Of a stretch of DNA of 17,910 bases, positions 1 through 17,910 are shown piece after piece. How positions within the stretch are numbered: position 1 is the stretch's first letter; each line of letters starts with the position of its first letter. A program made the translations under genes and the position numbers. Source of the DNA: Promethearchaeota archaeon (lineage in GTDB: Archaea > Asgardarchaeota > Thorarchaeia > Thorarchaeales > Thorarchaeaceae); the NCBI GenBank assembly GCA_014728035.1, contig WJMJ01000154.1, positions 1 to 17,910 on the forward strand, in the 5' to 3' direction. Under the pieces are notes generated by a model. The model saw nothing but the letters and a program-made list of their open reading frames with translations, made no database searches and was not told the DNA's origin.

Positions 1-756
1 AAAGTAATCCTAGATGATCAAGAATATCTCCTAGAAGTAGGAGATAGGATTTTCCTCGAACAGGATGAAATTCCAGAATTCGAGGATGAGGAGGATATAT
101 TCGGTGATCCAATAGAATACATCAAAGAGCATCCTGATGATCAGAGAGTACTTAATGTTATCAAGCAAAATCCAAAATGGGCTTATGAATATGCCGATGA
201 CGTAATCAAGGGCAGATGGCCTGAGGCTGAGGATACAATCAAGCAAAATCCAGAACAGGCTTATGATTATGCTCGTTATGTAGTCAAGGGTAGATGGCCC
301 GAGGCTGAGGATACAATCAAGCAAGATCCAAAATGGGCTTATATGTATGCTCATAATGTGATCAAGGGCAGATGGCCCGAGGTTGAGGACACCATTAAAC
401 AGGATCCAGAATGGGCTTATCGATATGCTCGTGATATGGTCAAGGGCAGATGGCCAGAGGGTGAGGATATAATCAAGCAAGATCCACAATTAGCTTATGA
501 ATATGCTCGTGATGTGATCAAGAGCAGATGGCCTGAGGCAGAGGAAATAATCAAACAGGATCCAGAATGGGCTTATCGATATGCTCGTGATATGATCAAG
601 GGCAGGTGGCCTGAGGCTGAGGATACAATCAAGCAATATCCAAAATGGTCTTATATGTATGCTCGTGACGTAATTAAGGGCAGGTGGCCTGAAGCAGAGG
701 AAACAATCAAGCAAGATCCAAAATGGTGGCAAGAATATGAGGAAGAATTCCTATGA
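1..756 (+). CDS. Tandem-repeat (26-aa helical repeat) hypothetical phage protein, 5'-truncated
   Basis: Frame 1 is open from base 1 to TGA at 754-756, so the track ORF 343..756 is only its distal part. An acidic N-terminal stretch is followed by repeats of IKQDPxWAYxYARDVIKGRWPEAEDT. Confidence 0.85.
   Translation, partial: KVILDDQEYLLEVGDRIFLEQDEIPEFEDEEDIFGDPIEYIKEHPDDQRVLNVIKQNPKWAYEYADDVIKGRWPEAEDTIKQNPEQAYDYARYVVKGRWPEAEDTIKQDPKWAYMYAHNVIKGRWPEVEDTIKQDPEWAYRYARDMVKGRWPEGEDIIKQDPQLAYEYARDVIKSRWPEAEEIIKQDPEWAYRYARDMIKGRWPEAEDTIKQYPKWSYMYARDVIKGRWPEAEETIKQDPKWWQEYEEEFL
160..735 (+). repeat. 78-bp coding tandem repeat, 7 full copies plus a partial copy
   Basis: Units (IKQ codons) begin at 160, 238, 316, 394, 472, 550, 628 and 706, an exact 78-nt period. 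Confidence 0.95.
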
Positions 757-853
757 TCGTAACTATAAAATGGAATGATATCCACCATAATTTATAGAAA
801 TGGAATAATCCGATCAAATATAGGATAGTTCTTTATTCTAAGGAGATAGAGTA

Positions 854-1606
854 ATGGATAAAATCGTGGAAATTCTTAAGAAGATAGGCGCTTCAGACGA
901 CCTCGCGAACCAAGTATGTGAGGAGTTACAGCGTTTCGAAAAGTCAGTCCATGACAAATATGAGGCACGATACCAGGATAAGCTGGAAAAGGCAAAGCAA
1001 ATTTGTCTTGAAGAAACCCAAAAGTATAAACTAGAGCTTTCACGCAAAGTGGGTATCTTCTTGGAAAGCAAGAGTTCAGAAATTGAGAAGAGCATTGATC
1101 AGCGCAAGGCTATTGAAGACTCAGAGGCAATGGTTACACTTCGCCGTGTCCGAGAGGTCACAGAAGGGATCGAAGTTGCCGACGATGCCGAGGTCCAGGC
1201 CCTTAAGGAGCAGGTCAAGAAGCTCACCACTCAAACCCAGGCTCTTGTCGAAGAGAAGAATCGAGCAGAAGCAGCGGCCAATCGCGCAAATGCTATTGCG
1301 ATGGATGTGATTCGTGAGCACAAAGCCCAGGCCAAACAGACGGTCACGGAAGGGCGAGAAAGTACTACCGAAATCGCAACCCCATCCAAGGATGATGACG
1401 AAGCTCCGAAGCCAAAGGAGCGCAAGAAAAATAGGCAGGCGATTAAGGAACACATTGATCGTCGTGCACGCCGTCGTCTGAAGCCACGCACAACCAGCCG
1501 AACCTTGGTTGAGCATCAGTCACTGAATTTACTAGAAGATGACTCTAGCAAGGAAGATGCTTCTGAAAACATCACCCGCATTGCGGAAGATATGAGAGAT
1601 TTTTAG
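854..1606 (+). CDS. Putative prohead core/scaffold protein (T4 gp22-like position)
   Basis: 250 aa, Glu/Lys-rich and coiled-coil-like, with an AAGGAG RBS at about 840-845. Lies immediately upstream of the major capsid gene, as in T4-like head modules. Assignment rests on synteny and composition. Confidence 0.65.
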   Translation: MDKIVEILKKIGASDDLANQVCEELQRFEKSVHDKYEARYQDKLEKAKQICLEETQKYKLELSRKVGIFLESKSSEIEKSIDQRKAIEDSEAMVTLRRVREVTEGIEVADDAEVQALKEQVKKLTTQTQALVEEKNRAEAAANRANAIAMDVIREHKAQAKQTVTEGRESTTEIATPSKDDDEAPKPKERKKNRQAIKEHIDRRARRRLKPRTTSRTLVEHQSLNLLEDDSSKEDASENITRIAEDMRDF

Positions 1607-1649
1607 ATAAATTAGCCAAATTTTGGTTTTCTAAATTGGAGGTAAATCG

Positions 1650-3203
1650 ATGAAATTTCTAGGCAAAACAATTAGTGAAGATGCAGGCGGCACCAAGAAT
1701 GCACACCTCGTGCTTGAGGCCAAGAAAAATGCTCTAGTTAAGAAATGGTCTCCCGTTCTCAACAAGATGCCTGAGGTTGCTCCTCAGAAGTTTGGTCTCA
1801 TGGCATCTCTGATGGAGAACCAGCACAAGGTCATGAACAACAAAGGCTCCAGCGTCCTTTTTGAGGATACAGTTCAGACCGGCAATATTGCTGACTTCAC
1901 CAGATTCGCACTCCCGCTCATCCGCAAGAGCTTCCCCAAGCTGATCGCGGATAATCTTGTGGGTATTCAGCCCATGAGCCAGCCGGCCAGCCTCATTTTC
2001 TACATCCGCTATCGTTATGGTATTACCAAGGGTCAGACTGTTGCTGGCACCCAGATCATGCGTCAGAATACTTCGGCGCAGTTCGCACGCCAGAATGGTT
2101 GGGCACTTGACCCCTACTATAGCAGCCAGACTGTTGGTGGTCAGGGATTCGATGGTGAAGATGCAACGATCAACACCGCAGGTGATGCAGTCACCGCGAC
2201 CCTGCAGCATCATCCGGTTCTCGCTGGCTCTGTTGTGGTCAATGTCTACACCCAGGATCAGCTTGATGAAAGCTGTGAGCAGCCCACCCCATGTCTCCAG
2301 GTCACCTTCGATAGCGATGGTAGCCCTGATCTGGTCCTTGCTGGTACCGGTAGTGATTGCCCCACCGTCACTGTTGATACTGCAAGCTCCAGCTTCAACC
2401 ATGACACTGGTGTGGTGACCGTTTCCCTGAGTGCTGGCGACCTCAGTGGTCTTGTGGCACGGGTGAGTTACGAGTACGATCTTGAGAATAACCCGTTCCA
2501 GCCAGAGGTTACCATGAGCATTGACAGTGATAGCGTGAGTGCTGTCACCCGTAAGCTGAAGACCTCATGGAGTCTTGAAGCTGCTCAGGATCTCAAGTCG
2601 GTCCATAATATCGATGCAGAAGCCACTCTGACTGACCTGATGGCAGACGAGATGGTTGCTGAGATCGATCGTGAAATCCTCAACGATCTTCTGATCGCTG
2701 CAGCAATTCGTGCACGTCACAACTTTGCTACTGCAGCTGGTGCATCGGTTAACTTTACCGACCGTAACATCGCACTGCTCTACAAGACGCTTGAAGTCTC
2801 CAACATCATCCACCGAACCACACTCCGTGGTCCGGCAAACTGGGTGGTCACTTCGGCTGATATCGCTTCCAAGTACGAGCAGCTTAACGACTTCCGGGCC
2901 AGTGACGCTCTCGCGAATGATGGCGTCGACATTGGGATCACCAATGCTGGCACGATCCAGTCCAAGCTTAAGCTCTACAAGGATCCCCTCTTCCCGCAGT
3001 GTAAAGTTCTTCTCGGATTCAAGGGTGGGAACGTGATGGATACCGGTTACATGTATTGTCCTTATGTCCCCATGCTCAGCACTCCGACTGTGATGGACCC
3101 CAATTCATTTACACCGAATAAGGGACTCCTCACTCGTTATGGCAAAAAGCTCGTCGAGGATGGCGGCCTTTATTACGGTGCTATCACTGTGAGTAATTTG
3201 TAA
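1650..3203 (+). CDS. gp23: Major capsid protein, T4 gp23 family
   Basis: Motifs KKWSPVL, LPLIRKSFPKLIADNLVGIQPMSQPASLIFYIRYRY, TRKLKTSWSLEAAQDLKSVHNIDAE, EIDREI, YCPYVPM, DPNSFTPNKGLLTRYG. GGAGGT RBS upstream. Confidence 0.96.
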   Translation: MKFLGKTISEDAGGTKNAHLVLEAKKNALVKKWSPVLNKMPEVAPQKFGLMASLMENQHKVMNNKGSSVLFEDTVQTGNIADFTRFALPLIRKSFPKLIADNLVGIQPMSQPASLIFYIRYRYGITKGQTVAGTQIMRQNTSAQFARQNGWALDPYYSSQTVGGQGFDGEDATINTAGDAVTATLQHHPVLAGSVVVNVYTQDQLDESCEQPTPCLQVTFDSDGSPDLVLAGTGSDCPTVTVDTASSSFNHDTGVVTVSLSAGDLSGLVARVSYEYDLENNPFQPEVTMSIDSDSVSAVTRKLKTSWSLEAAQDLKSVHNIDAEATLTDLMADEMVAEIDREILNDLLIAAAIRARHNFATAAGASVNFTDRNIALLYKTLEVSNIIHRTTLRGPANWVVTSADIASKYEQLNDFRASDALANDGVDIGITNAGTIQSKLKLYKDPLFPQCKVLLGFKGGNVMDTGYMYCPYVPMLSTPTVMDPNSFTPNKGLLTRYGKKLVEDGGLYYGAITVSNL

Positions 3204-3261
3204 ATTGTTGCTAAATGCCTTTGAAGGCTAAGAAAAGGCATTCTGAAACCTAGAAACACAT

Positions 3262-3293
3262 AGAAAGGCCTCCTTACTGGAGGCCTTTCTTTT
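3262..3293 (+). terminator. Rho-independent terminator after gp23 (possibly bidirectional)
   Basis: Perfect 12-bp stem AGAAAGGCCTCC / GGAGGCCTTTCT, 5-nt loop TTACT, followed by T residues. Confidence 0.9.
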
Positions 3294-3299
3294 ATATCT

Positions 3300-3398
3300 A
3301 TATGAGAAAAAACTAATAAAGACAAAATAAACTTTCCACTAGCTTATTGTGGTCCTTTCCATTATATTCATATGAGAAAAAACTAATAAAGACAAAAT
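3300..3398. repeat. Intergenic direct repeat with 70-bp period
   Basis: ATATGAGAAAAAACTAATAAAGACAAAAT is identical at 3300-3328 and 3370-3398, with imperfect similarity extending on both sides. Confidence 0.9.
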
Positions 3399-3458
3399 GA
3401 AACTTTCTACAAGTTTCATGTATTTTAAGACATGTAAATTTAAGAATATGGAGAACGC

Positions 3459-5630
3459 ATGGATATTAAAAAAAGAAATGAGATTCTCGCAAATGATTAT
3501 TTAAGTGGGAAAACATTGCAGTATATATCAGATTCATCTGGATTGTCGAAATCTCAATTGAGTAGAATATTTAGAGAATTAGGTGTTAAACGGAAAAAAT
3601 ATGAGTTAGATAAAGATTATTTTGATAGTAATAAAAATAAGACAGCAAGGCAAATAAGTGAAGAGACTGGTATTTCTATTAAAAGAGTTATGCATTTAAA
3701 AAGAATAGCAAGCGGAGCTAAAATATCAAAGGGTAAGACTGATTTTACAGATTGTGATCCAACAGTTGACCCAGGATTAATCAATAATCATGACTGGTTA
3801 TATGAACAATATGTTACGAACAAACTTGGGGCACCAAGCATAGCTAAAATGTTGGGATCTAAATGTTCCACAATATATAAGATGTTTAAGAGATTTGGTA
3901 TTAGTCGTAGAAATATTAGTCAAGCCATGGAAGTTAAAAAGAAGTGGCCAAGTAAGGATTGGCTGGAGGACCATTATAATAATAGTAAATGGTCAGTAGA
4001 GAGATGCTCTGTAGAATTTGGCACAAACTGGGAAGCTATATATGAAGCTTTAAAACATTATAATATCCCACTTAGAGATGCTAGCACACAACATAGAGGC
4101 AATTTGAACGAATTTTATGGCATGAATCACAATGAAGAGACTAAAATCAAATGCGCCAAAATAGGATCCAAATATGGCGCTGAATATTGGACTACCGGCG
4201 ATGTTGAAGAGAAGAAAAGGCTGACATCTGAAATTAGTAAAAAAGTTTGGTCTGATCCACTTAAAAGACATGATCATTCTGTAAGAATAACCGAGTTGTG
4301 TAAACAAGGCAAATGCAATGCCAAGAACATAACATATATTTCATATAATGGTGATATTATTAAAATGAAATCATCATGGGAATTATTGACAGCACAGATT
4401 TTGGATAAATCTGATGTGGTTGTGGATTGGAAATATGAAGATTTATCTATTAAGTACCATGATGGCGATCATATTCGGAACTTTATAGTTGATTTCTGGG
4501 TGAAGTGGAAGGATGGTCTAGAGTCATATATTGAATGTAAAAACCAGCATTTATTAATCAAAGAAGGAGAACAATTAAAAATAAAGACATTACAAGAATA
4601 TTGCGATAGACACGGGTTTGATTTTATTTTAATTGATAGCAAAGAACAAATAAAGAAAATGTCTATGGGCTATAAAGACATGGTACAATGGATTAATAGT
4701 TCCAGATATAAAGTTAAGCGTAAATATCTACAAGAGCCAGTATTATTTGTGAGAATGATGTTTCACGATATAATAAATCACATCTGTCCTTGGAAACCTC
4801 TACAGTATGAAGATGATGAATTGGCCAAAGACATCGATAGATTGAAGAATGAAAACCTTGATGGATATAATCAGAATGATGGTTTGCATTCCACTGCTCC
4901 AAACAGTGGTGGTATGCCTGGCAGAATCATAATGACTCATTTTAATCCACATTTTTGGGATGTGCCACCCAAAAATTCTAGACCACTTCCACATGCTTTT
5001 GATGACAAAAAACTGATTCTTAAATGCCTTAATATATCATATAAGGAAAAGGAATCACTCAGTGTTGAAAGATTGCTTAGAGAGATAAACTTTCATAGCA
5101 AATTTGGTAGGACGTCCCATTTTGCACCAGGATTTGCCCGTAATATTATAAAATTAATGGATGCATCTGGAAAGAGGATATTTGATCCATGTTGCGGATG
5201 GGGAGGTAGATTACTTGGCTCTTGGTTGGAGGAATGCGAATATTCTGGGTGTGACATTAGTCCTTTAACCTTTAATGGACTATTGAATATATCTAATTTT
5301 GTGGGGCATGATTGTGATATATTCAATGAATCATGTCTTGATCATGATTGGCCAGATTCTGATTTGATATTCACATCACCACCGTTTTATGACATAGAAC
5401 AATATATTGGTGGTAATCAGCCATGGATGAGATGTAAATCTAGAAACGAATGGATAGAGACATTTGTTGAGCCGTTCGTAAACAAAATAAATTCGAATTG
5501 CGTACTATATTTAGACCATAAGACTAAGGATGATTATGAATCAATTAGGAAATTCAACAAGATAATAGAAATTAAAAATAGGAGACACGCAAGGAGAAAG
5601 GTTGATAGTGAATTGTTATGTATATATTGA
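3459..5630 (+). CDS. Multi-domain protein: HTH repeats, PD-(D/E)xK (TnsA-like/homing) endonuclease and amino-DNA methyltransferase
   Basis: N-terminal HTH-like repeats (WLYEQYVTNKLGAPSIAKMLG; WLEDHYNNSKWSVERCSVEFG) and a NUMOD3-like FYGMNHNEETKIK. Nuclease-like MKSSWE...WKYE...FIVDFWV...YIECKN. MTase motif I FDPCCGWGGRLLG and motif IV FTSPPFY. Confidence 0.8.
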   Translation: MDIKKRNEILANDYLSGKTLQYISDSSGLSKSQLSRIFRELGVKRKKYELDKDYFDSNKNKTARQISEETGISIKRVMHLKRIASGAKISKGKTDFTDCDPTVDPGLINNHDWLYEQYVTNKLGAPSIAKMLGSKCSTIYKMFKRFGISRRNISQAMEVKKKWPSKDWLEDHYNNSKWSVERCSVEFGTNWEAIYEALKHYNIPLRDASTQHRGNLNEFYGMNHNEETKIKCAKIGSKYGAEYWTTGDVEEKKRLTSEISKKVWSDPLKRHDHSVRITELCKQGKCNAKNITYISYNGDIIKMKSSWELLTAQILDKSDVVVDWKYEDLSIKYHDGDHIRNFIVDFWVKWKDGLESYIECKNQHLLIKEGEQLKIKTLQEYCDRHGFDFILIDSKEQIKKMSMGYKDMVQWINSSRYKVKRKYLQEPVLFVRMMFHDIINHICPWKPLQYEDDELAKDIDRLKNENLDGYNQNDGLHSTAPNSGGMPGRIIMTHFNPHFWDVPPKNSRPLPHAFDDKKLILKCLNISYKEKESLSVERLLREINFHSKFGRTSHFAPGFARNIIKLMDASGKRIFDPCCGWGGRLLGSWLEECEYSGCDISPLTFNGLLNISNFVGHDCDIFNESCLDHDWPDSDLIFTSPPFYDIEQYIGGNQPWMRCKSRNEWIETFVEPFVNKINSNCVLYLDHKTKDDYESIRKFNKIIEIKNRRHARRKVDSELLCIY

Positions 5631-5697
5631 TATTTGAATAAAATTAAGTGGAGAAATGATGCCGGTAAACTGATTTACGTATGTAATATATAATCAA

Positions 5698-6177
5698 ATG
5701 GACATCATACAAAAAGCGCGGATGAGAGCAAAGAAGGCACATCATGGGCAGACGCGCAAAGGGTCTGCCGCACCCTATTTTACCCATCCAGAAGCTGTAG
5801 CACAGCTTGTACAAGAATCAGGTGGTAGTGATTATCTTATTGCTGCAGCTTATCTTCATGACGTACTAGAAGACACCAACACACCTATACATGATTTCCC
5901 AGATGAAGTGCGGAATGTTGTTGAGAAATTGACCCACAAGGGCGGGTATGCACATGCCAAGATAGACGCCATCAAGAAACTTGAAGGCGATAAAGACGCT
6001 ATTTTGGTAAAACTCGCTGATCGGTTGCATAATCTGAGTGATTCTTCTTTCAAACGAGATAGATATGCTAGCAGAAAATCCGTCCAGCAATCTACAAATA
6101 TTCTGTTAGCCATGGCCGTTGATGCTGGACTGGCTCATACTAAGGTGTTTCGTGATTTAGACAAACTGATGAGGTGA
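5698..6177 (+). CDS. Small HD-domain hydrolase, RelA/SpoT (p)ppGpp hydrolase / Mesh1-like
   Basis: AHHGQTRKGSAAPYFTHPEAVA, AAYLHDVLEDT, VKLADRLHNL. Confidence 0.9.
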   Translation: MDIIQKARMRAKKAHHGQTRKGSAAPYFTHPEAVAQLVQESGGSDYLIAAAYLHDVLEDTNTPIHDFPDEVRNVVEKLTHKGGYAHAKIDAIKKLEGDKDAILVKLADRLHNLSDSSFKRDRYASRKSVQQSTNILLAMAVDAGLAHTKVFRDLDKLMR

Positions 6178-6180
6178 ATT

Positions 6181-6792
6181 ATGAGAGAAGAAGGATTTTG
6201 GTCTGATAATCCAGAACAAGAACCATGGCCCATGGAACGCGAAGCACCTTGGGATGGGCAATCTGATTTTGTGATGATGTTGGGCGCAGTAGAAAATGCA
6301 CTTAAAACATCAGATTTGGGTAAAATCGTCGCATATCGAGGATATTCTCACTGCAGGATATGTGATCAGCTAAATGGATCAAAGGAATATCATTATAATG
6401 AATGGATATGGCCACAGGGATTTAAGCATTATATTGAATCACATAATGTAATGCCATCACAGGATTTTATGGATATGATAACTGGTGAATATGTGAACAT
6501 GGAGATGAAAATGACAAGAGAAATCGGGAAAGCTACAAAACCAGAAAAACTTATGGAATGGGATGACAACAAACTCATTGGCGAAATCAAAAAACAAGTA
6601 CGTAGTGATTGGGGAGGATTGGACCGCAATTCTGCCATAAAATTTATTGGTAAAGAGTTATTAAATAGAGGCCTTCCATCAACGCACAAGTTGTCCGAAT
6701 TCATATATGATCTTGTACAGGATAAGATCTCTGGGTGTAGAAACAGAATTGACTCCAAGGTCAAAGAATTACGCAGAAGATTATCACAATAG
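6181..6792 (+). CDS. Hypothetical protein with CxxC motif (YRGYSHCRIC...WIWPQGFKHYIESHNV)
   Basis: 203-aa ORF with GAGGTG RBS overlapping the upstream stop. Function not recognised. Confidence 0.75.
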   Translation: MREEGFWSDNPEQEPWPMEREAPWDGQSDFVMMLGAVENALKTSDLGKIVAYRGYSHCRICDQLNGSKEYHYNEWIWPQGFKHYIESHNVMPSQDFMDMITGEYVNMEMKMTREIGKATKPEKLMEWDDNKLIGEIKKQVRSDWGGLDRNSAIKFIGKELLNRGLPSTHKLSEFIYDLVQDKISGCRNRIDSKVKELRRRLSQ

Positions 6793-6863
6793 ATTTACTC
6801 TACGCATAACCAGGGTTTTACCAATAGTCGTATTGCGCACACCCTATAATCAACCCATTGTAT

Positions 6864-6884
6864 CTATACCTAGATGATATATAA
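6864..6884 (+). promoter_or_regulatory. Putative promoter for scaffold/array 1
   Basis: CTATACCTAGATGATATATAA, 18/21 identical to 7161-7181, runs into TATAAT directly before the scaffold. Confidence 0.55.
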
Positions 6885-6948
6885 TTCAGGCCCTCATCCT
6901 CGGGCCTAAGCTCACCCATGATGGTGAGTAATCTCCGGATGGAGACCA
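6885..6948 (+). ncRNA. Structured scaffold (tracrRNA/scoutRNA-like), copy 1
   Basis: 62/64 identical to 9647-9710. Hairpins AGGCCC-[TCATCCTC]-GGGCCT, CTCACC-[CATGAT]-GGTGAG and TCTCC-[GGAT]-GGAGA. Loop 1 is complementary to the repeat 3' end. Confidence 0.75.
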
Positions 6949-6955
6949 CTTTAGT

Positions 6956-7099
6956 ATCGTCTTTGTGCGCGTGTGGAAGGATGATGATGACCGTGGATCG
7001 GTTCCCCCTTCCCGCAATCGTCTTCGTGCGCGTGTGGGAGGATGGCCCCAGCACGTACATAGCACAGGAAGCACTCCAATCGTCTTCGTGGGAGGATGG
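6956..7099 (+). CRISPR. CRISPR mini-array 1 (3 repeats, 2 bounded spacers plus a probable trailing spacer)
   Basis: Repeats at 6956-6984 (ATCGTCTTTGTGCGCGTGTGGAAGGATGA), 7017-7045 (ATCGTCTTCGTGCGCGTGTGGGAGGATGG) and 7079-7099 (8-nt internal deletion). Spacers are 32 and 33 nt. Confidence 0.8.
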
Positions 7100-7160
7100 G
7101 CTGGACCCGACTGCGCGGCCTTCGGCCCCAGTATAGACATACTATCTTTCCTAACGTAAC

Positions 7161-7181
7161 CTATACCAGGATAATATATAA
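7161..7181 (+). promoter_or_regulatory. Putative promoter for the Cas12f-like operon
   Basis: CTATACCAGGATAATATATAA, a near-copy of 6864-6884, followed by an AGGAGG RBS at 7199-7204. Confidence 0.55.
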
Positions 7182-7210
7182 ATCACTTCTCTCACTTTAG
7201 GAGGATCACT

Positions 7211-8602
7211 ATGGCTAAGAAGACAAAAAAGAAGGTTGTTAAGAAAAAGACGGATGACAAAAAAGAGGACAAGCCAAAACGGATTGGTAAAACCCTATCA
7301 TTGAGGGTTGATGTTGATGTTCCATTTTATTGTGAGGCAAATGGCATAGAGGTGCCAGTTGGGAAAACTGAGTATAACGAAATACGCAATGAACTCAGGA
7401 CGATAATTCGGAATGATATCAAGCGGTATAGGTTCGTACTCAGACAAGCTGCCAGTATTCTAGCATTTGCAGCCACAGTGACACAGCACATAGAATTTAA
7501 AGATGATGATATTAGGGTATATGCAACCTCTGAAGAAATGAAAGAAACTCTGCGCACACTATTTGGAAGGGATGGTGCCGCGTGTTTCTATTCGCTTAGA
7601 GAATGGGTGATTGAAAGATTGGGTGGATGGCGTACTGAACATTGGGATCATATGCGCAACGAATTGCAAACCAATTGGTTTGCTAAAGATCCCCAGTTTG
7701 GTGCTAGTCGTGGGTGGCTCATTCTGAATTGTGCACGTATTCCTGCATTGTTCCACAATGCACCGATTAACTTTCTACCTTGTAGCGTGAAAGTTGATGA
7801 TGGCGGTCACCATATTAGTCTTAGCGTACGTCCAAGGGAGCGTTTTGGATTGCGTATTGCATCGACTGATAAGTCTCAATGGTTTTTGTGGAATAGAATT
7901 CTGAATAATGATGGATATCGGATGGGAACGTGCAAACTTTGTATTAACCGTAAACATCAATGGAAGTTTCTGGTTACCTATACTTGTGAGGAAACCAAAT
8001 CTGTTCTGAATCCTAAGCGCACTCTTGAGGTGGCCTTTACTGATGATCCCAAGAAATTCATCCAGTTTGCTATGAGATCTGGCCATAAGACTCTTATTGA
8101 TGACTTGAGAAATAAGCACTTGGATGCCACTGCTGCCATTAGAATCCTGGACAAGTTCAAAGCACAACAGCGTTACCTTGAAGAGGAGCGTGATGCATGT
8201 CGATATGGCAGAGGTGGTTATAATAAAGCATACAAAGCGGTTAACAAACGGAGGGCTAAGTATACAGAGGGAAGAGAAAGAGTATGTGCCAATTGGAATC
8301 ATACCTGGAGTAAGAGAATTATTACTATTGCACAGCAATGGGATTGTGGTAACATTGAAGTATTCAATATGCCGTCTCACAGTGTAAAAAAGAAGAATCT
8401 CGAAAAGCACGGTGCAGCAGCGGCAATTGAAGAATGTGCAATGCAAGAAGAGATTCGATCCAATTTGTTTGGTAGGGAATGGGCTTGGTTTGATTTTGCT
8501 CAGAAGGTGAAATATAAAGCCAGGGATGCAGGATGCAAGGTCAAATTCATCGAGAATGTAGACATAGACCATATTCTAGACATAGGTGCATCTGTATCGT
8601 GA
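7211..8602 (+). CDS. Cas12f/TnpB-like protein, predicted nuclease-dead and C-terminally truncated
   Basis: The C-terminal half follows the Cas12f/TnpB RuvC layout: KWKFLVTYT...KRTLEVAFTDD (RuvC-I position), NWNHTWSKRIITIAQQWDCGNIEVFNM (RuvC-II position), WAWFDFAQKVKYKARDAGCKVKFIE. It stops before the Zn finger and RuvC-III. Flanked by CRISPR arrays. Confidence 0.75.
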   Translation: MAKKTKKKVVKKKTDDKKEDKPKRIGKTLSLRVDVDVPFYCEANGIEVPVGKTEYNEIRNELRTIIRNDIKRYRFVLRQAASILAFAATVTQHIEFKDDDIRVYATSEEMKETLRTLFGRDGAACFYSLREWVIERLGGWRTEHWDHMRNELQTNWFAKDPQFGASRGWLILNCARIPALFHNAPINFLPCSVKVDDGGHHISLSVRPRERFGLRIASTDKSQWFLWNRILNNDGYRMGTCKLCINRKHQWKFLVTYTCEETKSVLNPKRTLEVAFTDDPKKFIQFAMRSGHKTLIDDLRNKHLDATAAIRILDKFKAQQRYLEEERDACRYGRGGYNKAYKAVNKRRAKYTEGRERVCANWNHTWSKRIITIAQQWDCGNIEVFNMPSHSVKKKNLEKHGAAAAIEECAMQEEIRSNLFGREWAWFDFAQKVKYKARDAGCKVKFIENVDIDHILDIGASVS

Positions 8603-8604
8603 TG

Positions 8605-8723
8605 GCGATGTGATGTGAAGCAATACGAGATGTGGTAGAGCGATGGTTCTGTAAGACATAACGTATCGTTGCGTAAATCAACGAATGCAAAGCACATCGG
8701 GTGGTCGTGGGTGGTCCACGGCC
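8605..8723 (+). ncRNA. Putative guide-type ncRNA with 5-nt periodic RYR-NN units and a 3' hairpin
   Basis: Eight consecutive RYR-NN pentamers at 8605-8644. The phase shifts by +1 at 8646 and again at 8687 (41-nt blocks). Hairpin GGTCGTGG-[GTGGT]-CCACGGCC at 8703-8723. Confidence 0.55.
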
Positions 8724-8748
8724 CATTGTGGAAACTGGAGGAAAAACC

Positions 8749-9438
8749 GTGAAGACAATCAGAGTGAAAGCGACGTTTTTGGAGCCTGTGTTGGGCACTG
8801 TGGCTGGAGATCCAGAGATTTATGAACAGTTTATTGCCAGTAAACGGCCTGATGGTGTGGATCCAGAAGAGATTGAGGCAATCCCAACGTTGGAGGAGGA
8901 TTTGGAAAAGGGAGCGACAGTGTTCGCTCGTATAAATGAAACTGGTACACCCATGCTCTGGGATTATCAGATTCGTGGATTCTTCAAAGAGGCATTTAAA
9001 TCCATGATCGATATTACTGGATCTTGTATCGACACAAAGGAGAAGCAGAAGAAATACAGGCTCACCAATTATACGTGCAAAAAGACGGTGGATAATCATA
9101 TTGGTGTCACGCCACGACGAGTTGAACTGCATCTGCCGGAGGGTGGTGAACTTACATTTTGTCAGCGACCGCTTCGGGCTGAAACGATGAGAGGAGAACG
9201 AATCGCTCTCGCTTATAGTGAAGAAGCACCGGCTGGAAGCTGGGTTGAATTTACGATCACATTGATGGACGATAAGCTCGAAGAACCAGTGCTTCAGGCA
9301 TTGATGTATGGGGCACACAAAGGATTCGGACAATGGCGCAATAGCGGTAAGGGGCGATTTGAAGTTGAAATTCTGGATGAAGAAAAAACATCCCCCGATT
9401 GGCTCAACACAAGCAAGATTAAGCGTAAGACAGATTAG
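8749..9438 (+). CDS. Stand-alone RAMP / Cas7-fold RNA-binding protein (229 aa)
   Basis: Likely start is GTG 8749, with GGAGG at 8737-8741. RAMP-like elements: IRVKATFLEPVLG, PMLWDYQIRGFFKEA, thumb QRPLRAETMRGERIALAYSEEAPAGSWVEFTITL, Gly-rich loop YGAHKGFGQWRNSGKGRFEV. Confidence 0.75.
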   Translation: MKTIRVKATFLEPVLGTVAGDPEIYEQFIASKRPDGVDPEEIEAIPTLEEDLEKGATVFARINETGTPMLWDYQIRGFFKEAFKSMIDITGSCIDTKEKQKKYRLTNYTCKKTVDNHIGVTPRRVELHLPEGGELTFCQRPLRAETMRGERIALAYSEEAPAGSWVEFTITLMDDKLEEPVLQALMYGAHKGFGQWRNSGKGRFEVEILDEEKTSPDWLNTSKIKRKTD

Positions 9439-9454
9439 TCCGGAAAGGGCATAG

Positions 9455-9640
9455 ATGCGTTGTGTCAATGAAAATTGTGATCGTGATTCTGATTGTCTGG
9501 GTGCAGTGCTGGTCAACGCGGATGGTGACTTTGCCTGCTGCAAAACTTGTGCGGAAGAATATCGTAAGCAACGAGATCATTTCTTTGCCGTAACAGTGCA
9601 TGATGAAGAACTCACAGCCGCATATTTGCGAGGCGAATAA
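9455..9640 (+). CDS. Small Cys-rich, putative Zn-binding protein (61 aa)
   Basis: CxxxxC...DGDFACCKTC. Fills the gap between the RAMP gene and scaffold copy 2 on the same strand. Confidence 0.65.
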   Translation: MRCVNENCDRDSDCLGAVLVNADGDFACCKTCAEEYRKQRDHFFAVTVHDEELTAAYLRGE

Positions 9641-9646
9641 CGTATT

Positions 9647-9710
9647 TTCAGGCCCTCATCCTCGGGCCTAAGCTCACCCACGACGGTGAGTAATCTCCGG
9701 ATGGAGACCA
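9647..9710 (+). ncRNA. Structured scaffold (tracrRNA/scoutRNA-like), copy 2
   Basis: 62/64 identical to 6885-6948. Both differences (9681, 9684) fall in the loop of hairpin 2. Confidence 0.75.
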
Positions 9711-9725
9711 TACAACGGGTGTAAT

Positions 9726-9991
9726 GTGACGCCCACGTGCGCATGGGAGGATGGGGTGCCACACGGATCCGCACGATTTTGCCGTGCGTGACGCCCACGT
9801 GCGCATGGGAGGATGGTGAAAAGATGCGAGCGGCTGAACATATACGAGCGTGACGCCCACGTGCGCATGGGAGGATGGGAGGATCTCGAAATCCTCGAAA
9901 CTATGTGACGCCCACGTGCGCATGGGAGGATGGCTGTAAAAGGACCAAGAAGGAAATCAGCGCAAGTGACACCCCATGTATGGGAGGATGG
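9726..9991 (+). CRISPR. CRISPR mini-array 2 (5 repeats, 4 bounded spacers plus a probable trailing spacer)
   Basis: GTGACGCCCACGTGCGCATGGGAGGATGG is identical at 9726, 9788, 9850 and 9905, with a degenerate 26-nt copy at 9966-9991. Spacers are 33, 33, 26 and 32 nt. Confidence 0.95.
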
Positions 9992-10075
9992 GTATCGGGA
10001 CCCTTCAGGTGCAGAGATATGAGCTTGATTGTTTCAATATATAATTCTACATCTTTGGTGTAAAAGGAGAATATT

Positions 10076-10768
10076 ATGGTCAACACGGCTGAAAAAATCG
10101 ATAAGGTTGAAGCAGAACCAATTGGTGAAATGTCTGATGACGAATTCCAGCAAGTTCTTATTGAGCTTGATGCGATCATTGAAGATATTGTTGACAAGAT
10201 GCTCAGTATGGCAACATATCTAGGACGCATGAGCAAACCACAGATTAAGGAGGTATGTCAACGATACAAAGGAACTATATCTGCGGATCACATCAAACGA
10301 ATCGCATTATTCGGTCGCGGAATGATCAAGGAATATATGGCTAGACCGGAGAAATACATTTATGCCACAGAACTGCAACGATATAGTGATAAAGCTAGAC
10401 AAGATGTGGCAGATCCGGAACGCGTAGTTGAAGTATTGACCATACATGGGCGCAAATCTGAGGTATCAAATAAGAAATTGTGCGAATTGACCCCAGTGCA
10501 GATGATTAATGTGGTGGACCCAATTTATGGTATTCGCACAGTGAAACAACAGGAGAAAGTATTTGTTAGTAATATAAAGAAAGCCTGTAAGAGACAAAAA
10601 AGAACTCCGTCAGACGAAGAAATCAAGTCATTTCTTTATGCATCTGCAGAGCCATCAGAGGATGGTAAATTTATTGTAATTCGAGGGCATGAGGGCGATT
10701 GTGTGCCTGTCATGAAAATTGAAATACCGGCATCTACGATTAAAGATATATTGAGCAGTATTACATAA
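10076..10768 (+). CDS. Hypothetical protein
   Basis: 230-aa ORF with AAGGAG RBS. No family recognised. Confidence 0.75.
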   Translation: MVNTAEKIDKVEAEPIGEMSDDEFQQVLIELDAIIEDIVDKMLSMATYLGRMSKPQIKEVCQRYKGTISADHIKRIALFGRGMIKEYMARPEKYIYATELQRYSDKARQDVADPERVVEVLTIHGRKSEVSNKKLCELTPVQMINVVDPIYGIRTVKQQEKVFVSNIKKACKRQKRTPSDEEIKSFLYASAEPSEDGKFIVIRGHEGDCVPVMKIEIPASTIKDILSSIT

Positions 10769-10772
10769 TTTA

Positions 10773-11336
10773 TCAGGAAGGTTCTTTTATAGCCTTACTA
10801 TATAAAGCAAGCAACTTTCTTTTGGAGGTTGCTTGCTTTATATGTGGTATTACTTTATGCTTAAGATAATCAATAGACAAATTGTTTCTTTTTATTAATT
10901 CAATCACATCAGCACGATCTCTATACCTATTAGCTTCTGTTTTAAGTATTAATAATAATGGCAGATCGGCCACCTCTAGTCCATGTTGATGTGATGGGGG
11001 TGGGAATATGACTGACCCCGCTTTAACGCCCTCGGCACAAAAGTTGACAATAATTCCATTATTATGTAGTAATTTATTTTGCCCGATGTCTGTATACTGA
11101 TTTGTTTGTAGCAGATAATTTGCCAATCTGGAGACATCTTTAGTGCGCACCAGAATGTCTATGTCATTAGTATATCTTGGGTAATTATGTTCTGCCACTG
11201 CCATTCCACCGATGATAGTAATAGGAATATCTAGATTGGTGGAGGCATCGTTGAGGTGATTTAATGTGATAGATTTGTTATTGATATTATTTTCAATAAG
11301 CAATAAAGCTTTATTAATTTTTTCCATGAATTTCAT
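10773..11336 (-). CDS. Nucleotidyltransferase-fold protein (AbiEii/DUF6036-like)
   Basis: IIGGMAVAEHNYPRYTNDIDILV (GG...DxD) and C-terminal LILKTEANRYRDRADV. Confidence 0.8.
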   Translation of the reverse strand: MKFMEKINKALLLIENNINNKSITLNHLNDASTNLDIPITIIGGMAVAEHNYPRYTNDIDILVRTKDVSRLANYLLQTNQYTDIGQNKLLHNNGIIVNFCAEGVKAGSVIFPPPSHQHGLEVADLPLLLILKTEANRYRDRADVIELIKRNNLSIDYLKHKVIPHIKQATSKRKLLALYSKAIKEPS

Positions 11337-11340
11337 ATAT

Positions 11341-12579
11341 TTATAATAATTTTTCCAACTCTGGACGTGCTTTTACTGGGTCATCAAGTATTTTCATGAT
11401 CAGATCATGCATTTGTTTAGGTGGCAATTTATTTAAAGCTGTAACTATGTCGGCTTTCTTTGTTTTATCAGGCATTGCATCAAGTAATTTGCGCCACATC
11501 TCAGGGCCTATCTGGATGAGCCACGGTTCGTCCTCTAGTCTATCGGCATGTGCCAGAACTGTTTCCGTGGTTTCTTCATCCATGTCTGATAATCCATGAT
11601 GTGATAATAACTCCATCACGCCCTTGGACAATTCTTGAACTAGGATTGGAAACATGATGGCTTTGGCTTCAATCTTTGGTGTGTCGTTGCTATAAGTTAC
11701 CTTCTCTGACCCCACAGCCATTCCAGCCAGCTGCTTTGCCATAGATGATATATCCATCATCCAATATTGTTTATGTGATGCCGATGTGATTTTATCGTAT
11801 AAATTGAGTAACTCAGTATCAATCTTTTTGAGTTCTCTATTGACGAGGTGATGTACCGTCATCATCATATCTACCGCAGATCCTTGGGTTAGTGCGTTTA
11901 TGGTAATGCGTTTGTTTATTTGATCTATCATTTCTTGTGATAATTCAACGTCTTCTGACGATTTGGTAGTATTGATATCCACAGCGTCTGTGATATTGGC
12001 CTCTAACATTGACACCGGAATACCCCATACCTCGGACACCGTATTCACTGCCAAAGATTCCAATTCCTCTTTGTGTGCTCTTTCTTTTTGCATAATCTGT
12101 TGAAACACCTGCATCAGATTGCGCACATTCCCACCTACATCACCCATACGCTTATTAGTGTGTTCAAAAGATTTCTTTGACAACGACTTACCGTATACTG
12201 ACATTATTGGGTGTTTGCTAAATATATGTCGTTTTTGTTTGGGCAGATTTTCCCAGAATTCTCTGGTTGATGGATTGGCTTCTTCCTCATAAGCTTCGGT
12301 CATAATAACCATCATCTCATTTTTAGGTGATGGTTGTATCTTGGGCTGGGGTGGTCTAAACGGATCTGGTTTGGCTGGTTTGGGACTTGCCGGTGATGGT
12401 TTTGTTTCTGGTTTTGTCTGCGGCTTTGCGGGTGCTACAGCCGGACCTGCTGCAACCGCCCCCGTGGACATTGTGTTTTTGGCCTTAGGTTTTGATTTAG
12501 GTTCTGGTGGATTGAATGGTTCTTCTGGTGAGGTATCCAATTCTTCTAATGTCTTGTCTAATAACTTCTTGAAATTCAT
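11341..12579 (-). CDS. Hypothetical phage protein with Pro/Lys-rich N-terminal linker
   Basis: 412-aa ORF with AGGAGGAG RBS. A PAKP-rich segment precedes a helical domain (KRITINALTQG...FPILVQELSKGVMELLSHHG). Confidence 0.85.
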   Translation of the reverse strand: MNFKKLLDKTLEELDTSPEEPFNPPEPKSKPKAKNTMSTGAVAAGPAVAPAKPQTKPETKPSPASPKPAKPDPFRPPQPKIQPSPKNEMMVIMTEAYEEEANPSTREFWENLPKQKRHIFSKHPIMSVYGKSLSKKSFEHTNKRMGDVGGNVRNLMQVFQQIMQKERAHKEELESLAVNTVSEVWGIPVSMLEANITDAVDINTTKSSEDVELSQEMIDQINKRITINALTQGSAVDMMMTVHHLVNRELKKIDTELLNLYDKITSASHKQYWMMDISSMAKQLAGMAVGSEKVTYSNDTPKIEAKAIMFPILVQELSKGVMELLSHHGLSDMDEETTETVLAHADRLEDEPWLIQIGPEMWRKLLDAMPDKTKKADIVTALNKLPPKQMHDLIMKILDDPVKARPELEKLL

Positions 12580-12652
12580 GTGTGTCTCCTCCTGCGTATT
12601 TAATTATTTTTGCTCAAATGTAAGTAAAACACTTCCTAATTATTGGGAACTA

Positions 12653-13270
12653 ATGTTTGACAGCCAATTCTACATGATGGAATCTAGTCAAACTGAAGTG
12701 GAACCCATGTTCCCTATAACGTTTGCTAGATCGGCATTAACTAAAACAGGATATGAATACGACCTACCTTTAATTGGTAGTGGTGAAAATGGATATGCAT
12801 TCGCACGTTATGGCATAATAATAAAAGTCACATCCGATCGTGGTGAATACAAAATAGCCAGGCGACTATTACATCAGAAGATCAAACACATAATTAATAT
12901 TTATCGGGCTGAATATGTAAATATGGGATTAGATGGGATGCCACCGTGGTGGGCTGAATACTGGGGCGATGCAATGCCACACTGGCACATCATGAATAAT
13001 CTATATGTTATAGAAAAGAGTAGAGCCAAAATACCAACCGACAAAACCAAATACAACATAGACAAAATTATAAATATGATAGAGATGGGTATATCACACA
13101 CCGTAATAATTAAGTCATTTGGTGAATTGGGCAGACAAATTATCTCGTTGATTGATGCATTGTCCAAATATGATGTTAGATTATATGATATTCGTGGTGA
13201 TAATATTGGTCTTCATGACAACATGCTTAAGCTGATAGACACTGGTGGGGTACAACCAGTTACCGCTTAG
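12653..13270 (+). CDS. Minimal protein-kinase-like (PKL fold) protein
   Basis: Gly loop IGSGENGYAF, IIKVT lysine, helix-C Glu (GEY), catalytic loop YDIRGDNIG and DFG-like LIDTG. Start moved to ATG 12653 (12675 is an alternative) because the upstream part of the track ORF is antisense to the 11341..12579 gene. Confidence 0.75.
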   Translation: MFDSQFYMMESSQTEVEPMFPITFARSALTKTGYEYDLPLIGSGENGYAFARYGIIIKVTSDRGEYKIARRLLHQKIKHIINIYRAEYVNMGLDGMPPWWAEYWGDAMPHWHIMNNLYVIEKSRAKIPTDKTKYNIDKIINMIEMGISHTVIIKSFGELGRQIISLIDALSKYDVRLYDIRGDNIGLHDNMLKLIDTGGVQPVTA

Positions 13271-13631
13271 ATTTTCTCATTCCTTTAATTGCTTTGTTTA
13301 AATCATATACCTTTGGTGAGCACACCCATATTCTATGAATATTGTCTGGCAATGATGCCAAAATTTCTGGTGTGTCCTCAATCATCACATCTATGCCAAG
13401 TTCGATTATCTTGGCTTTCTTCCATTCTATCATAGAGGCGTCATCTGGAGCGATATGTAAGTGGTCATATCGTATGTATGATGATTTTAGTAGATCAATT
13501 ATATCTTGTCTGTTTTTTGGGTCTCTATATGTTATAATATGTATTTCATGGTTACCGAAATTGGTTATCGATTTAAATAATTCAGGGATGTCAGTGATTA
13601 CACCGTCTATATCAATTCCTATTTTCATCAT
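13260..13631 (-). CDS. HAD-superfamily hydrolase (5'(3')-nucleotidase-like)
   Basis: KIGIDIDGVIT (DxDG), IITYR, K, and MIEDTPE motif IV. Confidence 0.85.
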   Translation of the reverse strand: MMKIGIDIDGVITDIPELFKSITNFGNHEIHIITYRDPKNRQDIIDLLKSSYIRYDHLHIAPDDASMIEWKKAKIIELGIDVMIEDTPEILASLPDNIHRIWVCSPKVYDLNKAIKGMRKSKR

Positions 13632-13670
13632 GGTATATATTTTTGTCGTAAATTAGAGGAGGATATCATT

Positions 13671-13793
13671 GTGACTGATTACAGTGCCAGGGCGAAAAAG
13701 GGGTGGAGAACGCGGAGAGAAAATGAAGAAAGAGAACGGCGTGCGAAAGCAGCTAAGAAAGGTTGGAAGACACGCCGTCGGAATGCTGAATAA
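13671..13793 (+). CDS. Small basic protein (40 aa) with duplicated AKKGWxTRR motif, absent from the ORF track
   Basis: GAGGAGG RBS at 13656-13662, GTG start. Translates to MTDYSARAKKGWRTRRENEERERRAKAAKKGWKTRRRNAE*. Confidence 0.75.
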   Translation: MTDYSARAKKGWRTRRENEERERRAKAAKKGWKTRRRNAE

Positions 13794-14157
13794 TTTGGGA
13801 TGATCGCCACCAATCATAAATAGTGGTTGGTGGTACACGCACATGGTGCAATTCTTTGAGTGCGGTTGATGCCTCAGTGAGAGACATTCCACCATTATAA
13901 TATTCTATGGCTTTATTGTGTACTGATGTGCTGTACTTGCTTCTCCCATATGGTATATATGATCTATTATTGTTAGAAAAGAATTTGTGACATTTTTTAC
14001 AATAATGCTTGGAATATATTATTTTCAGTCTACATTGGCAATCGATACCAAGATGATAAACTATTCTAGAATTGGCACTATGTCTTTTGGATTCGTGACC
14101 ACATTTTGGGCATGGTACTTTCGATTTATTTGCTGATACAGTAATTATTCTGGGCAC
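13753..14157 (-). CDS. ISL3-like transposase N-terminal fragment (zinc finger and HTH, no catalytic domain)
   Basis: CPKCGHESKRHS...YCKKCHKFF zinc finger followed by HTH (GMSLTEASTALKELHHVRVPPTTIYDW). GGAG RBS. Only 134 aa. Confidence 0.7.
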   Translation of the reverse strand: MPRIITVSANKSKVPCPKCGHESKRHSANSRIVYHLGIDCQCRLKIIYSKHYCKKCHKFFSNNNRSYIPYGRSKYSTSVHNKAIEYYNGGMSLTEASTALKELHHVRVPPTTIYDWWRSSQIIQHSDGVSSNLS

Positions 14158-14221
14158 TTGAATCTCCGTATTTCATTAAATTTGATAGTGTCTATATATT
14201 GTAGTAGGAAATTATGAAATT

Positions 14222-14455
14222 ATGAAGCATAGAATTTCAGCAAATTGTAATTTATATGACACAGACGAATCCACCAAAGAATATATACGTGTTAATAAAT
14301 TTCATTATGTACACCTAGATGCAATTCGCAAAGAACTTATGATAAAATATGACAATCGATTAATTGGTGATCTTGAAATTGATGATGGTAATTGTATGTA
14401 TTTTGAACATGACATTGACGATGACTTACATCAACTGTTTGGGGATCCATTATGA
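14222..14455 (+). CDS. Hypothetical protein
   Basis: 77-aa ORF with ATGA overlap into the next gene. Confidence 0.6.
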   Translation: MKHRISANCNLYDTDESTKEYIRVNKFHYVHLDAIRKELMIKYDNRLIGDLEIDDGNCMYFEHDIDDDLHQLFGDPL

Positions 14456-15033
14456 ATGAAAAACAATTGAGACAAGACGCATTGGAAGCATTGAACAGAC
14501 ATCGTTGTGGATGGATTCAATTGGGCAAGGTTCTTGTTGAAGTAGTATCTACTGACCAATGGAAAGATTGGGGATATGAGAAGTTTACAGAATATTGTAA
14601 GCAGGAATTGGGATTGACAATTATGACGGCCAAGGAAATGATGATGGCGTATGAATATATTCAGAAGAACCAGCCATCATTATTAAATAATTTGTTGGAT
14701 AATCCATACGTACCTGATTATCATACATTGGCGACATTGAGCAGGGCAGTGGAAAAGGGTAAAATTGATGATGATCGTGAGACCACCATTCGTGATGCGC
14801 TGTTTGATGCAGACAAACGTGTAGAATCAACACGTGAAGCCAAAGACATGCTTTCTGAATCCATGAAGGAAGATGGTGAAGCTATCATGGATGACATTAA
14901 GAAAATGACCAAAAGCGTTAAAAAGCGTATGAAGAAATTAAACCAGGACATATGGAACACTTCATCGTTTCATAATGAAATCCAAGAGACATCAGATAAA
15001 CTGACCGACATGGTAACATCGGTAGAAGTATGA
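14452..15033 (+). CDS. Hypothetical helical protein (WKDWGYEKFTEYCKQELGL motif, possibly DNA-binding)
   Basis: 193-aa ORF coupled to both neighbours by ATGA overlaps. Confidence 0.75.
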   Translation: MNEKQLRQDALEALNRHRCGWIQLGKVLVEVVSTDQWKDWGYEKFTEYCKQELGLTIMTAKEMMMAYEYIQKNQPSLLNNLLDNPYVPDYHTLATLSRAVEKGKIDDDRETTIRDALFDADKRVESTREAKDMLSESMKEDGEAIMDDIKKMTKSVKKRMKKLNQDIWNTSSFHNEIQETSDKLTDMVTSVEV

Positions 15034-15224
15034 TAGAGAAAACTCTCAGAGAACATGCTGAACGCCATCTAGATGAAATTGATGTTGATAAATCGGGCCA
15101 ATTTCATGACCGTATTAAATGTCCAGTTTGTAATTCAGAGAGTAGTTTATCGGTGAACGTATCTAAAGATGGTTTTACGTATGGTTATTGCACCGAATGC
15201 TTGAGGGGATGGAATAATTGGTAA
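15030..15224 (+). CDS. Small zinc-ribbon protein
   Basis: CPVC...YCTEC, with ATGA overlap. Confidence 0.7.
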   Translation: MIEKTLREHAERHLDEIDVDKSGQFHDRIKCPVCNSESSLSVNVSKDGFTYGYCTECLRGWNNW

Positions 15225-15231
15225 AATCAGA

Positions 15232-15780
15232 TTGTCTATTTTAATTTGTACTTTGGATTATAGGCACAAATATTTATCAACTCTTATTGGTAAACTCACT
15301 CCACAAATTAATGATAAACCAGTTGAATTGTTATATTTGGGTGACAACAAGACTCGTACTATAGGACGTAAGCGAGGTGACTTGCTCAAATTGGCACAGG
15401 GCGATTATGTGGTGTTTATAGACGATGACGATGACGTCAGCCATGAATATGTAGATTCAATATTGCAAGCCATAGAATCAGACCCAGATTGTGTGGTGTT
15501 TGATTTAGAGATACATCATGGTGTTAACACCAAGTTGGTGAAATATGGCATTAACACAGAGATCAAAGACTTATCTACGCATTATGAACGTAAAGTGAAT
15601 CATTTAATGCCGGTCAAAAGATCGATCGCCTTAAAAGTGGGATATGGAAATGAAAAACGTGGCGAGGATAGGCATTATGCCGTGAAGCTAGAAAAACACC
15701 TTAAAACAGAATCAAGGATAGATAAAGTTCTATATATTTATCAATACAACCCCAGGCTAAGCGAGACAAATAAGGAGTAA
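15232..15780 (+). CDS. Glycosyltransferase family 2
   Basis: SILICTL, IGRKRGDLLKLAQGDYVVFIDDDDDVS, GED. Start codon uncertain (TTG). Confidence 0.9.
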   Translation: MSILICTLDYRHKYLSTLIGKLTPQINDKPVELLYLGDNKTRTIGRKRGDLLKLAQGDYVVFIDDDDDVSHEYVDSILQAIESDPDCVVFDLEIHHGVNTKLVKYGINTEIKDLSTHYERKVNHLMPVKRSIALKVGYGNEKRGEDRHYAVKLEKHLKTESRIDKVLYIYQYNPRLSETNKE

Positions 15781-15782
15781 TT

Positions 15783-16205
15783 ATGCAACCCATTGGTTTT
15801 GAAGATTACCAGAATATGGCTAAGACTACTGCCATTTATCCAAGCATCAAGGATTTGATCATTAAACAATTGGAGAAAGAGGGACACCATGAAATAGCCT
15901 CTATTGTGAGCGAGTTACCACCACATGATAATGACAATAATGTATATTATGCTGCATTAGGATTGTCAGGAGAAGTTGGCGAATTTTGTAATAAACTAAA
16001 GAAAGTCATGCGTGATAATGATGGGATTGTTAGTGATGAATTCCGTGGTTTTGCTGCAGATGAAATAGGTGATATTCTATGGTATGTTGCTGCCATTTGC
16101 AGCGAATTAGATATTGATATGATGACTTGTGCCGCTCACAATTTGAATAAATTGAAATCTAGACAGATGAGAGGCAAATTGGTGGGTAGCGGTGACAATA
16201 GATAA
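15783..16205 (+). CDS. mazG: MazG-like nucleotide pyrophosphohydrolase
   Basis: YAALGLSGEVGEFCNKLKKVMRD...EIGDILWYVAA...NLNKLKSRQMRGKLVGSGDNR. Confidence 0.92.
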   Translation: MQPIGFEDYQNMAKTTAIYPSIKDLIIKQLEKEGHHEIASIVSELPPHDNDNNVYYAALGLSGEVGEFCNKLKKVMRDNDGIVSDEFRGFAADEIGDILWYVAAICSELDIDMMTCAAHNLNKLKSRQMRGKLVGSGDNR

Positions 16206-16688
16206 TTAGTGTTTGCCATGCATTCTTGCCACGCAATTGCGATAATCCGCAATATTGTTGGCCAGATGCTGTAAAGAATGAACTATAGACACACCATTTT
16301 CTCTTGCAAGTGATGACTGCACAATTACGTCTATGGTGCGACAATATCCAGGCTCAATGCCAATAAATATGCATTTGTTTGAATTCAAATGAAATCCCAA
16401 CTCATATAGAACGATTGGGCATATGGATTCTTTGGGGAACCAGAAGGATATTGCATCTGCTCTTTGCAGATGTTGATATTCCCATTTAATCTGTTCATGC
16501 GCTCCATTCGGTTTAGACATATCAAAATCTGATCTTCTTGGATTATATACCACCAAACCATCTATATCCAGCATTTTCACCAATTCGGATTGCCAATCTG
16601 GGCATCCACTAATCCCACCGGCCAGAAATACCGAGGTTTCACTTACACCACAATTGGAACCCCATTGTGGAGCCTCTACGTATCTCAT
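16206..16688 (-). CDS. Nucleoside 2-deoxyribosyltransferase-like protein
   Basis: VFLAGGISGCPDWQ, YNPRR, QIKWEYQHLQRAD, FWFPKESICPIVLYELG. Confidence 0.88.
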   Translation of the reverse strand: MRYVEAPQWGSNCGVSETSVFLAGGISGCPDWQSELVKMLDIDGLVVYNPRRSDFDMSKPNGAHEQIKWEYQHLQRADAISFWFPKESICPIVLYELGFHLNSNKCIFIGIEPGYCRTIDVIVQSSLARENGVSIVHSLQHLANNIADYRNCVARMHGKH

Positions 16689-16710
16689 ATTGTCTCCTCA
16701 AACATATATT

Positions 16711-16920
16711 ATGAAATTGTTTGAAATACACGAATCCAAACGAGATTCGAATGTGTCGTCTATTGCTGGTACTGAATATGTTGGCTTATCTCTGCGTGAT
16801 GCTATAAGAACTGCACGCAGATTTGGGCACACTTTATTGTGGCATAATGGCAAGAAAGTATTCTTAAATCGAGCAGAAAATAAATGGCAAACTGAAGATG
16901 GTGTAATACTGCCATTCTAA
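16711..16920 (+). CDS. Hypothetical protein (69 aa, MKLFEIHES...)
   Basis: ATG 16711 avoids overlap with the divergent 16688 gene. Confidence 0.6.
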   Translation: MKLFEIHESKRDSNVSSIAGTEYVGLSLRDAIRTARRFGHTLLWHNGKKVFLNRAENKWQTEDGVILPF

Positions 16921-16939
16921 TTATTAGCAAAGCTACTGC

Positions 16940-17910
16940 ATGGATAAATTCACAACCCGTGTTCCTTATAATGGATTTGATTGGTTTCGCCCAGAATCAT
17001 TATATGACAAGCTTTTAGTTCATCATAATATATATCCAGTAATAGAAGAAGGTGTTGGTGGTTTTTATTTGCGTCTATCTGCACTACCTTATGTAGCTCT
17101 AAATGTAATTATAGAATCGGATAGTGTATCCCTATCACCCACAACGCTTGTTTTTGATCACGATGATTGGGATATCAATCAATGGGTTGATGCGACTGGG
17201 TTTGGTGAAATAACCATTAGCGATGAATATAATATTCTCGTAGAAACTGTATTTGTTTTTGGGACATCAAGTTCATCATCATCAAGCCAATCAAGTAGTT
17301 CAAGTAGTCTAAGTAGTTCATCATCGTCATCGTCATCGTCATCGAGTCAGTCTAGTTCAAGTAGTTCATCATCATCAAGTAGCCAATCAAGTAGTAGTTC
17401 CAGTAGTCTAAGTAGTTCATCATCATCAAGTAGTCAATCAAGTAGTAGTTCAAGTAGTAGTTCAAGTAGTTTAAGCTCATCGTCATCGAGTCAATCAAGT
17501 AGTAGTTCAAGTAGCTTAAGCTCATCGTCATCGAGCCAATCAAGTAGCTTAAGCTCATCGTCGTCGAGCAAATCATCTAGTAGCTCTAGCTCGTCCTATT
17601 CATCATCGTCATCCAGATCTTCTAGCTCCAGTTACTCATCTAGTAGTTCTAGCTCTTCTAGCTCCAGTTATTCATCTAGTAGTTCTAGCTCGTCCTACTC
17701 GTCATCGTCATCTAGCTCTTCATCCTCCTCTTACTCATCGAGTAGTTCTAGCTCGTCTTACTCAAGCTCCTCATCTAGCTCGTCTAGTTCCAGTTACTCA
17801 TCGAGTAGTTCTAGCTCATCCTACTCAAGCTCCTCGTCTAGCTCGTCTAGCTCCAGTTACTCATCGAGTAGTTCTAGCTCGTCATACTCAAGCTCATCAT
17901 CTAGATCGTC
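16940..17910 (+). CDS. Poly-serine surface/virion-type protein, 3'-truncated (absent from the ORF track)
   Basis: ATG 16940, open to the window end: MDKFTTRVPYNGFDW...FYLRLSALPYVALNVIIESDSVSLSPTTLVFDHDDWDINQWVDATG..., followed by more than 200 codons that are almost all Ser. Confidence 0.85.
   Translation, partial: MDKFTTRVPYNGFDWFRPESLYDKLLVHHNIYPVIEEGVGGFYLRLSALPYVALNVIIESDSVSLSPTTLVFDHDDWDINQWVDATGFGEITISDEYNILVETVFVFGTSSSSSSSQSSSSSSLSSSSSSSSSSSSQSSSSSSSSSSSQSSSSSSSLSSSSSSSSQSSSSSSSSSSSLSSSSSSQSSSSSSSLSSSSSSQSSSLSSSSSSKSSSSSSSSYSSSSSRSSSSSYSSSSSSSSSSSYSSSSSSSSYSSSSSSSSSSSYSSSSSSSSYSSSSSSSSSSSYSSSSSSSSYSSSSSSSSSSSYSSSSSSSSYSSSSSRS
17267..17910 (+). repeat. Low-complexity poly-Ser coding tract
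   Basis: Mixed TCN/AGY codons in one frame, punctuated by Gln/Leu up to about 17570 and by Tyr afterwards. Confidence 0.95.

What the first reader, a model, noticed from the sequence alone, without database searches (positions are those of the whole stretch)
6864..10023. Composite phage RNA-guided island: dead Cas12f-like protein and stand-alone Cas7/RAMP between two scaffolded CRISPR mini-arrays
Seen: all on the + strand, promoter-like motif > 64-nt scaffold > array 1 > same promoter-like motif > Cas12f/TnpB-like gene > pentamer-periodic non-coding tract > RAMP gene > Cys-rich ORF > second scaffold copy > array 2. No cas1/2/3/5/6/8/10 gene is in the window. Established: class 2 type V effectors and class 1 RAMP subunits normally belong to separate systems. 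Inference: a non-cleaving, multi-guide DNA-binding or silencing system of a large phage, either one hybrid machine or two co-transcribed RNA-guided modules. This architecture matches no CRISPR subtype I know.
Basis: partly seen in the sequence, partly recalled or inferred. Interest (0 to 1): 0.95.

Follow-up and report, generated by a model that had tools for sequence, protein, structure and literature searches.

The report
Two RNA-guided silencers in one phage
A large T4-like phage carries two separate nuclease-free RNA-guided DNA-binding systems side by side: a dead Cas12f with its own scaffolded mini-CRISPR arrays and a conserved unknown partner protein, and a VIPR cassette (Cas7-like Vipr plus five-base-periodic guide RNA) inserted into that locus. 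It is not one hybrid machine.

Summary
Two scaffold copies are 97% identical. Both arrays exist. The gene at 7211-8602 has a Cas12f fold, with RuvC-I D replaced by A, RuvC-II E replaced by F, and no Zn finger or RuvC-III. The 5-nt-periodic tract and a Cas7-fold protein (true start GTG 8749) are also there.

The hybrid reading fails. The RAMP gene and the pentamer tract form a VIPR system (Vipr plus vrRNA, 2026 preprints). Its family has over 2,000 members. In 80 of 80 IMG/VR loci the strongest period-5 tract abuts the gene, and none has a dCas12f. Eight other dCas12f loci have no Vipr.

The dCas12f system is real, and its anatomy is, as far as I found, undescribed:
- The family comprises about 190 clusters.
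- It has a three-hairpin scaffold whose first loop covaries with the repeat 3' end.
- A 205-230-aa partner gene is conserved. In the window it lies at 10076-10768, outside the finding.
- Four more promoter-scaffold-array units lie on other contigs of the same bin.

The roughly 1-kb VIPR cassette sits where relatives have a scaffold directly after the dcas12f stop. No guide target was found.

This scan had already found VIPR loci on other DNA (at least 7 genomes). It had not found the dCas12f system elsewhere.

The parts
6877..6885 (+). Promoter-like ATATATAAT directly 5' of scaffold 1
   Evidence: The same motif precedes three of the four scaffold copies on other contigs of the bin.
6885..6948 (+). 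Scaffold copy 1: tracr-like RNA with three hairpins. The H1 loop CATCCTC is complementary to the repeat 3' end GAGGATG.
6954..7132 (+). Mini-array 1: two 31-nt repeats, one truncated repeat and three guides
7174..7182 (+). Promoter-like ATATATAAA upstream of dcas12f
7211..8602 (+). dcas12f: a 463-aa nuclease-dead Cas12f-like protein
8591..8735 (+). vrRNA-like tract. About 20 pentamer units of type xGY-NN run in 41-nt blocks to about 8700, followed by a 3' hairpin at 8703-8735. The tract starts inside the last dcas12f codons.
   Evidence: The motif class is described in the preprint read.
8749..9438 (+). vipr: a 229-aa stand-alone Cas7-fold RAMP with a GTG start preceded by GGAGGA
9455..9640 (+). 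Small Cys-rich (zinc-ribbon-like) ORF of 61 aa with an unassigned role
   Evidence: No homolog was found in about 90 related loci.
9647..9710 (+). Scaffold copy 2, with no promoter motif of its own
9726..10024 (+). Mini-array 2: four 29-nt repeats, one degenerate repeat and five guides
10037..10045 (+). Promoter-like ATATATAAT upstream of the partner gene
10076..10768 (+). Conserved dCas12f-associated partner gene (230 aa, no known family). It lies outside the finding's coordinates.
   Evidence: Homologs lie just downstream of dcas12f in L006, L089/L090 and L092/L093, with E values from 1e-19 to 1e-37. No Pfam or PDB hit was found.

Best explanation
The island holds two independent, nuclease-free RNA-guided DNA-binding systems of one large T4-like phage.

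System A is a phage dCas12f system.
- Promoter-scaffold-array units are transcribed.
- The 64-nt scaffold acts like a tracrRNA. Its first hairpin loop pairs with the last 5-8 nt of each repeat, next to the guide.
- The dead Cas12f then binds matching DNA without cutting it.
- A conserved 205-230-aa partner protein belongs to the system.
- At least six guide units, with about 21 guides, are scattered over the phage genome.

System B is a VIPR cassette made of a vrRNA tract, vipr and a small Cys-rich ORF. It lies between the dcas12f stop codon and the downstream scaffold. Vipr would polymerise on the xGY-NN repeats and read DNA through the NN bases, as shown for phage SUSP1.

Both systems most likely silence competing mobile elements or host genes.

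Shown here: folds, loss of catalytic residues, RNA covariation, gene linkage and lack of linkage. Inferred: RNA processing, DNA binding, silencing and the targets.
For: Cas12f identity and inactivation:
- Foldseek top hits are AsCas12f (E 7e-19) and dCas12f 9n9c.
- The family profile matches OsCas12f at E 4.5e-23.
- RuvC-I D aligns to A and RuvC-II E aligns to F. Neither column is conserved in 35 relatives, and the protein ends before the Zn finger and RuvC-III.

Guide RNA:
- The same three-hairpin scaffold is found in 8 independent loci.
- Ten H1/H3 pairs all show compensatory changes.
- Cognate loop-repeat complementarity averages 6.1 nt, against 3.3 nt for non-cognate pairs.

Partner gene:
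- It is present in all 4 independent loci that have enough downstream sequence.

Dispersed units:
- Scaffolds 98% identical lie at C70:19353, C70:19910, C70:57653 and C74:9644.
- C70 carries phage-type genes.

VIPR:
- Vipr has a Cas7/Csm3 fold.
- More than 2,100 homologs exist, none with a Pfam family.
- In 80 of 80 IMG/VR loci the top period-5 tract abuts the gene.
- The window tract is the top period-5 window in its contig.
- The G-loop motif is shared with SUSP1 Vipr.
- The system is described in the preprints read.

Independence of the two systems:
- 0 of 80 Vipr loci have a dCas12f, and 0 of 8 dCas12f loci have a Vipr or a period-5 tract.
- In relatives the scaffold follows the dcas12f stop within about 5-80 nt. 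Here 1 kb of VIPR lies in between.
Against: - No target was found for any of about 21 guides or for the vrRNA, so silencing and the choice of targets are inferred.
- The window's vrRNA tract is short (about 110 nt, against 450-650 nt in relatives) and degenerate. About 20 windows in the bin score as high.
- Scaffold 2 has no promoter of its own. It is probably co-transcribed with dcas12f and vipr, which leaves room for functional coupling.
- Sequence similarity to the characterised SUSP1 Vipr is confined to 32 residues.
- That C70 and C74 belong to the same phage rests on shared scaffold and promoter sequence and on gene content, not on an assembly.
Confidence: 0.75

Rival explanations
1. One hybrid machine. 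dCas12f and the Cas7-like protein assemble on RNAs from the locus and act together.
For: - The genes are adjacent on one strand.
- No promoter motif lies between dcas12f and array 2.
- The pentamer tract overlaps the end of dcas12f.
Against: - The two genes co-occur in none of 80 Vipr loci and none of 8 other dCas12f loci.
- Each protein has its own conserved RNA partner elsewhere.
- The published VIPR papers do not mention Cas12 or TnpB.
Confidence: 0.06
2. dCas12f with its conserved partner acts as an RNA-guided recruiter rather than a simple roadblock, for example controlling transcription at target sites. This would resemble dCas12f with sigma-E.
For: - The partner gene is conserved in 4 of 4 informative loci.
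- dCas12f-sigma-E provides a precedent.
- There is a sub-threshold Spt5-NGN hit in the partner (E 0.029).
Against: - The NGN hit is below the Pfam cut-off and seen in only 1 of 4 homologs.
- No sigma factor or other known domain is present.
Confidence: 0.15
3. The scaffold-array units are RNA decoys (anti-CRISPR-like) that jam a host CRISPR system. The dCas12f would be incidental.
For: - Phage-borne solitary repeats that inhibit CRISPR are known (PMC10651486, listed).
- The bin holds a cas1 gene on C104.
- The 29-nt repeats with a 62-nt period resemble host-type arrays.
Against: - Scaffold, repeat end and dCas12f co-vary across 8 loci.
- No matching repeats occur outside the scaffold-bearing contigs C70, C74 and C131 of the bin.
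Confidence: 0.04
4. The VIPR cassette is a decaying remnant that no longer works. Only the dCas12f system would be active.
For: - The pentamer tract is about five times shorter than in relatives and degenerate: R-Y is kept in about 15 of 20 units.
- No target scored above shuffled controls.
Against: - The Vipr ORF is intact, has a good ribosome-binding site and keeps all 27 invariant family residues.
- Single-vrRNA VIPR systems are reported.
Confidence: 0.12

Closest known systems
VIPR systems (Vipr plus vrRNA, type II of Escherichia phage SUSP1); bioRxiv 10.64898/2026.04.26.720920 and 10.64898/2026.04.26.720927
   Same: - A lone Cas7-fold RAMP of about 200 aa carried by a phage.
- An adjoining 5-nt-periodic non-coding tract ending in a 3' hairpin.
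- No other cas genes of its own.
- A G-loop motif G.GxWR..GRF.
   Different: - The periodic unit is xGY-NN / GY-NNN with 41-nt blocks, not GGY-NN.
- There is only one short tract.
- No recognisable vap gene was found.
- Protein similarity to SUSP1 Vipr is limited to 32 residues.
- The cassette sits inside a dCas12f locus.
CRISPR-array-associated dCas12f cluster, mentioned in Hoffmann et al., Nature 2026 (PMC13472631, Extended Data Fig. 1a,b)
   Same: - A C-terminally truncated, RuvC-inactive Cas12f next to CRISPR arrays.
- A structured RNA upstream of the arrays.
- A proposed repressor role.
   Different: - The published examples are bacterial MAGs, such as Chitinophagaceae.
- Here the setting is phage-like, with several dispersed promoter-scaffold-array units and a conserved 205-230-aa partner.
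- Whether it is the same clade could not be tested.
dCas12f-sigma-E RNA-guided transcription (Flagellimonas taeanensis; PDB 9n9c)
   Same: - The dead Cas12f fold, matched at Foldseek E 1e-16 and profile E 1e-12.
- RNA-guided DNA binding without cleavage.
- A dedicated protein partner.
   Different: - There is no rpoE or HTH neighbour.
- Guides come from arrays plus a separate scaffold, not from a single chimeric gRNA.
- By profile score the family is closer to active Os/AsCas12f.
Cas12f (type V-F) with tracrRNA, and TnpB omega-RNA
   Same: - The overall fold.
- The guide lies 3' of the repeat.
- The scaffold pairs with the guide-proximal end of the repeat.
   Different: - The catalytic D and E are replaced.
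- The Zn finger and RuvC-III are missing.
- The scaffold is only 64 nt and is encoded 5' of the array on the same strand.
Cas12m (type V-M) and TldR
   Same: Compact Cas12/TnpB relatives that protect or regulate by binding DNA and blocking transcription.
   Different: - Cas12m keeps a variant RuvC and has no tracrRNA.
- TldR uses a single omega-RNA-like guide and is tied to fliC or oppF loci.
Cas12r-CRISPR of Thermus Lalka phages (bioRxiv 10.64898/2026.04.20.719267)
   Same: A phage-encoded type V system with arrays, proposed to act in conflicts between mobile elements.
   Different: Cas12r interferes with plasmids and phages as an active system. It is a different protein family.

Membership tests
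Cas12f / type V-F effector | Cas12f/TnpB fold (WED, REC, RuvC core) | tested here: met
   - The AF2 model has pLDDT 86.6.
- Foldseek gives AsCas12f at E 7e-19.
- The profile matches OsCas12f at E 4.5e-23.
- PADLOC gives Cas12f at 9e-19.
Cas12f / type V-F effector | RuvC catalytic triad D-E-D | tested here: not met
   RuvC-I D aligns to A and RuvC-II E aligns to F. The RuvC-III region is absent, and the two columns are not conserved in 35 relatives.
Cas12f / type V-F effector | C-terminal zinc finger (TNB domain) | tested here: not met
   The protein ends about 20 residues after the last shared strand. There is no CxxC pair.
Cas12f / type V-F effector | Adjacent CRISPR array and a tracrRNA with an anti-repeat | tested here: met
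   Two arrays are each preceded by a scaffold. Loop-repeat complementarity covaries in 8 loci.
Cas12f / type V-F effector | Adaptation genes (cas1, cas2, cas4) in the locus | tested here: not met
   None was found in the window ORFs scanned. The only cas1 in the bin is on the unrelated contig C104.
dCas12f-sigma-E system | rpoE (ECF sigma with CTD) or an HTH gene next to dcas12f | tested here: not met
   No sigma or HTH family was found in the neighbours.
dCas12f-sigma-E system | Single chimeric gRNA instead of an array | tested here: not met
   Arrays carry 3 and 5 guides.
VIPR | Stand-alone single-RRM RAMP (Cas7-like) with a G-loop | tested here: met
   - Foldseek matches type VII Cas7 and Csm3 with probability 1.0 and TM 0.53-0.62.
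- The G-loop is shared with SUSP1 Vipr.
- Atlas relatives are 88-100% viral.
VIPR | Adjacent tandem pentamer tract (GGY-NN or a published variant such as YNNNG) | tested here: met
   The window tract has period-5 identity 0.40-0.41 and is the top window of the contig. In 80 of 80 homolog loci the top tract abuts the gene. The units read xGY-NN.
VIPR | Accessory vap gene | tested here: inconclusive
   The Cys-rich ORF 9455-9640 follows vipr but has no homolog in about 90 loci. Published vaps are diverse.
VIPR | Detectable homology to a characterised Vipr | tested here: inconclusive
   hhalign against SUSP1 Vipr gives E 7e-4 and probability 26% over 32 residues only.
VIPR | Vipr-vrRNA filament and 1-nt-skip DNA recognition | not testable with these tools
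   This needs RIP-seq and binding assays. An in-silico 1-nt-skip search of the bin gave nothing above shuffled controls.
Class 1 CRISPR effector (type III or VII Cas7) | Partner subunits (Cas5, Cas10, Cas8, Cas11 or Cas14) in the locus | tested here: not met
   None was found in the window. The one family locus whose neighbours' Pfam hits were listed (L001) shows no Cas domain.

The most novel reading that the evidence does not exclude
The phage dCas12f family would be an undescribed type V variant. Its features are a 64-nt scaffold encoded 5' of each mini-array, many dispersed self-promoted guide units, and an obligate 205-230-aa partner. Its partner would turn DNA binding into something more than a roadblock, such as control of RNA polymerase on rival elements. 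The phage would deliberately couple it on one transcript with a VIPR cassette to run two orthogonal RNA-guided silencing codes at once.
Probability: 0.2. Interest if true: 0.8.

Novelty: new variant of a known kind. Interest (0 to 1): 0.6.

Why it matters
Phages are now known to fight rival mobile elements with RNA-guided silencers. This contig shows two unrelated kinds, a dead type V effector and a VIPR, packed into one 4-kb stretch of one phage.

The dCas12f side adds three testable items:
- A very small scaffold with a clear covarying loop-repeat contact.
- Guide units scattered over the genome, most with their own promoter.
- A conserved partner protein of no known family, which may define what the dead nuclease does once bound.

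A 463-aa DNA binder with a 64-nt scaffold could also be useful as a compact tool. The VIPR part is a further example of a recently described system, not a new one.

Tried and rejected
Guide targets:
- Eight window guides, then about 21 guides from six units, were searched against the 4.3-Mb bin. Only chance-level matches of 17 nt or less appeared.
- Four of the six array regions were searched against 50,697 phage records at E up to 10. Nothing credible was found.
- Two 22-nt guide cores searched in IMG/VR gave 0 hits.
- The vrRNA NN code under the 1-nt-skip rule, searched against the bin, scored no better than shuffled order.

Relatives:
- The dCas12f family was not found in IMG/VR.
- It was not found in GenBank phages.
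- None of 400 genomes of the phylum has it. The two hits there are partial matches to ordinary TnpB.
- The metagenome scan gave one locus.
- The word-based protein search found only the protein itself.
- An 18-nt scaffold core gave 1 IMG/VR hit and 93 GTDB hits. All are chance, with no extended scaffold and no protein homolog.

Other attempts:
- Rfam gave no family at E up to 1, and there are no tRNAs.
- The partner protein has no Pfam, PDB or Atlas assignment.
- Complex prediction of dCas12f with the partner returned no verdict. It is not used as evidence either way.
- The look-up of sequencing runs listed no run, so no RNA holder was listed.
- I first suspected the 204-212-aa genes downstream of dCas12f relatives to be distant Viprs. 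They are not. They are homologs of window ORF 10076-10768.


Full report
**Setting.** The window is a whole 17.9-kb contig (C131) of a 4.3-Mb, 173-contig bin with 98% completeness and 8.5% contamination. It carries a T4-type major capsid gene (Gp23, E 2e-76), a homing-endonuclease-like ORF, an HD phosphohydrolase, a MazG and a glycosyltransferase. It is therefore phage DNA. The island at 6.9-10.8 kb is richer in G+C (0.44-0.50) than its flanks (0.34-0.40).

**Observation.**
- The 64-nt scaffold occurs twice at 97% identity. Each copy folds into three hairpins.
- Array 1 has two 31-nt repeats and one truncated repeat.
- Array 2 has four identical 29-nt repeats and one degenerate repeat, with a 62-nt period.
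- The motif ATATATAA occurs five times, always on the + strand. Four sites lie just upstream of the HD gene, scaffold 1, the Cas12f-like gene and ORF 10076.
- Scaffold 2 has no such motif.

**The Cas12f-like protein.**
- Direct sequence hits are weak: NCBIfam TnpB at E 2e-6 and PDB Cas12f at E 1.5e-6.
- PADLOC gives Cas12f and Cas12u3 at about 1e-19.
- An exhaustive HMMER search found 189 clusters of relatives of about 400 aa.
- An AF2 model built on 35 of them (pLDDT 86.6) matches AsCas12f at E 7e-19 and the published dCas12f 9n9c at E 1e-16.
- In the profile alignment to As/OsCas12f, the RuvC-I aspartate falls on A and the RuvC-II glutamate on F. Neither column is conserved in the family. 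All members stop shortly after the strand that precedes the Zn finger and RuvC-III.
- The whole family is therefore nuclease-dead.

**Its RNA.**
- I fetched eight other loci of the family: L005, L006, L007, L088, L089/L090, L091 and L092/L093.
- All have the same three-hairpin scaffold with different sequence.
- An alignment of 15 scaffolds gives 10 H1/H3 pairs, and every pair has compensatory changes.
- In each locus the H1 loop is complementary to the last bases of the cognate repeat, next to the guide. Examples are CATCCTC with GAGGATG here, CTCTAG with CTAGAG in L092, CTCTCA with TGAGAG in L005 and CTGTAG with CTACAG in L088.
- Cognate Watson-Crick runs average 6.1 nt, against 3.3 nt for non-cognate pairs.
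- From my own knowledge, this resembles the guide-proximal repeat:anti-repeat contact (pseudoknot) of Cas12f and TnpB guide RNAs. I did not test that equivalence.
- L092 has five scaffold copies spread around the genes.
- The bin itself has four more scaffold copies, 98% identical, on contigs C70 and C74. Each is followed by a mini-array, and three are preceded by GATATATAAT.
- C70 encodes NrdD, glycosyltransferases and a methyltransferase, which fits the same large phage.
- In total there are about 21 different guides.

**A conserved partner.** Genes of 204-212 aa just downstream of dcas12f in L006, L089/L090 and L092/L093 are homologs of window ORF 10076-10768, with E values from 1e-19 to 1e-37. 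That is every independent locus with enough downstream sequence. The protein has no Pfam, PDB or Atlas assignment.

**The RAMP gene and the pentamer tract.**
- The 229-aa protein (GTG 8749) has more than 2,100 relatives of about 200 aa, none with a Pfam family.
- Its AF2 model (pLDDT 86.5) matches type VII Cas7 and Csm3.
- In the first homolog loci I noticed a 450-650-nt tract with strong 5-nt periodicity next to the gene.
- In 80 of 80 IMG/VR loci the strongest period-5 tract within 6 kb either side abuts the gene.
- The notebook of this scan then pointed to VIPR. I read the preprints.
- According to those preprints, a VIPR system is a lone Cas7-like Vipr plus vrRNAs made of GGY-NN repeats, or variants such as YNNNG. 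The protein forms a filament on the RNA and reads double-stranded DNA through the NN bases with a 1-nt skip. These systems silence rival phages and satellites.
- The window tract reads xGY-NN in 41-nt blocks and ends in a hairpin.
- SUSP1 Vipr shares the G-loop motif with this protein but little else, so this is a different VIPR type.

**Are the two linked?**
- None of the 80 Vipr loci has a dCas12f homolog.
- None of the eight other dCas12f loci has a Vipr by profile search or a period-5 tract.
- In relatives the scaffold starts within about 5-80 nt of the dcas12f stop. Here the stop is followed by the vrRNA tract, vipr and the Cys-rich ORF, and only then by scaffold 2.
- The simplest reading is that a roughly 1-kb VIPR cassette was inserted into a dCas12f locus.
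- The VIPR papers do not mention Cas12 or TnpB.

**Function.**
- Both systems lack a nuclease. Their closest characterised relatives repress transcription by binding: VIPR, the array-linked dCas12f cluster (proposed), TldR and Cas12m.
- I therefore expect silencing of rival elements or host genes.
- This is inference. No target was found in the bin, in GenBank phages or in IMG/VR.

**Novelty.**
- The VIPR part is a new member of a known kind. This scan has already met VIPR loci in at least seven other genomes.
- Array-linked dCas12f proteins were mentioned in PMC13472631 for bacterial MAGs.
- I did not find the following described in the papers I searched: the phage setting, the 5' scaffold with its covarying loop, the dispersed guide units and the conserved partner.
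- Overall this is a new variant of a known kind.

Noticed in passing
G000 contigs C70:19343-19560, C70:19895-20200, C70:57630-58070 and C74:9340-9660 (- strand); loci L099, L100, L101: There are four more scaffold-plus-mini-array units, with scaffolds 98% identical to the window's. Three are preceded by GATATATAAT. Together with the window this makes about 21 distinct guides served by a single dcas12f gene.
   Followed up: partly
L002-L004: 8001-8624, 8625-9277, 9278-10084 (Sedimentisphaerales MAG): A bacterial Vipr homolog is followed by a 650-nt pentamer tract and then a TIR_2-domain gene. L002 and L003 also have a beta-CASP nuclease gene 1 kb further on. This may be a host-side VIPR with an effector.
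   Followed up: no
L005:609-800 and L007:3-167; window 9455-9640: Small CxxC...CxxC zinc-ribbon ORFs sit directly upstream of dcas12f in two relatives, and the window has a Cys-rich ORF just before scaffold 2. They are not detectably homologous to one another. A small zinc protein may recur with a dCas12f that has lost its own zinc finger.
   Followed up: partly
G000 contig C26, about 12940-13130 (- strand): This is the strongest period-5 tract of the whole bin (0.46), with GY-NNN-like units. It overlaps or abuts ORFs and no Vipr gene is nearby. It could be a solo vrRNA or a coding oddity.
   Followed up: partly
L092: 4348, 5796, 6060, 6869, 7334: Five scaffold copies are scattered around dcas12f and the partner gene. 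Each is followed by short repeat units ending in GCTAGAGG, with spacers of 16-40 nt. This layout is far less regular than a normal CRISPR array.
   Followed up: partly
window 3459-5630: A low-GC (0.34) 723-aa ORF lies right after the capsid gene. It has HNH-endonuclease, HTH and TnsA-like hits, so it looks like a homing-type endonuclease.
   Followed up: no
L091: 772-1869 and 2207-2734: A phage-like contig with a dCas12f relative also carries a second, shorter TnpB-like gene (Cas12f1-like_TNB). It also has an HD gene 34% identical to the window's HD gene at 5698-6177.
   Followed up: no
window 5686, 6877, 7174, 10037 (and 3873): The motif ATATATAA occurs only on the + strand. Four of the five sites lie just upstream of gene or RNA starts, so it is a likely phage promoter element.
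   Followed up: partly

What the first reader, a model, noticed from the sequence alone, without database searches (positions are those of the whole stretch)
6885..9710. Duplicated 64-nt three-hairpin scaffold whose loop is an anti-repeat, placed 5' of each array
Seen: 6885-6948 and 9647-9710 are 62/64 identical, with both changes in a loop. They end 7 and 15 nt before the first repeat of each array. The loop of hairpin 1 (UCAUCCUC) can pair over 8 nt with GAGGAUGG, the 3' end of the repeats (one G-U), and perfectly with GAGGAUGA. That segment is exactly what the two otherwise divergent repeat families conserve. Inference: a tracr/scout-like RNA co-transcribed in the leader position that forms a loop-repeat pseudoknot next to the spacer, like a TnpB omegaRNA split into scaffold plus repeat. 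This could be a natural single-guide arrangement and an omegaRNA-to-CRISPR intermediate.
Basis: partly seen in the sequence, partly recalled or inferred. Interest (0 to 1): 0.88.

Follow-up and report, generated by a model that had tools for sequence, protein, structure and literature searches.

The report
Guide-RNA scaffold of phage dead Cas12f
The duplicated 64-base element is very probably the folded front part of the guide RNAs of a phage-borne, non-cutting miniature Cas12f protein, and its first hairpin loop base-pairs with the end of each CRISPR repeat next to the spacer, as in all Cas12/TnpB guide RNAs.

Summary
6885-6948 and 9647-9710 are 62/64 identical, and each folds into three hairpins and precedes a mini-array. 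The same bin holds four more copies on contigs C70 and C74, each heading its own mini-array.

The 463-aa ORF between the arrays (7211-8602) belongs to a family of about 190 short Cas12f-like proteins. They lack the RuvC-I and RuvC-II catalytic residues, the Zn finger and RuvC-III.

Eight lineages of this family (25-37% protein identity) carry the same three-hairpin module on the gene's strand. 14 of its 16 stem pairs show compensatory changes.

In all ten scaffold/repeat combinations examined, the hairpin-1 loop is Watson-Crick complementary to the last 5-7 nt of the cognate repeat. The sequences differ in almost every lineage. This is the guide-proximal pseudoknot known from TnpB omegaRNA and Cas12 guide RNAs.

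Its evolutionary direction is not shown; a Cas12f-to-single-guide re-fusion is at least as likely.

Transcription, protein binding and targets are untested. No spacer match was found.

This scan noted similar phage dead-Cas12f scaffolds before on other DNA (e1-5348589, e1-5481667). A 2026 paper mentions structured RNAs upstream of arrays next to dCas12f.

Verdict: a new variant of a known kind.

The parts
6877..6885 (+). ATATATAAT motif, a probable phage promoter -10-like element that ends at base 1 of scaffold copy 1
   Evidence: The window has 4 matches to ATATATAAW, all on the + strand and all intergenic (5686, 6877, 7174, 10037), against 1.3 expected. The motif is about 7-fold enriched on the phage contigs versus the whole bin and directly precedes the scaffolds on C70. 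A sigma-70 scan finds no canonical promoter here.
6885..6948 (+). Scaffold copy 1: hairpin 1 at 6888-6907 (loop 6894-6901, TCATCCTC, the pseudoknot strand), hairpin 2 at 6910-6929, hairpin 3 at 6932-6945
   Evidence: Covariance model R1 scores it 55.4 bits, E 2.5e-11.
6956..7099 (+). Mini-array 1, repeat family 1: repeats at 6956-6984, 7017-7045 and 7079-7099 (the last shortened by an internal deletion), each ending in (A/G)AGGATG(A/G)
   Evidence: This repeat also folds on itself (CGUCUUC with GAGGAUG, -11.3 kcal/mol). Repeat 1 carries a compensatory C-G to U-A change in that stem.
7211..8602 (+). 463-aa Cas12f/TnpB-like protein that is RuvC-dead and ends before the Zn finger and RuvC-III (dCas12f-like)
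   Evidence: PADLOC Cas12u3 3.6e-19 and Cas12f 9e-19. NCBIfam guided_TnpB 2e-6. 189 relatives of 370-470 aa. The family profile hits solved Cas12f 9nzq at 1.4e-23, AsCas12f at about 1e-18 and 'nuclease-deactivated Cas12f' 9n9c at 1.6e-13. In those alignments the RuvC-I Asp aligns to Ala and the RuvC-II Glu to Phe.
8749..9438 (+). 229-aa stand-alone RAMP/Cas7-like protein; not a conserved member of the system
   Evidence: More than 2100 homologs in phage-like contigs without dCas12f neighbours. Weak Cas7/Csm4 G-rich-loop hits. The genes next to dCas12f homologs are not its relatives.
9455..9640 (+). 61-aa Cys-rich ORF whose stop codon lies 6 nt before scaffold copy 2
   Evidence: weak TRASH-like hit only.
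9647..9710 (+). Scaffold copy 2: hairpin 1 at 9650-9669 (loop 9656-9663), hairpin 2 at 9672-9691, hairpin 3 at 9694-9707. It has no promoter motif of its own and is probably read through from the operon.
   Evidence: R1 scores it 56.9 bits, E 1.1e-11.
9711..9725 (+). Linker TACAACGGGTGTAAT, conserved in 5 of the 6 copies in the genome
9726..9991 (+). Mini-array 2, repeat family 2: repeats at 9726-9754, 9788-9816, 9850-9878, 9905-9933 and 9966-9991 (26 nt), all ending in GGGAGGATGG
10076..10768 (+). 230-aa protein: the conserved ~210-aa neighbour of dCas12f homologs, function unknown
   Evidence: BLASTP 1e-15 to 1e-36 to the gene that follows the dCas12f homolog in L011, L014, L017 and L021 (alignment A5). 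AF2 pLDDT is 77.6 and no fold match was found.

Best explanation
**What it is.** The 64-nt element is the 5' scaffold module of the guide RNAs of a phage-encoded, nuclease-dead, C-terminally short Cas12f-family protein (7211-8602).

**How it probably works.**
- It is transcribed on the + strand together with the mini-array that follows. The transcript comes either from an ATATATAAT-type phage promoter abutting it (copy 1 and most other copies) or by read-through from the operon (copy 2).
- It folds into three hairpins joined by A-rich linkers.
- The loop of hairpin 1, from about its second nucleotide, pairs with the last 5-8 nt of a repeat directly 5' of the spacer. This gives an H-type pseudoknot stacked on hairpin 1. 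It is the equivalent of the guide-proximal pseudoknot of TnpB omegaRNA and Cas12 guide RNAs.
- For the first repeat this yields a cis, omegaRNA-like single guide. For later repeats the scaffold must act in trans, like a tracrRNA, or after processing.
- The resulting RNP would bind DNA that matches the spacer without cutting it, giving transcriptional interference or regulation.

**Shown versus inferred.** Shown here: the conserved structure, the strand, the association with the protein family, and loop-repeat covariation. Inferred: transcription, RNP formation, cis versus trans use, DNA binding and the biological targets.
For: 1. Six near-identical copies each head a mini-array. All four variable sites avoid the stems and the hairpin-1 loop.
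2. The neighbouring protein belongs to a Cas12f-derived family that lacks the catalytic residues and RuvC-III.
3. The same architecture occurs next to homologs of only 25-37% identity in L011, L012, L013, L014, L017/L018, L022 and L023. It runs hairpin 1, AA/AGA/AAA, hairpin 2, AA, hairpin 3, repeats.
4. RNAalifold recovers all three hairpins, with 14 of 16 pairs compensatory.
5. A covariance model built from 10 sequences finds 28 copies. In every locus that holds the gene they lie on its strand. Nine hits at six distinct places were not used to build the model (L012:809, L014:4801, L017:4350/6062/6871, L023:6453/7479). It finds none in loci that lack a family member (L009, L010, L020).
6. On that alignment 90.5% of cells are paired against 62% in shuffles. 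The covariation score is 0.723 against 0.235 (0 of 500 shuffles reach it), and slid controls reach at most 0.27. Stem cells show 29 G.U against 4 A.C.
7. Pseudoknot pairing:
   - window CAUCCUC/GAGGAUG
   - L012 CUCUCA/UGAGAG
   - L013 CUUCC/GGAAG
   - L017 CUCUAG/CUAGAG
   - L023 CUGUAG/CUACAG
   - L014a CUGUGC/GCACAG
   - L014b CUGUGG/CCACAG
   - L011 CUUGC/GCAAG
   - L022 CCCCGUU/AACGGGG

   Pair 1 is an invariant C-G. Pairs 2-6 each show 3-4 Watson-Crick types with no mismatch in ten lineages.
8. 37 complementary sites of at least 6 nt lie downstream of scaffolds, against 5.7 expected from locus background. The cognate versus non-cognate matrix gives 2.5 against 0.38 sites. Loops of hairpins 2 and 3 give 3 hits in two of the ten combinations and none in the other eight.
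9. [quoted passage not shown]
Against: - The 5' end, processing and even transcription are therefore inferred.
- The pairing is only 5-8 bp. No long repeat:anti-repeat duplex was found, so trans association would rest largely on the protein.
- Family-1 repeats can sequester the same GAGGAUG tail in an internal hairpin. That competes with the pseudoknot and could mean these repeats do not need the scaffold.
- Many repeats are internally deleted and spacer lengths vary from 17 to 35 nt, so parts of the arrays may be decaying.
- No target was found for any spacer.
- The alignment used for the stem counts was fitted to the model's structure (caveat).
- The covariance model found no scaffold in L016 or L021, although both carry a family member.
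Confidence: 0.75

Rival explanations
1. The element is a conserved CRISPR leader that acts as DNA. It would carry a promoter and sites for spacer integration or for a DNA-binding protein. The loop/repeat complementarity would then be an inverted partial repeat recognised as double-stranded DNA.
For: It sits in the leader position and abuts a promoter-like motif. It is duplicated together with the arrays as a cassette.
Against: The stems keep pairing through compensatory changes while their sequence is replaced between lineages, and G.U far exceeds A.C. That pattern is expected of RNA, not of a DNA site. No cas1 or cas2 lies in the window or the related loci. The only Cas1 of the bin is on C104, and the bin's other arrays have unrelated repeats. 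The complementarity always sits in the loop of hairpin 1 and at the last nucleotides of the repeat, which is the geometry of an RNA pseudoknot.
Confidence: 0.06
2. The element is a 5' RNA module that stabilises or processes the pre-crRNA, or regulates it as an anti-repeat switch. It would protect the 5' end, or mask or unmask the first repeat. It would not be part of the effector RNP.
For: Three stable 5' hairpins would protect a transcript. The loop can pair with the repeat tail, and family-1 repeats show an alternative internal pairing of the same tail. L023 shows an alternative long-range fold.
Against: A stabiliser would not need its loop to covary with the repeat end in ten scaffold/repeat combinations. 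The position of the pairing, directly 5' of the guide, and its stacking on a 5' stem match the structural core of every solved TnpB/Cas12 guide RNA. The module occurs only with this protein family in the loci searched.
Confidence: 0.12
3. The mini-arrays are Cas-less phage arrays that borrow a host class 1 system (type I-E-like 29 + 32 nt geometry). The scaffold would be unrelated to the dead Cas12f.
For: The repeats are 29 nt with 32-33-nt spacers, a small stem, and a 7-8-nt tail that resembles a class 1 5' handle. Five of the six arrays are not next to the dCas12f gene. A RAMP gene lies in the window.
Against: No Cas6e was found in the bin, and the bin's own arrays have unrelated repeats. 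In seven other lineages, quite different repeats (21-39 nt, some reduced to an 8-nt motif in L017) co-occur with the same scaffold and the same protein family. The RAMP is not a conserved neighbour.
Confidence: 0.05

Closest known systems
Guide-proximal pseudoknot of TnpB omegaRNA and of Cas12f tracrRNA:crRNA (ISDra2 TnpB, Nakagawa et al. 2023, PMC10097598)
   Same: Nucleotides just 5' of the guide pair with a segment near the 5' end of the scaffold, and the helix stacks on stem 1. The protein is of the same lineage: the profile hits Cas12f structures at 1e-23 to 1e-18.
   Different: The partner here is the loop of a short 5' hairpin within a module of only about 58 nt. The pairing is 5-8 bp. 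No long repeat:anti-repeat duplex was found. One scaffold is followed by several repeats. The protein is RuvC-dead and truncated.
dCas12f systems of Bacteroidota (Hoffmann et al., Nature 2026, PMC13472631; structure preprint 10.1101/2025.06.10.658880)
   Same: Both are C-terminally truncated, nuclease-dead Cas12f homologs. That paper also mentions a cluster of dCas12f near CRISPR arrays, with putative guide RNAs found by covariance upstream of the arrays. The single guides there have four paired regions and a 3' guide.
   Different: No sigma-E gene lies here: Pfam finds no sigma domain in the neighbours. The setting is a phage genome. The scaffolds are dispersed at six mini-arrays. A different conserved ~210-aa partner of unknown fold is present. 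Sequence-level homology of the RNAs could not be tested, and 9n9c is a weaker protein match (1.6e-13) than active Cas12f.
TldR, TnpB-like nuclease-dead repressors (Wiegand et al., 10.1101/2023.11.30.569447; 10.64898/2026.09.22.753285)
   Same: Both are RuvC-dead, shortened TnpB-family proteins. Some TldRs are phage-encoded. Their guide RNAs have a pseudoknot and a 3' guide, and they act by binding DNA.
   Different: TldRs derive from TnpB directly and use one fixed single guide encoded next to the gene. They have no repeat-spacer arrays.
TranC transposon-CRISPR intermediates, and the 'tracrRNA + half repeat re-fusion / omegaRNA array' scenario (Jin et al., Cell 2025, cited through PMC13565253; Altae-Tran et al. 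2023, PMC10691335)
   Same: The scaffold and the repeat behave as two halves of an omegaRNA-like guide. Scaffold-plus-repeat units are duplicated as cassettes. In L017 some repeated units include hairpin 3.
   Different: TranC proteins are active nucleases at the TnpB-to-Cas12 transition. Here the protein is a dead derivative, and the direction of evolution is unknown.

Membership tests
Type V (TnpB/Cas12f-lineage) guide-RNA scaffold | Association with a TnpB/Cas12f-family protein | tested here: met
   The 463-aa ORF hits Cas12u3/Cas12f models. The family profile hits solved Cas12f structures at 1.4e-23. The scaffold was found beside homologs in 8 lineages.
Type V (TnpB/Cas12f-lineage) guide-RNA scaffold | Scaffold/repeat lies 5' of the guide on the transcribed strand | tested here: met
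   The conserved 3' end of the repeat abuts the variable spacer. In every locus that holds the gene, the scaffolds lie on its strand. G.U 29 against A.C 4.
Type V (TnpB/Cas12f-lineage) guide-RNA scaffold | Pseudoknot between guide-proximal nucleotides and a 5' segment of the scaffold | tested here: met
   Loop/tail complementarity of 5-7 Watson-Crick pairs in ten scaffold/repeat combinations, with 3-4 pair types per position and no mismatch. 37 sites against 5.7 expected. This rests on covariation only, with no structure probing.
Type V (TnpB/Cas12f-lineage) guide-RNA scaffold | RNA is expressed and bound by the protein | not testable with these tools
No RNA-protein modelling tool was available.
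tracrRNA (separate trans-acting RNA with an extended anti-repeat) | Extended anti-repeat duplex with the repeat (about 10 bp or more) | tested here: not met
   Only 5-8 nt of complementarity. MFE folds suggest an extra linker-repeat pairing in L012 only.
tracrRNA (separate trans-acting RNA with an extended anti-repeat) | Own transcription unit, separate from the array | tested here: inconclusive
   The scaffold is contiguous with the array, with a promoter-like motif upstream and no terminator-like site between them. Transcript ends are unknown.
omegaRNA / natural single guide RNA | One scaffold joined to one guide | tested here: not met
   In the window each scaffold is followed by 3 or 5 repeat-spacer units. 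Single-unit forms do exist in relatives (L012:809-871, L022:4300-4420).
CRISPR leader acting as DNA for adaptation | Adjacent adaptation genes, and conservation without RNA-type covariation | tested here: not met
   No cas1/cas2 in the window or the related loci. The only Cas1 of the bin is on C104, and the bin's other arrays have unrelated repeats. Stems covary.
dCas12f-sigma-E system (Hoffmann 2026) | Operonic rpoE (sigma-E) partner | tested here: not met
   No sigma domain in the neighbouring ORFs. The conserved partner has no detectable sigma fold (the fold searches are weak evidence).
dCas12f-sigma-E system (Hoffmann 2026) | C-terminally truncated, RuvC-dead Cas12f homolog | tested here: met
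   Alignment A1 and its PDB alignments.

The most novel reading that the evidence does not exclude
This could be a distinct, phage-specific type V-like system with four features:
- a dead, truncated Cas12f;
- a conserved ~210-aa partner of unknown fold;
- a minimal 58-64-nt scaffold embedded in the array leader, which clamps repeat tails only through a loop pseudoknot and serves many dispersed mini-arrays in trans;
- arrays placed in front of phage genes, each behind its own phage promoter, so that guide production is wired into the phage transcription programme.

Its role would be to silence competitors or host functions, or to time the phage's own genes.
Probability: 0.25. Interest if true: 0.8.

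Novelty: new variant of a known kind. Interest (0 to 1): 0.62.

Why it matters
- It gives a compact, natural example of a split omegaRNA-like guide. A roughly 60-nt scaffold is held to a repeat-spacer unit only by a short loop pseudoknot, and eight covarying lineages define the rules of that pairing.
- That is directly usable for testing how little RNA a Cas12f-type protein needs, and how tracrRNA/crRNA and single guides interconvert.
- It also defines a family of about 190 phage-borne dead Cas12f proteins, often with a conserved unknown partner. Their targets and role in phage biology are open.

Tried and rejected
- **Rfam:** no match at gathering thresholds.
- **An 18-mer of hairpin 1 in IMG/VR:** one hit (L001) that is a chance match inside a coding region.
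- **Direct searches with the 463-aa protein:** IMG/VR, the phage collection and the word-indexed protein database returned only the protein itself. Only the full HMMER scan found the family.
- **Profile search of 400 genomes of the phylum:** only one weak partial hit.
- **P0147 look-up:** its contig had no DNA on file.
- **The RAMP as partner:** I first suspected it, then rejected it. Its closest homologs lie in phage contigs without dCas12f, and the genes beside dCas12f homologs are unrelated to it.
- **Naive three-hairpin finder:** too unspecific. It was replaced by the covariance model.
- **Sigma-70 promoter scan:** nothing upstream of the scaffolds.
- **Spacer targets:**
  - Only chance-level 12-17-nt matches in the bin.
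  - No match for the arrays of the window and C70 in 50,697 phage records. The C74 array was not searched there.
  - The host bin's arrays do not match the phage contigs.
- **Fold of the ~210-aa partner:** no match. Foldseek's best E was 0.5, and VIA's best Z was 4.9 on a single long helix. The profile against PDB gave nothing below E 0.06.
- I redid it from coordinates.
- **Shine-Dalgarno idea:** GGAGGAUG looks like a Shine-Dalgarno sequence plus AUG, and the loop looks like an anti-SD. I rejected this because the tails in the other lineages (UGAGAG, CUAGAG, CUACAG, CACAG, GGAAG, GCAAG) are not SD-like.


Full report
**1. The observation**

The two 64-nt stretches are 62/64 identical. The two differences lie in the loop of hairpin 2. 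Each copy folds on the + strand into three hairpins with MFE -28.3 and -28.6 kcal/mol and z about -3.3.

The copies end 7 and 15 nt before the first repeat of mini-arrays at 6956-7099 and 9726-9991. The hairpin-1 loop UCAUCCUC is complementary to the repeat end GAGGAUG(G/A). The two repeat families share the last 11 nt (TGGGAGGATGG) but only 6 of their first 18 nt.

The window is a whole contig (C131) of a 4.3-Mb bin. That bin holds four further copies at 97-100% identity, at C70:19353, C70:19910, C70:57653 and C74:9583. Every copy is followed by its own mini-array of the same repeat type.

Among the six copies only positions 1, 35, 38 and 63 vary. All four are unpaired and lie outside the hairpin-1 loop. 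The repeats, by contrast, differ by 2-5 nt or carry internal deletions.

**2. Surroundings**

The contig is from a phage: it encodes a major head protein (phrog_138, 1.6e-80).

Four of the six scaffolds directly abut the motif ATATATAAT. In C70c the motif lies 23 nt upstream. In the window this motif occurs four times, always on the + strand in intergenic DNA (5686, 6877, 7174, 10037). It is about 7-fold enriched on the phage contigs, so I read it as a phage promoter element.

Copy 2 has no such motif. It starts 6 nt after the stop codon of a 61-aa ORF, so it is probably read through from the operon. No terminator-like site separates scaffold and array.

**3. The protein**

The ORF at 7211-8602 (463 aa) matches Cas12u3/Cas12f models at 3.6e-19 and the TnpB subfamily model. 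A full HMMER scan finds 189 representatives of 370-470 aa. In an alignment of 30 of them, all end right after the RuvC-II segment.

The family profile hits solved Cas12f structures:
- 9nzq at 1.4e-23
- AsCas12f at about 1e-18
- 'nuclease-deactivated Cas12f' 9n9c at 1.6e-13

In those alignments the RuvC-I Asp corresponds to Ala and the RuvC-II Glu to Phe. The profile ends before the Zn finger and RuvC-III. This is a naturally dead, truncated Cas12f relative.

**4. Neighbouring genes**

The 229-aa RAMP/Cas7-like ORF (8749-9438) is not part of the conserved system. Its more than 2100 homologs sit in other phage contexts. The genes beside dCas12f homologs are unrelated to it.

The conserved neighbour is instead a ~210-aa protein. 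It is the window ORF at 10076-10768, and it is homologous (1e-15 to 1e-36) to the gene that follows the dCas12f homolog in L011, L014, L017 and L021. Its fold was not identified.

In the window the RAMP gene, the 61-aa ORF and array 2 lie between the dCas12f gene and this partner.

**5. The scaffold is a conserved RNA**

Contigs that carry homologs of only 25-37% identity show the same architecture on the gene's strand:
- hairpin 1: 5-6 bp stem, 5-9-nt loop
- linker AA, AGA or AAA
- hairpin 2: 6-9 bp stem
- linker AA
- hairpin 3: 5-6 bp stem, mostly a GGAN-type loop
- then the repeats

RNAalifold on ten sequences predicts all three hairpins, and 14 of 16 pairs show compensatory changes.

A covariance model built from those ten finds 28 copies in 126 kb:
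- In every locus that holds the gene, the hits lie on the gene's strand.
- Hits the model was not built from lie at six distinct places: L012:809-871, L014:4801, L017:4350/6062/6871 and L023:6453/7479. Some are mirrored in the twin loci L015 and L018.
- There are no hits in the two RAMP loci (L009, L010) or in L020. There are also none in L016 and L021, although both carry a family member.

On the resulting alignment 90.5% of cells are paired against 62% after shuffling. The covariation score is 0.723 against 0.235 (0 of 500 shuffles reach it), and sliding the partners drops it to 0.27 or less. The caveat is that this alignment was fitted to the model's structure.

**6. The loop-repeat pairing covaries**

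In each lineage the hairpin-1 loop, usually from its second nucleotide, is Watson-Crick complementary to the last nucleotides of the cognate repeat. The pairing ends 0-1 nt before the spacer.

| Lineage | Loop | Repeat end |
|---|---|---|
| window | CAUCCUC | GAGGAUG |
| L012 | CUCUCA | UGAGAG |
| L013 | CUUCC | GGAAG |
| L017 | CUCUAG | CUAGAG |
| L023 | CUGUAG | CUACAG |
| L011 | CUUGC | GCAAG |
| L022 | CCCCGUU | AACGGGG |
| L014, scaffold a | CUGUGC | GCACAG |
| L014, scaffold b | CUGUGG | CCACAG |

The two L014 scaffolds sit in one locus, each with its own repeat type.

Pair 1 is always C-G. Pairs 2-6 each show 3-4 different Watson-Crick types, with no mismatch in ten scaffold/repeat combinations.

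Downstream of scaffolds there are 37 complementary sites of at least 6 nt, against 5.7 expected from the rest of the same loci. Cognate loop/array combinations give 2.5 sites per 300 nt against 0.38 for non-cognate ones. Loops of hairpins 2 and 3 give 3 hits in two of the ten combinations and none in the other eight.

The geometry is that of a classical H-type pseudoknot: one unpaired loop nucleotide, a 6-7-bp second helix, and direct continuation into the 3' arm of hairpin 1. This last point rests on general RNA structural knowledge.

**7. Mechanism**

In the ISDra2 TnpB-omegaRNA structure, nt -5 to -3 next to the guide pair with nt -103 to -105 near the 5' end. [quoted passage not shown] The pairing found here is its counterpart.

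I therefore read the element as the 5' half of a split omegaRNA-like guide. The scaffold supplies hairpins 1-3. Each repeat supplies a small hairpin and the pseudoknot strand. The spacer is the 3' guide.

The first unit can form in cis. With 3-5 repeats per scaffold, and about 21 repeat ends for 6 scaffolds in this phage, the others need the scaffold in trans or need processing. Neither is shown.

Because the protein lacks a nuclease site, the RNP should bind DNA rather than cut it. This has been demonstrated for Cas12m, Cas12c, TldR and dCas12f (PMC12669027, PMC13472631, 10.1101/2023.11.30.569447).

**8. Open points and contrary signs**

- No expression data could be obtained.
- No spacer has a match beyond chance in the bin. 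The arrays of the window and C70 have no match among 50,697 phage genomes; the C74 array was not searched there.
- Spacers average 53% G+C against 39.5% for the bin. The target is probably not this bin's chromosome.
- Family-1 repeats fold into their own hairpin, in which CGUCUUC pairs with the same GAGGAUG tail (-11.3 kcal/mol). Repeat 1 carries a compensatory C-G to U-A change, and the shortened third repeat keeps the stem. These repeats may therefore be partly scaffold-independent, or the two pairings may compete.
- Several repeats carry internal deletions that always spare the small stem and the tail. This points to constraint on the 3' part, but also to decay of the arrays.

**9. Rival readings**

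- **DNA-level leader.** Contradicted by RNA-type covariation and by the absence of adaptation genes. The only Cas1 is on C104, and the bin's other arrays have unrelated repeats.
- **A pure stabiliser or switch.** This does not explain why the loop tracks the repeat tail in the exact place where type V guide RNAs form their core pseudoknot.
- **Borrowing of a host type I-E system.** Suggested by the 29 + 32 nt geometry. Contradicted by the absence of Cas6e and by the co-occurrence of the same scaffold and protein with quite different repeats in seven other lineages.

**10. Comparison and novelty**

The kind is known: type V guide-RNA scaffolds with a guide-proximal pseudoknot, and truncated dead Cas12f/TnpB relatives.

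Hoffmann et al. (PMC13472631) mention a cluster of dCas12f near CRISPR arrays, with covarying putative guide RNAs upstream of the arrays. Altae-Tran et al. (PMC10691335) proposed that dead Cas12f derivatives fused the tracrRNA to a half repeat and then duplicated the unit. Jin et al. 2025 (via PMC13565253) described the opposite split in TranC systems.

Earlier notes of this scan report similar scaffolds of phage dead Cas12f on other DNA (e1-5348589, e1-5481667). I used them only as leads.

As far as I could search, the following are not described:
- the minimal 58-64-nt three-hairpin module embedded as the array leader;
- its attachment to the repeat by the loop pseudoknot alone;
- its dispersal at six promoter-linked mini-arrays across a phage genome;
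- the conserved ~210-aa partner.

I therefore rate it a new variant of a known kind. The reverse direction is at least as likely.

Noticed in passing
window 8749-9438 and 8605-8723; L009:2578-3038; L010:6687-6990: The 229-aa ORF belongs to a family of more than 2100 stand-alone RAMP/Cas7-like phage proteins of about 200 aa. The family profile hits a solved 200-aa Cas7 (8yhd/8z4j group) at E 2e-4. In two other phage contigs the homolog is followed by short periodic GCAAAGGC-type repeats with 36-nt spacing. In the window a 5-nt periodic tract lies just upstream. This may be a separate RAMP-plus-periodic-RNA system.
   Followed up: partly
window 10076-10768: This ~210-aa protein is the conserved neighbour of dCas12f homologs in five lineages. 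It models as a helical N-terminal half plus a small beta domain (AF2 pLDDT 77.6). It has no detectable fold or family match.
   Followed up: partly
window 6956-7099: Family-1 repeats form a 7-bp hairpin (CGUCUUC/GAGGAUG) that sequesters the pseudoknot strand. Repeat 1 carries a compensatory change in that stem, and the internally deleted third repeat keeps it. This may be a scaffold-independent repeat variant or a competing fold.
   Followed up: partly
L017:4458-4495, 7011-7048, 7476-7513: In the L017 lineage some repeated units include hairpin 3 plus the repeat, while others are reduced to the 8-nt tail GCTAGAGG at irregular 20-45-nt spacing. The boundary between scaffold and repeat is therefore fluid.
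   Followed up: no
L012:809-871 and L022:4300-4440: Solo scaffold units sit directly upstream of the dCas12f gene itself. Their presumed guide overlaps that gene's ribosome-binding region, which hints at autoregulation or may simply reflect placement in the 5' UTR.
   Followed up: no
G000 C104:413-1270; C36, C83, C76: The bin carries a Cas1 gene and CRISPR arrays with repeats unrelated to the phage mini-arrays. None of these arrays matches the phage contigs, so the host link of the phage is unproven.
   Followed up: partly
window 3459-5630: A 723-aa ORF combines HTH motifs with a TnsA-like endonuclease N-terminal domain (Pfam 7.8e-7), directly after the major head protein gene.
   Followed up: no
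window 77-804 and 17260-17910: A 78-nt tandem repeat (7 copies) lies inside the 5'-open ORF. At the 3' end of the contig a 27/36-nt periodic repeat lies in a Ser/acidic-rich ORF.
   Followed up: no

Follow-up and report, generated by a model that had tools for sequence, protein, structure and literature searches.

Natural dCas12f proteins with C-terminal truncations are already known to bind DNA under RNA guidance (PMC13472631), and a dCas12f cluster associated with CRISPR arrays has been briefly mentioned (Hoffmann, Wiegand et al., Nature 2026, PMC13472631). TldRs are RNA-guided repressors (Wiegand et al. 2024, 10.1101/2023.11.30.569447; PMC13622181). The protein studied here, P0001, is encoded in a window of 17,910 nt (the whole stretch of DNA that was analysed), and its locus represents a virus-borne form with a distinct partner. 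The dCas12f proteins of Bacteroidota (Flagellimonas taeanensis, 9n9c/9n9m) resemble P0001 in having a Cas12f-like fold, in the loss of part of RuvC through C-terminal truncation, and in a scaffold followed by a 3' guide, and some of them lie beside CRISPR arrays. Unlike them, P0001 is carried by a virus and not by a Bacteroidota chromosome, and its locus contains a different conserved partner and several scaffold-led mini-arrays. In contrast to the dCas12f-sigma-E system, no rpoE/sigma-E or HTH gene is a neighbour of P0001, and no sigma match above threshold was obtained for the neighbouring ORFs. The P0001 family is set beside the array-associated dCas12f cluster by description only (PMC13472631).

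The best sequence and structure matches of P0001 were active type V-F Cas12f nucleases of similar size (OsCas12f, 9nzq; AsCas12f, 8j12/7wju/8dzj; SpCas12f1, 9i8y), which also share with this locus the combination of a CRISPR array and a tracr-like anti-repeat RNA. Unlike these enzymes, P0001 has both of its retained catalytic positions substituted and lacks the TNB zinc finger and RuvC-III, and the anti-repeat at its locus is a hairpin loop of 5-8 nt, as against the long duplex of active Cas12f. TldRs are, like P0001, often phage-encoded, RuvC-inactivated and C-terminally truncated (10.1101/2023.11.30.569447; PMC13622181), but they descend from IS200/IS605 TnpB and use a single omega-RNA-type guide, encoded at the 3' end of the gene, against fixed targets (fliC, oppA), whereas the P0001 locus has multi-spacer arrays with a separate scaffold and P0001 groups with Cas12f, ISDra2 TnpB not being in its profile match list. 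Cas12m (type V-M) and Cas12k (type V-K CAST) bind without double-strand cleavage, which is also how we read P0001; however, Cas12m retains RuvC for crRNA processing while P0001 has no RuvC catalytic residues, and Cas12k acts together with TnsB/TnsC/TniQ, whereas the scanned window ORFs included none of these. In the literature searched we did not find a virus-borne family with this partner, and the branch has received a passing mention at most.

The features of the window to which the text refers are the following:

1650-3203: gp23-type capsid gene, whose best match is a 595-kb uncultured phage
6878-6885, + strand: TATATAAT box directly 5' of scaffold copy 1 (exact match), a probable promoter of the guide transcript
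6885-6948, + strand: scaffold RNA copy 1, three hairpins (97% identity to 9647-9710; folding; covariation)
6956-7132, + strand: mini-array 1, repeats at 6956-6984, 7017-7045 and 7079-7099 (the last one shortened), guides of about 32 nt
7199-7204, + strand: Shine-Dalgarno sequence AGGAGG of the dCas12f-like gene (direct reading)
7211-8602, + strand: P0001, Cas12f-like effector of 463 aa, C-terminally truncated and nuclease-dead by prediction (homology, alignment, AF2 model)
8701-9438, + strand: P0002, stand-alone viral RAMP, Csm3/Cas7-like (weak Csm4/Cas6/Cas7 G-rich-loop matches; structure)
9455-9640, + strand: Cys-rich ORF of 61 aa, zinc-ribbon-like, just before scaffold copy 2 (sub-threshold TRASH-domain match only)
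9647-9710, + strand: scaffold RNA copy 2 (identity to copy 1, folding)
9726-10024, + strand: mini-array 2, five 29-nt repeats at 9726, 9788, 9850, 9905 and 9966 (degenerate), guides of 26-33 nt
10076-10768, + strand: P0155, conserved partner of 230 aa (homologues downstream of the dCas12f gene in relatives)

The P0001 effector and the age of its catalytic loss

The original prediction had described an intact ORF with a strong ribosome-binding site and a Lys-rich N-terminal tail, and all of these elements were present: the ORF starts with ATG, the AGGAGG motif sits 6 bases 5' of it, and 12 of residues 1-23 are Lys. P0001 matched the PADLOC profiles Cas12u3 (3.6e-19) and Cas12f (9.1e-19) and the NCBIfam family guided_TnpB (2.4e-6), and its top relative of solved structure in a PDB sequence search was OsCas12f 9nzq, with E-values of 1.5e-6 for P0001 alone and 2.6e-24 for the family profile. 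An AF2 model, built with 50 homologues as input (mean pLDDT 86.6), was then submitted to Foldseek. The structural comparison proposed with the original prediction placed AsCas12f (8j12, E 1.9e-18) ahead of Un1Cas12f1 (2e-12) and ISDra2 TnpB (about 1e-9); natural dCas12f 9n9c was matched at 6e-16, and the matches to Cas12k and Cas12m were weaker (1e-7 to 1e-8). By sequence and model alike, P0001 is a genuine Cas12f homologue, a chance resemblance being excluded, and the model showed retention of the Cas12f WED/REC/RuvC-core fold.

The replacement of the RuvC-I and RuvC-II motifs by LEVAFT and IEVFNM, from which nuclease inactivity had been proposed, was borne out by the HMMER alignment to OsCas12f. 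At RuvC-I the GVDMG of OsCas12f faces EVAFT in P0001, so that the catalytic Asp is replaced by Ala275, and at RuvC-II IQMEDL faces IEVFNM, the catalytic Glu being replaced by Phe385. The short C-terminus that had been described was also found: the protein ends 15 residues past KVKFIE, and its tail has no CxxC pair, zinc finger or RuvC-III. The complete RuvC D-E-D triad is thus absent from P0001 (A275 at position I, F385 at position II, and the segment with position III gone). Only 98 nt separate the P0001 stop codon from the next ORF, which leaves no space for a frameshifted zinc finger or RuvC-III. From its sequence, P0001 is nuclease-dead.

An exhaustive HMMER search against 1.84 billion cluster representatives returned 189 matches, 132 of them at E <= 1e-10, with identities of 25-37% to P0001. 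Column statistics were calculated from an alignment of the best 150 of the 189 matches. Asp occupied the RuvC-I column in only 2 of these 150 representatives and Glu the RuvC-II column in 7, and the tail past the conserved Gly441 had a median length of 18.5 aa. One distant match, P0141, alone looks active, with GIDLG, the Glu and a CxxC-bearing tail. Conversely, several non-catalytic residues were at least 90% conserved (R74, D160, R176, WNH362-364, P388, W424, F429, K436 and G441), and this strong conservation argues for a maintained function. The alignment indicates that the P0001 clade is old, maintained and nuclease-dead, and that the loss is neither that of a pseudogene nor specific to this virus. 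In this respect the original prediction, which had regarded the protein as independently inactivated, does not hold for the P0001 gene, the loss being common to a clade of at least 150 representatives; a recent pseudogene, on the other hand, is contradicted by close and distant homologues that are equally short (P0141 apart).

Over comparable regions, the family profile scored 89 bits with OsCas12f, 77 with AsCas12f and 55 with the F. taeanensis dCas12f (E 4.7e-14 for the latter). That the two active enzymes outscore the dCas12f agrees with the family having arisen separately from the sigma-E-linked clade, and an inactivation independent of that published clade is plausible from these profile scores.

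The distribution of the family was also surveyed in other collections. No true family member was present in 400 genomes of the phylum to which the bin containing the window belongs. A pattern scan of the GTDB species genomes for related loci gave no match, the equivalent search of IMG/VR found nothing, and that of the JGI metagenomes gave one short contig. A tblastn search of 50,697 GenBank phages with P0001 had no match. Word-index homologue searches with P0001 and P0155 returned only the query itself, and the same kind of search with the partner alignment recovered two already known partners only.

Scaffold RNAs and dispersed mini-arrays

The P0001 gene is flanked by two arrays, both in the correct orientation for type V guides, and each of them is headed by a 64-nt scaffold element with a three-hairpin fold. 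The two scaffolds are 97% identical and lead mini-arrays of 3 and 5 repeats, so that a CRISPR array with an adjacent tracr-like anti-repeat RNA is present twice at this locus. The scaffold region matched no Rfam family. Its hairpin-1 loop (UCAUCCUC) is complementary to the final 7-8 nt of the window repeat, which ends in GAGGAUGG.

Thirteen related loci were recovered, and arrays or scaffold-repeat units adjoin the homologues in eight of them (L002, L003, L004, L017, L020, L022, L024 and L028). The layout of three hairpins, a linker and a repeat whose 3' end matches the loop recurs at loci of quite different sequence, and the loop pairing, which spans the last 5-8 nt of the repeat, covaries across them. 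The hairpin-1 loops and the corresponding repeat 3' ends were as follows:

L020: loop CUCUAG, repeat end CUAGAG
L002: loop CUCUCA, repeat end UGAGAG
L024: loop CCCGA, repeat end UCGGG
L003: loop CUUCC, repeat end GGAAG
L022: loop CUGUAGCC, repeat end GGCUACAG
L017, unit a: loop CUGUGC, repeat end GCACAG
L017, unit b: loop CUGUGG, repeat end CCACAG

The two units of L017 represent a compensatory swap of loop and repeat end within one locus. When the longest Watson-Crick runs of ten scaffold-repeat pairs were added, the sum was 59, compared with 32.3 ± 2.8 (maximum 45 among 5000) for composition-preserving loop shuffles (n=5000). We infer that the scaffold is a tracrRNA-like module joined to the start of each array; the first unit would use it in cis, and the later units in trans.

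Four additional scaffold-led mini-arrays, sharing the 64-nt scaffold and the 29-nt repeat, were located by the scaffold/repeat motif on other contigs of the bin, three of them on the 121-kb contig C70:

C70 about 19354, + strand: scaffold-led mini-array
C70 about 19911, + strand: scaffold-led mini-array
C70 about 57653, + strand: mini-array 3' of an intein-bearing NrdD
C74 about 9390-9657, - strand: mini-array C74a

The sequence GATATATAAT directly precedes 4 of the 6 scaffolds of the bin (window array 1, at 6876-6885, C70a and C70b on contig C70, and C74a on C74), which suggests that this box is a promoter. The bin holds one dCas12f gene and one partner gene, and no second copy of either was found in it. 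Six scaffold-led arrays and a single dCas12f gene mean that one effector appears to serve at least 6 arrays and about 20 guides. The related loci L020 and L028 have 5 and 4 scaffolds, respectively, and 6-12 repeats dispersed around genes; in L028 (8430-10741) and L020 (4348-7512), repeat-guide units are interspersed among the dCas12f, the partner and small genes. Given this layout, dispersed multi-scaffold guide sets are a trait of the family. The part of the original prediction that saw an array-programmed binder is consistent with the two flanking arrays and their type V orientation; the scaffold RNA and the partner gene had been missed.

A separate observation concerns the Shine-Dalgarno region of the dCas12f gene, where AGGAGGAT (window 7199-7206) repeats the GGAGGAT of the CRISPR repeat 3' end. 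Since this region shares the repeat-end motif, it is also complementary to the loop of scaffold hairpin 1, which may reflect autoregulation or be a coincidence.

The carrier virus, its other genes and the search for targets

The phage-borne nature of the locus, as originally proposed, agrees with the gp23-type capsid gene in the same window. The loci of the relatives consist mostly of small genes without a Pfam family; lambda-type terminase, portal and capsid genes lie on one related contig, and others bear integrase and HU, cI-type HTH genes, or Thy1, so that the clade sits in phage-like contigs wherever the context is readable. On one related phage contig (L019), a separate TnpB-like gene (PF07282) and an HD_4 gene were noted at 2772-3869 and 4207-4734, the latter gene being alike in family to window 5698-6177.

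Several other parts of the window were inspected. P0002, which lies directly downstream of the effector gene, falls with the viral RAMP clusters of the Atlas (TM 0.59-0.65 to Csm3) and belongs to a RAMP-superfamily group common in phages. Its candidacy as a conserved crRNA-processing subunit was rejected, because it is missing elsewhere (no RAMP at 12 related loci) and its homologues (43-45%) sit elsewhere in gut phages, with no dCas12f, partner or array within 12 kb in 2 of 4 records. P0002 is probably a passenger or an insertion specific to this lineage, and does not count among the conserved components of the system. The gene at 3459-5630 encodes a 723-aa protein that carries several HTHs towards its N-terminus, DNA-methyltransferase-like motifs at its C-terminus and, besides these, a TnsA-like endonuclease N domain (PF08722, 7.8e-7). 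The TnsA-like domain had raised a CAST reading, which was dropped as TnsB/C/TniQ are missing from the scanned ORFs. At the edges of the window (1-756 and 16940-17908) we observed a protein made of 78-nt (26-aa) tandem repeats, with copies of 76-88% on contigs C118, C74 and C158. Positions 1-134 are identical to the end of contig C27 and constitute an assembly junction, and a very long repeat protein rich in Ser, encoded at the 3' end, has a match on C74 too.

The 20 guides were searched against the 4.3-Mb bin, including 155 kb of putatively viral contigs, and no protospacer was found; neither was one found in the GenBank phages. Exact 22-mers of two guides were absent from IMG/VR and those of one guide from GTDB, and the guides of the related loci had no self-matches. 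Guide 4 of array 2 had a 17-nt match on contig C134, which was discarded because it is central and A/G-rich and all 5 of 5 repeat-proximal bases are mismatched. With regard to the host, the GC content of the contig (40.7%) is compatible with that of the bin (39.5 ± 1.4%), the contamination of which is 8.5%. An archaeal assignment calls for caution, given the uncultured phage that best matches the capsid and the fact that the guides miss the archaeal chromosome.

The partner protein and the function of the system

A second TATATAAT box, at 10038-10045, lies upstream of the gene for P0155. Genes for a partner of 200-230 aa were found directly downstream in 6 of the 7 loci for which over 1 kb of sequence follows the dCas12f gene. 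A quick tree with weak support, in which P0001 branches deeply, spreads the partner-linked members over at least 5 subclades. With P0155 as the tblastn query, the matches were L004 (9e-33), L017/18 (3e-22), L023 (1e-16) and L020/21 (1e-16); the L028 gene matched the partner HMM at 6e-48, and a 210-aa gene occupies the partner position in another related contig. No partner was found within 7 kb in L027. P0155 had no Pfam or PHROG family, and no sigma, HTH or enzyme signature was detected with either. Its AF2 model (pLDDT 76) gave no Foldseek match in the PDB at E <= 0.001, a Z-score below 5 in the VIA-wide fold comparison, where only a long helix was matched, and a TM-score of at most 0.48 in the Atlas; the best viral fold match, in BFVD, was an uncharacterised protein of Sinorhizobium phage phiM12 (1.9e-4). 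An Spt5-NGN identity was rejected, the weak match (E 0.029) obtained with one partner not being reproduced in the other four. The comparison of loci suggests that P0155 is conserved together with the dCas12f-like protein and the scaffold-array as a three-part module.

We consider that P0001 probably derives from type V-F Cas12f and forms the protein part of an RNA-guided DNA-binding system carried by a virus; DNA, and not RNA, was assumed as the predicted target from the sequence relationships. A transcript led by TATATAAT would provide a natural single-guide RNA composed of scaffold, repeat 1 and guide 1, and the scaffold would act in trans as the tracrRNA-like partner of the later repeats. 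P0001, probably dimeric like Cas12f, would load these guides and, by extension from the Cas12f, dCas12f and TldR literature, form TAM-dependent R-loops on complementary DNA without cutting it. Occupancy could then block transcription, or the partner protein could bring an activity of its own. The targets would be found outside the bin, rival mobile elements or the true host being the likeliest places. The missing protospacers of the 20 guides and the lack of a nearby partner in L027 weigh on this reading, and the presence of a partner gene and a scaffold RNA makes a simple stand-alone repressor less certain.

The partner is also the basis of the alternative that survives best, according to which the dead Cas12f is not a repressor but a recruiter that brings the partner to DNA, where the latter performs the real activity, e.g. 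transcription activation or takeover, or some other DNA transaction. The recurrent position of the partner gene across subclades, its own TATATAAT box and the precedent of dCas12f-sigma-E (PMC13472631) all speak for such a role, but neither Pfam nor PHROGs marks the partner as a sigma factor, HTH protein or enzyme, and L027 does without it nearby, and we judge recruitment as the main function unlikely. Of the two outcomes of binding, occupancy-type silencing of external targets seems to us slightly more likely than recruitment through the partner.

It could also be argued that the system is still a nuclease, with the partner or the Cys-rich ORF at 9455-9640 providing RuvC-III and the zinc finger in trans, and with D278 and D279, acidic residues that follow the RuvC-I strand, rebuilding the active site. 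Columns 278/279 are indeed mostly Asp/Glu across the family, and a zinc-ribbon-like ORF does exist in the locus. Nevertheless, almost every member has non-acidic residues at the canonical Asp and Glu columns, neither CxxC pairs nor a RuvC-III-like motif occur in the partner, and the Cys-rich ORF has neither a counterpart in the related loci nor a paralogue in the bin, all of which renders retained cleavage very improbable. Least credible of all is a decaying relic of a once-active phage CRISPR-Cas12f system with no present function, an idea prompted by the degenerate final repeats of both arrays and by the lack of Pfam or PADLOC matches to a cas1/cas2/cas4 adaptation module among the scanned ORFs of the 17.9-kb window, but opposed by the intact ORF with its strong ribosome-binding site, by the recurrence of this architecture in 150 or more diverged representatives (25-37% identity), whose non-catalytic residues are conserved, by the compensatory changes that preserve scaffold pairing, and by the six near-identical scaffolds kept in one virus.

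For the preferred reading of a virus-borne RNA-guided binder, the significance lies in the combination of an ancient dead effector, compact self-scaffolded arrays spread across a large viral genome, and a conserved partner without a recognised fold. Natural dCas12f proteins have only recently been shown to be RNA-guided transcription factors in bacteria, and the P0001 branch is much larger and virus-borne. The covarying pseudoknot between loop and repeat constitutes a directly testable rule for guide construction. A more speculative, and somewhat doubtful, proposal is that the partner is a new effector or adaptor delivered by the dead Cas12f ('guide plus cargo'), with the loop pseudoknot replacing the tracrRNA duplex and one scaffold serving dispersed arrays; if true, it could be used, for example, in host takeover or in silencing rival elements. 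Should the partner be the functional output, the system would represent a new mode of viral RNA-guided control and a very small programmable DNA-binding platform, and if the Thorarchaeota (Asgard) genome that shares the bin is the host, an Asgard virus would then possess an RNA-guided regulator.

Follow-up and report, generated by a model that had tools for sequence, protein, structure and literature searches.

A short pentamer tract upstream of a stand-alone RAMP gene on a phage contig: a candidate VIPR-type guide in a Cas12f-like setting

The closest described systems to the locus reported here are the VIPR systems, which are known only from two 2026 preprints (bioRxiv 10.64898/2026.04.26.720920 and 10.64898/2026.04.26.720927). 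As described there, a phage RAMP protein (Vipr) places one protomer on each 5-nt unit of vrRNAs composed of GGY-NN units (10.64898/2026.04.26.720920,.720927). Vipr hides the GGY bases and shows the NN bases for gapped pairing to dsDNA, skipping every third target base, by which rival elements are silenced (10.64898/2026.04.26.720920,.720927). In the cryo-EM structure of SUSP1 Vipr reported in these preprints, D177 reads the first G, and a W and an R contact the fixed bases. The methods of the first preprint name alternative NNNGG, YNNNG and NNNNG repeats, its classification holds seven VIPR types, and its legends describe 'staggered' arrays in which vrRNAs overlap by 1 nt (10.64898/2026.04.26.720920, fig. 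S17-S18). Systems with a single vrRNA are also reported in the 2026 preprints. Variants other than type II are barely characterised. An earlier note on this DNA had likened a 5-nt rhythm ahead of its RAMP gene to viral VIPR-type systems, and these prove to be the published ones (10.64898/2026.04.26.720920, 10.64898/2026.04.26.720927).

The window, by which we mean the whole stretch of DNA analysed (17,910 bp), is one entire contig (WJMJ01000154.1, C131 in our numbering) of a 4.3-Mb metagenome bin and has 41% G+C. As it encodes a major capsid protein of T4 type (Gp23, E 2e-76), it is taken to be a phage fragment, which gives the locus the phage or provirus location of a VIPR system; homologues of its 229-aa RAMP protein come from IMG/VR and phage records. 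On the + strand, a gene for a Cas12f/Cas12u3-like protein of 463 aa (7211..8602) is followed directly by a spacer of 146 nt (8603-8748, + strand), which extends from the stop codon at 8600-8602 to a GTG start codon at 8749. The vipr-like gene (8749..9438, + strand) has a GGAGG ribosome-binding site at 8737..8741, 7 nt ahead of this GTG, and a Cys-rich ORF of 61 aa, possibly for an accessory protein, lies directly downstream (9455..9640, + strand). A promoter and terminator scan found neither a + strand promoter-like site nor a terminator in the spacer. ATATATAA(T/A) motifs occur ahead of the Cas12f-like gene (7170-7185), ahead of the first of two hairpin scaffolds described below (6876-6888) and ahead of a gene at 10076 (10036-10050). 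The lack of any such motif in the spacer suggests that transcription enters the tract and vipr from upstream, probably in one transcript with the Cas12f-like gene.

Searches of Pfam and PHROG returned no family for the 229-aa protein. The top Foldseek matches of its AlphaFold model (pLDDT 86) are Cas7 subunits from type VII and from type III complexes, at E 5e-8 and probability 1.0, the family profile matches Cas7 and Csm4 chains at the G-loop, and the best BFVD match is a phage 'RAMP superfamily protein'. An alignment of 30 sequences reveals an invariant C-terminal loop, G-x-G-Q-W-R-N-S-G-x-G-R-F (GFGQWRNSGKGRF in the protein of this locus), and every family-invariant residue is retained by the vipr-like gene. 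No other class 1 cas gene (partners Cas5, Cas6, Cas8 and Cas10) was found in the window. By profiles and predicted structure, the protein is thus a stand-alone RAMP outside any CRISPR-Cas operon, with a Cas7-like fold of RRM core, glycine-rich loop and thumb. More than 2100 relatives were returned by one search, and 575 IMG/VR loci were confirmed; within the same phylum, a homologue was found in only one of 399 other genomes. The closest relatives are P0002 (58% identity) and P0003 (55%). A 20-residue C-terminal tail (window 9390-9438; consensus DWL.xSK.K.K) is common only to these two and the 229-aa protein and is missing from the other 27 aligned homologues; it could be a partner-docking piece.

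We located the locus of Escherichia phage SUSP1 in KT454805, where vipr occupies 28474-29061 and is accompanied by four vrRNAs, which are built from YNNGG units and have a structured tail at the 3' end. An hhalign comparison with SUSP1 Vipr (GVGDWRPRFGRF) gave E-values of 6.8e-4 with a single sequence and 1.5e-4 (probability 51%) between profiles, both confined to the C-terminal G-loop over 32-34 columns. Both proteins share the G-loop motif G-x-G-x-W/Y-R...G-R-F. The pentamer period with one protomer per unit, which is established for type II VIPR of SUSP1, would hold here too, and in both loci one vrRNA (here a candidate) lies upstream of vipr and a hairpin comes after the repeats. In contrast, the SUSP1 unit is GGY-NN whereas that of the present family is G-(C/H)-NNN, and D177 of SUSP1 is replaced by an invariant Q in this RAMP family while W178 and R179 are kept. 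The present locus also differs in lacking a conserved tail with a pseudoknot, and a search for vap1 homologues gave none. As the W and R are kept and the D that reads the first G has become Q, we infer that the family unit, placed in the SUSP1 register, is x-G-Y-N-N, which is YNNNG with its first G relaxed; homology to SUSP1 would then point to bases 3-4 of each G-Y-N-N-N unit as those that pair. Cas7 backbones on the crRNAs of class 1 systems share the RAMP fold, G-loop and thumb, and they also polymerise along a guide with every n-th base flipped. Their period is 6 nt rather than 5, however, the guide here is internally repetitive and has no repeat-spacer layout, and the Cas5, Cas6, Cas8 and Cas10 partners of class 1 systems are not in the window.

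The earlier note had proposed that the flanks of RAMP homologues should show whether 5-nt tracts accompany the gene. We collected 105 loci from phage records, IMG/VR and JGI metagenomes, all carrying RAMP homologues with identities of 37-52%; the contigs of P0002 and P0003 were found neither in IMG/VR nor in the JGI metagenome collection. Simple scans revealed long GCNNN runs beside the homologues on the gene's own strand. A 7-state HMM, with one background state, one state for each of the five positions of a unit and one for an extra base that may be absent, was trained on the flanks of 58 non-redundant loci. Far from lacking period-5 arrays, 53 of the 58 loci have a same-strand pentamer array beside the RAMP gene, with a best + strand score of 31-286 nats, and the remaining five are short contigs. 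Positions are regular as well: 50 of the 53 arrays begin at most about 20 nt past the stop codon (usually 3 nt) or end, mostly, 23-38 nt ahead of the start codon, and three are farther away (up to 2.5 kb in L077). Consistent with the proposed connection between the tract and the RAMP gene, this stand-alone Cas7-like RAMP therefore belongs with relatives that nearly always carry a same-strand pentamer array. A very large RAMP family thus carries staggered G(C)NNN arrays almost without exception, and the trained HMM provides a simple detector for such arrays. The genes that neighbour the RAMP elsewhere are varied phage replication and recombination genes.

The grammar of the family arrays is simple. 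The HMM emits G in 94% at the first unit position and C in 62% at the second, followed by three variable A-rich positions, and an extra G is inserted after about one unit in six. Blocks between extra Gs are mostly 26, 31 or 36 nt long and more rarely 41 or 46 nt (n x 5 + 1), within arrays that span 140-970 nt. The commonest junctions are GCAAAG|GC, GCAATG|GC and GCAACG|GC, and GCGATG|GC occurs 15 times. As vrRNAs of staggered VIPR arrays overlap by 1 nt, blocks of n x 5 + 1 look like such arrays. By sequence the family unit is the YNNNG/NNNNG variant already named in the preprint and so is not new. Very long and clean staggered GCNNN arrays are found on GC-rich viral contigs (L007 2104-2920 and 3626-4200, also L005, L006, L086, L087 and L090), where they flank the RAMP gene on both sides, reach about 800 nt and comprise dozens of blocks. 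These would be good material for deriving the pairing rule of this VIPR clade.

As the window is AT-rich, a second HMM was trained on only the nine AT-rich homologue loci. Its first unit position is G in 93%, and its second is C (41%), A (33%) or T (24%) and never G. With this model, 8594-8655 is the top match of the whole 17.9-kb window on both strands, scoring 12.5 nats against a 95th percentile of 12.15 for shuffle maxima. The tract that the earlier note had singled out is thus also where a model trained on other loci places the best match of the window. On real sequence, 35 segments score as high in 8.66 Mb of assembly (4 per Mb), and at the real-sequence rate of the 4.3-Mb assembly about 0.001 matches this good are expected in the 210 nt before the RAMP gene. 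The tract as bounded by this model (8594..8655, + strand) comprises 12 units, parsed as GTATC GTGAT|G GCGAT GTGAT GTGAA GCAAT ACGAG ATGTG GTAGA GCGAT|G GTTCT GTAAG, and its first nine bases are shared with the end of the 463-aa ORF, stop codon included. Ten of the 12 units begin with G, as do six of the eight in block 1 (8605..8645, + strand), a candidate for a single complete vrRNA of eight pentamers and one G (41 nt) between the junctions GTGATG|GC and GCGATG|GT. The 41-nt block length of 8 x 5 + 1 read by the earlier note agrees with the n x 5 + 1 grammar of the family, and both junctions fit it. Six consecutive G-start units cross one junction at 8594-8624, more than the minimum of four consecutive consensus units for which the preprint's search asks, at a low score. 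Side by side, the units of the tract are like those of the small real array of L100, with GT/GC units and a GCGATG|G junction. The vipr start lies 93 nt downstream of the tract end and 104 nt after block 1.

At the level of letters, the earlier description was accurate: block 1 (8605-8645) reads GCG-at GTG-at GTG-aa GCA-at ACG-ag ATG-tg GTA-ga GCG-at +g, with RYR in 8/8 units. Likewise, block 2 from 8646 has RYR in 5/8 units, block 3 from 8687 reads GCAAA GCACA TCG, and an 8-bp hairpin occupies 8703-8723. Its proposal of RYR as a new constant triplet did not survive comparison with the family, in which G alone is constant (93-94%) and is followed by C or by some other base that is not G. In homologue arrays, the constraint on the third unit base does not exceed that on the fourth or fifth. 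As the conserved core is G (plus Y) rather than RYR, it is doubtful that the last two bases of each unit form the guide, as that note had it. Nor are blocks 2 and 3 (8646..8702, + strand) supported as part of an array: they add nothing under the family model and are degenerate past 8646-8655, with G at the start of three of the nine remaining units. The hairpin (8703..8723, + strand) pairs 8703-8710 with 8716-8723 in 8 bp including one G-U, around a GUGGU loop, and no T-run follows. The RNA could be capped by this hairpin at its 3' end, or the hairpin could be a piece of a larger spacer fold.

These comparisons lead us to favour, with about even confidence, the reading that the tract at about 8594-8655, with block 1 (8605-8645) as its core, is a short and degenerate VIPR-type pentamer guide, a single vrRNA of the staggered YNNNG/NNNNG kind. 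This reading is based on the family-wide link of gene and array, the match in grammar and the position of the tract. Against it, the tract is far shorter than real arrays and scores well below them under both models, two of the eight block 1 units lack G, blocks 2 and 3 are degenerate, and there are only 146 nt of room. The homologue loci resemble staggered VIPR in having a stand-alone phage RAMP gene with 5-nt units in tandem on the same strand, each with a single fixed G (plus C/Y), and blocks offset by one base, each ending where the next begins. The present locus departs from them in two respects. It offers no more than a single good block (41 nt) and some degenerate units, compared with arrays of 140-970 nt, and it lacks the typical neighbour genes of the clade, being wedged in a Cas12f-like/CRISPR-like island.

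If the tract is a guide, it would be transcribed on the + strand together with the upstream Cas12f-like gene and vipr. One Vipr protomer would then sit on each 5-nt unit, the fixed G (and the pyrimidine where present) being held by the G-loop (QWR) and the thumb in the manner shown for SUSP1. The variable bases would be exposed for gapped pairing to dsDNA, and an 8-unit filament would silence the target. By analogy to staggered arrays, the G|G junctions at 8604/8605 and 8645/8646 may be the processed ends of the RNA. We searched for targets with five guide readings in the bin's own assembly and IMG/VR, and no target was found with any of them. With the NN dinucleotides and a 1-nt skip, a search proposed by the earlier note, the own assembly gave 16 matches at 2 mismatches versus 8 for a reversed-pattern control, and the N4N5 register gave 13 matches versus 22 for the control. 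The contiguous NNN 24-mer had no match in the own assembly, and the exact 0-skip and 1-skip NNN patterns had no match in IMG/VR. Should the guide reading be true, the 41-nt block would be the smallest natural VIPR guide in the set. The locus would then provide a convenient minimal system for the number of units needed per Vipr filament and for the cooperation of two RNA-guided silencers.

Alternatively, the tract may be the decayed relic of a VIPR pentamer array that no longer holds a working guide, with Vipr using guides elsewhere in the phage genome or serving the Cas12f-like/CRISPR-like module. We regard this as possible though rather improbable. The same AT-rich HMM scores real arrays at 37-144 nats, 3 to 11 times the score of the tract, which is the shortest and weakest array of the family and is eroded in its 3' half. 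The contig of 17.9 kb would be only a part of the phage, as its T4-type capsid suggests a much larger genome, and the Cas12f-like gene with its two mini-arrays is a context unique among the 105 loci. The best pentamer-model match of the assembly (29.4 nats), in turn, is on a different contig whose G+C equals that of the window. On the other hand, block 1 retains intact junctions and six of eight G-starts, no link was found between that contig and the window contig, and the matching tract on the former overlaps predicted ORFs. In addition, vipr keeps all family-invariant residues, which argues that it is under selection and needs some RNA. A relic would still be of interest as a record of how VIPR arrays erode when the gene enters a new context.

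The match on the other contig (C26 12941-13134, minus strand; L120 4942-5135) has 39 units, mostly starting with G, on a tRNA-rich and phage-like contig. It runs from the last part of a 218-aa ORF across a gap of 70 nt into the first part of a 140-aa ORF, and no family is assigned to either ORF. The match may be coding sequence, or else a guide array that the same phage encodes at a distance from vipr. No canonical pentamer array was found in the window or anywhere in the 4.3-Mb assembly. A scan of the window for canonical YNNGG/NNNGG units matched only 12340-12384, the strongest period-5 signal of the window (NNNGG-like units). We rejected this match as coding low complexity, since it lies antisense to a linker rich in Pro and Lys (PKPAKPDPFRPPQPK) within a 412-aa ORF (11341-12579).

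A third explanation, which we consider unlikely, is that the rhythm arose by chance in an ordinary spacer, made of the 3' end and 5' leader of two genes transcribed together, with a small tandem duplication (GTGAT GTGAA) and a structured fold and without any relation to guides. The pattern was picked after the sequence had been seen. An RYRNN run of 8/8 equals the window-wide maximum in one of 200 dinucleotide shuffles. For any pentamer pattern with three R/Y-constrained positions (80 patterns), three of 600 pieces of 146 nt drawn at random from the window have runs of at least 8, and these three probably overlap the tract itself. When 2160 patterns from all two-letter classes are allowed, a run of 8 is found in 8 of 200 random 146-nt pieces (4%). 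The RYR run is further inflated because the first three units (GCGAT GTGAT GTGAA) are near copies of each other. Fourier power at period 5 places the tract in the top 0.2% of positions with a 40-nt frame and is ordinary with longer frames or R/Y coding; the generic period-5 power of the tract is unremarkable. Taken alone, the rhythm exceeds chance only moderately. The HMM trained on all 58 loci gives the tract 8.5 nats (8594-8624; 4th on its strand, posterior 0.18), below the median shuffle maximum of 9.6 nats and without significance. The spacer RNA also folds somewhat better than shuffles (z = -2.1), and such predicted self-folding is a poor fit with an extended protein-coated strand. A chance origin is countered by the finding that the best match of a model trained on other loci falls at the array site of the family and on the right strand, where about 0.001 is expected, and by the agreement of block length and both junctions with the family grammar.

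It is highly improbable that the tract belongs to the Cas12f-like system as a tracrRNA-like or processing element, or that it encodes a micro-peptide: although it comes directly after the Cas12f-like gene in a moderately structured spacer, the spacer has no similarity to the 64-nt scaffold or the mini-array repeats, Rfam and tRNA scans of the window gave no matches, and the + strand frames in the tract hold only 3-codon ORFs.

The locus is unusual mainly through its neighbourhood, a dead Cas12f-like gene and mini CRISPR arrays, with the tract itself most likely another example of a known VIPR kind. The 463-aa protein matches Cas12u3/Cas12f models (E 4e-19) and, weakly, TnpB; it is described as dead and would not cut. 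The earlier note had called the link between the RAMP gene and a dead Cas12f-like locus new, and the homologue loci bear this out, as none of the 105 contains a relative of the 463-aa protein. The 61-aa ORF and the other neighbours tested likewise have no relative in the 105 RAMP loci, and of 106 loci only this one has a Cas12f-like/CRISPR-like island as its setting. A full HMMER search returned 189 relatives of the 463-aa protein, all at 37% identity or less; a word-index search returned only the protein itself, and IMG/VR pattern scans found none.

Two CRISPR-like mini-arrays flank the block of Cas12f-like gene, RAMP gene and Cys-rich ORF. Their repeats end in GGGAGGATGG and their spacers measure 26-33 nt. 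A three-hairpin element of 64 nt, the same in both cases, lies ahead of each mini-array, and the first loop of this element (TCATCCTC) is complementary to the 3' end of the repeat. The first element and mini-array A occupy 6885..7100 (+ strand), and the second copy and mini-array B, with five repeats of about 29 nt, occupy 9647..9990 (+ strand). The true repeat-spacer arrays of the window are those at 6950-7100 and 9724-9990; the pentamer tract has none of the 20-40 nt direct repeats and unique spacers that define a CRISPR array. We also considered the mini-array spacers as pentamer guides and discarded the idea, as they have no 5-nt rhythm under the model. A search with the scaffold hairpin motif matched only an unrelated tail-sheath gene.

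This setting allows a further reading that we hold to be quite doubtful, in which one phage operon joins two cooperating, non-cutting RNA-guided DNA binders: the dead Cas12f-like protein with its scaffolded mini-arrays, and a Vipr filament with a minimal 8-unit guide. Vipr and its vrRNA might, for instance, flag a site or open it up for the Cas12f-like complex; another option is that Vipr was recruited for the handling of mini-array transcripts. Docking would rely on the C-terminal tail DWL..SK.K.K, which the 229-aa protein has in common only with P0002 and P0003.

A periodic tract of another length was observed elsewhere. Contig C42 of the same assembly (2433 nt) is occupied over its whole length, on the minus strand, by a tract of period 7 in at least four modules, with about 15-20 units of GAAG, GATG or AAAG plus NNN. 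Each module comes after a conserved leader of about 50 nt (GATTTTTGAAGGAAAG...GTAGGGAG) and has a purine-rich tail at its end. The tract looks like a different kind of periodic array.
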